A stretch of DNA of 64,000 nucleotides from a virus (lineage: Duplodnaviria > Caudoviricetes). The translations under genes were made by a program, and so were the position numbers. The stretch lies in IMG/VR virus record IMGVR_UViG_3300028888_000063, positions 1 to 64,000 of that record, one strand, 5' to 3'. Shown here one piece after another: positions 1 through 64,000 of the stretch; the first letter of the stretch is position 1; each line of letters begins with the position of its first letter. A model generated the notes under the pieces. It saw nothing but the letters and a program-made list of their open reading frames with translations, made no database searches and had not been told where the DNA came from.

Positions 1-210
1 ATAGCACACTTTGTTTTGTTTGTCAAGGGGTTTTTTCATTTTTTTGAAGAGATTTTATTTTACTTACATCAAGTTACGCGCTTGAGAGAGGTTGTTTTCT
101 TTCTCCCCTTGACATGTATTATAATACCACAAAATCCGTCAGAAGTCAATACCTTTTTGTAAAATACTTTTTTAACAATCAGCGCGCCCGGGCAAGTTAG
201 GCAGAACTAA

Positions 211-462
211 TTATCGTTCTGCCTTTTCTCCATCAAGGTACAAAACATCAAAATCAATCCAATCGTGAAAATCAGCATCTACAACATGATAGCCAAGTTC
301 TTCAATCTGTTTACCTAAAGTGTGCATCTTATCCAAAAGAGATTGCGCATAGCCATAAGAAGCAACCTTAATCCGTTCATCAAGTTTTTTTTCTTGCTCA
401 TCCAACGCTGCACGAGCAGCGACAATGTTAGCTTTTTCGTTCATCAATTCAATGTAATTCAT
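211..462 (-). CDS. hypothetical early protein
   Basis: 83-aa ORF with GGAGG RBS. Confidence 0.75.
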   Translation of the reverse strand: MNYIELMNEKANIVAARAALDEQEKKLDERIKVASYGYAQSLLDKMHTLGKQIEELGYHVVDADFHDWIDFDVLYLDGEKAER

Positions 463-479
463 TAATAAACCTCCTTCAA

Positions 480-674
480 TTAAGCTTCATCTCTGTAGGT
501 TTTAAGAAACTGTGCAAGGTCTCTTAAATCTTCACCATAGAAAGTGGGTTTAGGATAATCAAAGGTAAAGATATCATCCTCTGAAGCTTCTTCTAACTGG
601 TCAAGCAAGTCTGCTACATCACGCAACTTTTTAATCTCTTCATCACTTACCAAAAGTTTTGTTTCAATAGTCAT
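480..674 (-). CDS. hypothetical early protein (acidic)
   Basis: Start moved to ATG 674 (MTIETK) after AAAGGA RBS and promoter at 706-734. Confidence 0.7.
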   Translation of the reverse strand: MTIETKLLVSDEEIKKLRDVADLLDQLEEASEDDIFTFDYPKPTFYGEDLRDLAQFLKTYRDEA

Positions 675-809
675 TTTGTTTTTCCTTTCTTGTTTTGATG
701 TATAGAGTATACCACATATTTTAAAATCTGTCAAGAGTTTTTTAATAAATAGTTTTTTAACGAGTGCGTTGCCCGGGCGCTTTACCGCAGTAAAGCGGTA
801 AAGTAATTT

Positions 810-1037
810 TTAATATTGAACATACAATTCTTTATCATTAGCCTCGCCCCGTATTGAAACAATGTCGCTGACTACATTATCTACAGCTCCTGAATAGTTC
901 AGGGTGTCAGCATCAGAACAACATTCTAATAGTTGTGCTTCATTTTTCAGTGAGCCATCTTCTTCAAGTTCACAGAACTCATCAGGCACATCAACATTAT
1001 AATAATAAGTAATAGAGGCGCAAACAGAAACTTTCAT
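810..1037 (-). CDS. hypothetical early protein (acidic)
   Basis: 75-aa ORF, GAAAGGA RBS. Confidence 0.75.
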   Translation of the reverse strand: MKVSVCASITYYYNVDVPDEFCELEEDGSLKNEAQLLECCSDADTLNYSGAVDNVVSDIVSIRGEANDKELYVQY

Positions 1038-1066
1038 TTTTTTAATTCCTTTCTTGTTTTACGAGA

Positions 1067-1264
1067 TTAAGTCTCATCATCAAAGGTTAATCCTTCTCCT
1101 TCATAGGAGTCAGGCGTTGAAAAATTATGTTCTTCATCTTTGCAAATAGAAGTGCAGAATACATCAAAAGGGCAGTCGTGGCAATTAGTCCACATAGGAT
1201 TTTCTTTGCATCCCTCAATAATAAGTTTCATACCATTTTTAATTTTTTCTTGCCAAACTGTCAT
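1067..1264 (-). CDS. small Cys-rich (C..CxxC..C) hypothetical protein
   Basis: Start moved to ATG 1264 (MTVWQE) with GAGG RBS downstream of promoter 1301-1329. Confidence 0.7.
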   Translation of the reverse strand: MTVWQEKIKNGMKLIIEGCKENPMWTNCHDCPFDVFCTSICKDEEHNFSTPDSYEGEGLTFDDET

Positions 1265-1395
1265 TGTTTTTACCTCTCTCTTTCTCTTGATTACAATGAG
1301 ATTATAGCACAAAAAGAATTACTTGTCAATACCTCAATTATGAATTTTTTGTGAACGCCGCCCGGGCAAATTAGAGTAGACTAACCGCATGGATA

Positions 1396-1688
1396 AATTA
1401 AAACTTCTGCCTGCTGATTATGACAGAAGTGTTTTAATTCTAAATCGCATCATTGTCAAAGATGCGGTAACCTTAATTCAAGTACCATGACCATCATCCT
1501 TTCTTTTGGTATCCCTCTATTCAATTTGTATGCGTAAGGTAGCTAATCTTACGCAGAGAATGTTCCTTGGTAAGAAGCTTCCACAAGGTTGGCTGACTGG
1601 CGTTGGGTCTGCTCAAGAACGTTGCGCACCCATTCGCAGAGATGACTCTAACAGGCTCAGTCACTTTCTTGCTTTCCCTTGGAACGAT
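1396..1688 (-). ncRNA. candidate structured non-coding RNA / leader
   Basis: Promoter-like element at 1692-1720, GC-richer segment with several nested complementary stems, terminal hairpin 1396-1439; only a 10-codon ORF (1456-1488) has an RBS. Confidence 0.4.
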
Positions 1689-1875
1689 TATAGTATAACA
1701 CAAATCTGAAAAAATGCAAGATGGTAAATTGCACAAAAATGCGGCAATTAAAAGCAGAGTTTTTGTGCAATTAGGATAGGCCAATTATGCGCCCGGCCCC
1801 GCTTCAACGATTTAAATCGCTAAAGTGAGTAATGATAAAAAAAGGACACAAACCGTGTCCTTTTTGTCAAGGTGC

Positions 1876-2226
1876 TTAGGCTTCCTCGTCAGAAGTTTCA
1901 CAACCCACAGAGTACACAGGGGTTTTACCCTGATACTCACGAATCACACGGCCAGCCTTGCGAAGCTGAGTCAGCAGACCCGTGGCGCTGTGCAGAGTGA
2001 CGTTCATTTCGTCAGCTACTTCCGCGCAGGTGGACTGGGGATTCTCTTCAAGGAAGGCAACAAGGGCATCGTACTGAGCCTGGCGCTCAAGCTGCGCCTT
2101 AGTGGGCTTAGATGAGCGGTTCTGGTTCCGCTTTGCGAGCATTTCAATCTCATGATCGATAAATGCAATCTGATCAGCATCAGTGAGAGCGGAGCGGATA
2201 GCAACAAACATTTCGGTTTTAGTCAT
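1876..2226 (-). CDS. putative winged-helix DNA-binding protein (paralogue 1)
   Basis: C-terminal TCAEVADEMNVTLHSATGLLTQL helix-turn-helix-like segment; paralogue of 5032-5388. Confidence 0.7.
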   Translation of the reverse strand: MTKTEMFVAIRSALTDADQIAFIDHEIEMLAKRNQNRSSKPTKAQLERQAQYDALVAFLEENPQSTCAEVADEMNVTLHSATGLLTQLRKAGRVIREYQGKTPVYSVGCETSDEEA

Positions 2227-2576
2227 GGTAAATACCACCTTTCTGGCGTTTAACGAGTGCCACTCAATTAATTTATTTAATCAGAAGAGGTTTTGTTCTC
2301 TCTCTTGATTACGTATTTATTATACCACAGTTTTTCTTGGTTGTCAAGAGTTTTTTTATTTTTTTTAAAGATTTTTTTGTTTTTCAGAAGTTCTTCTCTC
2401 TCTTGATTACGTGTATAGTATACCAAAAATTTTTTGATTTGTCTATTGACAAAATATATAAAAAATGGGAAATTTTTGAGTATGTTTTTGTGCAAAATGC
2501 TCAATAAAAAAATGCGTGACTTTGTTTGTTAAATATCTGGCGGCGCGCCCCGGTCTGAAGCGCGCCGCTCAAAAAA

Positions 2577-2867
2577 TTAGACTGTTTTATTTTTTAAAGC
2601 CCCTCTAACAAGCATTAAAGACCAGATACCCGCCCAACAACGGATAATTAGATTAAAAGAAAAAACAACAGTTGGGATTATAGTAATAGCAAAAGCAATC
2701 CCAATAGCTGCAATGAATGTTAAAATAATCGCAGCTGCGTAAGCTCCAATAAAATCAGCTACTCTATCTAATTTACTAGACGTAGGCTCTTCAATCGGAG
2801 GAGCCGGCGCCGCCATTTCTTCAACTTCAGTTGGATTTTCTAATTCTTGAAAATCACTATCAATCAT
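2577..2867 (-). CDS. small membrane protein
   Basis: Acidic N-terminus then hydrophobic segments; AGGAG RBS; promoter 2899-2927. Confidence 0.65.
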   Translation of the reverse strand: MIDSDFQELENPTEVEEMAAPAPPIEEPTSSKLDRVADFIGAYAAAIILTFIAAIGIAFAITIIPTVVFSFNLIIRCWAGIWSLMLVRGALKNKTV

Positions 2868-2953
2868 TGTTGGCAATTTTATCACTCCTTTTGATAATAG
2901 TATATCAAAAAATAAAAGTTTTGTCAAATAAAAAACAGGGTTTTCACCCTGTT

Positions 2954-3253
2954 TTAACAATCAAATAAATAACAACCCTCATAAGGATCAAACCCTATTT
3001 CAATATCTAAATCATCGCAATCTCCTGCGTAGGATTCTTCTTCAGTGTCGCCGAAGGTGTTATTCCAACAAGTAGGGCAGATACCAGTGATAAGCAACTC
3101 TCGTTCAGAAGCAGAGAGATAAGGGAAAGCATCCTGTGCTGATGCACCATCTTTCCAATCAAGATAGTCCATGTCGTTGACTTCAACTTCATGGCCTTTT
3201 CCACAGAACGGGCAATAACTAATAATGTAAACTTCTTTGTAATTAATTTTCAT
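2954..3253 (-). CDS. zinc-ribbon protein (CPFCG...CPTC)
   Basis: Two CxxC motifs; RBS and promoter. Confidence 0.7.
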   Translation of the reverse strand: MKINYKEVYIISYCPFCGKGHEVEVNDMDYLDWKDGASAQDAFPYLSASERELLITGICPTCWNNTFGDTEEESYAGDCDDLDIEIGFDPYEGCYLFDC

Positions 3254-3301
3254 GATTATCAATTCCTTTCTTGATTCTGTAAGTATTATAGCACAAGATT
3301 T

Positions 3302-3460
3302 TTAAGCTGTCAAGAGATTTTTTAAAAATTTTTTATCATTTCTGCGGGCCTTGCGCCTAAAAATTTTTTCCAACTTCTGTTTATTTTTTGTATGAACGCA
3401 AGAACAATTCAAATCCCATGCGGTGTAATCTTTACGGGTAGCTTTTTTCATGTAATCCAT
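3302..3460 (-). CDS. small basic hypothetical protein
   Basis: Start moved to ATG 3460 (MDYMKK) with GAGG RBS, promoter 3492-3520. Confidence 0.55.
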   Translation of the reverse strand: MDYMKKATRKDYTAWDLNCSCVHTKNKQKLEKIFRRKARRNDKKFLKNLLTA

Positions 3461-3602
3461 TTCTTTTACCTCTTGTTCATTTGATGTATTAAGTATAGCA
3501 TAAAAAATGCGGGGTGTCAATGTTTTTCTTTTGTAACTTTTGCCGCCGGCCGCACTTGTTAATTTTTTATTTATCACTCAGTTACAAAATAAAGACAGAG
3601 GT

Positions 3603-4010
3603 TTACACCTCTGCCTTTTTTGCTCTGTGCTTTGTCAGCTTGAGGGTGTAGTTATTTTCACCAAAGGTGAAGCTGATTTCTGTTTCAGTTTTAACAGATT
3701 CTACATTTGCTCCATTCTGTTCAAGAATAGCTTTGCAAAGGGCAAGCAATTCACCTTTTTCAGTGTCAACTTTCCGCTCTTTTGGGGTGTTTTTGCGGGC
3801 TTTTTCAGATTTTGCGTACACCTTTTTTTCTTTGATATCTTTCACACGCTCAATCTTGACTTTTGAACCTGGTTCAATGTATTCCCAATCTTCAAAAAAC
3901 ATTCTTGCGGCGGTATCCTCGTCAAGATTAAATTCTTTCATGTTCTTGCGGACTTCTTTCATGTCCTCGTTATTTAATTCATAATACTTGCCCTCGATTT
4001 TATACGTCAT
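3603..4010 (-). CDS. hypothetical protein
   Basis: 135-aa ORF with AAAGG RBS and own promoter. Confidence 0.75.
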   Translation of the reverse strand: MTYKIEGKYYELNNEDMKEVRKNMKEFNLDEDTAARMFFEDWEYIEPGSKVKIERVKDIKEKKVYAKSEKARKNTPKERKVDTEKGELLALCKAILEQNGANVESVKTETEISFTFGENNYTLKLTKHRAKKAEV

Positions 4011-4164
4011 AGATTATCAACGCCTTTCTTTTTTTGATAATTTATTATAACATATTTTTTGCAAAAAGTCAATGTTTTTTTTTGTAATTTTTTGATTTTC
4101 TTTTGTAACCGAGTGATAAAAATTTAACAAAGGGCGCGACCGGGCTAAAAAGGGCAAATTGTGA

Positions 4165-4824
4165 TCAATCTGACCACAATTTGCCGTTAATTTCTGGGTT
4201 TTGCTGAATTAAATACTCAAAAATCGCTCTTTCTATTTTAACGTCCTCAAGTCCTGTGTGAGATTCTACAAAATCGTTATTTTTTGTTAACCATTTATAA
4301 ATAATTTCTGCGGTGTAACGTCTGCAACCTCTTGCAGTTAAATATTCATTTTCATAGCAAAATTCTGAATAATCATCATTATTTTTCAGAATTTCCCTTG
4401 CCATTTTTAGGGTGTCCCACCATTCTACACCATAGGGCAAAAAGTAACGATTTTTAGAGGAGGTGATGTAACGCTGTGTAGTATTTAACGATTTATTATC
4501 AAAACGGGCATTGTGAGCGCATACAATAGAAACACCAAATTTTTTGAAATCCTCTTGAATTTCTTTTTTGATATTTTTCCATCTTTTCAAAATGCGCTTC
4601 CCGCTCTTGATATCTTCCCAATAGGCAGGGATTTTTTCAGCGAAATAGGCGCTTGCCATTAAATCTTTATCAAGAAAAACATCCGCATTCACGAAAGATT
4701 TTTCACAAAGTAAACCATCTTCAAGAGTGAAAATCTGATAACCCACATCGTAAACAATGGGGCAGTCAATATCATTTGTGGTTTCAGTGTCGAGCATGGA
4801 GACTACAGTGTTTTTGTCAATCAT
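4165..4824 (-). CDS. DEDDh (DnaQ-like) 3'-5' exonuclease
   Basis: ExoI LDTETT, ExoII AHNARFD, ExoIII HTGLEDV motifs. Confidence 0.85.
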   Translation of the reverse strand: MIDKNTVVSMLDTETTNDIDCPIVYDVGYQIFTLEDGLLCEKSFVNADVFLDKDLMASAYFAEKIPAYWEDIKSGKRILKRWKNIKKEIQEDFKKFGVSIVCAHNARFDNKSLNTTQRYITSSKNRYFLPYGVEWWDTLKMAREILKNNDDYSEFCYENEYLTARGCRRYTAEIIYKWLTKNNDFVESHTGLEDVKIERAIFEYLIQQNPEINGKLWSD

Positions 4825-5031
4825 TTTTTATTCCTTTCTTTTGAGGGGTGTAACTTCTTTTCCCTCTCAACGTAGAATAGTATAACACACTAACCCCAAT
4901 TTGTCAATGACTTTTTTTTGTAACCTTCAGATATTTTTTTAACAATCGGGCGCCCGGGCGCAGCCTTCACGATTTAAATCGCTAAAGTGTGCAGTTATTA
5001 AAAAACAGGGGAGATAATCCCCTGTAGTTGC

Positions 5032-5388
5032 TTAGGCTTCAGCCTCACCCTCATCACCGAGAGAGTAAACGGGAGTCTTTTTGTCGTACTCACGCATAAC
5101 CTTGTGGTTCTTGCGGAGCTGAGTCAGCAGACCCGTTGCGGAGTGGAGCGTTGCTCCAATTTCATCAGCAACCTGTGCGCAGGTTGCACGAGGATTTTCC
5201 TCAAGAAAAGCAAGGATCTGAGCCTTGATTGCTTCTTTCTCAAGCTGGGCTTTGGTGGGCTTGCTGGAACGATTGGTGTTGCGCTTGTCGAGGAGCTCAA
5301 TTTCGTGGTTGATGAACTCTACCATTTCAGCATTTGCGGCGACCTCTGCAACATTAGCGATAGCAACAAACATCTCTTTCTTAGTCAT
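5032..5388 (-). CDS. putative winged-helix DNA-binding protein (paralogue 2)
   Basis: Shares NRSSKPTKAQLE, FLEENP and TLHSATGLLTQLRK with 1876-2226. Confidence 0.7.
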   Translation of the reverse strand: MTKKEMFVAIANVAEVAANAEMVEFINHEIELLDKRNTNRSSKPTKAQLEKEAIKAQILAFLEENPRATCAQVADEIGATLHSATGLLTQLRKNHKVMREYDKKTPVYSLGDEGEAEA

Positions 5389-5696
5389 AGTAATACATCC
5401 TTTCTGACTGATCTTGGGAGTCACCCATAATTTAATTTATTTATCAAGGAGGTTTTCTCTCTCTTGATTACGTATTTATTATAGCAGATTTTTTGCTGTT
5501 TGTCAATGACTTTCTTTTGAAATTTTTTGTCATTTTCTTGTAACTTTTGCTTCTGCTATCAATCGGTTGGTTTGGTTTTTTGTTTTCCTCTCTCAACCTT
5601 ACGAGAAGATTATACCAAAAATTTTTTGATTTGTCTATTGGCAAAATGCACAAATTTCGGGAAATTTAAAGGGTGATTTTTGTGTAAAATTTCCAC

Positions 5697-5726
5697 TTGA
5701 CAAATCTGCGGCACCTGTGGTATAAT
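5697..5726 (+). promoter_or_regulatory. rightward consensus promoter within the leftward early region
   Basis: TTGACA-18-TATAAT with extended -10 TG, followed by GC hairpin 5734-5757. Confidence 0.55.
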
Positions 5727-5821
5727 AGAATTTCGCGCGGCCCCGACCGGCCGCGCGCCACCGAATGAATAATATTCAATTTTTGACCCCGCACATGAAT
5801 AAAAATGCATAAAGGAAATGC

Positions 5822-6274
5822 TCAACTTTCGTTGAGCAGTTCAGTGAGGATTTCTAAAATTTTATCAACATTTTCAGCTTTACCAATCCATTTTTCACGG
5901 TTGGGTTTTTCATCGTCAAAAAGTAAGCCAGAGGGAAAATCAACTACAGTTTGTTTTGGTGTCCCATAGGGAACGATTTTAATTTCATCAAAGTTTACAG
6001 CGGAAAGATGTTTTTTTAACCAAGCTTTCTTAGCGGCTGTAACTTTTTCGCCATATGTAGCGGAACCACTTTTTGACAGCCAAGAAATAATCCCGATATG
6101 ATATCCTGCAAGCTGAAGCATGTTAAGCAAATAACCAAGTTTCCGCATATTTACAAGAGGTTTTGCCTCTCTATAGGGTTTTGTTTTTTCATTCATAAGG
6201 CTATCAAGCCAATTATTCACGCCATAAAGGTCAGCAATTGTACCATCCATATCAAAATAAATTGCTTTGTACAT
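5822..6274 (-). CDS. HAD-superfamily phosphatase (5'(3')-deoxyribonucleotidase-like)
   Basis: Motif I FDMDGT, motif IV LFDD. Confidence 0.8.
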   Translation of the reverse strand: MYKAIYFDMDGTIADLYGVNNWLDSLMNEKTKPYREAKPLVNMRKLGYLLNMLQLAGYHIGIISWLSKSGSATYGEKVTAAKKAWLKKHLSAVNFDEIKIVPYGTPKQTVVDFPSGLLFDDEKPNREKWIGKAENVDKILEILTELLNES

Positions 6275-6394
6275 TTTTTATTCCTTTCTTTCTTTTGTGG
6301 CTTTATTATATCAAATTTTTTTGAATTTGTCTATTGGCATTTTGCACAAAATTTTTGCGGCCCGGCTGCAGGTTTTAGACCTTATAGGGCTGAA

Positions 6395-6871
6395 TTATTC
6401 AGCCCTCTCATCCAGCCATGCTCTCATGATTCCACTTTCTTTTTTGAATCTGATAACTTTTCTGTCTTTGGTGAAAGTTGCCCATGCATCCATAAAGCTT
6501 TCAAACTCTTCACGGTTCATATAATAGGCAATCACTTCATCATCAATCACTGTAACCCATACCCATGCGGAAGAGTGGCAAGTGGCAAAATAGTGAGCCT
6601 TGAAGCTGTTAAAATCATAACCAAGGGGTTTATTAACCAAAGTTGCATTAGACGACTTTACGCTCATATTGAGTTCCGGAATATCGTCTGTTGTGTCATA
6701 TGCACCACAAGCATCTTTGACAGCCATATAACCAAGTGCTGCTTTGAGCTCAATTTCACAAAGTTCGCCACGGTTAGTCCAATTTTCGCCACCATTCAGG
6801 CTATAAGGCGCGCCTTTATGATTAGGGTCGAAGATGTAAGCTTTGGAAACGCTGTAAACTGCTTTTTTCAT
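6395..6871 (-). CDS. hypothetical protein, possible PD-(D/E)xK-like fold
   Basis: 158-aa ORF with RBS and promoter; RGELCE...DDI...SVKSS pattern. Confidence 0.6.
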   Translation of the reverse strand: MKKAVYSVSKAYIFDPNHKGAPYSLNGGENWTNRGELCEIELKAALGYMAVKDACGAYDTTDDIPELNMSVKSSNATLVNKPLGYDFNSFKAHYFATCHSSAWVWVTVIDDEVIAYYMNREEFESFMDAWATFTKDRKVIRFKKESGIMRAWLDERAE

Positions 6872-7050
6872 TGGTGTTAACCTCTCTCTTTAGTATGGTT
6901 GTATTATAGCACAAAAGCCGGCGCGTGTCAACTACTAAAGTTGATTATTTTGAAAAAATTTTTCGTCAAAATGCACAAAATTTTCTTTGTGCAGATTATA
7001 CAAAAATATTTTCAGCGAAATGCACAAAAATGTGTTACCATTTTGTAACT

Positions 7051-7170
7051 GTGTGATAGTTATTTAATTAACAAACTTCAGTACTTTAAATCGCTAAAGT
7101 GTGATAGTTATTTAATTAACGAGCGCTTTACCACTTTAAATCATTAAAGTGTGTTAGTTATTTAATTAAC
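7051..7170 (+). repeat. three direct repeats GTGTG(A/T)TAGTTATTTAATTAAC, period 48-50 bp
   Basis: Copies at 7051-7072, 7099-7120 and 7149-7170; the intervening DNA also shares ACTTTAAATCnnTAAA. Confidence 0.85.
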
Positions 7171-7311
7171 AGACTTTCGGGATTTAGTGCGTTAGCACTT
7201 TAGTGTGATAAAGCGTTAAAAAATTAGCAGGAGTAGTTAGATTATGTAAACTCGGGCCGCAGCGCCAGAACGCGGCCCGCGAAAAACAATACTGAGGAAG
7301 CTTCCGCCTCC

Positions 7312-7488
7312 TCAGTTCATGTGCTCTATAACCTCTCCTGTGACTGGATCCCAAATAGCTGCGTTATCTGCGCCAAGCATTTCACATAATTCACACGCTT
7401 TTTTATAAGCTTCATAAGCTGCTTCACAACCACTTATTACCCATGACTGCCAACCTTTAAGCTCTGTGAAAATACCAATTTCAAACAT
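7312..7488 (-). CDS. small hypothetical protein (58 aa, not in ORF track)
   Basis: MFEIGIFTELKGWQSW...GEVIEHMN; GAAAGGA RBS; promoter 7523-7551. Confidence 0.7.
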   Translation of the reverse strand: MFEIGIFTELKGWQSWVISGCEAAYEAYKKACELCEMLGADNAAIWDPVTGEVIEHMN

Positions 7489-7593
7489 TTTTTTAATTCC
7501 TTTCTTTTCCTTTTGTGATTATAGTATAGCAGATAATCCACCAGTTGTCAAGAACTTTTTTTCAAAAAAGGGAACTTTTTTTGAAGTTCTCTT

Positions 7594-7707
7594 TTACTTT
7601 TCAATAGTCCCAATTAATTCCCAACCGCCAAATTTAGGAAGCCAATCAACAGGCATTTCATAGACTTCATTGGTATAAGTGGATTTCCACAGATTGTATT
7701 TTTCCAT
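7594..7707 (-). CDS. small hypothetical protein (37 aa, not in ORF track)
   Basis: MEKYNLWKSTYTNEVYEMPVDWLPKFGGWELIGTIEK; GAAAGGA RBS; promoter 7742-7770. Confidence 0.65.
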   Translation of the reverse strand: MEKYNLWKSTYTNEVYEMPVDWLPKFGGWELIGTIEK

Positions 7708-8127
7708 TTTTTTATTTCCTTTCTTTTTCTTTTGTGATTATAGTATAGCACAAATAGCCGGATTTGTCAATACTTTTTTTGAGAAAAATTATAAAAAGTT
7801 GAAATTTTTTTAGCTTCTTTTTTTTGTGGCTTTAAATAAAATGATAATTTGTAAAATGCTAAAAGCATGAAGACGATCAACAGTAAATAGCTTAATGGAT
7901 TTTCCATTATTTTTATCTCTCTTTCATCGGTTTCATTATAAACAGTTTAACATAATTTGGTTGTTTTGTCAAGTGCTTATTTTGGGAATGAGTATTTAAT
8001 CGTGGGTTGATAAAATCTCAACAAAAAACTTTGACGCTTTAATTCGCTAAAGTGCAACGGTCAGTAGTGGTTGTGCGCGGAAGCCGGCGACAAAGCTAAA
8101 AAAGGCGCGAGCCTGTGCGCCCGCGCC

Positions 8128-8355
8128 TTAGTGTAGAATAGTTTGTTTTGTCCATGTGTGAAAAATATCTTTCATGATTTGAATTTGCAAGATAGTGTTT
8201 TCATCTATTGTTTCAGTAAAGGACTCAACTTCATGAGTAGTAAACCAGTGTAAAGCAAACCCGATTGCTAACACACAAACAACAATAGATAAAATAATTG
8301 AAGCGATACAAACTACAACAAAAATAATAGGGAAAATCTTTTCAAGAGCTTTCAT
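8128..8355 (-). CDS. small membrane protein
   Basis: Start moved to ATG 8355 (MKALEK) with AGGAG RBS; long hydrophobic helix; promoter 8388-8416. Confidence 0.65.
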   Translation of the reverse strand: MKALEKIFPIIFVVVCIASIILSIVVCVLAIGFALHWFTTHEVESFTETIDENTILQIQIMKDIFHTWTKQTILH

Positions 8356-9154
8356 AATTAGCAACTCCTTTTGTATTTGATAGGTATAGTATACCACAGG
8401 GAGCACTCCCTGTCAACCCCTTAGTGCATGAATAGTAATAAATATTCTTTTAACAATTAATTTATTAATAAATAAACAATAAATAATTATTATTATTTAT
8501 CTTTTATTTGTTTGTTGGTTTGGTTTGAGCCATTGGCTTGGCTCGATGGCCGGTCTTAGCCCTGACTTAGGGTAAAGAGATTGCCTTTATTTTGGTGCTA
8601 ATTTAGTAATTATTTTTATTTTATTTTTAACTTTTTTGTTACCGGTTTGAGATTTTAATTGAGAAAAAGTTCACAAAAAATTTCCTTGTAATGTCAGATA
8701 AAGACTTTAACAAATTTTTATTTTAACAAACCCACACTTGAAAATGTCTGTGTAAATTTTTGTTACAGATTTGTCATAATTATGAGAATAAGTGGATTGA
8801 GCTTTTTCGCGTTATTCCACTGTCATTTTTTCGTAACAGGTTGTAACTATTTGTAACTCGGCGCGCCTCGATTGGAAACGCGCCGAGGCATCAACTAAAT
8901 TAAATTCAGCTACTGGCTACCAACTTCCGAATTTAGAATTAAATTTTATTTAATTAAAATCAAATGTAATTTATTTTGTGGCCGGTAAGTTTTTACGCAG
9001 GAGATTTTACCAAGGCCCTGTACATCGAGAGTGTTTTGAAAATTTTTTGCCCAGGTACGTGACGTACTAATTACTAAACCCGGGGGTATATTTATGGGAA
9101 AAAATTTTTTATTTTTTTGAATTGAAATGCGCCACCGCATTTCTCCCTCCAAAA

Positions 9155-9204
9155 AATATTTTCAGATTAAAAAACGAAGAATATTTTCAGATTAAAAGAC
9201 GAAA
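9155..9204 (+). repeat. 25-bp tandem duplication AATATTTTCAGATTAAAA(A/G)ACGAA
   Basis: Copies start at 9155 and 9180. Confidence 0.75.
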
Positions 9205-9206
9205 AT

Positions 9207-9758
9207 TTATTCGTTGCAGACCCCATAAAAATCAGCCATACAACTCTTTGCTAGCCTTTCATACCCTTGATATTTCCAACCCATTTTCTTATAATAAAAC
9301 TCGCATCCATCTTCAAAAGCAGCTTCCGCCCAAAAAGGTACTTTTACATAAAAAAAGCCTAACGGCGCCTTTTCTTCAATCTGCTGACATAATCTCATAA
9401 CTCTAGTACAAAAAAGGGAAAAATCAACTAACCAAAATGGCAGCATTTTTTCATAAGAATATTCAATACAGTCCCAAAAGGCTCCGCTTTCATCTTCAGT
9501 ATCACCAAACACTGCATATTTACTGCGCGGGAACCCCTGCCGCAAACAAAGAAAACTGCGCGCGGGAGCTAGCCTAAAAAGACATTCAGTAATCAATCGC
9601 GCAAACTCAACTTTGTCTATCTCGCCCCCGCTCCAATCTTCTGGATACATAATCTCCGCGATCTCGCACCCTTCATTTGCAAGGATCTGCGCCCGCTCTT
9701 CAGGCTCTAAGCTTTCAATTACTTCTTTTGCAAAATCAATTATTTCATTCATTTTCAC
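9207..9758 (-). CDS. hypothetical protein
   Basis: 183-aa ORF overlapping the stop of the upstream ORF. Confidence 0.65.
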   Translation of the reverse strand: MKMNEIIDFAKEVIESLEPEERAQILANEGCEIAEIMYPEDWSGGEIDKVEFARLITECLFRLAPARSFLCLRQGFPRSKYAVFGDTEDESGAFWDCIEYSYEKMLPFWLVDFSLFCTRVMRLCQQIEEKAPLGFFYVKVPFWAEAAFEDGCEFYYKKMGWKYQGYERLAKSCMADFYGVCNE

Positions 9759-9912
9759 CCACTACCTCAAACATACAATTTTCACAATTTGGCTGTTCAC
9801 AGTAGTGGCCATCGCGCGGGCACAGCTGATTTTTTACTTGCGGCCGCTTAATTCTATATCTTCCATCTAATTTATCATGTCCTGGTTCATCAGGATTCAA
9901 ATATTTATTCAT
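9745..9912 (-). CDS. small Cys-rich protein (55 aa, not in ORF track)
   Basis: MNKYLNPDEPGH...CPRDGHYCEQPNCENC...; GGAGG RBS; overlaps both neighbours. Confidence 0.6.
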   Translation of the reverse strand: MNKYLNPDEPGHDKLDGRYRIKRPQVKNQLCPRDGHYCEQPNCENCMFEVVGENE

Positions 9913-10135
9913 CATAAACCTCCTCTACTTCCTCATAATCCTCACTTAAATCATAATTACTAACTATCAATGCGGCGGTCGCTTCCCCGGCCGCAGACCC
10001 GGTAACAGCAAAACTGGCCAACTCATAACCAGGCCAAAAACTTTCATGTTCTCGAATCATGAACAGCAAATCTTCTGGGTCGCCGCCCGCCAATTCAATA
10101 GTTAACTTAACTTTAATATCTTGCGGTATTTTCAT
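9905..10135 (-). CDS. hypothetical acidic protein
   Basis: 76-aa ORF, GAGGAGG RBS, promoter 10165-10193. Confidence 0.7.
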   Translation of the reverse strand: MKIPQDIKVKLTIELAGGDPEDLLFMIREHESFWPGYELASFAVTGSAAGEATAALIVSNYDLSEDYEEVEEVYDE

Positions 10136-10164
10136 CTATTGATACCTCCTCAATTATTATTTTT

Positions 10165-10228
10165 ATTATAACAAACTTTTTGTATTTTGTCAATAAAAGT
10201 TGACAAACGGAAAAATTTAGACTATAAT
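10165..10228. promoter_or_regulatory. divergent consensus promoter pair at the strand switch
   Basis: Minus: TTGACA(10188-93)-17-TATAAT(10165-70); plus: TTGACA(10200-05)-17-TATAAT(10223-28). Confidence 0.85.
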
Positions 10229-10253
10229 TAACTTTAGTGATAAGGAGGGTTGT

Positions 10254-11318
10254 ATGGACGACTTAAAATTAGATTATACAATACAAGATCCTCAAGAGCG
10301 GAATGAGCTAGTCAAAAAAATCGTTGACCAAACACCCGACGAAGAATTAACTCCAAAATTTTTAGAACATCTTGCGGATTATCTTATTTTTGCAATGGAT
10401 AAAGAAGAGCGGCGGCAGCGCCATATTCTTACAGACAATAGAATGGTGACTGTCAATAGGCGCGAAACCTCTTTTGAAGGATTAATTGCAAAATTTGAAA
10501 ATGGAGAAGATGGTATTTATGGTTTAATTACCGAAGATAAAAATATAATTTTTACACCAAAAATTTCTATTACTGATACAGATGTAGACACTGTTCCTGG
10601 GCTGCGGGAGCTGCGGGAGTCAATAGAACAATTAGAAGAAGCATTTAAAACTGCGGAAGGTAAGCAAAAATACCTTCTCAAACGGACAATTATAGAACAG
10701 CGCAAGCAACAATATATGCTTAAAAGCTCTTATTACCAACCAATTAATCCTACTAATATAACGCGCGGGATGCAAGAAGTGGCTCTGGATGAGGCTATAA
10801 CATTGGACGCGGATGGCGCCATTAGTATTAAAGGATTTTCTCTATTGAATCCAGATCATATTTCAGCAGTGCTATGTAATTATTCTAAAATTAAAGAAGA
10901 AGTTTGGGATAAATTTAATAGTGATGCGTATTATATGATTATCGACTTAGAACGGTTGGTTGATTCAGTATTAGAAAAAGACTACCCAATCTACTATGAT
11001 TTGGTTATATATAAAATAGATGGCAAAACAAATGATGAAATACAGCAATTACTATTTGAATCTTATGGAGTGAAATATTCGGCGGAGTATCTTAGCTCTT
11101 TATGGCGGAAAAAAATACCTAAAATTCTGGCGGAGGCCGCACAAAAAGATTGGCTTTATTGGCATTTTACTTTTGAAGTACGCGGCGGTTGGAAAAAATG
11201 TTCAAGATGTGGGCAGATTAAGCCAGCGCATAATTTCTTTTTTTCTAAAAATAGTACAAGTAAAGATCATTTCTATTCAATCTGTAAGTGTTGCAGAAAT
11301 AAAAAGAAGAAGGAGTGA
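10254..11318 (+). CDS. phage DNA-binding protein with C-terminal zinc finger
   Basis: CSRC...CKCC at C-terminus; possible HTH (KTNDEIQQLL...SAEYLSSLW); first gene of packaging operon. Confidence 0.65.
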   Translation: MDDLKLDYTIQDPQERNELVKKIVDQTPDEELTPKFLEHLADYLIFAMDKEERRQRHILTDNRMVTVNRRETSFEGLIAKFENGEDGIYGLITEDKNIIFTPKISITDTDVDTVPGLRELRESIEQLEEAFKTAEGKQKYLLKRTIIEQRKQQYMLKSSYYQPINPTNITRGMQEVALDEAITLDADGAISIKGFSLLNPDHISAVLCNYSKIKEEVWDKFNSDAYYMIIDLERLVDSVLEKDYPIYYDLVIYKIDGKTNDEIQQLLFESYGVKYSAEYLSSLWRKKIPKILAEAAQKDWLYWHFTFEVRGGWKKCSRCGQIKPAHNFFFSKNSTSKDHFYSICKCCRNKKKKE

Positions 11319-11322
11319 TTGA

Positions 11323-12558
11323 ATGTTAGGACAGTTACCTAATGAAAATGGGCAATGCTTTTGCGAAAAAGAAGGTAAGTGGGCGCGGGAAGTAAATTTT
11401 TATACCTATAAAGATGGTAGCAAAAGTAAAATGTGCAAATATTGTTTAACTATGCACATTGACAATTATGATGAGAAAACCTTTTTATGGTTATTACAAG
11501 AATTTGATGTTCCTTGGATTCCAGGTGAATGGAATAGCGTTAGAGATAAAGCCTTTGCAAAAGATCCTAAAAAAATGAATGGCACATCAGTATTTGGTAA
11601 ATATTTATCAAAGATGAAGTTAAAACAATGGAATCAATATGGATGGGCGGATACTGATAGATTAGCTAAATTAGAAGCTGAGAAAACGCGGGCGCGTGAT
11701 AATGATTATGAAGAATATCGAGTAAAAACTGAGGCGGAGCTTAAAGAAAAATTGGCGGCGGGTGAAATTTCTGAAGCGGAATACAAGACTTTGATGCCGA
11801 CTCCAATACAACATCAAGATCTAGTGGCCACCCCCACATCCTCCGCAGAGTTATATAGCGGCGCAAGTTTCCCCGAGGATAATTTTATTAAAGTAGATTT
11901 ACCTGATCCAACAGATCAGCTTACTGTTGAAGATAAAACATATCTTGTAATGAAATGGGGTAAGATGTACACTGCGGACGAACTTCTTGCTCTTGAACAA
12001 GATTATAATAAAATGATGGATTCATTCGATATTCAAGATGCTGATACTAAAAATGCTTTGATTATTATTTGTAAACTTACTCTTAAAACTAATCAAGCTC
12101 TTGATTCTGGCGATTATGATGGATTTACTAAATTAAGCAGAGAGTTAGGAAATCAACGTAAACTTGCTAATTTTGCGGCGTCTCAACGTAAAAAGGATCA
12201 GAAAGATGCAGATTTTGTTGATTCTATTGGCGAGATTGTTGCTTATTGCGAGCGGACGGGTGGAGAGATACCTAGATTAGAAATTAATGAACCTTTAGAT
12301 AAAGTGGATATTATTATCCAAGATTTGAAAGATTATAATAAAGCGTTAATATATCAAGACACTGCATTAGCACAACAAATTGAAGATTATCTGAAAAAGC
12401 GCGAAATTCTTGAGCAGCAAAAGAAAGATAGAGAAGCAGCAAAGGCTCAAGGATATGATGAATATCAAGTGACTGATGAAGATATAGCAGATTATGAAGA
12501 ACATGTGCGGCAGCTGCAGGAAGAAGACGCGGCGACCCAGGCTGAGGAGGATGAGTAA
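11323..12558 (+). CDS. packaging-associated protein, possible terminase small subunit
   Basis: N-terminal Cys motif (C.C...CKYC), helical body, directly upstream of TerL. Confidence 0.5.
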   Translation: MLGQLPNENGQCFCEKEGKWAREVNFYTYKDGSKSKMCKYCLTMHIDNYDEKTFLWLLQEFDVPWIPGEWNSVRDKAFAKDPKKMNGTSVFGKYLSKMKLKQWNQYGWADTDRLAKLEAEKTRARDNDYEEYRVKTEAELKEKLAAGEISEAEYKTLMPTPIQHQDLVATPTSSAELYSGASFPEDNFIKVDLPDPTDQLTVEDKTYLVMKWGKMYTADELLALEQDYNKMMDSFDIQDADTKNALIIICKLTLKTNQALDSGDYDGFTKLSRELGNQRKLANFAASQRKKDQKDADFVDSIGEIVAYCERTGGEIPRLEINEPLDKVDIIIQDLKDYNKALIYQDTALAQQIEDYLKKREILEQQKKDREAAKAQGYDEYQVTDEDIADYEEHVRQLQEEDAATQAEEDE

Positions 12559-12560
12559 GG

Positions 12561-14303
12561 ATGGCACTTGCTGAATTATTAGCCCTATCTCAAGATCGTA
12601 ATACTAAACAAGGGGTGTCCGAGGAAAGGCTTGCCGCACAAGTGCCAGCTTTACGAAAGCTGATTGCCTTTTGGCGTGAATACCCCGATTTATTTGTTGA
12701 TTATATAAAAGGCCCTAATTCTACATTTAAATTTTATTTTTACCAACGGATATTTTTAAGAGTAGTTATGCGGCATCGATATGTTTATGCTACTTTCCCT
12801 CGTGCATATTCTAAATCTTTTCTCAGTATGATGGCTTTAATGTTGCGGTGTATATTATTTCCTGGAGTTGAAATGTTTGTAACAACAGGCGGTAAGGAAC
12901 AGGCAGCTAGTATTACTGTAGCAAAAATTGAAGAGATTTGTCGGTTAATTCCAGTTCTTAGTCAAGAAATTATCTGGGCGCGCGGCGTTGGCAAAAAAAC
13001 TAAAGATGATGTAGAATATGTTTTTAAAAATAAGTCTAAAATTAATATTTTAGCAGCTAGGGAAAGTTCTAGAGGTCAGCGTCGTACAGGTGGAATAATG
13101 GAAGAGTGTGTTTTAATAGATGGGGATATACTCAATAACGTTATTATTCCTACAACTAACGTTGATAGATTGCTTCCTGATGGTTCGCGCCATCCAGAAG
13201 AAGTTGTAAATAAAAGCCAGGTATATATTACTACTGCAGGTTGGAAAAATAGTTTTGCTTTTGATAAGCTTATTGAGCTATTAGTTCAAAGTATTATTGA
13301 GCCAAATCAAACTATGGTAATGGGTGGAAGTTATGAGACTCCTGTTGCTGAAGGTCTGTTGAATGAAGATTTTGTTGACCAATTAAAGATTAGTGGTACT
13401 TTTAATGAGGAGTCTTTTGATCGAGAATATAGAAGTATTTGGAGCGGTGATGCTCAAAATGCGTTTTATTCAGCAGAAAAATTTGATAAATATCGTATTT
13501 TAAATGTTCCAGAATATGCGCCTACTGGTAGGAGTAATAAGAGTGCATATTATGTTTTGGGCGTTGACGTTGGTCGTATTGGGTGTAATACTGAAGTTTC
13601 TGTGTTTAAGGTTACGCCGCAGCCCAAGGGAGCCGCTCTTAAAAGTTTAGTTAATCTTTTTACTTATGTGGCAGAAGATTTTGAAATGCAAGCTATTAAT
13701 TTAAAACGGTTATTTTATAAATATAACGCGCGAATTATTGCAATCGACGCCAATGGTTTAGGTATTGGTTTAATTGACTTTATGACCAAAGCTCAAGTAG
13801 ATCCAGAGAATGGAGATATTTTACCTCCTTTTGGGGTTGCGGATGGTACAAATGAGGATATTAAAAATCAATATAGAAAGATTCGTGGAGACGTAATTGA
13901 ACATGATGCTATGTACTTAATTAAAGCAAATGCTCCAATTAACACAGAAATGTACACATACGCGCAGACTCAATTGTCAAGTGGGCGGATTCAGTTTTTA
14001 ATCGATGAAGCGACTGCAAAAACTAAATTAATGGCAACGAAAAAAGGTCAGAATATGACGCCGGAGCAACGTAATGATGAATTGAGACCGTTTGTTCTAA
14101 CAACAGCTCTGAAAGCTCAACTTTTGAATCTTGTACAGGAAAATGAAGGCGTGAACATAATTTTGAAGCAATGTAGTAGAGGAATTCCGAAAGATAAATT
14201 TTCTGCTTTTATTTATGGTCTTTATTGGATTAAGAAAGAAGAAGAACGGTTGAGGAATAGAAAAAATAAAGGCAATTTAAAAGACTTAATGTTATTTAAT
14301 TAA
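12561..14303 (+). CDS. terL: terminase large subunit
   Basis: YFYQ Q-motif, Walker A variant FPRAYSKS, Walker B GGIMEE, coupling motif ITTA, RNase H nuclease LGVDVG / IAIDANGLG / KDKFSA. Confidence 0.9.
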   Translation: MALAELLALSQDRNTKQGVSEERLAAQVPALRKLIAFWREYPDLFVDYIKGPNSTFKFYFYQRIFLRVVMRHRYVYATFPRAYSKSFLSMMALMLRCILFPGVEMFVTTGGKEQAASITVAKIEEICRLIPVLSQEIIWARGVGKKTKDDVEYVFKNKSKINILAARESSRGQRRTGGIMEECVLIDGDILNNVIIPTTNVDRLLPDGSRHPEEVVNKSQVYITTAGWKNSFAFDKLIELLVQSIIEPNQTMVMGGSYETPVAEGLLNEDFVDQLKISGTFNEESFDREYRSIWSGDAQNAFYSAEKFDKYRILNVPEYAPTGRSNKSAYYVLGVDVGRIGCNTEVSVFKVTPQPKGAALKSLVNLFTYVAEDFEMQAINLKRLFYKYNARIIAIDANGLGIGLIDFMTKAQVDPENGDILPPFGVADGTNEDIKNQYRKIRGDVIEHDAMYLIKANAPINTEMYTYAQTQLSSGRIQFLIDEATAKTKLMATKKGQNMTPEQRNDELRPFVLTTALKAQLLNLVQENEGVNIILKQCSRGIPKDKFSAFIYGLYWIKKEEERLRNRKNKGNLKDLMLFN

Positions 14304-14366
14304 AAAATTTTTAATACACTGGGCATTTTTTGGAAACTTCTTTATTGGGTTTTTAAAATATAAACA

Positions 14367-14744
14367 GTGAAGAAAGAAGGGTCAAAATTGAGAGCATCAA
14401 GAGGCGAAATAAAAATAGAAGACATACTACGTTCTGCGGGATTGGATTTTGTAGAAGAGTATTCTTTTGATGATTTAGTCAGTTCTACTGGACGCCCGCT
14501 ACGTTTTGACTTTTGTGTCTTTGATGATAATGGGGATATTGATTTTCTTATTGAATATCAAGGTATCCAACACTATGAACCTAAATCAAAATTTGGTGGG
14601 TATGATGGATTAAGGAAACAGCAGTTTAATGATATGAAGAAACGAGAATATTGTAAACAGCATGGCTATAAATTAATTGCAATCCCTTATGTTGATGAAG
14701 GTCGTATAGATTATGATTATATAATAAATCTTGCTTATAATTAA
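14367..14744 (+). CDS. Vsr/DUF559-like PD-(D/E)xK endonuclease
   Basis: LRFDF...LIEYQGIQHY...DMKKREYC pattern. Confidence 0.75.
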   Translation: MKKEGSKLRASRGEIKIEDILRSAGLDFVEEYSFDDLVSSTGRPLRFDFCVFDDNGDIDFLIEYQGIQHYEPKSKFGGYDGLRKQQFNDMKKREYCKQHGYKLIAIPYVDEGRIDYDYIINLAYN

Positions 14745-14746
14745 AT

Positions 14747-14775
14747 TTGACGAAGCGAAATTTTTGTGTTATAAT
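14747..14775 (+). promoter_or_regulatory. sigma70-type promoter of portal operon
   Basis: TTGACG-17-TATAAT. Confidence 0.75.
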
Positions 14776-14801
14776 AATCTAAGAATAAAAGAGGTGTTAT
14801 C

Positions 14802-16412
14802 TTGGTAAATAGAATGGAAGAAATCAAGCGCAAAGGTTTTACAATGCCTTTTGCGGATAGCACCCCTGATGTATTAGATCTGAAGCAGGTACATGATTTT
14901 TCTAAAATCAAAGTCGGAGCAAAAATTTTAGAAGATGCTGTTATCGACGTTGGTAATTATAAAAAAGTTAATCCTAGATTCGGTGATAAACTTACTGTAT
15001 TAAAAGCGATTAATCAATATGATCTTTCTCAATTAAGAGAAATATCAAATTTCTTTTATAAAACCAGCGGGATTTATAATAGACTGTGTAGATATATGGC
15101 ATACCTTTACCGGTATGATTGGTTTATTACTCCATATATTAATGGTGGTATTTTCCCAGAAGAAACTTTGAAACAAACTCAACAAGATAGTATTTTAAAA
15201 AACTTCTTCCAAATTTTAAAATATTTAGATGAGTTTGAAGCAAAAAGATTTTTTGGGGAAGTTGCTTTAAAGGTAGTTAAGAATGGAAGTTATTATGGAT
15301 ATATTATTCCTAAAGGAACTACTGTAGCAGTACAGGAGCTGCCTCCACAATATTGTAGATCTAGATTTCGTGTAAATAATAGACCTGCCGTTGAATTTAA
15401 TATGTCATTTTTTGATGCTTTATATCCCGATTCTGAAATGAGGGCAAAAGTTTTAAATTTATTCCCACCAGAATTTAAAAAAGGATATAAGGCATATAAA
15501 GATGGCAAATTAAAACCTTCTTTTTCAGGTGATACATCTGGTTGGTATCTATTAGATACTAGAAGTGTTATAAAATTTAATATCAATGGGGAAGACTTCC
15601 CGCCATTTATTTCAGTTATTCCTGCAATTATTGATTTAGATCAAGCGCAGGACTTAGACAGAAAGCGAATGGCGCAAAAATTATTAAGAGTTTTAATCCA
15701 GAAAATGCCAATCGATAAGAATGGTGATTTAGTTTTTGATATTGATGAAGCACAAACATTGCATAATAATGCAGTAAGGATGTTAAGCAAAGCGATTGGT
15801 ATTGATGTTCTTACTACTTTTGCGGATGTTGATGTAGCTGATATGTCAGATAAAAGTAATACTACACAAACTGATGATTTAATTCGAGTTGAACGTCAGA
15901 TTTATAATGAAGCTGGCGTTTCTCAAATGCAGTTTAATAGTGATAGTAATACTGCTCTTAATAATTCTATTTTGAATGATGAAGCTAGTATGTATAATTT
16001 AATACAACAGTTTGAATCATTCCTTAATCTTTTGATCGAACCCTATAATAAGTCACCTAAAAAGTGTTATTATAAGGCTCAGATATTAACTACTACAATT
16101 TACAATTACAAAGAGATGGCTAAGCTCTATAAAGAGCAAACCCAAATGGGTTATTCTAAGATGCTTCCGCAAATTGCATTGGGCCAGTCTCAAAGTTCGA
16201 TATTAGCAAATGCCTACTTTGAAAATGATGTCCTTGATCTCGTCAGTGTATTTGTTCCTCCACTTACATCAAATACTATGAACGCTGATGCATTAGCTCA
16301 AAGAAAAAGAGCAAAGCAAGGTACTCCCTCGGAGTCAGACGAGGTAGGGCGCCCAGAGAAAGAGGATAGTGAGAAATCAGATAAGACAATAGCTAATAGA
16401 GAATCAATGTAA
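14802..16412 (+). CDS. portal protein
   Basis: 536 aa after TerL; C-terminal GRP motif; SPbeta-like synteny. Confidence 0.8.
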   Translation: MVNRMEEIKRKGFTMPFADSTPDVLDLKQVHDFSKIKVGAKILEDAVIDVGNYKKVNPRFGDKLTVLKAINQYDLSQLREISNFFYKTSGIYNRLCRYMAYLYRYDWFITPYINGGIFPEETLKQTQQDSILKNFFQILKYLDEFEAKRFFGEVALKVVKNGSYYGYIIPKGTTVAVQELPPQYCRSRFRVNNRPAVEFNMSFFDALYPDSEMRAKVLNLFPPEFKKGYKAYKDGKLKPSFSGDTSGWYLLDTRSVIKFNINGEDFPPFISVIPAIIDLDQAQDLDRKRMAQKLLRVLIQKMPIDKNGDLVFDIDEAQTLHNNAVRMLSKAIGIDVLTTFADVDVADMSDKSNTTQTDDLIRVERQIYNEAGVSQMQFNSDSNTALNNSILNDEASMYNLIQQFESFLNLLIEPYNKSPKKCYYKAQILTTTIYNYKEMAKLYKEQTQMGYSKMLPQIALGQSQSSILANAYFENDVLDLVSVFVPPLTSNTMNADALAQRKRAKQGTPSESDEVGRPEKEDSEKSDKTIANRESM

Positions 16413-16427
16413 TAAGGGAGAAACAAA

Positions 16428-17753
16428 ATGAGTTTACCATATAAATCTGTTGCTACTATTGATTCTCCCGAATTTATAAACTTGCAGCCATTAGATATTA
16501 ATCCTTTAATGTCTAAATGTGAAATTAAAGTTTTTTATTTAGGGGAAAATAGAAATCAAAGTTTTATTTCTAAAGATGTTGCTTTAGAAATGGCGAAAAC
16601 TTTGCGTGGAGCGCCGATTGTAGGGTATTTTAAAGAAGATAAAGATGATTTCTTAGACCATGGAAATCAAATAATTATGGATGGCGATGGAATTCATTTT
16701 AATAATCTTACTAGACCTTATGGTTTTGTTGCTCCTAATGCAGAAGTTTGGTTTCAAAAATTTAAAGATACTGACGCTTTTGGTAATGAAATTGAGCGGG
16801 AGTATCTTATGACGACCGGCTATCTCTGGACTGGTCAATATGAAGAGGCCCAGCAAATCATTGATGAAGGGAAGCCGCAATCAATGGAATTAGATGAATC
16901 CACTTTAGATGGCCGCTGGGCAAGTAATTATAAGAATGGCATGGAATTTTTCATTATTAATGACGCAGTAATCTCAAAGCTTTGTATTTTAGGAGATTCT
17001 GTTGAGCCATGCTTTGAAGGAGCTTCAATTACAGCTCCTGCACAACAATATACTCTTGATGATGGATTCAAAAAGAGTTTATTTAAAATGATGAAAGAAT
17101 TAGAATTTGCATTGAAAGGAGACAACGTAGTGGAAGAAAATCAAGTAATTGATACCGAAATGACTCCTGAAGCTGAAGTTCAGTTTGAAGAAGAGAGTCA
17201 AATCGAAGAAGCTGGCGTAGTCGAAGATCAAGATCATATTGAAGATGCATCTAATTCAACTGATTTTGCTAAAGATGAAGATGAAGAGCAGCAAGAGCAA
17301 GAAGAAGAAGTTGACGCATCTGAAGATGAAGCAAATGATGATGAAAAAGAAAAGAATGTTCAGCATAGCCTTCATACTGATGAAGAGTATGCAGAACTCG
17401 AAAATAAATATCAGTTATTAAATGACCAGTATGAAGCTCTTCAGCAAGAAAATGAAGCTTTAACTAATTTTAAGAACAATGTTGAAGATCAACAAAAAGA
17501 TGAGTTAATTGCTAAATTCTATATGCTTTCTGATGAAGATAAAGCTGATGTCATTGCAAATAAACGTCAATATTCTTTAGAAGATATTGAAAGTAAATTA
17601 GCTGTTATTTGTTACCGCAAAAAGATTAATTTTGTGACAGATGCTTCTTCAAATCACGAAGAGGAAATTACTACATTTAATATGAGTGATTCTATGGATG
17701 ATTCAACCCCCGATTGGGTTAAAATGGTTGAAGAAAACCAGAAGAAATTATAA
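16428..17753 (+). CDS. prohead protease / scaffold fusion
   Basis: N-terminal protease-like domain (DH, QSMEL, LCILG..VEPCFEGA) plus highly acidic coiled-coil C-terminus. Confidence 0.75.
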   Translation: MSLPYKSVATIDSPEFINLQPLDINPLMSKCEIKVFYLGENRNQSFISKDVALEMAKTLRGAPIVGYFKEDKDDFLDHGNQIIMDGDGIHFNNLTRPYGFVAPNAEVWFQKFKDTDAFGNEIEREYLMTTGYLWTGQYEEAQQIIDEGKPQSMELDESTLDGRWASNYKNGMEFFIINDAVISKLCILGDSVEPCFEGASITAPAQQYTLDDGFKKSLFKMMKELEFALKGDNVVEENQVIDTEMTPEAEVQFEEESQIEEAGVVEDQDHIEDASNSTDFAKDEDEEQQEQEEEVDASEDEANDDEKEKNVQHSLHTDEEYAELENKYQLLNDQYEALQQENEALTNFKNNVEDQQKDELIAKFYMLSDEDKADVIANKRQYSLEDIESKLAVICYRKKINFVTDASSNHEEEITTFNMSDSMDDSTPDWVKMVEENQKKL

Positions 17754-17761
17754 TAGGAGGA

Positions 17762-18364
17762 TTGTCTGATATGGCAACAGCAATTGATAGAGTCGGTTAT
17801 GGTCAAGTTGAACCTAATCATCTTTCAGCTCAAAAGACTGGTCAAATTTACGCACAACTTCCTGCTATGAGCGATGCTACTACTGCAATTACTCATCTTG
17901 AGCAAGGCCAGTTTCTTAAATATAATTATGCCGCAGGACGTGCTTCTTTAGATGGCGATGGCGAGTGGATGCTCGTCTATTGCGAAGAGAAGCTTTATGA
18001 TCCACGGCGTCAAATGCATAAAGACTTTTGCTTAGAAGTTGCACCTACAAGGAACTTAAACACTGTACCTGTAACTGCACAGGGCTTCGGTGAGCAAGGG
18101 TACATTTATCCACGTCTTTTAAAAACCAATATTGGTGATATTTATACAACTAATACTTTTGCAGGTCCTGCTGCAGGTCCTGATGCCGCTGTTACAGGTC
18201 TTTCTTTAACTGCTGGTACTGATTACCTTGAAGTTGACAGTACTACTGGTTACTTAAAGAAAGCCACTTCTTTAGCCGCTGGTACAGCTCCTGTTTTCCA
18301 GGTAGTAAAAGAGTATAATATGCCTGATGGCCAACCTGGCGTCAAAATCATGCGTGTAAAGTAA
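17762..18364 (+). CDS. capsid decoration/cement protein
   Basis: 200-aa beta-rich protein between scaffold and major capsid. Confidence 0.6.
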   Translation: MSDMATAIDRVGYGQVEPNHLSAQKTGQIYAQLPAMSDATTAITHLEQGQFLKYNYAAGRASLDGDGEWMLVYCEEKLYDPRRQMHKDFCLEVAPTRNLNTVPVTAQGFGEQGYIYPRLLKTNIGDIYTTNTFAGPAAGPDAAVTGLSLTAGTDYLEVDSTTGYLKKATSLAAGTAPVFQVVKEYNMPDGQPGVKIMRVK

Positions 18365-18382
18365 TTTAAGGAGGATATTGAA

Positions 18383-19429
18383 ATGGCTTTAGATAGAAAA
18401 CAGTTAATTGAATTAGCTCGCGCAACAGCCAAAGCTTCTTTAAATCCTTCTGCAAGCTTTGCATTTGGCGAGAAAAATTTACAGTTCTCTGCTCTTAATG
18501 AGACTTTCCGTGAGGAATTAAATGGTTTAGCTTCTAGCTACAGAGAATATCAGAATAATAAGAATTTAATTTTCGAGTTAATCGAAGTTGGTTTAGATGA
18601 AGTACTTCCACCTAAAGTGCTTGCACAATATGGTCAGTTCGCTGATGTTCAAACCTTCGCACAAGGTGATCGCCCAGTATTTAAAGTACGTATTAGCGAA
18701 GCTTCTAAGGCTCGTGCCAAGAAAAACTTTGTTACTCGCGTTGGTTTAGCTGGTCGTTATGAAGTCTTTAAACTCGATGGATATTCTGTCGAAGTTCCTA
18801 CTGCTGCATTCGGCGGCGCTGCTCAGATTGGTCTTGAGGAGTTCCTTGATGGCCGTATTACCATGGCTGATGTTTATGACATCGTTCTTGAAGGCATGGA
18901 TGAAGCAGTTTATACTCAAATTGCTAATGCTTTAGCAGTATTTGTTAACCAAGTTCAAGCTAAGAATAAGACTTCTCAAACTAAGTTTGATGAAGCTATT
19001 ATGGATAAATTAATTGCTACAGCAGATGCTTATGGTAAGTCTACTATTTACTGCACTTTTGAATTTGCTGCAACAATGATTCCTGATGATCGTTGGGCTT
19101 CCAATGATATGAAGCAGGAGAGATGGGATGTTGGTTATTACACCAGATATAAGGGACATAATGTTATCATTCTCCCACAGTCTTTTGAAGATACTACTAA
19201 TGCTGTGAAGGTCATTGATCCTTCTTATGCTTACATTATTCCTACTGGCTCTGATAAGCCTGTTAAGGTCGCTTTCGAGGGTGAAACTCTCGTTCGTGAA
19301 GTTCCTCAAAAGGGTAATGAGGACTGGTCTCAAGAGATCCAGACCTATCGTAAGTTTGGTGTAGCTGTTATTGCTCAAAATCCTGGTATTTGTGTCTATC
19401 GTAACTCTTCGTTACTCAAGACTAACTAA
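18383..19429 (+). CDS. major capsid protein
   Basis: 348 aa, strongly biased codon usage, position, followed by terminator. Confidence 0.8.
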   Translation: MALDRKQLIELARATAKASLNPSASFAFGEKNLQFSALNETFREELNGLASSYREYQNNKNLIFELIEVGLDEVLPPKVLAQYGQFADVQTFAQGDRPVFKVRISEASKARAKKNFVTRVGLAGRYEVFKLDGYSVEVPTAAFGGAAQIGLEEFLDGRITMADVYDIVLEGMDEAVYTQIANALAVFVNQVQAKNKTSQTKFDEAIMDKLIATADAYGKSTIYCTFEFAATMIPDDRWASNDMKQERWDVGYYTRYKGHNVIILPQSFEDTTNAVKVIDPSYAYIIPTGSDKPVKVAFEGETLVREVPQKGNEDWSQEIQTYRKFGVAVIAQNPGICVYRNSSLLKTN

Positions 19430-19442
19430 TAAAACCACTTAC

Positions 19443-19480
19443 ACGGGAGATAATTGAATATATTATCTCCCGTTTTTTTT
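19443..19480 (+). terminator. rho-independent terminator
   Basis: ACGGGAGATAAT...ATTATCTCCCGT plus T-run. Confidence 0.85.
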
Positions 19481-19503
19481 ATAGGAGAAAAAAGGAGTTT
19501 ATT

Positions 19504-20085
19504 ATGATTGATAGAAATTTAGAAGTAAAAGTAACTAATCGAAAAGGTTGTTCTGTTGGTTATACGATTGATGAAATGGGCGGTCTCCGCAGACAATTTC
19601 AACCGGGTGAGACTAAAATTTTAACCTATGAGGAGTTAGAAAAGTTATCTTGGATACCTGGTGGAAAAGTATTGTTAGATGAATATTTAATTATTCAAAA
19701 TCCAGAAGTTCTTCAAGCTTTAATGGGTGAAGATGTTCAACCAGAGTATTATTATAATGAAGCGGAAGTTAAAGAATTATTACTTAATGGTACAATTGCA
19801 CAGTTTATGGACTGTTTAGATTTTGCTCCAGAAGGAGTTTTAGATTTAGTCAAAAAATTAGCAGTTGAATTACCTTGTAATAATATGGAGAAATTACGTC
19901 TGATTGAGGAAAAATTAGGATTTAATGTTATCAATGCTATTGATTTAATGAAAGAGGATGAGGCGGAAACTAAGCCAGAAGTAGAACCTGCGGCAACCGG
20001 TAAAACTGGTGTGCGGAGATCCGCGCCAGTAACAGTAACAGAAAATTCTGAAGAAAAAGTTTCTCGCTATAAAATAACAAAATAA
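19504..20085 (+). CDS. head-module hypothetical protein
   Basis: 193-aa ORF with strong RBS after capsid. Confidence 0.7.
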   Translation: MIDRNLEVKVTNRKGCSVGYTIDEMGGLRRQFQPGETKILTYEELEKLSWIPGGKVLLDEYLIIQNPEVLQALMGEDVQPEYYYNEAEVKELLLNGTIAQFMDCLDFAPEGVLDLVKKLAVELPCNNMEKLRLIEEKLGFNVINAIDLMKEDEAETKPEVEPAATGKTGVRRSAPVTVTENSEEKVSRYKITK

Positions 20086-20104
20086 AATATTTTGAGGAGG
20101 ATTA

Positions 20105-20722
20105 TTGATTATGCCACCTGAATCTGTTAATTATACCTCCTTTGTAGATGTTTATAACAGTTTCTATTCCAAAATTACAGATGATATGTATATGGAATAT
20201 ACAGAAGAAGATACTGCAGCAATGGCTCAAGATCTTCTTCTGACTGCAGTACATAAATTTGAATTTCCTAGAAAACCATTACATTATGTTTTGGATTTCT
20301 TAGACGTTGAAGCTGAAGATGGTACAACCTATAAAACTGGTATTTTTACGTCTCTTTTGAACCCAGAAGAAATCAACATTATAGCTACATATATGGTTGT
20401 AGAATGGTTAGGACAACAGCTTGCTTCTATTGAAAATACTCGTATGAAGTATAGCGGTTCTGATTTTAAATTTACTTCTCAAGCAAACCATATGCAAAAA
20501 CTTTTGCAAATGAAGAAGGATTATGAGCGAGAAGGGTTCCATCTTCAAAGATTATATAAACGTAGATTTAAAGATATTAATGGTGTATATCATTCTAATA
20601 TGACGAAGATCATGCAGCCTTTGCATGCTTTACCCACTGAGGCGGGCGGGCCTCCTCCAAGTGAAAATCCTGATGATTCCTATTGGCAGATGGAGGGGCC
20701 AGAATATTGGTATGATTTTTAA
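20105..20722 (+). CDS. head-tail adaptor-like protein
   Basis: Helical; position; SDFKFTSQANH segment. Confidence 0.55.
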   Translation: MIMPPESVNYTSFVDVYNSFYSKITDDMYMEYTEEDTAAMAQDLLLTAVHKFEFPRKPLHYVLDFLDVEAEDGTTYKTGIFTSLLNPEEINIIATYMVVEWLGQQLASIENTRMKYSGSDFKFTSQANHMQKLLQMKKDYEREGFHLQRLYKRRFKDINGVYHSNMTKIMQPLHALPTEAGGPPPSENPDDSYWQMEGPEYWYDF

Positions 20723-20735
20723 GGGGTGTATATAA

Positions 20736-21056
20736 TTGTTAACGAAATATGGATTAGATATACCCCTTGAAATAGTACAAATTAGTTTAAAACGTATTAT
20801 CAATCAAGTGTATAAATTACTTCCTATGCGAGAGGAGCATGAAGATTGGGTCAAGCCGTTAGAAACTATTATTGAAGAATTAACAGGCATGGAAAGATTG
20901 CTGATTGAACAAAATGATTGGGCAACTTTTTTTACTTTATTATGTAAATTAGAAGGGTTATTTAGTTTAACTGAAGATAAGGATTTTAGTTTGTATAGAC
21001 GAACTATTTTTGAGTGTCTTGGGTTGCTAAATAATATGAAAAAATATGGCACTTGA
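20736..21056 (+). CDS. neck-region hypothetical protein
   Basis: 106-aa ORF in operon. Confidence 0.6.
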   Translation: MLTKYGLDIPLEIVQISLKRIINQVYKLLPMREEHEDWVKPLETIIEELTGMERLLIEQNDWATFFTLLCKLEGLFSLTEDKDFSLYRRTIFECLGLLNNMKKYGT

Positions 21057-22374
21057 ATTAAGTAAAATGCGGAGACGCGTAGGTTATTGGGGCGAAACTA
21101 AACGCATTGATTCAGAAGGTAATGAAGTTCCAAAAGGCGAATTAGGAGATTATAAGAAACCTACAGATAATCATAGCCAATGGGTGAGAATGAGGCAAGA
21201 CAAATTACGTGCTTTAATGAGAGCATTACATTTTTCTTATCAGGCGGCGATAGTCCAAAAGTATGATGTGAGTGCCGATAGTGAAGCTCGTTTATTAATT
21301 GCATTTGCAACAAAATTAGAAAAATTAGCTAGTTTAACTACTACAGAAAAAGCTGCTTTATGGGAGCAGTTAGCCAAAGTAGAAGAATCATATCCAGAAT
21401 TAGTTGAATATGATAGAGAGTCACCAGAATATATTTTCGCATTACAAGAATTAGCAGATGAGCAATCAGAAACTTCTCCTTATTTTAGGTGTTTAATTAA
21501 TCATGATAAACTTAAAGTAGATTATGAAGATAAAGTTATCGCTATCCCATTTGAAGAAAATACTGTAACAATTGATCCAGTTAAAGATAATAAAGATATT
21601 GTAGAAACAGGATTCCATAATGGAACAGTATTTAAATGGGTTCATGGGAATAAAGAAGAGTGGACTCCAGATACTTATTGGATTGTTTATATGCAATATT
21701 CTGAAGAAACAGCATATTTCCGCGGAGAAATTAGAAAAGCAGATCAAGAGATAGAAATTATTGTTATTGATGACGATGGAAACGCTAATACATTAGTTTA
21801 TAGAGGCTGGATGACTGGCCCAAATGAAACTAATACTCTTTGGAACACAAAGCATGGTATATCTTGGAATGATTTAAATTATACGAAACAGTTATTTATT
21901 ACAAAAGATGAAAATACAGCAGTATTTTTTGAACGGTTTGATAGAGTTATTATAAACGGGCAACCTTGGGAAATACAAGCTTATAATGAAAATTATGGCA
22001 CTAATTCTTCAAATCCAAATACTGGTATTATTCGTGTAGCACTTAAAGAAACTTATACTACAACTGAAGAAGTTTTAAAAGAGCGGGCTGCAGAAGAGGC
22101 GGCCAGGGCCGAAGCAGGTACTCCCGCGATAATTGGGGCTGAAGTACTCGCGCCTTATGATACAGCAGTTTATTCTGTTGAAAATCTTGGTGAAGGATCT
22201 TGGACTGTTGAGGCCGTCGAAGGAAGTTCTAAAACTATTAATGAATTAGTTTCTTATTCTGTTGATTCTAATAATGTTTTACATTTAGAAATTATCATAG
22301 GCAAATCTTTTAAAACTGGTTTTAATATAAAATATGGTGATTTTGTTAAGCATGTAACTATAAAATCACTTTAA
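21046..22374 (+). CDS. head-closure/neck protein
   Basis: 442 aa, beta-rich C-terminal half, neck position. Confidence 0.5.
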   Translation: MALELSKMRRRVGYWGETKRIDSEGNEVPKGELGDYKKPTDNHSQWVRMRQDKLRALMRALHFSYQAAIVQKYDVSADSEARLLIAFATKLEKLASLTTTEKAALWEQLAKVEESYPELVEYDRESPEYIFALQELADEQSETSPYFRCLINHDKLKVDYEDKVIAIPFEENTVTIDPVKDNKDIVETGFHNGTVFKWVHGNKEEWTPDTYWIVYMQYSEETAYFRGEIRKADQEIEIIVIDDDGNANTLVYRGWMTGPNETNTLWNTKHGISWNDLNYTKQLFITKDENTAVFFERFDRVIINGQPWEIQAYNENYGTNSSNPNTGIIRVALKETYTTTEEVLKERAAEEAARAEAGTPAIIGAEVLAPYDTAVYSVENLGEGSWTVEAVEGSSKTINELVSYSVDSNNVLHLEIIIGKSFKTGFNIKYGDFVKHVTIKSL

Positions 22375-22390
22375 TAAAAAAGGAGGAAAT

Positions 22391-23026
22391 ATGAGAAAAG
22401 ATTTAGTTAAAATTCAACCTTTACGTTCCTCTTTTTTATCATGCGAGAAGGACACAGAAGTAATTCTTAAAGCTTTATTTGTGGAATCTAAACCATATAG
22501 TGATTATTTAAAAAGATTATTATTAATTAATGAACCAGATTGTTTAGATATGACAAATCAAGAATATCAAAAGTATATTGATAGTTATTCTTTAGGAAAA
22601 TTACTTAAAGAAGGATATGTACGTTTAGATCCTAAAATTAAACGTACTACTTTTGAAAATGTTAAGTCATATATTTATATTTATTTTGATGATTTTGCTC
22701 CAAGCAAAAACCCAGAATTCAGAGATGCTACTATTTATATAATGGTAGTATGTTATTTAGATGAATGGGTTTTAGATGATTATATTGTGCGGCCGCTGAA
22801 AATTTGCGGTTTTATTGATGGTATTTTAAATAGTTTAACTGATAAAAATAAAAAGATTTTTAATAGCAAAGGCAATAATATAAAATTGTCTGGATTTGGA
22901 GAATATGAATTTATGGCTTGTGTGCAAGGTATAAATAATGAAGATATTTCATTATATACTTTAGCATATCGAGGAACTCACTTTACTGAAGATAATGAGA
23001 AATTTGGTGAAGTTGAGAAAAAATGA
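22391..23026 (+). CDS. tail terminator/completion-like protein
   Basis: 211 aa, upstream of major tail gene. Confidence 0.5.
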   Translation: MRKDLVKIQPLRSSFLSCEKDTEVILKALFVESKPYSDYLKRLLLINEPDCLDMTNQEYQKYIDSYSLGKLLKEGYVRLDPKIKRTTFENVKSYIYIYFDDFAPSKNPEFRDATIYIMVVCYLDEWVLDDYIVRPLKICGFIDGILNSLTDKNKKIFNSKGNNIKLSGFGEYEFMACVQGINNEDISLYTLAYRGTHFTEDNEKFGEVEKK

Positions 23027-23796
23027 TTAGTAGTTTATTATTACTTTCTAATAATGACATCCCTTTTATCTCAGCTCAATTAACAATTCATCAACCTACC
23101 ATTAAAGAAATAAGTTTAATAGGAGAAGATACTTTTTTTACTGGCATTCAAACTTTAATGATTAAAAAAGAAAATCTTGCAGAAATTCCTCCAGAATATT
23201 ATGATAAAATTTCTAATTTAGATATTCTGTTGAAAATAGGAAGAGATAGAGATTTATCTTCTAGACAAAGTAAGGCATGTGTTTTAGCTCTCTTAACACT
23301 AATGTTTCCAGATTATAAAGTATCTTTAGCTCCTACTAAGTTATTTTTAGAAGATGCTGATAAACAACAGCATGAAATTACTGGGGAAAGTTTTGATGAA
23401 TTACAGCAAATTGTTGAAGATATGTTTTGTGTGAATCTCCTTGGGGGTGGGAAACCTTTACCTGAGTATAATCCTGCAGATGCGCGGGCTGCCGCCATTG
23501 CTAACAAAATTAAAAAAGGTAGAGATAAACTTGCGGAAATAAAAGCTTCACAAAACAATGGGCAGAAAATTACAATTTTGTCTCGTTATATTTCAATATT
23601 AGCTGTAGGGGAACAAAAAGACATTAATGCTTTGATGCAATATAATGTTTATCAATTATTTGATGAATTTACTCGTTTTAGTTTAAGAGAGCAATCTGAC
23701 TTTTATCTCGATGCTAAAATGGCTGGCGCAAAAGATCTACAACCCGTAGATAATTGGATGAAAGATATCCATTCTGCAAGCGCTGAAAATAATTAA
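23023..23796 (+). CDS. tail assembly protein (chaperone-like)
   Basis: 257 aa, helical, ATGA-coupled. Confidence 0.5.
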   Translation: MISSLLLLSNNDIPFISAQLTIHQPTIKEISLIGEDTFFTGIQTLMIKKENLAEIPPEYYDKISNLDILLKIGRDRDLSSRQSKACVLALLTLMFPDYKVSLAPTKLFLEDADKQQHEITGESFDELQQIVEDMFCVNLLGGGKPLPEYNPADARAAAIANKIKKGRDKLAEIKASQNNGQKITILSRYISILAVGEQKDINALMQYNVYQLFDEFTRFSLREQSDFYLDAKMAGAKDLQPVDNWMKDIHSASAENN

Positions 23797-23812
23797 AAGG
23801 AGAAAATTTGCT

Positions 23813-24817
23813 ATGAAGTTTGGTGTTCGCGAATGCGCAAATGTCGTTTTCCGTGCAAAACAAGCAGTTAAAATTGGTACCCAAACTTTTAACGTTGGGC
23901 AACCAGTTCTTTATATTGATACAGCAACTACTTCCTCAATGGAACAAGCATCCACCACTAGTTACGCACAGGGCGGACGTGGTAATGTTCGTTTAATTGC
24001 TTGGGAAGGTGATAAAACCTTAACCTTTACTCTTACTGACGCTTTACTTTCACCTATTGGTTTCCATATCCTTTCTGGTGCTGGCTTATTCAAGAAGGGC
24101 GACGGTAATCAAGGTACTGAAACCGATGATATGGTTCACTTCCATATGACCACTTATGCAAGCTCTAATGCTACTGGTAAGATTGATCTTACTGATGCTA
24201 TTGCAGAGTTTGGTGCTAAGGCAAAAGTTTGTGCAGCTGACGCTCCTCTCTTTGTTCTTGGTATTGACGATGATGGTTCTTTAACTGGTGAAGTTATTAC
24301 CGGTGCTTCTATCGTTTCTGAAGGCGATGATGCAAATAAAGCTATCCAACTTGATATTACTGGTGCTAATGCAAGCAATGCTAATAGAAACTACATGGTT
24401 GACTATTACATTGATCTTCCTGGCGCAGAAGTTTGGGAAGCTGATATTACTCCTGATACCTTTGCAGGTTATTACTATGTTGAAGCAGATACCCTCTTCC
24501 GTAGACAGTCAGATGGTAAAGACTTACCTGCTAACTTAACCTTCCCGAACGTTAAGATTCAGTCTAACTTTACAATTACCATGGCTGGTACTGGTGATCC
24601 TTCTAGCTTTACCTTCACAATGGACGCTTTCCCTGGATATACTTACTTTGATAAGTCCAAGAAAGTTCTTTGTGTAATGCAAATCGCTGGTGATATCGCA
24701 GCTGCTGATGCTGCTGAGAAGGACTATGGTAATCCTGTTATGCCTCATAATAATATTATTGAGCATGCGGATCCACTTAATAGTGATTCTGTAGAGGATA
24801 ACGACTCGGGGGAATAA
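23813..24817 (+). CDS. major tail (tube) protein
   Basis: 334 aa, high-expression codon bias, C-terminal FPNVKIQSNFTITM...GDPSSFTFTMD tube-like motif. Confidence 0.8.
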   Translation: MKFGVRECANVVFRAKQAVKIGTQTFNVGQPVLYIDTATTSSMEQASTTSYAQGGRGNVRLIAWEGDKTLTFTLTDALLSPIGFHILSGAGLFKKGDGNQGTETDDMVHFHMTTYASSNATGKIDLTDAIAEFGAKAKVCAADAPLFVLGIDDDGSLTGEVITGASIVSEGDDANKAIQLDITGANASNANRNYMVDYYIDLPGAEVWEADITPDTFAGYYYVEADTLFRRQSDGKDLPANLTFPNVKIQSNFTITMAGTGDPSSFTFTMDAFPGYTYFDKSKKVLCVMQIAGDIAAADAAEKDYGNPVMPHNNIIEHADPLNSDSVEDNDSGE

Positions 24818-25236
24818 ACAACGGTGGTAGTGGCGGTTCTGGCTCCGATGAACCGGGAGGTTCTGACGAGCCAGGCGGTTCTGATACGCCAGGTGGATCA
24901 GATGAACCGGGCGGCGGCGACAGTGGTGGAGGAACAACTCCAGATGATACCGATACCATGACTGACCCTGACCCTGATAATGCTAATACATTATCTGTCT
25001 CTCCATCTGATCTTGGTAGACTTGCCATCCGAGGAACGGCAATAATCAGAACTTATGCCGACGGCATTAGAGTGCTTGACCCAGCTAGTGCCGGTATTAC
25101 CTTTAGCTCTGCTGATCCAAGTGTCGCTACTGTTGCAGCAGATGGTACAGTTACAGGTGTTGCTTCTGGTAATACTACTATTACCATTTCTTACCTTGGT
25201 CAAACAATTACAGTTAACGTTGAAGTTCATAGTTAA
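24811..25236 (+). CDS. -1 frameshift extension of major tail protein: Gly/Ser/Pro/Asp linker plus Ig-like (Big_2) domain
   Basis: -1 frame open 24802-25236; slippery GGGGGAA 24808-24814 before TAA; ITFSSADPSVATVAADGTVTGV Big_2 signature; no RBS for ATG 24958. Confidence 0.75.
   Translation, partial: GINNGGSGGSGSDEPGGSDEPGGSDTPGGSDEPGGGDSGGGTTPDDTDTMTDPDPDNANTLSVSPSDLGRLAIRGTAIIRTYADGIRVLDPASAGITFSSADPSVATVAADGTVTGVASGNTTITISYLGQTITVNVEVHS
24838..24915 (+). repeat. 18-bp tandem repeat encoding (GGSDEP)-like x4 linker
   Basis: GSDEPG/GSDEPG/GSDTPG/GSDEPG in the -1 frame. Confidence 0.75.
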
Positions 25237-25249
25237 CTTTAAAAATATA

Positions 25250-25280
25250 AAATGGGAGACATTATTGTCTCCCATTTTTT
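25250..25280 (+). terminator. rho-independent terminator
   Basis: ATGGGAGACA-loop-TGTCTCCCAT plus T-run. Confidence 0.85.
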
Positions 25281-25298
25281 GTTTAAGTAGGTGATAGA

Positions 25299-26795
25299 AT
25301 GTCAGCAATTGGTGATTATGTTCACTTTCATACTATTAATTATATAAAATGGGGTATTAATCATGTTGGCGTAGGCGGGTCTTCTGCGGGAGATGCAGGA
25401 GTGTTAGCGCAAGCTCAATTAAATAAAATAAATGCTTCTATCGCTATGTTTAATAAAGGTTTTACTGCTAATCAACGAATGGATTTAGCAACAAAATTAA
25501 CATATTTAATGCGTCCACCCCAAGATGGAAAATTATATAAGGCAGGAACTTCAGCAGAAGAATATAATGCAATTTGGAATTCTTTAATGGGGTTTTTTGA
25601 GACTGAATTTGGGGATGCGGCCGCCCGTGTTGAAAGAGCGACAGCTAATATCTTTTCTGGTGTAACTATTCCAGATTTTAAAAAAATTAAACCTGAAAAA
25701 ACAGCGCAGAATATTAAAGCAAGCACAATTCAATCTCGTATAGATCAGCTTTATAATGCATTACGGAATCCAGATGGGATGTACACTCAAGCAGAATTAA
25801 ATACATTAGCACAAACTGTTAATCAAATTGAGCAAATTAAAAACAGTTTAACTGCGGAAGCCCAACAAAAATTAGCAAATGTAGGTGCTGATTCAAATGC
25901 TTTATTAGCCTTAGAGGATACTAAAGATTTGATTAAAGCGATTAATTCTGCGGTTGCCGCTAGTAGTGGTGTTACAAATCTTCAAAAAGGTACTTTATTT
26001 GAATATATGGTTGCAGTAGCACCATTAATTGGGAAAGGATTGGTTGGGGAAGCATTACAACAGGCTATTGGAGATGCGATATCTGGAGTCGTTGGTACAT
26101 CTGGGAAAACTTCTGTTACTTTTGATCCTAAAGATTTTGATTCAAATGCCGATTTAGGTGGAGTGTTAGGAAATAACTATAGTTTTAATATAAATTCTAA
26201 TTTATATGAAAGTAATCATGCGACGCAGGATAAAGTTGATGTTAATTTACAAATGAATCCATGTGAACCTACTATTGGAGTATCCGCTAAAAATATTAAT
26301 TTAATGGGAGCTAATTCACGTGGAGTCCATGTAGTTAGTAGTGCATCTTTATTAGCTATGCTAGCTAATATTGGCGATAATGCATTTGTAACTCATTATT
26401 TAAATCAGCATTGTTTTGGCAGTGGTGGTTTATCATATTATTCTGGGATGGGTAATATGGGATCTATTTATAGTAGTAGTGCGGATATATTAAAATTAAG
26501 TATTATTCAACAAGCTTTACAAGGTTATAAGCGCGGAGTTGAGCAAGCGGACGTGTTCATTATTAATGATAATACTAGTGGAAATATTAGAATTTATAAT
26601 ATGTCAGATTTATTACAAAAAATTATGAGTACCGGAATAGTTAGTGATTTTGTAAATATGGAACCAGATTTAAATAGTATTAGTTTATCTAATACTTGGA
26701 ATGAAGGCTCTTATGCGGCTCGTATTACAAGTATATTAGCTCAAATACAAAGTTATAAGGTTACTGTAACTTTATTACCAGGATTGTTCTTCTGA
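25299..26795 (+). CDS. tail-module protein with possible nuclease-like C-terminal domain
   Basis: 498 aa; KGTLFE...KVDV...GVSAKN pattern. Confidence 0.55.
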   Translation: MSAIGDYVHFHTINYIKWGINHVGVGGSSAGDAGVLAQAQLNKINASIAMFNKGFTANQRMDLATKLTYLMRPPQDGKLYKAGTSAEEYNAIWNSLMGFFETEFGDAAARVERATANIFSGVTIPDFKKIKPEKTAQNIKASTIQSRIDQLYNALRNPDGMYTQAELNTLAQTVNQIEQIKNSLTAEAQQKLANVGADSNALLALEDTKDLIKAINSAVAASSGVTNLQKGTLFEYMVAVAPLIGKGLVGEALQQAIGDAISGVVGTSGKTSVTFDPKDFDSNADLGGVLGNNYSFNINSNLYESNHATQDKVDVNLQMNPCEPTIGVSAKNINLMGANSRGVHVVSSASLLAMLANIGDNAFVTHYLNQHCFGSGGLSYYSGMGNMGSIYSSSADILKLSIIQQALQGYKRGVEQADVFIINDNTSGNIRIYNMSDLLQKIMSTGIVSDFVNMEPDLNSISLSNTWNEGSYAARITSILAQIQSYKVTVTLLPGLFF

Positions 26796-26801
26796 AAAAT
26801 C

Positions 26802-26830
26802 TTGACAAAGTAAAATTTTTAGAGTATAAT
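26802..26830 (+). promoter_or_regulatory. sigma70-type promoter
   Basis: TTGACA-17-TATAAT. Confidence 0.8.
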
Positions 26831-26866
26831 ATTTATAAAGAAATGAGTTAAAAGGAGAAAAAAGTT

Positions 26867-27448
26867 ATGGCTGCTGTTTCTTTTACTAATCTTAAATTGA
26901 ATATTAACAAGGATGTAAATATTGTAGATTTTAATGGTACAAAAATTGAAGTATTACAATATTTACCAATTGAAGATAAAAAAGATTTAGTACAAATTGC
27001 TCTTCAAAAGAGTTATGAAGATGGAATTTATAATGATATTTTATTGGATATTTATTTCCATTTAAATATTGTTTATTTATATACTAATTTAAATATTACT
27101 GATAAACAAAAGGAAGATGAGTTTAAGCTTTATGATAAAATAAAGAGTAGCGGACTGCTCGATGTTATTCTTGATGGAGTAGATGATATGGAATATAAAT
27201 ATCTCTATGATAGTCTTGAAAAAGCAGTTGCTGATCATATGGCTTATAAGAATAGTGCGGCAGGTGTTGTGCAGAATATTATCCAGGATCTTCCTGGCAA
27301 TGCAGCTGCAGCTGCAGAATTTATTAATAGTTTTGATGCTGAGAAGTATCAAAATGTTCAAGACATGATTAGGATGGCTCAGAGTAGTGGTATGACTCCA
27401 CCAGCTCCCGCGCCAAAATTAGTTCCTTTTGAAGAAATTAAAAAGTAA
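26867..27448 (+). CDS. tail assembly chaperone (probable)
   Basis: 193-aa helical protein immediately upstream of tape measure. Confidence 0.6.
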   Translation: MAAVSFTNLKLNINKDVNIVDFNGTKIEVLQYLPIEDKKDLVQIALQKSYEDGIYNDILLDIYFHLNIVYLYTNLNITDKQKEDEFKLYDKIKSSGLLDVILDGVDDMEYKYLYDSLEKAVADHMAYKNSAAGVVQNIIQDLPGNAAAAAEFINSFDAEKYQNVQDMIRMAQSSGMTPPAPAPKLVPFEEIKK

Positions 27449-27542
27449 TGGTCACAATTAAATAATTTGGTTGCTTCTATTTACATTTTTATGTAGATAG
27501 AAGCAATTTTTTTGCTTTAGGAAATAAAAGGAGGTTGACGAT

Positions 27543-30500
27543 ATGCCTGGAAATCAGATAACATTTGGTATAGGTTTTAATGTCAACGAATCTAATTTAA
27601 ATAGTTTAAAACAATCTTTGAAGGAAATTCAACAATTAACTTCTAAAGATTTAGTAAACATAGGTAAAGCGAATAGTATTCAAGAAGCAAATACTCAACT
27701 TCAGCAAATTAAGAAGAGTGCTTCAGAAGTACAATCTGCTTTAACAAGGGCTTTTAATACTGATTTAGGGACAGTTAATGTTGCTAGATTTAATCAAGAG
27801 TTAAAAGCAATGAATATTGGTAAAATTGCTGCTGATTTTAATAATGCAGGTGCCGCAGGGCAATCTGCATTTTTAGCAATTACCAGTCAGGCAATGTCAA
27901 CCAATACGCAATTAAAACAAAGTTATAGTTGGTTAAGTCAAATTGGTACAACTTTAGCCAACACTGTTAAATGGAATATTGCATCAACTGCGGTTAATGC
28001 TTTTTCTAATTCTATTAGTAGTGCATTTAATTATGTTAAAGTTTTAGACGCTTCTTTGACAGATATTCGTATTGTTACAGGTCAATCACGAGAAGAAATG
28101 GCTCAATTTGCTGTTGAAGCTAATAGAGCTGCTCAATCTCTTGGTAGACAAACTAAAGAATATACAAATGCAGCATTAGCTTTTTATCAGCAAGGTTTAA
28201 GCGATCAAGAGGTTAGGGTTAGAACTGAAGCTAGCTTAAAAGCACAAAATATAACTGGCGCGGGGACTGAAATCGTTGATCAGTTAACTGCTGTTTGGAA
28301 TGGTTTCAAAGCTACTATTGATCAAACCGAAAGTTATGTTGATAAATTGGCAGCAGTTGCTGATAGTAGTGCATCGAATTTAAGTGAATTGGCAACAGGT
28401 ATGTCAAAAGTTGCGTCCGTTGCTAATAACGTTGGAGTAGATATAGACTCTTTAACGGCACAATTAGCTACAATTATTGCAACAACACGTCAAGCGCCAG
28501 AAACAGTTGGTAATGCTTTAAAAACTATTTATGCTCGTATTAATGATATTAAAACAGGATCTGATGAAGCTGAAATTTCTCTGGGTAACTATACTGGGAA
28601 AATGGCTGAATTAGGTTTTAGTGTTTTAGATGCAGATGGTAGATTAAAAGATACTGGAGACACAATTACTGAAATTGGTGAACGCTGGGCGAGTTTATCA
28701 AAGGAACAACAGATTTATTTAGCGCAGACCATGGCTGGTCAGCGCCAGATGAATAATTTAATTTCTTTGTTTGATAACTGGGAGAAATATAGTGAAATGC
28801 TTAATGTTTCTCTTGGCGCGCAAGGAACATTAAATGAGAAAAATGCTCGATATATGGACAGTTTAGCGGCTCATATCAATACTTTTAGAACTGCTGTTGA
28901 AGGTATGCAGGATGCATTAATCAATGAAGATACAATCATGGGTATGTATGATGCAGGTACTAAATTGGTTAATGTTGTACAAAATATTATTACTGGTATG
29001 GGCGGTATGCGTGGGATGCTCTTAGGTTTAGGAGCACTTGGCGCAACTGTATTTAAAGATCAAATAGCTAATTCCATTACTACTGCTATAAATAATGTGA
29101 ATGTTTATAGACAAAATTTAGAGGAGACTAAAAATTTACAAGAAACATTACAATTATTTGATGTTAGTGTATCACAATATCAAGCAGGTGAGTTAGCTCC
29201 TAATTTTGAAGCGGCCATTCAAGGAGTCCGCCAATTAAGAGAAGAATTTGCTTCATACGGCGATGTTGCTTCTCAAGCACAGAAGGAAGCTTTAAATGGA
29301 TTATTGCAATCTAAAGCAGAAATTTCTAGTGAAGTTCTTGCTTTTGATGAATTAACTACTAGCGCTACAGAATTTGGCAATGCTATTGCTAGATTAAGAA
29401 CATCTCGTGGAGATGCTCAGGGATTTTTTGATAAAGACAGTATTTTTTCAAGTGATATAACGTCAGGAAATATAACACTTTTAAAAGGCGCCACTGAAGA
29501 AATTCAACGTTTGATTGAAAATACTCGGTATGGTAAAGAAGAGGTTGTTGAATTATTAGAATCTCTTAGTAATACTCAGACGGCAATAACAGCGCAAGAA
29601 AATATTAGAAGAGAAATTCAACAACAAGCGGTACAAGTTGCTGAATTAGAAGAAGCTTATAGGAAAGCACAAGAAGCACAGGCGGCGGCAACTGATCGAG
29701 CGAAAATTGCAGGGCGTGGAACTACTCCTGGAGGTAAGACCTATCCAAAGTATTTAGAGGAAGCTACTCAAGAAGCAGAAAAAGCAAAGCAAGCGTATGA
29801 AAGTGCTCAAGCAGCCTTAGAAGCTTTGAAAGCATCTTATGCCGACTCTCAAGATACTATAGAGGCTTTTGCCTTAGCAGTAGAGCAAGATGGCATTAGT
29901 GTTAACTTATTTGGTGCTAACACTGAAAAAGTGGCTCAAGCTTTACAGACACTGCGAGATCCTACAAAAGATAACACTAATGCTTTTAGAGTATTAAAGC
30001 AGGTATTTGAAGAAACCGGAGATGGAGCTTCTGCTTTATTAGCTAAATTAGAAAATTTAGAAAATCATGTAAATGAGCATACTTCAAAAGTCGATACATT
30101 TACTAATTCGTGGGAGCGTCTTAAGACTACAATGGCAGACGCTCAAATTGCTAAAAGTGTATCTGAATTATTGCGGGGAGTTACTTCTACTGCAATGGGT
30201 ATTAATTCTCTTAATTCTGCTTTAAAAACGTATAAGAGTATGCAAGAAGGTACGACTTCTGCAATGGATGGTTGGTTAAGTATTATTACATCGGTTAGTT
30301 TTGGTCTACCAATGGTTATTTCTGGCGTTGGTAAATTAGGCGACAGTTTTAAAGTTTTAACCGGATGGGTAATGGGTAATTTGCCAGCTATTGGAGCTTT
30401 CGTTGCAGAGTTTGGTCCAATGATTTTAGCTGTAGGAGCAGCAGTAGCGGCAGTAACTCTCTTTTATCAAGCTGTAACGTCTCAAGAAAGAGCATTAAAA

Positions 30501-33500
30501 AACGCACAAACTCAAGTAGATAAAAGTAGCAAAGCCTATGCAGAAGCTAAGAAGGCATATGAGGATTTAAAGCAAAGTATTACTGATTATCAAGATGCGC
30601 GTGCGGCTATTGAAGATATGACTACTGGCACTGAGGCATGGCGAGACGCAATTACTGAAGCAAATGAGCAAGTTTTACAATTATTAACTAATTACCCAGA
30701 ATTAGCAAAGTATGTTAAACAAACTAGTGAAGGTTTAGTAATTAGTCAAGAAGGAATGGATTATTTACATAGCACTTCGCAACAGCAAGTTCGAGATGCT
30801 CAAACGACTAGTATTGCTGCACAAATGCGGTTAGATGTTTTAAATGTTAAAGATCAAGCAGAGTTGCGCGATGCGTTAGAGGCTAATTTTATTCAGCCTT
30901 TACAAGATCTAATTGGTCGAGATATTGGACCTGAGTATAGAAATGCTTTAATTAATTTATTCCAAGAGTTTTCTAAAGAACAAAAAGATGCTGTACAAAG
31001 TTATATTAACAGTAATGATGTTAATGGTTTAGCAAATTATTTAGAAAGTTTATATAACGCGGATTCAGAAAATGGAGTTTTTGCGGCGTCTAAAATATTA
31101 ACAATGGATTTTGAGTTAACTGCTCAAGATATTTTAGCGGCTGGGGAAGCGTTAAATGAATTTGATAATAATTTAAGAAATACTACAGATAATTATACAT
31201 CTATTTTACGAACCCGTGGACAAGAAATAGCTAGAATTTGGGTTGATAGTTTTAGTGAAGCAACCACTAAATCTATTAGTGATCGCTCTGTTTATCAAGC
31301 GGCTTTAGGTAATAAAATTGCTGCTACAGGTGGTGATATAGATAAGCTTCAAGAGGTTTATCAAGGAGTTATACCTTTAATAGAACAAATAAATCAAATA
31401 ATCGAAGTATTTGGAGATACTAAATTAGCACAAGGTGTTAGTAATTTATTTGGTGGTCAAGCAAATATTGATGATTTCTTAGATTTCTCTGTTTCTGAAT
31501 TTGATCAAATTATAAGCGGTCTTTCTGTGCAAGGAGAAGAGTTTATTCAATCACTTGGTTTTGAAACCAAGGAAATTATGGATGAAGCTTTATCTGAAGT
31601 ACGTGAATTAATTACCATAAATCAAGATAGAATTGTTGGGCTCCTTCCTGAAGCAATTCAACAAATCTTTAAAAATAATTTAAATTTAGAAGATTTAAGC
31701 TTAGATCAAACCCAAAATATTGGTAACGTTTTACAATATTATTGGAAAAATTTAGGTTTAGATGCTCTTGATGATGTAATTGCTGATTTAAATAGTGCTG
31801 ATAGTTCTCAATGGATTGAAACTTTATCTGGGATTGGGCAGTTTTTTAAAGATGGTGAAGTTACTGATTTAACTGCCTTAACAAAATATTTGCAAGAGAC
31901 TACTGATAATGCGGCCGCTCAATTAGAAAAGTTAGGATTGGGTGCAAATGATTTAACTCCTTCTTTAATGAGTTTAGCAGGAAGTTTTACAGAAGCAAAG
32001 AAAGTTGCTGATAAGCTTAATTTTACAGATATTATTGACGATGAAGATGATATATCTGCTTTAATGGGTGTTTTAGGCGATCAATTTGATGATTTCTTTG
32101 CTACAACTGCGGGCGGTGCTAAACAACTGGTTAAGTCTGGAGAAGAATTACGTCAAAAAATTGATGAAATTCAACTCGAAAAATTATCTAATGGGATCGA
32201 GCAGATTAAACAAGAGCAAGAACAGTTAGATCAAATTTTGAAGATAGGGTCACATCCAACTTCTATTCAAGATCAAGCTAGATTATTGACTGCATTACGC
32301 GAGCGCGGATTGGCGCAAGGAGCTGCTGCAGAACAAGGTAATATAAATACTTGGTTAGATACTTTCTCTCGTACTAAAATGAAGGCCGCGGTTGAAGAAA
32401 ATCAAGCTGGTTTTGAAGCCCTCAAAGGAGAGTATGAGGCTTTAACTAAAGATGCTCAAGATTTAGAACAAGCTATTAAATTACTTCAGTTAGCTTTAGA
32501 TGAAGATGTTGATGCTAGTAAATGGGAGGCTTTAACTACCTATTTACGTGATATGAAAGAGCAGTTTGAAGATGATCAAATGAATGCCGCCTTAGCATCA
32601 GAAGCTATTTTAAGATTCGCAGCCGCCGCAGAACAAGTTGGTGAGAATTATGCTGATTGGGAAAAAGCATTAACAGATTCTAGTTCTACTCTTGATAAAG
32701 TAGAAGCAGTTGAAGAATTACGCAATGTTTATATGGATTTATTAAATATAGATGATGCGAATGCTTTAGATTGGGGTTTCTTAGCTAGTCCTACAAATTT
32801 AGAATTACTTCAAAGTGCTATTGAAGGCGATGAAGATGCGTTTAATCAATTAGCAGCTTCTGCGGGTGAAGCTTATGAACCAATTGAGAATTTATATCAA
32901 TTATTACTTGAAATTCTTGGTTTGGGTAGTGGTAGTTCTAATGTCGATAAAATATTTGAATCTTATAGGAATGTTGCATCTATTAGTAATGGGTTAAGCT
33001 ATGGCAAATCAATTTCAGATCAACAATATAATGATTTAATTAAATTTAATAAAGATTTTGAGGAATTCTTTACTATTGGTTCTGATGGATTGCATATGTT
33101 CATTGGAGATGCTGAAGATTTAGCTAAAGCATTAAATCAAGTCCATTTAGATAATTTACAGCAAGCTATAGAGCAATTAGACCAAGCGCAAGAGAATTTA
33201 CGTTTAACTTCAAGATATCTTAAAAGTCATCCTGATGCAGAAAGCTTTGTTCAGGGAAAGGGTAATATAGATTGGAGTAATAAGTCTACTCGTGAGCGTG
33301 AATATATTGCCCAAGGCCAAGCAAATATATTAAAAGATCTTGTTAATAGGGGAGTACAATTAAATGGATTTGATAAAGAAGCCCAAGAACGTCTTACCTA
33401 TTGGCGGGAACATAGAAAAGGATTTTCTGTTGAGCAGGATGCAGAGATGTTTGAATGGATTAATCAAATTATTCAAGAGAATATCGATTTATTTGAAGCA

Positions 33501-36500
33501 GATGAAGATGCCGTAACGCGAGCAGAAGAAGCATATGATAAATTAACTTCCGCAATGAAAAGTATGCAGCAAGCGCAGTTAGATTCTGATATTGATCAGC
33601 AGCGGATGCAAGCAGTAAGTAAGTATTTACAAGAAACTTTGCAAATTCCTGGAGCACAGGCAGACAAAGATGCAGCTGCAATGTTACGTTTTGCAGATGC
33701 TATTGATACTATAAAAGATAAAACAGATGATTGGAATGAATCTTCTAAGAAAGGTTTAGATACTCAATTACAAACTGTTGATGAAATTACTGAAACTTTA
33801 GCAGATTTATATAACGTAGATGAAGATGTTATTAATTTACAAGGTTTAAATCAAGAAAATATTATAGAATTAATGCAAGAAGCAGCAAAAGGTAATAAAG
33901 ATGCTTATGAAATATTAATGCAAGCATTAGGATTAGAAGCTACGCATACGTGGGAGGAAATTTCTCAAGCGACAGATTTCTTAATTAATGCAGCGAACCG
34001 TTTAGAAGCAGCATTCGTTAGTTATGCCTCTGCTCAAAGCGTAGTTGGAAATCTTCAAGAAGGTAGTTCGATTTCTGCTCCGCAATATAAATCTTTAGAA
34101 GATTTTGGTATAAATGGAGAAGATTATTTTACTAAAGCGGCAGATGGAAGTTATAAAATAATTGATGAAAAAATTTCAGAATTACAAAAATTAGTTGATA
34201 GTATCCAATTACAAACTTTAAATACTGAACTTGAACGACTTGCTGAAGCGGGGGCGGAGGCCGCTGCAGGGTTGGCGCCACTAGAAGATATAATTCGTAA
34301 GATTCAATCTGGAGAGAGTTTGTCAGTTGATGATCAACGGTTAGCATTATCTGAAATGCAAGCTAGTGGAAGCACATTGAATGATGCTTCTGGGAATGCA
34401 ATTTTAAATTCTGAAGATTTAGATTTGTCAGCTTTAAGTGATGAAGACATTCATCAGATGTTTGGTCAGAATTTAGATAATTTAATTAATTATATTAATG
34501 ATTTATCTACTTCTGCAAAAAAAGCTAAAGAAGATACTGAGGAATTAGATGAAGCTATCAGCGCTCTTCAAGAAAAAATGGATCGAGATGCCTTAGATGC
34601 TGATGTAGACGCTGATACTTGGGATAATTTAGCAGATCATTTACAGTCAGTAGCAGGCGTTTCTGATGAATTAGATGATAGTCTTGAATCTAATAGACGC
34701 GCCGCCCAAAATATTGCAGAAGCGATTTTACGTTTTGATGATGCTATTGTTGATGTCACTAAAAACTATGATAAATGGGTTGATGTTTTAAAATATGGCT
34801 CGGATCAAGAGTATGCGGAAATAGCTACTGAATTAAAGGATGCTTACGCGGATTTATTAGATCTTGATTGGGACGACTTTTCTGATAGTTTCCTATCTTC
34901 TACAGAAAATTTAAAACGGTTAAATGATGTTGCCACAGGAGCCGAAAATGCTAAAGAAGCATATGAAGAGTTAATGGCAGCTGCACATGAAGAAGTTTTA
35001 ATGTCTGTTGGCATTGATGTAGCTGATTGGGATGCTCAGGTCTATGATTTATTAAATCAATATTACAATTTACAATCTTTAGACGATATCCAAGTTGGTG
35101 CTGAGTTAAATGATGAAGGCTTTTTAGCTGCTTTAACGGAAATGGTTAATGCGGCTGGTATGTCTGCAGAGCAGGCTCAAGCAGCTTTAGCTACTATGGG
35201 TATTGATGCTGATGTAGAATATGTTCCAGAAACAAAGCAAGTCACACAGACTTATACTGATTTTATTGTTACTCCTCAACCAGTGCCTATTACTTATGTT
35301 GATCCTGCAACCGGTGTTCCAACTCAAGGTGAGACTAGTAGTTTAATTACAGAAGCAGTGCCTAAAACTACCACAGAAGAACGTTCAACAGGGGCATTTA
35401 CTTTACAAGTAACTTCTGCAAATAAATCTTCTGGTGGAGATTATAAATTTAATGAATCTGCTCATGGTGGTGGATCTGCTAATCCTGGTCGTAGTAAAGG
35501 CGGCGGCGGTGGAGGCGGCGGTAGCCAAAAGCCTAAGAAGCCAATGAAGCCTTTTAAAGCTAAGATTGATCCTTACCACGATGTTAATATTAAGATTGGT
35601 GACGTTGAAGAAGGTCTTGAACGTTTAGAGAAACAACGTGATAAATTAATTGGCAAAGATGCAGTTAAAAATTTAACTGAGCAAATTAATTTAATGGAAC
35701 GTCAAAAAGAACTTCTGCAAGAAAAAGCTGATATAGCCAAAGAAGAAGCAAGCAGGTTGCAAGGTGAGCTTGGAGCATTAGGTGCTATCTTTGAAAAGAA
35801 TGGCGATATTGCAAATTATAAGCAGCTTTTACTTGATAAACAAAACCAAATTAACAATGCAATTTCAGTGGCTAATGGCCTTGAAGGTGACTATAGAGAT
35901 GCTTATGAAGATTATATTAGTGATCTTAAAGATGAATATAGTGAACTTGAAGATAAGATTAGTGAGTATGATGAAACAATTCAGTTGCTTGATGATCTAG
36001 ATCTTGAATATAGAGATATTATTAATAAGCAAATTGAACTTGCAATAGAAGCATTTAATGTTGAAATTGAAGTTAAATTAAATGTTAAAGATGCTATTAA
36101 AGATTTTAATGACTTTAGGAAACGTATTATTGATGGTGTAAAAGAAGATGATTATGCGGGTCAAGCGGCCGCCGCAATGAATAACTATGGTACTTATTAT
36201 TACCAAGATGATCAAGGTAATACTCGTGGACTTATTGGTGATTTGTATGAACACACTAGACAAATTGTTCAAGAGTCAAGTATCATTATGAATGGTGGTT
36301 TCTCTAACATCTATGGTGATAATTTAGCAGCCGCCGCAGATGATTTAAAGAAATATAATGATGAACTTATGGAAGCTCTTGAAGATGTTCAAGATATTGT
36401 TGATGAAGTTCATGATAATCTTCTTGAAGCTATTGATGCTATGCAAGATGCTTTTGATACTCAGCAAGAAGCTTTTGATAAATTAGATAATTTACTTACC

Positions 36501-39146
36501 CATGATATGGAATTGCTTCAGTTAATTCATGGGGAAGAGAATTTTGATGAAATGAATACGTTGTGGCAACAACAAGTTCAGCAAGATGAAAAGCGGCTGC
36601 GGGCGCTGCAAGAGCAACAAGAATATTGGCATCAAAAAGTCAAAGAGTATGAAAAAGGTACTGACGAATGGAAGAAAGCTATGGAAAATTGGCAGTCAGC
36701 CTTCGAGAGTACCAATGAAGCCATGATTGATGCCGTAAAGAACCTTCAATCTCAATGGGAAAATAGTATAAGCGGGGTTATGAATCAGTTAAGGAACCAA
36801 ACCTTCGGTGGAAATATGAACGCCGCGCTAGAAGATTGGGATAAGATGGTTTGGCATAGTGATAGATATTTAGATAGTATTGAGCGCGCAAGCGGATTAC
36901 TTGAATTACAAACTAAATATCGAGATGCTATTAATAATACTACTGATACTACTGTTCAAGAGAAATTAGCTCAATTAGAAGAACAACAGTTAGATACTTT
37001 AGCTAATAAAGAGCATTTAAGAGAAGTTGATTTAAAGGTTGCTGAACAACAATTAGCAGTCATTCAAGCGCAATTAGCTTTAGAAGATGCACAGCAAGCT
37101 AAAACTAGATTACGGCTGCGTAGAGATAGTCAAGGTAATTACAATTATCAGTACGTTGCTGATGATGATGCTATTGAAGAAAAGACTAATGAATATATTA
37201 GAGCGTTAAATGATTATAGAGCATTAACTCAAGATACTTTAAGATCTGATTTGGAAGCTATTAGAGATTATACTTTGGATTATTACGATGCACTTGAGGA
37301 AGCTCAAATGGCATACGGTGATAATACTGAAGCTTTAATGGCGGAAGAAGAAAGATTATACCAAATGTATTTTGGTGAAGATGGTTATATTACTAATTTA
37401 CATACAGATGCAATTTCTAGTATGTCTGATGCTCAAGAAGCTATGTTTATTAATCTTTATGGATTAAATCAAGTTCTTGAAGAGGATTTATTTGAAAAAT
37501 TCTTAGGGCCAGATTCTAATATGGTTACTGCTGTTGAAGGATTACTTGACGCGGGCGGTACAATACCTAGCTTAATTGATGCATTTATAAATGGATCCGC
37601 GCAAACAGCATTTGATAATATTGAAGCGATGTCTCGTGGGGCATTTGATGAAATGACAATTAATGCTTATGATGCTTTTGGTGTTATAGGCGATGAAGCT
37701 GTTGCGTTGGCAGATTTGATTCTTGACTGCATTAAAGGGCCAGAAGGTATGTTACCAGAGTGGCAGTCAGCATTATGGCAAATAGTTGAAACTTATAATA
37801 CTGAATTTGTTCCAAGAATTATTGATGCAGTTAATGAATTGCAATATGCTAACCAGGCTTATGTTGATGGTTTAGCTATTGTACAGACTGCCGCCAAGAG
37901 AACTACAGAGCAAATTGCTTTAGGTTTATGGGCTGATGCAGAATATACTAATGCGTTAACTAGCACTACTAATGAATTGATCGCCGCACAAAAAGCGGAG
38001 GTTGAAGCATGTGAAGCAGTTTATAATGCTTTGATGAAGAATCAAGCAATGTTTAAAGCTCATTCTATTGCAGCAACTGAAGCAGCTAATGCAAACTTCT
38101 TGTATTGGGTTTCAATGCAGGGCGGCGTTAGCACAGGTGTTCCATATAGCATAGATGGAATTAGCGGAGACTTTAGTTCCACAGTTCCTTCTATTGTATA
38201 TCCTCAAGCGGCACCCGCTCCTTCCTACACCGATTCAGGTGGAGGCGGCGGCGGAGGAGGAGACTCCGGTGGTGGTGGAGGCGGAGGTTCTGCTCCTGCT
38301 AAAACAACCACTGTAAGACGTGGTGGCGGATGTTTTGCTCCAGGTACTCAAATTTTAATGAGTGATTATACTACTAAGAGTATTGAAGATGTTTGTCCGG
38401 GTGATATGGTTATTGCTTATGATGAAGAAACTGGTAAGTGTGTACCTAAAGCAGTTTTAGGTATATTTACTCGTCGTGAAGTTAAAACTATTGTTACATT
38501 GCATTTTAGTAATGGTCAAATGCTTGAAATGACTCCTGGTCATCCAATTTATACAACTGACGGATGGAAATCATTAGACTTGTTCTATTCTTTATTAGAA
38601 CATTTTATGTTGGTTAAATTATTAGAGGTTGGTAATGAAGTAATTGGCATTGCTCAAAATGCAACTTTAGAATATTTTGATTGTAGTGAACCAGATATAG
38701 AAATGCCAGTATATACTCTTTCTATTGAAGATTGTCCTACATTTATAGCTAATGGTTTTATTGTTCATAACGCTTATGCGACAGTGGCTAAAATGGCTAC
38801 TGGTGGTTATACCGGTGAATGGTGGACAGATGAACCTAAAGTTGCTTTACTCCATGAAAAAGAATTAGTCCTTAATAAAGATGATACTGAGAATATGCTT
38901 AATGCAGTAAATATTGTAAGAACAATAGCTGATAGAATTCAAGCAGTTAATACAATGGCATTAAGTAATCTTGCTTCTGGAGGAGCGTTAGACGTGGCGG
39001 GCGCTGCAGGAAATACTGTATTGCAAGATGTTATTATCAATGCAGATTTCCCAGGTGTAGAGGATGCCGCACAAATAAAACAAGCCTTTAATGAATTAAT
39101 TAATTTAGCAAGCCAAGAAGCTTCATTAAATAGAAGGGCTTATTAA
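27543..39146 (+). CDS. tape measure protein with C-terminal Hint (intein-like) domain
   Basis: 3867 aa; TMP core motif (TRQAPETVGNALKTIYARI, LAQTMAGQRQMN), long coiled coils, C-terminal ATGGYTG...LHEKELVLN. Confidence 0.9.
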   Translation: MPGNQITFGIGFNVNESNLNSLKQSLKEIQQLTSKDLVNIGKANSIQEANTQLQQIKKSASEVQSALTRAFNTDLGTVNVARFNQELKAMNIGKIAADFNNAGAAGQSAFLAITSQAMSTNTQLKQSYSWLSQIGTTLANTVKWNIASTAVNAFSNSISSAFNYVKVLDASLTDIRIVTGQSREEMAQFAVEANRAAQSLGRQTKEYTNAALAFYQQGLSDQEVRVRTEASLKAQNITGAGTEIVDQLTAVWNGFKATIDQTESYVDKLAAVADSSASNLSELATGMSKVASVANNVGVDIDSLTAQLATIIATTRQAPETVGNALKTIYARINDIKTGSDEAEISLGNYTGKMAELGFSVLDADGRLKDTGDTITEIGERWASLSKEQQIYLAQTMAGQRQMNNLISLFDNWEKYSEMLNVSLGAQGTLNEKNARYMDSLAAHINTFRTAVEGMQDALINEDTIMGMYDAGTKLVNVVQNIITGMGGMRGMLLGLGALGATVFKDQIANSITTAINNVNVYRQNLEETKNLQETLQLFDVSVSQYQAGELAPNFEAAIQGVRQLREEFASYGDVASQAQKEALNGLLQSKAEISSEVLAFDELTTSATEFGNAIARLRTSRGDAQGFFDKDSIFSSDITSGNITLLKGATEEIQRLIENTRYGKEEVVELLESLSNTQTAITAQENIRREIQQQAVQVAELEEAYRKAQEAQAAATDRAKIAGRGTTPGGKTYPKYLEEATQEAEKAKQAYESAQAALEALKASYADSQDTIEAFALAVEQDGISVNLFGANTEKVAQALQTLRDPTKDNTNAFRVLKQVFEETGDGASALLAKLENLENHVNEHTSKVDTFTNSWERLKTTMADAQIAKSVSELLRGVTSTAMGINSLNSALKTYKSMQEGTTSAMDGWLSIITSVSFGLPMVISGVGKLGDSFKVLTGWVMGNLPAIGAFVAEFGPMILAVGAAVAAVTLFYQAVTSQERALKNAQTQVDKSSKAYAEAKKAYEDLKQSITDYQDARAAIEDMTTGTEAWRDAITEANEQVLQLLTNYPELAKYVKQTSEGLVISQEGMDYLHSTSQQQVRDAQTTSIAAQMRLDVLNVKDQAELRDALEANFIQPLQDLIGRDIGPEYRNALINLFQEFSKEQKDAVQSYINSNDVNGLANYLESLYNADSENGVFAASKILTMDFELTAQDILAAGEALNEFDNNLRNTTDNYTSILRTRGQEIARIWVDSFSEATTKSISDRSVYQAALGNKIAATGGDIDKLQEVYQGVIPLIEQINQIIEVFGDTKLAQGVSNLFGGQANIDDFLDFSVSEFDQIISGLSVQGEEFIQSLGFETKEIMDEALSEVRELITINQDRIVGLLPEAIQQIFKNNLNLEDLSLDQTQNIGNVLQYYWKNLGLDALDDVIADLNSADSSQWIETLSGIGQFFKDGEVTDLTALTKYLQETTDNAAAQLEKLGLGANDLTPSLMSLAGSFTEAKKVADKLNFTDIIDDEDDISALMGVLGDQFDDFFATTAGGAKQLVKSGEELRQKIDEIQLEKLSNGIEQIKQEQEQLDQILKIGSHPTSIQDQARLLTALRERGLAQGAAAEQGNINTWLDTFSRTKMKAAVEENQAGFEALKGEYEALTKDAQDLEQAIKLLQLALDEDVDASKWEALTTYLRDMKEQFEDDQMNAALASEAILRFAAAAEQVGENYADWEKALTDSSSTLDKVEAVEELRNVYMDLLNIDDANALDWGFLASPTNLELLQSAIEGDEDAFNQLAASAGEAYEPIENLYQLLLEILGLGSGSSNVDKIFESYRNVASISNGLSYGKSISDQQYNDLIKFNKDFEEFFTIGSDGLHMFIGDAEDLAKALNQVHLDNLQQAIEQLDQAQENLRLTSRYLKSHPDAESFVQGKGNIDWSNKSTREREYIAQGQANILKDLVNRGVQLNGFDKEAQERLTYWREHRKGFSVEQDAEMFEWINQIIQENIDLFEADEDAVTRAEEAYDKLTSAMKSMQQAQLDSDIDQQRMQAVSKYLQETLQIPGAQADKDAAAMLRFADAIDTIKDKTDDWNESSKKGLDTQLQTVDEITETLADLYNVDEDVINLQGLNQENIIELMQEAAKGNKDAYEILMQALGLEATHTWEEISQATDFLINAANRLEAAFVSYASAQSVVGNLQEGSSISAPQYKSLEDFGINGEDYFTKAADGSYKIIDEKISELQKLVDSIQLQTLNTELERLAEAGAEAAAGLAPLEDIIRKIQSGESLSVDDQRLALSEMQASGSTLNDASGNAILNSEDLDLSALSDEDIHQMFGQNLDNLINYINDLSTSAKKAKEDTEELDEAISALQEKMDRDALDADVDADTWDNLADHLQSVAGVSDELDDSLESNRRAAQNIAEAILRFDDAIVDVTKNYDKWVDVLKYGSDQEYAEIATELKDAYADLLDLDWDDFSDSFLSSTENLKRLNDVATGAENAKEAYEELMAAAHEEVLMSVGIDVADWDAQVYDLLNQYYNLQSLDDIQVGAELNDEGFLAALTEMVNAAGMSAEQAQAALATMGIDADVEYVPETKQVTQTYTDFIVTPQPVPITYVDPATGVPTQGETSSLITEAVPKTTTEERSTGAFTLQVTSANKSSGGDYKFNESAHGGGSANPGRSKGGGGGGGGSQKPKKPMKPFKAKIDPYHDVNIKIGDVEEGLERLEKQRDKLIGKDAVKNLTEQINLMERQKELLQEKADIAKEEASRLQGELGALGAIFEKNGDIANYKQLLLDKQNQINNAISVANGLEGDYRDAYEDYISDLKDEYSELEDKISEYDETIQLLDDLDLEYRDIINKQIELAIEAFNVEIEVKLNVKDAIKDFNDFRKRIIDGVKEDDYAGQAAAAMNNYGTYYYQDDQGNTRGLIGDLYEHTRQIVQESSIIMNGGFSNIYGDNLAAAADDLKKYNDELMEALEDVQDIVDEVHDNLLEAIDAMQDAFDTQQEAFDKLDNLLTHDMELLQLIHGEENFDEMNTLWQQQVQQDEKRLRALQEQQEYWHQKVKEYEKGTDEWKKAMENWQSAFESTNEAMIDAVKNLQSQWENSISGVMNQLRNQTFGGNMNAALEDWDKMVWHSDRYLDSIERASGLLELQTKYRDAINNTTDTTVQEKLAQLEEQQLDTLANKEHLREVDLKVAEQQLAVIQAQLALEDAQQAKTRLRLRRDSQGNYNYQYVADDDAIEEKTNEYIRALNDYRALTQDTLRSDLEAIRDYTLDYYDALEEAQMAYGDNTEALMAEEERLYQMYFGEDGYITNLHTDAISSMSDAQEAMFINLYGLNQVLEEDLFEKFLGPDSNMVTAVEGLLDAGGTIPSLIDAFINGSAQTAFDNIEAMSRGAFDEMTINAYDAFGVIGDEAVALADLILDCIKGPEGMLPEWQSALWQIVETYNTEFVPRIIDAVNELQYANQAYVDGLAIVQTAAKRTTEQIALGLWADAEYTNALTSTTNELIAAQKAEVEACEAVYNALMKNQAMFKAHSIAATEAANANFLYWVSMQGGVSTGVPYSIDGISGDFSSTVPSIVYPQAAPAPSYTDSGGGGGGGGDSGGGGGGGSAPAKTTTVRRGGGCFAPGTQILMSDYTTKSIEDVCPGDMVIAYDEETGKCVPKAVLGIFTRREVKTIVTLHFSNGQMLEMTPGHPIYTTDGWKSLDLFYSLLEHFMLVKLLEVGNEVIGIAQNATLEYFDCSEPDIEMPVYTLSIEDCPTFIANGFIVHNAYATVAKMATGGYTGEWWTDEPKVALLHEKELVLNKDDTENMLNAVNIVRTIADRIQAVNTMALSNLASGGALDVAGAAGNTVLQDVIINADFPGVEDAAQIKQAFNELINLASQEASLNRRAY
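38331..38771 (+). other. Hint / bacterial-intein-like domain (147 aa, no endonuclease)
   Basis: CFAPGTQI (block A), TPGH (block B), VYTLSIEDCPTFIANGFIVHN (blocks F/G); next residue is Ala. Confidence 0.9.
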
Positions 39147-39150
39147 ATAA

Positions 39151-39183
39151 TTAGGGAGAGTTAATTACTCTCCCTATTTTTTT
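39151..39183 (+). terminator. rho-independent terminator
   Basis: TAGGGAGAGT-loop-ACTCTCCCTA plus T-run. Confidence 0.85.
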
Positions 39184-39265
39184 ATTGGGTAGAAGTATAT
39201 AAGGATATTTTAAGAAATTTTAAAATTAAGTAGATAAAATTGGAGATAAAAGGAGTGAGACGATA

Positions 39266-42200
39266 TTGAATGTTGCTGAGAATATTATTAATGCAGTAAA
39301 TATTCTGATTGATAGTAAAACTTCTAAATTGCAATATAATAAAACAATTAGAGGCCAAATCGCAGAAGTATTAGATGCAAGTATCGGGCAATATAAAATC
39401 AAATATCAGAATAGTTATTTTACGGCGTATTCAATGGACTCTAACGCGAATTATCAAAAAGGGTCTGATGTTTATGTTGAAATTTTATCTAGCGATTTTG
39501 AAAAAAATGCTCTGATAGTAGGTACCGTTACAAGGTTAGGTACTCATTATCTTTCAGCTATAGATCAAATTAATAATTTTAACGAAGTAGGAATTAATAC
39601 AGTTGATTCTGAAAATGTTTTTAATTTTTGTTCTTATAATGGAATTCAAGAGCAAGTTATTTGGCAAGAAAATGCAATTAATCAATATTTAGCAGCGTAT
39701 TTGGAAAATAATAGTGCTACTAATAGAAATTTATTAATTAAACAATTAACTAATGGTGCAACCGTTAATTATAATGGATTTAAATTAGATAAACAAGCTG
39801 TGTCAGAGTATGCGGCCGCCGCAGATACGATTGAGATTGGCGCGCATTTACAAACCCATCTAGAATCGGAACAGCGAGTAGGCAGTGGTAATTATGGTTT
39901 AAAAGTTTATACCATGTATTATGATGCTGCTTATCCTAATAAAGCTGATTGTGAATTATTACAAAAGGTTTATATTTTTGATATAAATGATATGACAGGC
40001 CAGCCTTATAAATATGATGCTGGTTCTGATCAGTATGGCATTTATTCTATCGATTCTGAAAATTTAATTGGTATTACAAAAATTGTTGGATTTTGTAATA
40101 ATTTTCCTGTAACAGAAACAGGCCATGAGAATGATATTAGTATTTCTGATGTTAAGGTGCAATTTTTAGAAGTGCTTTCAGAAGAAGAGTTAACTTCAAG
40201 TTCATTAAGAATAACGACTCCATATGGTAGTTATTTTCCGCAGGGCGCAGATAGCTCTATCACTAAAACGCTTCATGCTGTATTAAAAATCAAAGGGAAA
40301 AAAGTTAATTATAATTCACAACACGTAGATTTTTATTGGTTTAAGAGGAATTTATCTGTTTTTTCTGGAGATAAATTATTTTCTCCTTATGGTGGAAATG
40401 GTTGGGAATGTTTAAATACAGTTAAAACCAACATTGATGGTAGCGCATTAAGTTATACTGATTTTATTCCTGCGGGGGCTGATTTTGTTGTTAAGCAAAG
40501 CCTTTGTCCATGTGAGAAAACAACTTTTAAATGTGTAGCAGTATTTAGTGATGCAGGTGTGTCTGTTTCTTTAAACAGTACAATAATAATTAAAAATTAT
40601 ACAAAAAATTATGATGTGTATCTTACTTCTTCTATGGGTACGCAATTCAATTTTAATAGTGGTAAAACTACTTTAACTGCAACTGGTTTTAATAAAGTAA
40701 GTAGCGTTAATTATATTTATTACTGGACTAAGAGTATTGATGGTGGGACTCCAGAATATGTAAGTGACAATATGCCTATTACAGAGGATCATATTCAAGT
40801 TGAAATTAATGATCCTGATTCTGAATTTGTACAATATGAGTGTTCTGTTTTTGCTAATGGATCTCTTTTAGGGACCGCCGCCATAACACTTTTAAATGGT
40901 AGTAATCCATATGGACATACGTTGGTTATTAGAGATGGCACCCAATTATTTAAATATGATGGGTACGGGATTTCTCCAACTTCTAACTCTCTTGCAAAAA
41001 TTGATAGAATGGTTATTCCTGTTCTTACTTTTGATATCTATGATTCATATGGTAATTTAATAGATATTAGTAATGATGAAAAGCCTAGACGTATGGCTAT
41101 TAAATGGGTTTGGCCTACAGCAACCGCCGCCACTAAAGATCAGACAATGCTTACTACTACTGAAACATTGAGATTAATTACAGTTCCAGATATTGCAAAT
41201 GATACAACTAAAACTCAATATGTAGTACAACAGCAATCTACATTTAGTTATGGTATTTTAGATAGATATAATGCGGTTTATGCAAATACAGATATTTCAA
41301 GGAATAATATTATCCTTGAAGTAGATTTTGAAGGAGAACATTTAGTTGCTTCAACTAATTTTACTTTCACTAAAGAAGGTGAATTAGGTACTAATGGTAC
41401 AAAATATACAGCAAGAATTGTTCCTGTTGGAAATACTGAAGGATATTTTATTTTAGGTACTGGTACTAATGCTCAATTATATTCTATTAATGCGGGGTAT
41501 AAAGGTGTAACTAGGAAACTTGCGGCAGGAGCTCAGGCAACAATTGCTAGCTTGTTTACTGCGCAGCTCTGGAATGGAGATAATACTAATGTAACAGCGA
41601 CTAATATAAAGTGGTCACTTGCTTCATCTACAACTCGCGCCTCCGGTAAACTACCCCTCTTGACAATTAATGGAAGTTATGTTAAAATGAACTCAACAAG
41701 TGGGTCAAGAGCATTAAGCACTATATTACAAGCAGCTATTACTTATAGACCTACTGGTAGTGAGCGAGAATTAGTAATTTATGCTACTTATGCAATTCCT
41801 TGTGTATCAGCTACATTTACCTATGGTGGAAATACTTGTTATCCTTGGTTAAGAGATGGATATCAAGAAGTTATGTATGAAAGTGATGGTACAAGAGGTA
41901 GATTCAATCCATTGCCTTTCTTAACTTGTATGATTACACCTAACGGGCTTGTAGATGTGAATTATACTTCAGCGAATGCGGCCAGCGGGAAAATTACATC
42001 GACTTGGAATATTCAAGGTTCATATAATTATCCTAATGAGTTTAAAGTAGAGCCGCCCGCAAACTTTATAGGTGAAACAGTTAATCATTATATTACCTAT
42101 AATTACAGCACATCATCTGCTTTATATTATCCTGTGCAACTATATCTTAATAGATATGGTATGTCTGCTATGAATGACTGGGATGGTTCTAGCATTCAAA

Positions 42201-44176
42201 TTAATAATGAAGGTGGATATATCCTGTCCCCGCAGGTTGGCGCAGGACGTAAAGAGACTGATAATACTTTTACTGGTATTACTATTGGTGAGGTTTTCCA
42301 AGACCAGAACAACAAAGAAATTGGTATGTTTGGTTATTATCATGGATCTAGGAGTTTGTTCTTAGACGCGGAAACTGGTGATGCAGAATTTGGTGTTTCT
42401 GGCAAAGGACAGATCAAGATTCATGCTAGCGATGGTGAAGGCACCATTGATTCCGGTGACTATGTTTATAATCATGATAAAGATAGTTCTGGGAATTATA
42501 TCGGTAAAGGTTTAAAGATAAAATTTACTAGTACAGGTACTGGTAATGAAAAAGGCCCATATATTAGATATGGTTCTGGTAACTTTTCTGTTGATGCAAA
42601 TGGTTATTTAACAGCAAAAGGTGGAGGCAATATTGCTGGTTGGGAAATTGATGATGAGAATTTTTATAGTACAAATGGTAAAATGTATCTTAATTCATCA
42701 ACTCCTAAAATTTATGCACAAACAAGTGCTTCCGCAAAACATAATACATTAACATCGACGAATCCAGGATTTTATCTTGATGATACTGGGATGTCTATTG
42801 GTAGTATATTTAGAGTTAATAGTACAAATGATGGTAGTTTATTATTAGGTAGATTAACTAGCGGTAATAAATATTGGACTATTAATGCTAACTCAAGCGG
42901 AGATTCATATATTGCTTATAATACTAATAAATCAGTTCCATCTATTACAGGACCTACAACTAATATCCAAGGAACTGCTAATTCAGTATTTTTAGGGACT
43001 AGTGGAATTAGATTAGGAACTAAATTTGCTGTTGATGCAGATGGTAATGGTTTATTTAATAATTTATATGCCAATGGCACAGGTCAAATCGCAGGGTGGA
43101 AGATTTCTAGCACCAGTTTGACAAGTGCTGATGATAAGACATATTTAGCATCATCTGGGGATATTAGATTTAATGTAAATAATAAATTTTATGTTAATGC
43201 AGATGGTAGTTTTTCTGCTGCGAATAGTAATTTTACTGTTGATTCTAGCGGTAAAATAATGTCTCGATCTGGAACTATTGGTGGATTTAATATTGCACAG
43301 CATAAATTATATGCTACAAGTGGTAATTTAACTCTTAATGATGAAGGTTCTATTTATGGTCCAGCGGTTGGGGCTGATTATGCTTGGAAAATTGTGCCAT
43401 CAGGTCGCGCGCATTTTACAGATATTGTTATTAATAATACAGCAAATCAATCAGTTGAAAATAAATTTACTTGGACAAATAGTTCTGGACAGAATATATT
43501 TAGGTTAACAGATAGTGGTAGCCAAATTGGTGGTTGGAGTATTTCTGGTAACCAATTAAGTTCTGGTATTGTTAGTTTTAATAGTAGCGGTGCATTAACT
43601 GGTGGAGCTGTTTTATCTGTTGGACAAGCATTTGCTTTATATGGCAATGGTAATTTAAGTTCCGCGGGCAGTGCTTCATTTAGCGGTAATTTAAGTGCAA
43701 GCGGTACTGGTAATATTGGTGGGTGTACATTTGGCGGGGGCCAATTTAATTGTCCAAGTGGTGTTTTATATTTTGGTGGGCAGATGGTCACATTAAGTAA
43801 TACTGCGTTTTTAACGTCAGTAAGCCCAGAAATACATGTTAATATTGAACAACCAAAGTTTACATTTACACCTGCAGGGAATATCTCCGGTTCTGCTAGT
43901 GGGTCTATTTCTCTTGGATGTAGTGGTTCTATTAGTGGAAGTGCTGGAGATGCAGCTGTAGAAGGTACTTTTTCAGGTACTGCAAGTGGATATGTATCAT
44001 TACCAATTTCCGCTAGTTTTACGGGTACTGAGCAAATAGTTACAGCGGATAAAAATTTTGTTTATAGTATTAAAGACCTTGGTGGTATTCAATATACGCA
44101 TTTAATTCAAGCCATGCGGACTGGCAGCGATGTTACATCTCAAGTGCCAATTCATTGGAATGGTGGAGGCGGATAA
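39266..44176 (+). CDS. central tail fibre / baseplate hub protein
   Basis: 1636 aa, beta-rich; C-terminal FxVxxxG / GxIAGWxI repeats typical of triple beta-helix fibres. Confidence 0.7.
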   Translation: MNVAENIINAVNILIDSKTSKLQYNKTIRGQIAEVLDASIGQYKIKYQNSYFTAYSMDSNANYQKGSDVYVEILSSDFEKNALIVGTVTRLGTHYLSAIDQINNFNEVGINTVDSENVFNFCSYNGIQEQVIWQENAINQYLAAYLENNSATNRNLLIKQLTNGATVNYNGFKLDKQAVSEYAAAADTIEIGAHLQTHLESEQRVGSGNYGLKVYTMYYDAAYPNKADCELLQKVYIFDINDMTGQPYKYDAGSDQYGIYSIDSENLIGITKIVGFCNNFPVTETGHENDISISDVKVQFLEVLSEEELTSSSLRITTPYGSYFPQGADSSITKTLHAVLKIKGKKVNYNSQHVDFYWFKRNLSVFSGDKLFSPYGGNGWECLNTVKTNIDGSALSYTDFIPAGADFVVKQSLCPCEKTTFKCVAVFSDAGVSVSLNSTIIIKNYTKNYDVYLTSSMGTQFNFNSGKTTLTATGFNKVSSVNYIYYWTKSIDGGTPEYVSDNMPITEDHIQVEINDPDSEFVQYECSVFANGSLLGTAAITLLNGSNPYGHTLVIRDGTQLFKYDGYGISPTSNSLAKIDRMVIPVLTFDIYDSYGNLIDISNDEKPRRMAIKWVWPTATAATKDQTMLTTTETLRLITVPDIANDTTKTQYVVQQQSTFSYGILDRYNAVYANTDISRNNIILEVDFEGEHLVASTNFTFTKEGELGTNGTKYTARIVPVGNTEGYFILGTGTNAQLYSINAGYKGVTRKLAAGAQATIASLFTAQLWNGDNTNVTATNIKWSLASSTTRASGKLPLLTINGSYVKMNSTSGSRALSTILQAAITYRPTGSERELVIYATYAIPCVSATFTYGGNTCYPWLRDGYQEVMYESDGTRGRFNPLPFLTCMITPNGLVDVNYTSANAASGKITSTWNIQGSYNYPNEFKVEPPANFIGETVNHYITYNYSTSSALYYPVQLYLNRYGMSAMNDWDGSSIQINNEGGYILSPQVGAGRKETDNTFTGITIGEVFQDQNNKEIGMFGYYHGSRSLFLDAETGDAEFGVSGKGQIKIHASDGEGTIDSGDYVYNHDKDSSGNYIGKGLKIKFTSTGTGNEKGPYIRYGSGNFSVDANGYLTAKGGGNIAGWEIDDENFYSTNGKMYLNSSTPKIYAQTSASAKHNTLTSTNPGFYLDDTGMSIGSIFRVNSTNDGSLLLGRLTSGNKYWTINANSSGDSYIAYNTNKSVPSITGPTTNIQGTANSVFLGTSGIRLGTKFAVDADGNGLFNNLYANGTGQIAGWKISSTSLTSADDKTYLASSGDIRFNVNNKFYVNADGSFSAANSNFTVDSSGKIMSRSGTIGGFNIAQHKLYATSGNLTLNDEGSIYGPAVGADYAWKIVPSGRAHFTDIVINNTANQSVENKFTWTNSSGQNIFRLTDSGSQIGGWSISGNQLSSGIVSFNSSGALTGGAVLSVGQAFALYGNGNLSSAGSASFSGNLSASGTGNIGGCTFGGGQFNCPSGVLYFGGQMVTLSNTAFLTSVSPEIHVNIEQPKFTFTPAGNISGSASGSISLGCSGSISGSAGDAAVEGTFSGTASGYVSLPISASFTGTEQIVTADKNFVYSIKDLGGIQYTHLIQAMRTGSDVTSQVPIHWNGGGG

Positions 44177-44186
44177 TTTATTTTAT

Positions 44187-44564
44187 ATGGAATATAATAA
44201 CTTTATTTTAAATCAATTAGAATTACAAATTAAACAAACTATTATGGAATATAATTTACCAGTTGGCACAGTTTGTTTATTGTTAAAAGATATAGCTCAT
44301 GAAGTTGAGTATTTATATGAACAGCAGATTCAGCGTGAGCAAGCTGCATATTTAGAAGAGCATAAGGATGATATACAACAAAATAATGATGTAACTTCCA
44401 CAGTGCAAGAAGTACAAACACCAATGCAAGGAAGAGTTATTATTGATAATATAAAACCTGAAGAGGTTGAATTACATTATACTGATCCAGAATTAGCAGA
44501 TAAGAAGATAGATGCTAAATTAGATGAGTTTAAAATAAAACAAGTAGATATTGGACAGGAGTAA
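44187..44564 (+). CDS. hypothetical protein (possible fibre chaperone)
   Basis: ORF after central fibre; start moved to ATG 44187. Confidence 0.55.
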   Translation: MEYNNFILNQLELQIKQTIMEYNLPVGTVCLLLKDIAHEVEYLYEQQIQREQAAYLEEHKDDIQQNNDVTSTVQEVQTPMQGRVIIDNIKPEEVELHYTDPELADKKIDAKLDEFKIKQVDIGQE

Positions 44565-44627
44565 CACATCTTTTAACGGATCTTTTTAAACATATTAGTA
44601 AGGATTTACAGAAGAAGGAGGAGTTAA

Positions 44628-45131
44628 ATGGTTGAATTACTATCTAAATACTCTGTAAATGAAATTCTTATTTTTATGGTTTTACTTGCAGTTGCTTTTA
44701 AAACGGTTTCTTCTTTTTTGGATTGGGCAAGAGAGAAACGTAGAACTTTGACAATTAAAGAAATGAAGCCTGAAGAGCTTAGTAAAAGCATTGAAAAAGA
44801 AATTCAAAGACGAGAAGAGCAATTACAAGAATTAGAAATAAAACGTGAAAAGGATGCCGCAGAGTTGCGGAATCAAATTAAAGAAGTTGCACAACATGTT
44901 GATAATGTTACAACTAAAATAGATTTATTAATTGAATCTGATAAAGATGATATTAAAGCGTTTATTACAAGAGAGTATCATTATTTCTGTGAGCAAAAAG
45001 GTTGGATTGATGATTATAGCTTAGATTGTATTGAAAAACGCTATGATCATTATGTAGAAGAGAAAGGGAATAGTTTTATTAGTGGGTTAATGGAAAAAAT
45101 TAGAAATTTACCACATACCCCACCAGATTAA
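44628..45131 (+). CDS. holin-like membrane protein
   Basis: N-terminal TM helix, coiled coil, C-terminal Y...KGNSF motif. Confidence 0.55.
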   Translation: MVELLSKYSVNEILIFMVLLAVAFKTVSSFLDWAREKRRTLTIKEMKPEELSKSIEKEIQRREEQLQELEIKREKDAAELRNQIKEVAQHVDNVTTKIDLLIESDKDDIKAFITREYHYFCEQKGWIDDYSLDCIEKRYDHYVEEKGNSFISGLMEKIRNLPHTPPD

Positions 45132-45186
45132 AATTGGGCGCGGGGCTAGTTATCTAGTCCCCGCGCAGAGATAAAAGGAGGAAGAA

Positions 45187-47946
45187 ATGGCAGCTTCAAA
45201 TAGATTATATCCACCAGTTCTGGATTATGCCATGCCAGCTTTTGCCTTAGAAAATTTAGAAACAACTGGTGTTAGAATATATTTTTCAATTCCAGTTTAT
45301 AACTCCGTGGGAGATATAGGATCAGTTCATGTAACGGTACGTTATTTAGACAGTAATGCAAATGCATTAGCTGGATCATATCCTGCAAAAATTAAAGTTT
45401 GTCAAATGAATTCAGTAACTTTAGATGAAGATCCTATAAGATTTGCACGAAATGACAAATATTATATTACTTTATTTAACTCAGATTTAGCAAAAGGCTT
45501 TGAAACAGGTACTGTTTATAAAATTCAGTTACGTTTTAGTGCTTTAGCTTATACCGCAGGCGGTGGTTCGCCCAGCGCATCGTGGTTTAATGAGTATTAT
45601 GCTAGTTTTTCTGAATGGTCTACAGTAAGTTTAATTCGTCCTATCCAGAAACCAGAATACACAGTTTTAGGACTGGAGGATGCCGCCACAGGTTCCGCCG
45701 TTTCATATACTTCTGTTGATTCTGTTTTTACTGTTACTTATTCTCAAAAAGATCAATCTGAACCGTTAAAATCTTGGCGTGCTAGATTATATGATGAAAA
45801 TAAAGCTCATTTGTTAGCAGATAGTAGCTGGCATACTTATAATAATTATAATTATCTCCCAGTGGATGAGCAAGGGATTGTAGCTTTTGATGCTATTTTA
45901 CCTTATGAAATGTCAGCTAATCATATGTACGTTTTAGTTTTAGATATTGAAACTAGAAATGGATATACATCTACTACAGATTTTCCATTTACTTGTGTTC
46001 AAGCTACAACAGATTTTTTTGATGGTTCTGTAAGTTTTGATATTAATGAAGAAGAAGGTTATGCAACAATACATGTAGCTTCTAATTCTTCATTAAGTAA
46101 TAATGTAGTTGTCAGACGCACTTCTTCAAGAAGTAACTTCACTGTTTGGGAAGATATTTCAGTAAAAACTGTTATTAATGATGTATTAAATTGGGATTTT
46201 AAAGATTTTACAATAGAATCTGGAGTATGGTACAGATATGGTGTCCAGATTCGAGATGTGCGTGGCCGCCGCGGGCCTTTATCAGTTTTAACAGATATGA
46301 AAATGGGTGAGTTTGAACATGCATTTTTATTAGGCGAAGGTGGAGTTCAATTAAAACTTAAATATGATTTTAATATTTCAACTGCAAATATTACGGTTTC
46401 AGAAAATAAAACTGATACAATTGGTTCTAAATATCCTTTTGTTCGTAGAAATGGCAACATGTATTATAGAACATTTCAATGTTCAGGTCTTATTACTGGA
46501 TATATGGATATGGAAGAACATTTATTTACAACCAACGATGAGATTTTAGATCAAAATACTGCTCGATATAAAGCGATTCGAGATCAAGTCAATGAAGTTG
46601 TAAATCAATACGATTATACTTATGAGCGTGAATTTAGACGAATTGTACAAGATTTTTTATATGATAATAAAGTAAAATTATTTAAATCTTTACAAGAAGG
46701 TAATATTTTAGTTAAATTACTAAATATTTCTTTAACCCCTAAAAACAATTTAGGAAGGTTACTTTATTCATTTACTGCTCAGGCAATAGAAATCGGCGAA
46801 CCAACTATTCAAAACTTCAATGATTATAAATTGCAAGTAGTTGGGGCATACTCTACTTCTATTAATTTTTCACAGAATAGACTAGGGCAAGTTAGTAGTT
46901 TTAATTACTTTGATTCTAATGATAAGCCAGTTTATAAAGTAATACCGGCGCGGACTAATTTAATTCAAGAGATTAGTAAAAATTATGGTTGGAATTATAA
47001 TTTAAATGGTGCATTATCTAGTATTACTCCAAGCAATGGACTAGTTGTTAAAGATTTTCAAGTGACGCATTTAAGAATAGAGTTTGAGTCGCCGCCCTAT
47101 TTAATTTTAAGGAGCGGAGATTCACTTACACCATTTGATGATTTAAACTATTCTTCTATTGCTAATTCTGGTGATATGAAAGATTTATTACTTGGATGGT
47201 TATTATATATAGATGGAGTTACTGTTTTGGTACAGCCACCTAATAATATATATGAATTAAAAGATGATGCTTTAATTTTACACTCTAATAGTGTTATTTA
47301 TCCATATAAAGATTGTGAAATGAGTGTGTATTATGCCGCTCAAATTAATCAAGAAGTTGATGAATCTAATATTCCAGTCAGTTTAAGTTTAATCACTTCT
47401 ATTGGACAGCTTTGGAGAATTTTTACACCTGATACTACTCAGGAAAATATTGTTGCTTTATTGAGTAATCAATATACTTATAATGATCGTAATACACGAT
47501 ATACTTTTTCAAGTTTAAATTTTGCAGATATAGAAGCAGATCCAGGAACAATTATATATGCAAGATCTACTGCTACTTCAGAAGATACAAAATTTATAAT
47601 GAATGAAACTGGCCATTTATTATTAGACCCAGGTCTTTCTGGCGTGAATATAGCATCTCTACATTTTGAAGGTAAAGAATTCGATTTTAGATATGTTTAT
47701 ACTGATAATGGTGGAGAATTTAGTGTAGATAAATTTATTGAGATACACAATAATGGTAATTCTAAGCCAACTCATGCACGAGATTTTGATTATTATATAG
47801 ATTCTGAATTAGGTTTACAAATGTTTTATCATAGAAAATGGCGGAATGCTGTTAAAATTAATGATTATACCTATGATATTCAATTCCCTGTTGAAGCGAT
47901 AATTAATTATCAAATTCAACAAACGAAGGGAGTGTATAGTACCTAA
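45187..47946 (+). CDS. distal-tail / baseplate protein
   Basis: 919 aa; FN3-like segment (DFTIESGVWYRYGV) and Dit-like segment (DTIGSKYPFVRRNG...YRTF..SGLI). Confidence 0.65.
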   Translation: MAASNRLYPPVLDYAMPAFALENLETTGVRIYFSIPVYNSVGDIGSVHVTVRYLDSNANALAGSYPAKIKVCQMNSVTLDEDPIRFARNDKYYITLFNSDLAKGFETGTVYKIQLRFSALAYTAGGGSPSASWFNEYYASFSEWSTVSLIRPIQKPEYTVLGLEDAATGSAVSYTSVDSVFTVTYSQKDQSEPLKSWRARLYDENKAHLLADSSWHTYNNYNYLPVDEQGIVAFDAILPYEMSANHMYVLVLDIETRNGYTSTTDFPFTCVQATTDFFDGSVSFDINEEEGYATIHVASNSSLSNNVVVRRTSSRSNFTVWEDISVKTVINDVLNWDFKDFTIESGVWYRYGVQIRDVRGRRGPLSVLTDMKMGEFEHAFLLGEGGVQLKLKYDFNISTANITVSENKTDTIGSKYPFVRRNGNMYYRTFQCSGLITGYMDMEEHLFTTNDEILDQNTARYKAIRDQVNEVVNQYDYTYEREFRRIVQDFLYDNKVKLFKSLQEGNILVKLLNISLTPKNNLGRLLYSFTAQAIEIGEPTIQNFNDYKLQVVGAYSTSINFSQNRLGQVSSFNYFDSNDKPVYKVIPARTNLIQEISKNYGWNYNLNGALSSITPSNGLVVKDFQVTHLRIEFESPPYLILRSGDSLTPFDDLNYSSIANSGDMKDLLLGWLLYIDGVTVLVQPPNNIYELKDDALILHSNSVIYPYKDCEMSVYYAAQINQEVDESNIPVSLSLITSIGQLWRIFTPDTTQENIVALLSNQYTYNDRNTRYTFSSLNFADIEADPGTIIYARSTATSEDTKFIMNETGHLLLDPGLSGVNIASLHFEGKEFDFRYVYTDNGGEFSVDKFIEIHNNGNSKPTHARDFDYYIDSELGLQMFYHRKWRNAVKINDYTYDIQFPVEAIINYQIQQTKGVYST

Positions 47947-50096
47947 TGGATGATTTTTTAAAGGATAGAGTTTTTTTAGATGCATTTGATAATTTGCCTG
48001 TAAAAAATCAGTTTGTTAAATTAACAGTTCTTTCTTGGAATGAAGAACCTTTAAGTGAAATTCAAGGAAAAGTAGTAAGCGGGAATTTAAATTTAAATGG
48101 TTCTTCTTCTTTAAGAAGAACAGCTAATTTGACTATTTTTGCAGAAGAAAAAGAAAATGATTTATCGCAAATAGATACTGATTTATCTATTAATAGGAAA
48201 ATAAAATTAGAAATTGGTTTTGAAAATACTGTTCCACCTTATATTTATCTTGCTTATAATGAGCAAAGTCAACGATTAGTTGAAAATCAAATTGATTATA
48301 GAGATTTATATGGTGATATGATCTGGTTCCCATTGGGAATTTATGTTATATTTGATCCGAATATTTCTCATAGTACAAATGGTGTTTCAATTACTTTGAC
48401 TTTAAAAGATAAAATGTGTTTATTAAATGGGGATGCAGGTGGAAAATTGCCAGCAAGTACAGAATTTCATTTACGCGAGCAAGAAGATGAAGATGGGATA
48501 GTTACCGTGGATGCTCCAATAATTAGACAAATTATTCAAGAGTGTGTACAGCATTTAGGCGGCGAGGATCCCGCTCGTGTGATCATTGCTGATCTAGATG
48601 ATAGATTGCGGCAGGTTGTTAGGTGGATGTCTGATGACCCATTATATTATGCACAAGCGCCAGTAACTAGCATAGATAATGTAGGCCAATCTAAATATTT
48701 TCTAGATTATGACGAAGCTGTCCGATGGGCGGCCGGAGTATCTAGCGCCAATGCGTATGATGATCTTAGCGATAGTGCGAAGAGTGAAGCAGCCGCCGCA
48801 GTTACAATTATTTCTTATGGGCAAGAAGCAGGATTTATTATGACTGATTTTATTTACCCAGGAGAATTAATTGGAGACGCAGGAGAAACTATTACTAGTG
48901 TTTTAGATAAAATAATTTCCATTTTAGGAAATTATGAATATTTTTATGATGTATATGGTAATTTTAGATTCCAAGAAATAAAGAATTATTTAAATATTAC
49001 CTATACAACACAAATGTTAAAAAATAAAACTCAATATTCTGATGCAGAGGCTAATTACATTTCGAACATGACCGGCGTCCGCAGCGAGAATGAAATTGAT
49101 TATAGTGTAGATATTACAGGAAATGAACGTGCAGCATATACCTTTGCAGGTTCTAAATTGATTTCTTCTTTTGCTAACGCGCCAAAATACAGTAATGTAA
49201 AAAATGATTTTGTAGTATGGGGAGTTAGAACTGCCGCAGATGGTAGCACTAAAATTCCTATTCGATACCATTTAGCTATTGATAAAAGACCTGAAATGCA
49301 ATGGGATGAAAGTGCTAGTGAATGGTATTATCAAGATCATGAACATATTACTTTTTATACAGATGAATATGATGTTAAAAGAGCTAAGGTTCATTTATCT
49401 ACAACAGATGCAAGTTCTGAAGGTGGAGAGACTGTAAGAACTTATGATTGGCGTGAAGAAATGTATTTTCAAGGTATTGAAGCTTCTTCTACTGGTTCAG
49501 ATTATCCTTATTATTTTACTGAATTAGTGTCAGAGTGGCCTAAGCTTTGGGATTTTGATAATCATAAATTTAAGCAAACAGTTGGTTATAATCCTGCGGG
49601 GATTGATTTCTTCTTAGACATATTGGATGAAAATTCAGAAGTGGGTAAATATAGTGTTAATAATATTGGCAGAAGAAGTGAAGTAGTCTCTGATGATAGT
49701 ATTAACTGTGTATTTGAGCAAGAGGTGCCAGATGTAGTATTTATTTCAACTGCGCAGGGACCAGAGGAAATGGAGTATATTAGAGCTGAATGTGATGCTA
49801 TTGGTCAAGAGTATATTCAGGTTGATGAGTCTATTTACAATCTTCTTTCTATTGGTGGAAAACAAAATTCGTGCTATCAAAGAGTTTGTGAAATGCTTTA
49901 TCAATTTACTAATATGAATAATTCTATTACATTGCAGACTATTCCTATTTATTATCTAGAACCAAATACAAGAATTAATGTCCAAGATCCTGCTTCTGGA
50001 ATTTATGGAGATTTTGTTATTCAAACTATCTCACTTCCTCTAACTGTTGCAGGAAATATGAATATTACTGCAAATAAAGCCTTGCAAAAGATTTAA
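47946..50096 (+). CDS. tail hub (Tal-like) baseplate protein
   Basis: 716 aa; SSLRRTANL, YEYFYDVYGNFRFQ and PIYYLEPNTRI motifs of hub proteins. Confidence 0.65.
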   Translation: MDDFLKDRVFLDAFDNLPVKNQFVKLTVLSWNEEPLSEIQGKVVSGNLNLNGSSSLRRTANLTIFAEEKENDLSQIDTDLSINRKIKLEIGFENTVPPYIYLAYNEQSQRLVENQIDYRDLYGDMIWFPLGIYVIFDPNISHSTNGVSITLTLKDKMCLLNGDAGGKLPASTEFHLREQEDEDGIVTVDAPIIRQIIQECVQHLGGEDPARVIIADLDDRLRQVVRWMSDDPLYYAQAPVTSIDNVGQSKYFLDYDEAVRWAAGVSSANAYDDLSDSAKSEAAAAVTIISYGQEAGFIMTDFIYPGELIGDAGETITSVLDKIISILGNYEYFYDVYGNFRFQEIKNYLNITYTTQMLKNKTQYSDAEANYISNMTGVRSENEIDYSVDITGNERAAYTFAGSKLISSFANAPKYSNVKNDFVVWGVRTAADGSTKIPIRYHLAIDKRPEMQWDESASEWYYQDHEHITFYTDEYDVKRAKVHLSTTDASSEGGETVRTYDWREEMYFQGIEASSTGSDYPYYFTELVSEWPKLWDFDNHKFKQTVGYNPAGIDFFLDILDENSEVGKYSVNNIGRRSEVVSDDSINCVFEQEVPDVVFISTAQGPEEMEYIRAECDAIGQEYIQVDESIYNLLSIGGKQNSCYQRVCEMLYQFTNMNNSITLQTIPIYYLEPNTRINVQDPASGIYGDFVIQTISLPLTVAGNMNITANKALQKI

Positions 50097-50111
50097 AGGA
50101 GATAAAAGGAT

Positions 50112-50993
50112 ATGAGTATAAAAATAGGGCAAATCCGAAAAAATCCTTCCACTCAATATATTAGCACTTTATCTAGCTATAGTTTAGGAACCTTCCAAAG
50201 TGCGGGAGCTGGCAGTACAACATTTTCAGATTTTGCTATTAGAGCAAGTTTCCGAGCGGGAACTACATATTATGTAAGAGTTGCTATTAATCGTATTAAT
50301 ATTAATACTATTATGGGAAATTCAACAGGCGCAGGAGATAATGACCCTCATAATCAATATATTGATATTAAGTTATTTGCAGAAGACACTGCGAATTCAG
50401 AATACCAACGGATTGGGGAGTCTGTTTTAGTCGAACCTTATTTAAACGAAGATACAGCAAGTTCATTGGAAAATGAATCTGCTTTTATGAATTGGTGTGC
50501 TGCTTGCGTAAGAGATAATAATCCTTCCATGAATTTATATCCCGGAGCTAGTATATATTATGCTAATTTAGTAGAAATTTATAATCAGCGAAAAGCAAAT
50601 TATACTGGATTAGAAACTAATATTACAGAACCAACTAAAGCAATTGAGATTGTATTTACCCCTTATAGGGATGCTCAAGTATTAGTATTTCAATTAAGCC
50701 GGGTTGCTTATGACTATAGCTTTACCCCACGAATTGTGTCAATTGATACAACAGCAGGAAATAGAGATATTGCTACAGTTAATAATCTCTTTAATGGGAT
50801 TATTGGTATGGCTAATAAAATTGGAGTTCAATCTCGACCGGGTGCATTGGTAGTTATTAATCAAACTCCAATGAGATTAGGTAAAAGTGGAATATTGGAG
50901 ATTAATAATGGTATTCCAATAACCTATTTTGGGATGGTTGCTCCAAGTAACCAAGTTAGTGAATTTCTTGCAGATTATTCTTATACAGCATAA
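50112..50993 (+). CDS. baseplate/tail protein
   Basis: 293 aa, operon context. Confidence 0.6.
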   Translation: MSIKIGQIRKNPSTQYISTLSSYSLGTFQSAGAGSTTFSDFAIRASFRAGTTYYVRVAINRININTIMGNSTGAGDNDPHNQYIDIKLFAEDTANSEYQRIGESVLVEPYLNEDTASSLENESAFMNWCAACVRDNNPSMNLYPGASIYYANLVEIYNQRKANYTGLETNITEPTKAIEIVFTPYRDAQVLVFQLSRVAYDYSFTPRIVSIDTTAGNRDIATVNNLFNGIIGMANKIGVQSRPGALVVINQTPMRLGKSGILEINNGIPITYFGMVAPSNQVSEFLADYSYTA

Positions 50994-51009
50994 AGGGAGG
51001 ATTTAAATT

Positions 51010-52956
51010 ATGTATTCTTTTTATGGCGGCAAGCAAGGACATTCTTATAAAATAGTTGCACATTATAATAGTATCTATGATATGGTGCGCGCGTTCCAAG
51101 GCGGCGGTGCCTATACAGCAGTTAATTATGATGAATATGTTATTATAGATACTGTTATTGAAAGAAATCAAAAAAATAATTTAGAAAATGGTATTTTATA
51201 TCGGCGTGGATATAATTTCTCTGAAGAATTTAATCCAAGTGCAATACCATTAAATGACGCAAATACTACACTATCACCTAATCAATTGACTGCAGCACCA
51301 GTTACTTTATCTGCAAATGAATACGGTGTTGAGTATGAATATGGAACTGTAGATAGTGGTATTTATAGTGTTTCTGCGCGGGTTCCAAGGTATAAAGATT
51401 TTAGTTATATCTTATACAATGATGGAACTTATGAAATTTTGGTTAGCGATGATGGATTCCATACAGATCAATGGAATGATGACTGGCGTACGTTCGTTGA
51501 GCATCCTGGCGGTGGTGCTGAATATATAGGTCAAATTGTTGGGCCAGAAGGTGCTACCCCTTCAGTTGCAGTAATTAGTTGGGATGATTTACGTGATTAT
51601 AGACAGAGCGGGGAAGGCGCCGCAGAAGAAGTTCAAGGAGGCTTTATAGTTGACCCTCGGCCAGGATATGACCCAACCGCCGCAGGTACAGAAGGGTATG
51701 ACTTAAATGGATTTCATGATGAAATTCAATATGCTCACTGTACACTAAGAGATGCAGATGGTAATGTCACAGGTTCATATATTGCTTTTGATATTCCATA
51801 TACTGTCTTTACTTTTGAAGCACAAAGTATTAGTCCATATGATACTACTTACGGAACTTATGATGAGACTACGGAAACCTGGTCTTATCAAGGATTAGTT
51901 TCAGAAGGCGCCGAGTCTATTGGGCATCCTTTTTATAAATCTTATCATATTAAAATTCCTAAAGGTATCCATGGTCAAGATTTAGAGAGTGTACAAACTA
52001 AATATTATAATGCTACAGATTCTGAAGTAGCTGGTAGTCGCGATGATTTAGAAGATGGTTTATGGTTAACTTATAAGACTAAAACTTATAATGATACAGG
52101 TGAGCCAATAGCATCAGCAGAGATTCCAATTGATCCATATAAAGTTATTTCTTCTATTGATATACTTTATCGTGGTGCTTCTGAAGCAGGCCCGCATACC
52201 TATCCTTTTCAAACTATTTTCCATTATACTTATGGATCAGACACTGTATTAGATCTTAATTCTATTGATAGAATTTGGAGACAAGAAGAGACTTCTGGAA
52301 ATTTATTAGTCAATCATATTTATGCTTTAATGGCTAATAGTGATGTAGCTACTGATTTAGGTTTAGTACGTCAAGTATATTCAGTTGAAAAAGACCCAAC
52401 AGATTTAAACTTTTATACTTATTACACCGATGACACAACAGAAGAGCGATTAGCTCATAGAACTATTTTCCCAGTTGCCGAAATTGAGCAAATGAAATTG
52501 CGCGGCGATTTAGTATTAATTAAGTATAAAGATGTCCCGAACAGTTTTTATACTGATTCTGGTGTACCTACTTACACAGACCCTGTTACTAATGAAATTT
52601 GGTTTAATTTAGGTTCTTGCGTTAAAGGTAACCATATTTATACTAATTTTGAGACATATGAAGATTTAGTTGCTGCATATCCTTATGGTTTAGGTTATAC
52701 TAGTACTGGGGCAGTAGATCCAACTACTCAAGAGAGAATGGGTTGGAATATTACAGTTGGTGCTGATAATAATTATAGTATTTATGCCTATGATTATATA
52801 AATGGCGGTTGGTATAAGATGCAAGATCTGGGTGCAAGTAGTATTAAACCTTTATACACCATGTTAGTAGCACCTGCAAATCAGCAAGGTTTACCAGATT
52901 CTTTGGATGCCGCGTTATTACAGGAGAATGGATATTGGTTTGTTGCTTCTGAATAA
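51010..52956 (+). CDS. tail/baseplate protein
   Basis: 648 aa, SFYGG N-terminus, GQIVGPEG and IPKGIHG short collagen-like motifs. Confidence 0.6.
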   Translation: MYSFYGGKQGHSYKIVAHYNSIYDMVRAFQGGGAYTAVNYDEYVIIDTVIERNQKNNLENGILYRRGYNFSEEFNPSAIPLNDANTTLSPNQLTAAPVTLSANEYGVEYEYGTVDSGIYSVSARVPRYKDFSYILYNDGTYEILVSDDGFHTDQWNDDWRTFVEHPGGGAEYIGQIVGPEGATPSVAVISWDDLRDYRQSGEGAAEEVQGGFIVDPRPGYDPTAAGTEGYDLNGFHDEIQYAHCTLRDADGNVTGSYIAFDIPYTVFTFEAQSISPYDTTYGTYDETTETWSYQGLVSEGAESIGHPFYKSYHIKIPKGIHGQDLESVQTKYYNATDSEVAGSRDDLEDGLWLTYKTKTYNDTGEPIASAEIPIDPYKVISSIDILYRGASEAGPHTYPFQTIFHYTYGSDTVLDLNSIDRIWRQEETSGNLLVNHIYALMANSDVATDLGLVRQVYSVEKDPTDLNFYTYYTDDTTEERLAHRTIFPVAEIEQMKLRGDLVLIKYKDVPNSFYTDSGVPTYTDPVTNEIWFNLGSCVKGNHIYTNFETYEDLVAAYPYGLGYTSTGAVDPTTQERMGWNITVGADNNYSIYAYDYINGGWYKMQDLGASSIKPLYTMLVAPANQQGLPDSLDAALLQENGYWFVASE

Positions 52957-53021
52957 TTAGGTCAAAACAATATAATTTTATTATTATTTTCTTTGATATT
53001 AGGTAGAAAGGAGAAAAAGTT

Positions 53022-53324
53022 ATGGCAATAAATTTAGTTCAAGGTGCAATTGGACAATTAAAAGGCCCTTTTTCTCAAGGTGAAAGTATTAGTTTCGCGG
53101 GAGCTGGAGTAAAAATCGGTTTTGCTATTGGTGAGAAAGATTTTATGAAGGCAGGAAATCCTAATACAAATAACGGTTTTGCAATTCAGATCAACGATCA
53201 ATTAGTTAGAATGGGGCGCACATATTTATATGAAACTGATGATAGTACAGAAATTACTACCGTTAGTTTTCCACAAGGCGCGCCCCCAAGCTTATTAATA
53301 GATTATGTAATTGCGGAAACCTAA
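53022..53324 (+). CDS. small baseplate protein
   Basis: 100 aa; resembles C-terminus of 50112-50993. Confidence 0.6.
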   Translation: MAINLVQGAIGQLKGPFSQGESISFAGAGVKIGFAIGEKDFMKAGNPNTNNGFAIQINDQLVRMGRTYLYETDDSTEITTVSFPQGAPPSLLIDYVIAET

Positions 53325-53342
53325 GAGAGATAAGGAGTTTTT

Positions 53343-53714
53343 ATGTATAGAATAAAGGAAATACGTCAAAAAGATTCCGAAGGTCAATTTCCAACTACTT
53401 ATCCCATTGGTACAGATGGCACTTTAGTAGATATGCTTAGCGGCCTAGATAATGAAGTTGAATTAAAACTAGGCGGAAATCATGATAGTTATATAGAAGA
53501 AGTTAGTGATACAGTAACCAGAATTACTGAAACATATTATGATTTAGCACATGATAGAACTTATGTTTGTGTTACTACAATTACAGAGAACCAAGATAAC
53601 ACTACTACTATTGTGATCGTACTCTCTCAAAATGATGTTGAAATTAGGCGTAAAACAGTGACTATTCCTGTTGATGCTGCTACTATGAATATTAGAGAGG
53701 AGCTAGGTTTGTAA
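53343..53714 (+). CDS. small tail protein
   Basis: 123 aa; N-terminus resembles fibre N-terminus (RIKE...PIG). Confidence 0.6.
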   Translation: MYRIKEIRQKDSEGQFPTTYPIGTDGTLVDMLSGLDNEVELKLGGNHDSYIEEVSDTVTRITETYYDLAHDRTYVCVTTITENQDNTTTIVIVLSQNDVEIRRKTVTIPVDAATMNIREELGL

Positions 53715-54001
53715 TGAGTGCATGGCCTGAGGCAATATATATAATTAAAAAATTACAAAAATCTATCAATGAACTAGCTGATATTGATGCAGATATTGCT
53801 AGAATTGATTCAAATATAGCTGCCGCAAACCTTAGTCTTGCGGGGCTGCAAACTAGATTAGAAAATTTAGAAACTGAGAAAGATGAATTTGATAAGGTTA
53901 TGACTATTATTGATACTAATGTAGGTACTAGTCAAGCTCCTTCTCCATCAACTCCGCATAGTGTAACGCGGTATTCAGTTTTTCTTATACAAAGTCCATA
54001 A
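53714..54001 (+). CDS. small coiled-coil tail protein
   Basis: 95 aa, coupled to upstream ORF. Confidence 0.6.
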   Translation: MSAWPEAIYIIKKLQKSINELADIDADIARIDSNIAAANLSLAGLQTRLENLETEKDEFDKVMTIIDTNVGTSQAPSPSTPHSVTRYSVFLIQSP

Positions 54002-54016
54002 GGAGTGATTTAACTT

Positions 54017-54277
54017 ATGGGAGAAAATAGTTCTTTAGAAAGATTAGCTGAATTAGAAGAAGAGTCTGAACAATTAATAGATGATGTTCAAACATTCTCT
54101 GATTCTATTGATGATTTTCAAGATATACTTGATGATTCACCATATGATTATGTAAATCAAAAGAAATCAATTGTAACAACTATGTCTAATCGTCAGCCTA
54201 ATTTTGTTGGGAAATACGCGGGAATGACTAATGCAGATTTTGCGGCTGGCTCTATTTGTTACGTTGTAAGTAATTAA
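54017..54277 (+). CDS. small tail-associated protein
   Basis: 86 aa, AGGAG RBS. Confidence 0.6.
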   Translation: MGENSSLERLAELEEESEQLIDDVQTFSDSIDDFQDILDDSPYDYVNQKKSIVTTMSNRQPNFVGKYAGMTNADFAAGSICYVVSN

Positions 54278-54297
54278 GAGAAAAAAGGAGATTATTT

Positions 54298-55308
54298 ATG
54301 GCAAAAATAAAAGAAGTCTCTTCTTATAATGGTACGTCATGGGATACTCCAGTACCAATAGGAGCAAATGACGCAAATATTGATATTACGTCAAGTACAA
54401 CAAACCCTACTGATACCACTTCAACTTCTGCAGGGTTAGTTGATAGTAATGTTACTGTTGCGGCGGGAGACACTGCCGCTTCCGCATGGACAAAATTTAA
54501 TAGATTTAGAAAAAGAGTGCAAAACGCATTCGGTAATTTTGCAGGAGTAACTTTAAGAACTGCATATAATACATCAAATACTAGTACTTCTGTTTATACA
54601 ACAGGTGTTATTAATAATTACATGAGTAATGTAATTGGGTATACAGGGACGACAGAGCCAAGCGCCGGAACCGTGGCCGCTCAATTAAGTTCATTAAATA
54701 GTAAAGATGCATCTCATGATACTAGTATATCTAATTTGCAAACTGGATTAGATAATGTATTTGTTTGTAAAACAGTATATAATGCAGATGATGCACCTAC
54801 TGGGGTTAGTGCGATGCCTGATGGAGCTACTAATAATCCTTTTAGTTTTTGGTGTACTATAATAACAACTTATGGGCAGGCAACTTATAAGCAACAAATT
54901 GCTATTCCTTGGGCACAAGGTGAGCAGTTTATTCTTGCTCGCAGGGTTATGGATGCTGGGACTTGGGGCGCATGGAATATAAATTATTCTACTCCTGCCT
55001 ACTACCCACTTACCCAAAATAATACTAAAATTACTGTAATTGGTGGAGGCACTTCACTTCTATTTAATAGAATGTTTTTTATCCGTGTATTATTTGAAGT
55101 AAAAAGCTCTGTTGCTAAGGATGAATCGTTATTTACATTGCCTATGCCATGTCGCCTTAATGTAGGAACTATAACTTTAATAAAACAAAATGGAGCAGGC
55201 TATGCTACTGTGGCTATACGCAATAATACAGATTTATTTGTTAATTATGGTAATGGAATTCCTTCCACAGGATGGTGGGTTTTAGACGGAATATGCTATA
55301 CTTTTTAA
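54298..55308 (+). CDS. receptor-binding side fibre: constant N-terminus (aa 1-132) plus currently fused cassette A
   Basis: Strong RBS; crossover site at 54693; pyocin-knob-like segment (QQIAIP...RR...WGAW) and beta-sandwich tip. Confidence 0.8.
   Translation: MAKIKEVSSYNGTSWDTPVPIGANDANIDITSSTTNPTDTTSTSAGLVDSNVTVAAGDTAASAWTKFNRFRKRVQNAFGNFAGVTLRTAYNTSNTSTSVYTTGVINNYMSNVIGYTGTTEPSAGTVAAQLSSLNSKDASHDTSISNLQTGLDNVFVCKTVYNADDAPTGVSAMPDGATNNPFSFWCTIITTYGQATYKQQIAIPWAQGEQFILARRVMDAGTWGAWNINYSTPAYYPLTQNNTKITVIGGGTSLLFNRMFFIRVLFEVKSSVAKDESLFTLPMPCRLNVGTITLIKQNGAGYATVAIRNNTDLFVNYGNGIPSTGWWVLDGICYTF
54693..54704 (+). repeat. shufflon crossover site 1 ATTAAATAGTAA
   Basis: In frame (TTA AAT AGT = LNS) within expressed fibre gene. 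Confidence 0.85.
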
Positions 55309-55787
55309 GGAAGCCGTCTCATAGCTATTAATATTAAATATGCATTTGTGTTATTTGTAAAAATTTTATCATCTATTTTTAAGACAGGTGCGTTAGCATA
55401 AACAGATCCATATAAATAAAAATGAGAAATAGTAGAGGGATTTGTCCAAAGTATAACAGGAATAGTAGTAGATTGATCATTATTATAAGCACTCACAATT
55501 ACAACCGATGGAGCATAAGAGAAAGTGTAAGTGCTATGTGGGTCAGCTATTGCTGTTCCACCAAAAAATAAATTTCCAAGACAAAATTGACCTGTTTTAT
55601 CTACTAGAGGATTTAACATAGTAGTACCATCTGCTGTTGTACTGGCTATATGTAATGCATAATTATTTGTTCCTCCACCTCTTCTTAATTCTGCTCTAGG
55701 TCCAGCTGTAGTACTAGTATTAGAACCTAAAGTCCATATTAACACCGGATTTTGACTAGCTGCTTTTGTATTTAAATTACTATTTAA
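55305..55787 (-). CDS. silent fibre C-terminal cassette B (160 aa, no own start)
   Basis: Frame opens right after in-frame TAA at site 2: LNSNLNTKAASQNPVLIWTLG... Confidence 0.8.
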   Translation of the reverse strand, partial: LNSNLNTKAASQNPVLIWTLGSNTSTTAGPRAELRRGGGTNNYALHIASTTADGTTMLNPLVDKTGQFCLGNLFFGGTAIADPHSTYTFSYAPSVVIVSAYNNDQSTTIPVILWTNPSTISHFYLYGSVYANAPVLKIDDKIFTNNTNAYLILIAMRRLP

Positions 55788-55788
55788 T
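55777..55788 (-). repeat. shufflon crossover site 2
   Basis: TTACTATTTAAT on + strand; flanked by TACTAT/ATAGTA inverted arms (55778-83, 55795-800). Confidence 0.85.
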
Positions 55789-55823
55789 TAACTGATAGTA
55801 TGGACTAGATTCGCTAATTTTCA

Positions 55824-55852
55824 TTGATTTTTTATAAAAAATATGTTACAAT
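55824..55852 (+). promoter_or_regulatory. promoter of recombinase
   Basis: TTGATT-17-TACAAT with extended -10 TG. Confidence 0.6.
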
Positions 55853-55889
55853 ATAAATACAAAAAATGAAACAAAATTTTTTATAAAGG

Positions 55890-56903
55890 TTGGTGAAAAG
55901 AGTGAGCGACAATAGGGAAATTAGAGATGCAGTATTGCGGACGTTGGTAAGTGAAGGATTAAGCGGAGATCAGCTAAAGAATGTAGATAAAGCGTTGTTA
56001 AAAGCTTTAGCTGGATATCAGATTACACCTGCGGAGACCCATTTAGTGGAGCGGGAGTCATGTGTGCCAGAGATTATGGCGTATTTGGTGCGGAAGAAAG
56101 CTAAGGGGTTAGCTGAAACTACACTGCAGCAGTACAGCTTGACATTGAAGTATTTTGCTATATATGTTCCTAAAAAAATTAGTGATATTACTGAATGGGA
56201 TGTATTATACTTTTTAGACCAATATAAAAAAGATAGGAATATTAGTAAATGCAGACAGGATACTTTAAGGATTATTTTGAATGGATTCTTTAGATATCAA
56301 GCTGACTGCGGAAATATTAAAATTAATCCAATGGCTACAATAGAGCCAATTAAATATAGAAAAAATGAGCGGGAGCCGCTAACAGAGATAGAGCTAGAAA
56401 AATTGCGGTATGCTTGTTCTAAATTAAAAGAGCGGGCGTTACTAGAATTTTTCTTCTCTACCGGCTGCCGCGTATCTGAAGTAGTTAATGTTGATATCGA
56501 TGATATTGACTTTAATAATAAAATTTTAAAAGTGACTGGTAAAGGAGATAAGGATAGGATAGTGTGCTTAAATGCGAGTGCAGTGCTTGCATTGCAGAGA
56601 TATCTAGAATCTCGAGTAGATGATAATCCAGCATTATTTGTATCTGATAATCGCCCACACCAGAGACTTAAAAAAGAAGCCTTAGAAAAAATTATTAGAG
56701 TTCTAGGCGAAAAGGCGGAGATGGGCCGCCGCATATATCCCCATCTAATTCGTCATACTACTGCTACTTATCTTTTGAAACATAAGATGCCTCTTGAAGA
56801 ATTGCAGCAGTATCTTGGCCATGAAAATATAAATACTACTATGATTTATGCAAAAACTGACCGAGAAAGTATGATTAATTCATTTAAAAAATGTATGATT
56901 TAA
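55890..56903 (+). CDS. tyrosine recombinase (probable shufflon invertase)
   Basis: Catalytic R (TGCRVSE), K (GKGDK), HxxR (PHLIRH), H (LGHE), Y (TTMIYA); N-terminal SAM-like domain. Confidence 0.9.
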   Translation: MVKRVSDNREIRDAVLRTLVSEGLSGDQLKNVDKALLKALAGYQITPAETHLVERESCVPEIMAYLVRKKAKGLAETTLQQYSLTLKYFAIYVPKKISDITEWDVLYFLDQYKKDRNISKCRQDTLRIILNGFFRYQADCGNIKINPMATIEPIKYRKNEREPLTEIELEKLRYACSKLKERALLEFFFSTGCRVSEVVNVDIDDIDFNNKILKVTGKGDKDRIVCLNASAVLALQRYLESRVDDNPALFVSDNRPHQRLKKEALEKIIRVLGEKAEMGRRIYPHLIRHTTATYLLKHKMPLEELQQYLGHENINTTMIYAKTDRESMINSFKKCMI

Positions 56904-56916
56904 AAGGAGAAAGTAT

Positions 56917-57351
56917 ATGATTATTCGTTTTGGATCCAATGAATATGATTTAGTACCTGGGTCTGCTGCGCAAACTTATGATGGTAATCTTCATCTTGAT
57001 GTAGTAGCAGACGGTGTTGATTTTGAAGAATTAGAAGAAGTTTTATCTAATAGTGATAACCTTGATCCTATTAAAATTTTAGATAATGATGAAGTAGTTC
57101 AAGTTATTACTGGTTATGGTAAACTTTATGGCATTAGCAAGGAATATAATGTTCTTTATTGGATTGAGAGAATTGAACCAGAACCTGTTGATCCTGAAGA
57201 TCCAGATGCAGAACCTGGTGAACCTCAAGACATTGAACATCGTGTTGATGTATTTAGAGTGGTTCTTCGCAAGCCTGATCTTTCTGATCAAGTTAATTTG
57301 AATACTGCTAATATTGAATTCCTCGCTATTATGAATGATATCGAGTTATAA
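56917..57351 (+). CDS. tail-fibre assembly-associated protein
   Basis: 144 aa, acidic, precedes XkdX-like gene. Confidence 0.55.
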   Translation: MIIRFGSNEYDLVPGSAAQTYDGNLHLDVVADGVDFEELEEVLSNSDNLDPIKILDNDEVVQVITGYGKLYGISKEYNVLYWIERIEPEPVDPEDPDAEPGEPQDIEHRVDVFRVVLRKPDLSDQVNLNTANIEFLAIMNDIEL

Positions 57352-57371
57352 TTACAGGAGGATAGAATATA

Positions 57372-57512
57372 ATGCATAGTAAGAATTATGCTAAGATTAA
57401 AAAGTATTATGATGAAGGACTTTGGTCTATTGCTAAGGTTAGAGCTGTAGTTGGAAAACCTCTTGGAATTACTGCTACAGAATTTTTTGAGATCACTGGT
57501 CAGGAATATTAA
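57372..57512 (+). CDS. XkdX-family small protein (46 aa, not in ORF track)
   Basis: MHSKNYAKIKKYYDEGLWS...ITATEFFEITGQEY; GGAGG RBS. Confidence 0.8.
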   Translation: MHSKNYAKIKKYYDEGLWSIAKVRAVVGKPLGITATEFFEITGQEY

Positions 57513-57595
57513 ATTTCCTTCAGTTAAAAATCTATATTCTATGAGAGAAGAAAAATAGCACTCATAGAATTTAGTTTTTATAATTTTATATAGAT

Positions 57596-57629
57596 TGCCG
57601 CTTCTCTTAATTGAGAAGCGGCTTTTTTG
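57596..57629 (+). terminator. rho-independent terminator
   Basis: GCCGCTTCTC-loop-GAGAAGCGGC plus T-run. Confidence 0.8.
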
Positions 57630-57649
57630 TTTTATAGGAGAAGGATAAT

Positions 57650-58027
57650 ATGTATCAGAATGATTTTTATGCGCGGGCGCAGGTTCCGTCAAACAATATA
57701 ATCTGGGTACAAGGAATTGAAGGAGCTAAGGCCCAACAAATAAAGCCTGGAGTGACTTTATTATTATTAGATAGTGAAAATGATCAATTTTATATAAAGG
57801 CATGTGATCAATATGGCATTTGTTTGCCAATAAAAACTTTTAAATTTGAAGAAGTTGTTGCAGCTCCGGCTGTGGCTCAAGCACCTGCCGCCGCGCAGTA
57901 TGTAACAAGAGAAGAATTAACAGAAATCTTAAAGGAGTTTAAATTACAAAATGAACAGCCTATTCAATCAACTACAACCAAATACACCACCATTAAACAA
58001 CAATCTGGCTCAGATAGTAAAGAGTAG
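57650..58027 (+). CDS. hypothetical protein (cargo cluster gene 1)
   Basis: IIWVQGIEGAKA...LLDSENDQFYIK...YVTREE. Confidence 0.7.
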   Translation: MYQNDFYARAQVPSNNIIWVQGIEGAKAQQIKPGVTLLLLDSENDQFYIKACDQYGICLPIKTFKFEEVVAAPAVAQAPAAAQYVTREELTEILKEFKLQNEQPIQSTTTKYTTIKQQSGSDSKE

Positions 58028-58193
58028 TTCTGACCCAGGAATGTTATTTAAAACAATGGCTCAAAATAGTCCACAGGTTCAATCTATTATGCAGATGATT
58101 CAGGCTGCAAATATGACTCCCAAGGATTATTTTTATAAAACTGCTCAAGAGAGAGGAATAGACCCTAATCAAATATTAGGGATGTTTAGATAA
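57951..58193 (+). CDS. small Gln/Met-rich protein (cargo gene 2)
   Basis: 80 aa, AGGAG RBS, AQERGIDP motif. Confidence 0.65.
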   Translation: MNSLFNQLQPNTPPLNNNLAQIVKSSSDPGMLFKTMAQNSPQVQSIMQMIQAANMTPKDYFYKTAQERGIDPNQILGMFR

Positions 58194-58249
58194 TTTGTTT
58201 AAAACTGCTTTAGCAGTTTAATATATATTAAGGAGAATAATAAAACAAT

Positions 58250-58954
58250 ATGGAAAATAATGGAGCACTTAGTGCAAGTGATGTTGCATTATTAAATCGT
58301 AATAACGGTATGTCTTGGGGCGATTCCTCATTTATGTGGATTTTTGCTCTTTTGATCTTAGCCAACGGAGGTTTTGGTGGCTGGGGTAATAACAATTTTG
58401 CTAATGCTATTGGTTATGAGAATTTAGCTACTTCTAATGAAGTACAACGTGGTTTTGATAATCAAAATGCTATGGCAAATCAGCGTGAAATCCTTGCGGC
58501 AGTTAACTCTGGTACTGCTCAAAGTGTTGCTGCTACTAACCAGACTTTCCATGATACTCTCATGGCTAATCAGAATCTCTATAATGAGACTTCTAGAGAC
58601 CTTGCAGCACTCGCAGTTGGTCAAGCAGATCTTCGTGCGGCTCAGGACGCATGTTGCTGCTCAACTAAGCAATTAATCCTTGAGACTGGCGCCGGTCTGC
58701 AAGCATCTGCCGCACAAAATCGTTATGAAGCAGCTATGAATACTGCGGCAATTAATGCTAATACTACTGCACAAGTTCAAAAAGTTCTTGATGTAATTTC
58801 TAATAATCGCATTGATGAATTACAAAATAAAGTTAACCAATTAGAGTTAATGAATGCTACTGCAAATGTGGTTCGTTATCCTAACGCTTCTACATATTAT
58901 GCTGGGAACAACCCATTTTGCGGTGGTGGATGCGGCTGCGGTATGGTAGCCTAA
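58250..58954 (+). CDS. membrane-anchored coiled-coil protein with CCC and C-terminal CGGGCGC motifs (cargo gene 3)
   Basis: TM segment, GGFGGWG, ACCCST, Cys/Gly tail. Confidence 0.75.
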   Translation: MENNGALSASDVALLNRNNGMSWGDSSFMWIFALLILANGGFGGWGNNNFANAIGYENLATSNEVQRGFDNQNAMANQREILAAVNSGTAQSVAATNQTFHDTLMANQNLYNETSRDLAALAVGQADLRAAQDACCCSTKQLILETGAGLQASAAQNRYEAAMNTAAINANTTAQVQKVLDVISNNRIDELQNKVNQLELMNATANVVRYPNASTYYAGNNPFCGGGCGCGMVA

Positions 58955-58987
58955 ACTGAGCGTATTTAGTACGTCTAACTGAAAGTA

Positions 58988-59025
58988 AGGGTGTGCTTAA
59001 ATGCGGCACACCCTCTTTATTTTTT
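58988..59025 (+). terminator. rho-independent terminator
   Basis: AGGGTGTGC-loop-GCACACCCT plus T-rich tail. Confidence 0.65.
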
Positions 59026-59048
59026 GAGAACAAAAAGAGGAGAAGAAT

Positions 59049-59456
59049 ATGTTACAAGTCTATACATTAGCACAAACACTCGTAGATCAACAGCCAGTGT
59101 CTTTTACTAATAGAGTTTTAATAAAAGGATGTACTGCTTCTTTAGGTGCGCCCGCCACTATAGATCTCAATAAAGCCGGAGTTTATGTTGTCTCTTGTAA
59201 TGCAACTATAACAGGCGGTGCGGCCGCAGGAGATGGCTCTTTACAACTCTATAAAAACGGTGTTGCTCAACCTTTTGCAAAAGCAGAGGCAACATTAGCT
59301 ACAGATGATTTAGTTTCTATTGGATTTGAGACTTTAATCCAAGTTCAAGAAAATAATACTCGGTGTTACATCACAAGTCCTACTAGCTTACAAGTAATTT
59401 ATGAAGGCGTGGATGCAACAGGAGATGTTAATTTGGTTGTGACAAAACTCATATGA
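59049..59456 (+). CDS. BclA C-terminal/C1q-like beta-sandwich protein (cargo gene 4)
   Basis: VSF...IDLNKAGVYVVSCNATI...LQLYKNG pattern. Confidence 0.55.
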   Translation: MLQVYTLAQTLVDQQPVSFTNRVLIKGCTASLGAPATIDLNKAGVYVVSCNATITGGAAAGDGSLQLYKNGVAQPFAKAEATLATDDLVSIGFETLIQVQENNTRCYITSPTSLQVIYEGVDATGDVNLVVTKLI

Positions 59457-60019
59457 CGATAGAAGAAGTATTTAAACAGATAGGTACTCATATGATTGAA
59501 GGGTTAATGATGCACTCTCAAATGTCTGAGTATTATTTGTTTTTGGGATTAGAAGGATACGCTGAATGCCATCAATATCATTATTTTGAAGAAAGTTGGA
59601 GTTTTCAAGATTTAATTTTATATTATATTAAAGAATTTAATAAGTTACTTCCAATAAGTCAAGCCAAAGATCCAGGTGTGATTTCGCAAAACTGGTATAA
59701 ATATGCAAGAAATGATGTAGATGCGGGGACCAGAAAAACTGCTATCAAAACTGGAATGGAAAAATGGATTGATTGGGAAAAAGAAACTAAAATGCTATAT
59801 GAAAATATGTATAAAGAATTACTTAATGCTGGGGAAGTGGCGGCAGCTCATAAAGTAAAAGAATTAGTATTAGATGTAGATGAGGAGCTAAGACAAGCTG
59901 AACAGTATTATTTAGATAAAAAAATTACAGATTATGATATGGCAGTAATTCTTGAAGAACAAAAACCTAAAAAAGATAAATATGAAATAGATAAACGCAG
60001 TTTATTCTTTCATAAATAA
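59453..60019 (+). CDS. ferritin-like four-helix protein (cargo gene 5)
   Basis: E..H, HxxHYxEE, WE, DVDEEL ligand pattern. Confidence 0.6.
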   Translation: MTIEEVFKQIGTHMIEGLMMHSQMSEYYLFLGLEGYAECHQYHYFEESWSFQDLILYYIKEFNKLLPISQAKDPGVISQNWYKYARNDVDAGTRKTAIKTGMEKWIDWEKETKMLYENMYKELLNAGEVAAAHKVKELVLDVDEELRQAEQYYLDKKITDYDMAVILEEQKPKKDKYEIDKRSLFFHK

Positions 60020-60023
60020 AAAT

Positions 60024-60058
60024 AAGCCTCTGGGCCAATTCCCAGAGGCTTTTTCTTT
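60024..60058. terminator. bidirectional terminator
   Basis: AAGCCTCTGGG-loop-CCCAGAGGCTT between convergent genes. Confidence 0.8.
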
Positions 60059-60559
60059 TTACCAATCAAATTCTGCGGCGGCTGTGCCATGTTCAACTAT
60101 ATATGACCAGCCTATTAACACTGCATCAGCTAGATCATCATTTTTTGTATTTAGATTAAATAATTCATTAGCTTTAGCTACATCGAGCGGTTTTAGCTGC
60201 GCCCGCTTAATTCCTGGTCCTGTTTTAATTCCAACTTGCTTACGCCAATGATTAGCGCTACATAGCTGCATCTCTTTTGAGTAATGATTTAGAACTATTG
60301 CTATTGCTCCATGTGCAAAAGTTAATTTTCTATATACATCTATATTATTTTTTACGAATGCAGGTTCTGGTTCTTCTGCATATATAATATCTGGATTATA
60401 TTCTAACATTAATTCATTTACTTTTTCTGCAATTTTTTCTATGCGAGTAATTGCGTTCCCTGTTGGAGCTATAATTCCAGATGATATTAATTCTTTTTCT
60501 TTAAATATTGCATATCCTGTTGAAGTCGTAGATATGTCTAATGCTAATAAAGTTGACAT
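60059..60559 (-). CDS. ruvC: RuvC-like Holliday junction resolvase
   Basis: LALDISTTSTGYA, IYAEEP, NDDLADA catalytic motifs. Confidence 0.85.
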   Translation of the reverse strand: MSTLLALDISTTSTGYAIFKEKELISSGIIAPTGNAITRIEKIAEKVNELMLEYNPDIIYAEEPEPAFVKNNIDVYRKLTFAHGAIAIVLNHYSKEMQLCSANHWRKQVGIKTGPGIKRAQLKPLDVAKANELFNLNTKNDDLADAVLIGWSYIVEHGTAAAEFDW

Positions 60560-60656
60560 GATATTCCTTCTTTATAATTTTATTTAATGAACTTTATTAG
60601 TAAATAAATTTTTTACTAAATAGTAATTTAATTAAACATTTTTCAATTATATTTAT

Positions 60657-60884
60657 TTAATTTTTAGAATCGTCTGCTGCTTTTTGACCATCAAGAGGGC
60701 CGCCATAATAAAACCCAAATAATAATTGTCTTAAACAATCTGGGCAATATCCTGAGTCATGCTTCCCAGATGATGTATAGGTGCAGCCGCAGAGTTGACA
60801 AATAAGTGTGGGTGCAGGTCCTTCCAATCGGATATCACTAGAATTTTGATTGGTGTTTGCGTCTGCCGCATTAGAAAGTACCAT
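60657..60884 (-). CDS. small zinc-ribbon protein
   Basis: CQLCG...CPDC; AAAGGA RBS; promoter TTGACA(60937-42)-17-TATCCT. Confidence 0.65.
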   Translation of the reverse strand: MVLSNAADANTNQNSSDIRLEGPAPTLICQLCGCTYTSSGKHDSGYCPDCLRQLLFGFYYGGPLDGQKAADDSKN

Positions 60885-60976
60885 AATTATTTCCTTTCTC
60901 TTGAACTAAGTCAAGGATAACATAAAATTTTTATTTTGTCAAATATTTATTCATAACAGATATTGCGCGGGCGTTT

Positions 60977-60988
60977 ATTAAATAGTAA
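60977..60988 (+). repeat. shufflon crossover site 3 ATTAAATAGTAA
   Basis: In frame at the beginning of the SGNH ORF. Confidence 0.85.
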
Positions 60989-61967
60989 TTTAACATATCA
61001 TTATAGGAATGTTTTAAAAGGGAAAAAATTGCTTGTTATTGGGGATAGTTGGTGTGGTTCTTGGAACGGCACGGAAAACCTTACTCCGTGGGCAACTAGA
61101 CTTGCGACTATGACAGGTGCAATATGTGAAAATCACGCTTTCCCAGGTAGTGGTTTTGTCGCTACAGGTAATTTAAACAAAAATTATGCTACTGCAATTT
61201 CTGAGCTTGACGGAGATTTTGATGCAATAATTGTTCAAGGCGGCATAAATGATATTGTAGCTAATCCGACCGCTGAAACTATTAAAACAGCAGTTGCAAA
61301 TTTTGCAACGAATTGTAGAACAAAATTTCCTAATAGAGATATTTATTTTATACCAACTACACAATGTGTACCGTTAAACATAACACAGATTCAAGTAATA
61401 TTTAATATAATGCTTGAAGCACGAAAACACTATTTAATAACATGCAAGGAGACTGCATCAATTTCTATTAGCTCACCAAATTATGCAGGAGATTTAACCC
61501 ACTTAAGTGATGCCGGCTACGATGAACTTGCAAGATGCGTTGCACAATTTTTAAGCGAAGGTACATCAAAAGTTACAAAAGAAACTATTCATTACCCCAA
61601 TAGCCCTGCTTATATGTTTTATAATATGACTCCGCCAGCAGGTATTACATGGACTGGCATGTATATTCGAGTGGAAGGCGACATTGTTAATTTCTATGGT
61701 ACAGCAAACTTTGCGAATGATACAACTGGAGATTTTGTTAAAATAATGGACGGGTTACCGCCTGCTATCGCGCCATATACAGCATCAAATTACGCTTTTG
61801 ATACATTCCCCGCAGGTTCAGATCCTGCTTTCGCTTATAGAGTTGCATTTATGGTAGGCCAAGAAATGTTTGTACAAACAATGTGGACAAACATGAAAAA
61901 TCATACTTTGTTTGTAATAGCATCATATACTACAAACGAAAATACTGAATTGTTTACAACTACATAA
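60978..61967 (+). CDS. silent fibre cassette C: SGNH/GDSL hydrolase plus beta-sandwich tip (329 aa)
   Basis: GDSW (block I), G (block II), GGIND (block III), DLTH (block V); no RBS before TTG 60963; begins LNSNL. Confidence 0.8.
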   Translation, partial: LNSNLTYHYRNVLKGKKLLVIGDSWCGSWNGTENLTPWATRLATMTGAICENHAFPGSGFVATGNLNKNYATAISELDGDFDAIIVQGGINDIVANPTAETIKTAVANFATNCRTKFPNRDIYFIPTTQCVPLNITQIQVIFNIMLEARKHYLITCKETASISISSPNYAGDLTHLSDAGYDELARCVAQFLSEGTSKVTKETIHYPNSPAYMFYNMTPPAGITWTGMYIRVEGDIVNFYGTANFANDTTGDFVKIMDGLPPAIAPYTASNYAFDTFPAGSDPAFAYRVAFMVGQEMFVQTMWTNMKNHTLFVIASYTTNENTELFTTT

Positions 61968-62067
61968 AGCTTAAAATCATAGTATGAATATTATGTTATT
62001 ATTAAATATAGATAAGACAGATATTTTTGCTATTATATAGCTATAACTAATTCAATTCGTTAATATT

Positions 62068-62802
62068 TTATACCGATGCTAAATATACACATGATCCATA
62101 CCAATGGCCAGCAACTTGACCACAATACCATGGCTGTAAAGTACCTCCGTCTAAATTAACACGAGGTTGTAAACTTGTATCTGTTCGGCCACCGGCAGCA
62201 GATACAAATATAGTGCCCCCAGTGACTGGCGAAGGACAAGCGTTGTTTGCAGAAAGCTTAGCTACACCATCGCTAGAATAAGTTGAGTTTAAAGTAACGT
62301 CATAAGTTAAATGCACTATTCTCACTCCACTAGCACCAACGCTAATACTACGATAAGATATTCCACCGCTACAATATGTAGAATTAACTGCAACACCAGT
62401 TGAAGCAGTCAATCCATTTTGTATCCAGAGTTGGGCTTTTTCTGGCACTGAGTCCCAAACTCTTAAACACCAATATGCTCGTTCAAATCGAGGAGAATAA
62501 ATATTTAACCACCCATACGTAGCAGAACCCATATATGTGCAATAAAAATCTCCCACAGCTCTACCAGTGAAACTACCATCTGAACAAAAATTTTCAGTAA
62601 ATCCATCCCATATATGAAAATTTATAACACAATTACTGCCATTCCAACCAGCATTTATAGCTGCATCTCTCATTTGCGCCCAAGAATCTACCCATGAACT
62701 TAACTCAATATATGTACTTGCCCATTTACTATTTTGTAAAAATGAAACATCTGTCTGTAAAGTTGCAATATTAGAATTTTGAGTTGCATCATTACTATTT
62801 AA
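62068..62802 (-). CDS. silent fibre cassette D (244 aa, no own start)
   Basis: Frame extends 43 codons upstream of track ATG 62673 to site 4: LNSNDATQNSNIATLQTD..., similar to LNSKDASHDTSISNLQTG of cassette A; in-frame TAA just before. Confidence 0.85.
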   Translation of the reverse strand, partial: LNSNDATQNSNIATLQTDVSFLQNSKWASTYIELSSWVDSWAQMRDAAINAGWNGSNCVINFHIWDGFTENFCSDGSFTGRAVGDFYCTYMGSATYGWLNIYSPRFERAYWCLRVWDSVPEKAQLWIQNGLTASTGVAVNSTYCSGGISYRSISVGASGVRIVHLTYDVTLNSTYSSDGVAKLSANNACPSPVTGGTIFVSAAGGRTDTSLQPRVNLDGGTLQPWYCGQVAGHWYGSCVYLASV

Positions 62803-62803
62803 T
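62792..62803 (-). repeat. shufflon crossover site 4
   Basis: TTACTATTTAAT on + strand. Confidence 0.85.
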
Positions 62804-62871
62804 TAATTAATTGAAATTGACAAGAATGAAAAATTATGTTATAATTTATTTAAATAATGGAGGGATTTTAA

Positions 62872-63105
62872 ATGGATTATTCAACAACAAATACTAATAA
62901 AATGACAATAGATACAAATACAGCGTTAGGAACTAGCTGTAGCTATTTAACAGGCTGCCCACATAGATTACCTTGTGGATATTGTATGATTATGAAAACG
63001 CCATGCATATCATCAACTTCTATTACATGGACTAATAATCCTACTACAATAACAACAGAAGTTAAACCTCTTTCTTCAAATTCTGCAATAGAAGTTAAAG
63101 CATAA
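62872..63105 (+). CDS. small Cys-rich hypothetical protein
   Basis: CPHRLPCGYC motif; promoter TTGACA(62817)-17-TATAAT(62840); GGAGG RBS. Confidence 0.65.
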   Translation: MDYSTTNTNKMTIDTNTALGTSCSYLTGCPHRLPCGYCMIMKTPCISSTSITWTNNPTTITTEVKPLSSNSAIEVKA

Positions 63106-63108
63106 ATA

Positions 63109-63140
63109 AAAATGCGGTGTAATTAACACCGCATTTATTT
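63109..63140. terminator. bidirectional terminator
   Basis: AAATGCGGTGT-loop-ACACCGCATTT. Confidence 0.75.
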
Positions 63141-63590
63141 TATTCCGGTAGAACCAAATCCACCAGAGCCTCTATTTGTTTCATCTAAATCATCAACTTC
63201 TACAAGATTCATAGTAGGGACTTTTCTAAAACAGATTTGAGCAATTCTTTCACCATGCTCAATAGTCTGAGCTTCATTTGTATCATTATGAAGTGCTACA
63301 ATAACAGGCCCTCTATAATCTGAATCAATAGTGCCAGGAGTATTTGCGGGACGCAAACCTTGTTTGGTGGCCAATCCAGACCTTGGACGAATTTGTCCTT
63401 CATAGCCCTCTGGAATTGCCATCGCTAAACCTGTAGACACTTTCATAGTTTGATGTGGCGGAATCACTAAGCTAGAGTTAGGAGAATCCATAAGATAGGC
63501 ATAAAGATCGTATCCAGCTGCGCCCGCAGATCCCAAATAAGGGAGTTGAGCATCTTCGTAAAGTTTCTTAATTTGGACTTCATTAACCAT
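63135..63590 (-). CDS. dut: dUTPase (trimeric)
   Basis: AGYDL, RPRSGLA, GTIDSDYRG, RIAQ and RGSGGFGSTG motifs I-V. Confidence 0.95.
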   Translation of the reverse strand: MVNEVQIKKLYEDAQLPYLGSAGAAGYDLYAYLMDSPNSSLVIPPHQTMKVSTGLAMAIPEGYEGQIRPRSGLATKQGLRPANTPGTIDSDYRGPVIVALHNDTNEAQTIEHGERIAQICFRKVPTMNLVEVDDLDETNRGSGGFGSTGIK

Positions 63591-63819
63591 ATGTGACTTC
63601 TACCTCTTCAACTGGCTCTTTTGGATCATTAAAAGTTTTCACCAAAGTAACCTGATACCAACTGTCAATAACTTCGCCCTTTTGTTTTCTTTCTTTTAAT
63701 TCCGATGCATACTTTTTCATGGAATAAGCATTATTCTTTTTTTGCTCTTCAATAAAAGCTTTAGCTTCAGATTCAGTATCTACTCTATATTTTTCGGTAA
63801 CTTCACAAAGATATTTCAT
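63583..63819 (-). CDS. hypothetical protein
   Basis: 78 aa, AGGAG RBS, overlaps dut start. Confidence 0.7.
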   Translation of the reverse strand: MKYLCEVTEKYRVDTESEAKAFIEEQKKNNAYSMKKYASELKERKQKGEVIDSWYQVTLVKTFNDPKEPVEEVEVTYG

Positions 63820-64000
63820 TTATTTCTCCTGTAAAATAACATTAAATTTTGTTTTTTCAAATTTAGTATTCTGATAAGTAATTATATCATCTTTTATTTT
63901 TTGCGTATAATTATTGTTACCAATGATAATAAGTTCATCAACATTTTTTTCTATGCAAAAATTAGTAATGGTGCTGCAAAAAAGAATGTTGTAATTACCT
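63820..64000 (-). CDS. hypothetical protein (5'-truncated by window edge)
   Basis: Open frame ...FCIEKNVDELIIIGNNNY...VILQEK* ending at 63820. Confidence 0.5.
   Translation of the reverse strand, partial: GNYNILFCSTITNFCIEKNVDELIIIGNNNYTQKIKDDIITYQNTKFEKTKFNVILQEK

Follow-up and report, generated by a model that had tools for sequence, protein, structure and literature searches.

A tail-fibre shufflon, probably of the Rin type, with a remote tip store in a 134-kb phage genome

A tail-fibre shufflon of the Rin type with a remote store of tips, run by the adjacent tyrosine recombinase, is very likely the correct explanation for the locus that closes the tail module in the DNA analysed here. 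This stretch (the window) is the initial 64 kb of a phage genome that is complete at 133,655 bp and has direct terminal repeats. Several close relatives of the phage came from samples labelled STEW19, which we take to be cattle rumen metagenomes. Its MCP was 51% identical to that of phAss-1, a phage with a predicted host in Clostridia (PMC10607447), and the 134-kb phage probably infects Clostridia as well. An alternative genetic code, as in phAss-1, was ruled out by the long genes, which were open in table 11.

Recombination sites, fibre gene and tips

The preliminary description of this DNA had reported four identical 12-mers in both orientations, all reading Leu-Asn-Ser, and we found each of them at its reported position and strand (Table 1). 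They were the only exact copies in the entire 133,655-bp genome, for which Markov models predicted 0.18-0.29 copies (0.01-0.02 per 8.5 kb). All four were in frame, each heading one tip cassette, and three of the four were preceded by non-coding DNA. The count of four held for exact copies, but a fifth site with one mismatch (site 5, at 60615) had been missed, and the exchanged core measured 10 bp rather than 12 bp. Site 5, which is followed by a 14-codon frame, looks like an empty slot; it coincided with a homology breakpoint among relatives, headed a cassette in L004 and L005, and formed the exact terminus of the Logan contig L011, an indirect hint of mixed orientations within a population. 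Site conservation covered the 10-bp core and ~7 bp of the adjoining backbone, with little on the cassette side, which points to the inner 10 bp of the 12-mer as the functional core. This core was uniform within each locus, third codon positions included, and its middle dinucleotide was clade-specific (AG, GA or AA), as would be expected if partner sites have to match.

Table 1. Coordinates of the features of the shufflon locus within the 64-kb window.
Feature	Coordinates	Strand	Remarks
Constant N-terminal part of fibre/receptor-binding gene, 132 aa	54298..54693	+	only expressed fibre gene; RBS
Site 1 (expression site)	54693..54704	+	10-bp core 54695-54704; homology of L003-L007 stops at 54704
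Cassette A, tip expressed now, 204 aa	54694..55308	+	86%-identical allele P0001
Cassette B, silent tip, 160 aa	55305..55787	-	head-to-head with A; stop codons overlap
Site 2	55777..55788	-	core 55777-55786
Recombinase promoter, sigma70-like	55824..55852	+	9/12 plus TG; consensus match only; points away from cassettes
Xer-like tyrosine recombinase, 333 aa	55902..56903	+	PF00589 E 2e-38 plus SAM-like domain
144-aa gene and XkdX (46 aa)	56917..57512	+	usual fibre-gene companions
Terminator after 144-aa gene/XkdX	57597-57622
Conserved five-gene operon, including a BclA_C-like protein	57650..60019	+	inside core
Terminator after five-gene operon	60024-60051
RuvC-like Holliday junction resolvase	60059..60559	-	inside core
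Site 5	60615..60626	+	one mismatch to 12-mer; 10-bp core 60617-60626 intact
75-aa Cys-containing gene, own promoter	60657..60884	-	between directly repeated sites 5 and 3; missing from L004
Site 3	60977..60988	+	core 60979-60988
Cassette C, silent tip, 329 aa	60978..61967	+	SGNH/GDSL esterase domain plus C-terminal domain
Cassette D, silent tip, 244 aa	62068..62802	-	C-terminal 115 aa with receptor-binding head fold
Site 4	62792..62803	-	core 62792-62801

Site 1 lies at codon 133 of a 336-aa fibre gene, and the earlier statement that this is the sole fibre gene with an RBS proved correct: neither the start codons inside B and D nor the TTG upstream of C had an RBS, and that of one internal TTG within C was weak at best. 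Equally accurate was the description of B, C and D as start-less frames of 160, 329 and 244 aa, with an in-frame TAA immediately 5′ of the site in B and D. Fusion of the constant part to these tips would yield proteins of 292 (B), 461 (C) and 376 aa (D), all free of stops; no constant-B, -C or -D protein occurred among 43 homologues. Independent expression of B, C and D as genes in their own right was ruled out by the lack of an RBS and by the fact that homologous tips were found solely at C-termini.

The constant part was 92-100% identical in six database proteins, five of which carried unrelated tips from residue 133 onward and one of which (P0001) carried an 86%-identical allele of A. The Atlas neighbours of the fibre were XkdV/YomR-type fibres; the structure model of the constant region had a pLDDT of 50, and the region gave no match in searches of viral and genome contigs. 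Among the tips, C matched Pfam PF13472 (E 9e-9) and a PHROG tail fibre family, and SGNH tips were joined to the constant region in two database proteins (P0006 and P0022). The last 115 residues of D, modelled at high confidence, matched the receptor-binding protein gp15 of Listeria phage PSA (Z 10.4, rmsd 3.2, 107 aligned residues), the TP901-1 RBP (Z 8.8) and also the lactococcal p2 head; homologues of D were found as C-termini of other tail proteins, and a sequence search of D against the PDB gave no match. Cassette A had neither a Pfam nor a PHROG match, B had no family match and a search for a longer homologue of it returned none, and donor loci sought for A and for the D family were not found. 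All family matches obtained for 39 cassettes from relatives were to tail, fibre and baseplate proteins. The variable segments are thus predicted to encode receptor-binding domains, with matches for D and C and none for A and B.

Between the near pair A/B and the far pair C/D lies a 5.2-kb core that includes the recombinase. The recombinase contains all catalytic residues (R190, K214, H281, R284, H307 and Y316, corresponding to R, K, HxxR, H and Y), is scored best by Xer-type models, and is the sole tyrosine recombinase of the complete genome, which carries no separate integrase and no PF00239 match indicative of a serine resolvase. It is intact in the window and 98-99% identical among strains. 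Recombinases of other gut phages that were 41-42% identical to it were located inside shufflons with up to 14 sites reading Ser-Asn-Leu, in which pairs were flipped between near-identical contigs. Assignment to integrons was rejected, with a TIGR02249 score of 81.7 bits against a cut-off of 265 and with cassettes that are head-to-head gene fragments, not whole genes with attC. The pairs had been described as split by unrelated cargo; the split is real, but XkdX belongs to the cargo, and conservation of the cargo extended to all relatives. In all loci examined, the 144-aa gene and XkdX shared the orientation of the fibre gene, and the five-gene operon had the same order in L003-L007, L012 and L018.

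Cassette differences among relatives and exchange across the core of a sister phage

The layout claimed in the preliminary description, a split multi-cassette fibre shufflon with an adjacent tyrosine recombinase, was borne out when cassette order was compared in related phages: homology broke at all five sites, relatives fused the same 132 aa to unrelated tips at the site, and near and far tips had exchanged places in a sister phage. Loci ~96% identical to the window lost homology to it at 54704, ~55770, 60626, 60990 and 62791-62804, and these strains of one species shared the sites and had no cassette in common. L007 reproduced the exact layout of the window with four different tips, and in L004 the near slot contained a single tip and the far pair abutted site 5. 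The far pair was absent from L003, L006, L013 and L018, with an empty far slot and one remaining site in L003 and L006. In L003 the recombinase was mostly deleted, site 2 was mutated and spare tips were missing; L187 had neither recombinase nor site. Seven assemblies of one species yielded 17 cassettes, of which no two exceeded ~35% identity; slots held 0, 1 or 2 tips, and arrays among relatives contained 0, 1 or 3 far pairs. A scan of viral contigs with a 17-bp site consensus returned single chance matches only, none with homology to the window.

Exchange across the core was observed as one event in a sister clade whose recombinase is 74% identical to that of the window. In this clade, one tip is expressed in L012 and a further three pairs are stored on the far side of the core; the tip expressed in L016 is one of those stored far in L012. 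The displaced tip was predicted to sit reversed in the far slot, and it was found there in L182 once this contig was retrieved. Between L012 and L182, a 382-bp near segment and a 573-bp far segment were reciprocally swapped and reversed, with the 5,582-bp core unmoved, a single recombinase sequence shared by the two states and a backbone identity of 99.98-100%. An outer plus an inner inversion applied in silico to L012 gave a sequence that differed from L182 at 4 positions over 19,806 bp, which indicates that in the sister phage far cassettes reach the fibre and the core regains its orientation. The swapped state was present in four contigs (ENA, Logan), and an assembly artefact was ruled out because the 10-bp repeat is shorter than the assembly k-mers and both states occurred in several assemblies. 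The base 5′ of the 10-bp core stayed with the backbone and the base 3′ moved with the cassette, placing the crossover inside the core. The active expression site of the sister phage has C at −1, like site 5 of the window.

The earlier proposal was that a single inversion between sites 1 and 4 would express D; this step leaves the core reversed, a state that was never assembled, and the stable product observed was that of a double inversion. No core-inverted genome was found among about a dozen distinct loci. In a third clade, the RuvC block between divergent sites was inverted between L185 and L001.

Proposed mechanism and alternative explanations

In the mechanism that we propose, the Xer-like recombinase would recombine inverted 10-bp cores at the fibre neck and thereby attach any one of the four tips to the 132-aa constant part. 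Conversion from A to B would require a single local inversion. The far pair would be reached via two nested inversions, an outer one between sites 1 and 4 and an inner one between sites 2 and 3 or 2 and 5, after which the near and far segments would have traded places, each reversed, and the 5.2-kb core would be back in its original orientation, the product seen in the sister phage. We infer both the role of the enzyme and the order of the steps. Four sites give 16 reachable states; with the core restored, expression of D needs two inversions and that of C three. The consistent co-orientation of the 144-aa gene and XkdX with the fibre gene suggested that genomes with the core inverted are rare, transient or under negative selection, and the intermediate is probably short-lived or counter-selected; as a guess, an inverted core would deprive these two genes of read-through from the late tail transcript. 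L004 lacks the stretch bounded by sites 5 and 3, a hint that deletion may take place where it does no harm. The shufflon of the window's genome is very probably active, and its outcome, judged from the folds, would be virions with differing receptor-binding or surface-deacetylating tips.

An unlikely alternative retains the same sites and enzyme and lets two intermolecular crossovers, between genome copies of replicating or co-infecting phages, swap the near and far segments, through cointegrates like those of dif modules, with intramolecular inversion across the core being rare. The lack of any core-inverted assembly fits such a route, as do the absence of common cassettes from ~96% identical strains, the variable filling of slots and far arrays, and the missing 5-3 segment of L004. 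However, the L012/L182 exchange was exactly reciprocal, with no gain or loss, and is the direct product of two inversions in one molecule; the block between pairs was itself inverted in L185 versus L001; and differences among strains may reflect homologous recombination in the flanks, as suggested by the rising mismatch density in L013.

Quite improbably, the window genome would switch between A and B alone, with C and D as stranded relics of a system that may be largely inactive. Fused C or D proteins were indeed missing among the homologues, and four relatives had lost the far pair; against this, the frames of C and D and the recombinase are intact, the sites are perfect, the enzyme is conserved at 98-99% across strains, and delivery of far cassettes to the fibre was seen in the sister phage. 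A conventional function of the recombinase, integration or dimer resolution, with repeats that mark only a conserved Leu-Asn-Ser neck motif and tips shuffled by chance recombination, would suit its status as the only, Xer-type, tyrosine recombinase of the genome, but is hardly credible given a clade-specific DNA core identical per locus down to third codon positions, sites that follow non-coding DNA in three of four cases, the joint absence of enzyme and site from relatives, and the precision of the exchange.

In addition to the inversions of the shufflon, the locus might act as a platform for capture and exchange, on which the recombinase would move whole site-bounded segments from slot to slot and from one phage genome to another, load empty slots with new tip pairs and release these again, and so give the species access to an open pool of receptor-binding tips, much as dif modules serve plasmids. 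The 17 mutually dissimilar cassettes, the empty, single and double slots and the tandem far arrays of as many as three pairs are consistent with this extension, which we consider possible rather than probable. Homologous recombination in the flanks can also move variable segments between strains, and enzyme-driven capture therefore stays a lead.

Relation to known systems and significance

Two of the three features that the preliminary description called unusual are already published. A tyrosine enzyme defines the Rin shufflon of Bifidobacterium prophages, which has 11-bp asymmetric sites (PMC6109161), and the Rin-type shufflon of Eggerthella lenta clade 1 prophages, which has 8-bp sites (PMC8778435). 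Very short asymmetric sites are known from both and from the BV01-like tail-fibre shufflon of Phocaeicola vulgatus phages, in which a 10-bp directional core is used and activity was shown in reads (PMC13596623, preprint).

The locus described here shares with Rin a phage-encoded XerD-like tyrosine recombinase, a constant RBP N-terminus with an internal site in frame, and start-less, mutually dissimilar C-termini behind short asymmetric repeats that occur in both orientations and are rare elsewhere. Resemblance of tips to the TP901-1 RBP head is likewise common to both, here through cassette D, and so are site rearrangements between close genomes, shown here for the cassettes of the sister phage and not for the window's own. 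Rin cassettes lie together in a single contiguous array bounded by the constant gene and rin, whereas at this locus a 5.2-kb conserved block containing the recombinase sets half of the tips apart, and two nested inversions are required to reach them. The tips are also larger (160-329 aa), one of them is an enzyme, and the 134-kb phage has no separate integrase. BV01-like shufflons have in common with this locus the 10-bp core, non-homologous cassettes and a recombinase alongside, but their window is compact (1.7 kb, three cassettes) with no genes between.

The Rci shufflon of R64 and other IncI plasmids (pilV) has 19-bp repeats and contiguous segments and acts on a plasmid pilus adhesin, which sets it apart from the fibre locus; tyrosine recombinase, one-sided site conservation and head-to-head pairs of C-terminal cassettes are the points of likeness. 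Gin of Mu, Cin of P1 and Min of p15B also switch the C-termini of phage tail fibres by inversion, but they are serine invertases with longer sites, and a serine recombinase is absent here. In the dif modules of Acinetobacter, variable modules are located between inverse Xer-type sites, and inversions and deletions occur between sites with matching spacers (PMC13141974). A conserved backbone and variable modules whose content differs between close relatives are found in both systems; dif modules, however, rely on host XerC/XerD, 28-bp two-arm sites and whole plasmid genes, rather than on a single element-encoded enzyme and in-frame gene fragments. They may serve as an analogy for cassette turnover and do not imply membership.

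Taken together, the host-range switch is of a known type, and the features that stand out are the split layout, the base-exact double inversion and the turnover of cassettes. The split layout is the part that we did not find in papers, in a literature search that covered few subscription journals, and it distinguishes the locus from the Rin, Eggerthella and BV01 shufflons. It means that tip switching in phages can operate across kilobases of conserved genes, and the sister phage provides a base-exact natural example of an exchange in two steps whose crossover is confined to 10 bp. A question from the Rin work becomes testable here, namely how an armless tyrosine recombinase favours inversion over lethal deletion where needed genes lie between direct repeats, as they do between sites 1 and 3. 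The finding is also relevant to annotation because gene callers miss or truncate silent tips. Finally, comparison of the strains points to tip repertoires that change far more rapidly than the backbone, a matter of relevance to the host range of phages of anaerobes.

Sites, slots and adjacent promoters

In the empty slots of two relatives of the same species, one site was joined directly to the opposite flank, and the junction sequences look as if site 3 had recombined with site 4 despite their opposite orientation. The sites have an asymmetric middle enclosed by short inverted arms. Site 5 of the window looks like an empty slot of the same type. In the single-tip slots, inversion would leave a stub of 4–31 aa, which might serve to switch the fibre off.

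Sigma70-like promoters, predicted by consensus match only, lie on the backbone flanks of sites 2, 3 and 4 and are directed away from the cassettes. Since the predicted promoter at site 2 is that of the recombinase gene, binding of the recombinase at this site could provide autoregulation.

Features of the switch loci in the window and related phage contigs
Feature	Location	Strand	Remark
Empty slots	L003:6387-6410; L006:16923-16945; window 60617-60640 (probable)
Single-tip slots	L012:9514-9885; L004:10398-10823
Promoter, site 2	window 55824-55852	+	predicted
Promoter, site 3	window 60914-60942	-	predicted
Promoter, site 4	window 62817-62845	+	predicted
Five-gene operon	window 57650-60019		between two terminators; encodes BclA_C-like and Cys-rich proteins
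Foreign DNA	L010:11660-12009; L017:1716-2765		after XkdX, same point in both
First far pair, two clades	L012:14815-15425; L005:15619-16753		longer flanking inverted repeats (46-52 bp)
Tandem constant fibre genes (two)	L001:3980-10987; L185:1782-10996		related clade; internal site and spare tip for each
Fixed fibre	L187:10001-11389		recombinase-free relative

Core and far cassettes

The conserved five-gene operon was retained in recombinase-bearing and recombinase-free relatives and was absent from L001, a two-fibre relative. The foreign DNA, a higher-GC gene in one contig and an IS1595 transposase in the other, represents either an insertion or a chimeric assembly. Cores of the first far pair of L012 (sister clade) differed by one base from the other cores. 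In L005 (same species), a ~55 bp tandem duplication near the start of a far cassette (15653-15810) broke the frame from the site, and may be an assembly error.

Other switch architectures and a fixed fibre

The two-fibre loci carry eight sites in total, with the recombinase at the far end; their RuvC gene is flanked by two far pairs. Shufflons of 5–14 sites, encoding a 41–42% identical recombinase, were found in gut phage contigs of 18–165 kb (L023-L029), arranged as a near slot, the recombinase and then an array; a search of GenBank phages gave no match. In L187, the constant region continues into a fixed 330-aa tip with neither site nor recombinase, which suggests that a pre-existing fibre gene either acquired the switch or lost it.
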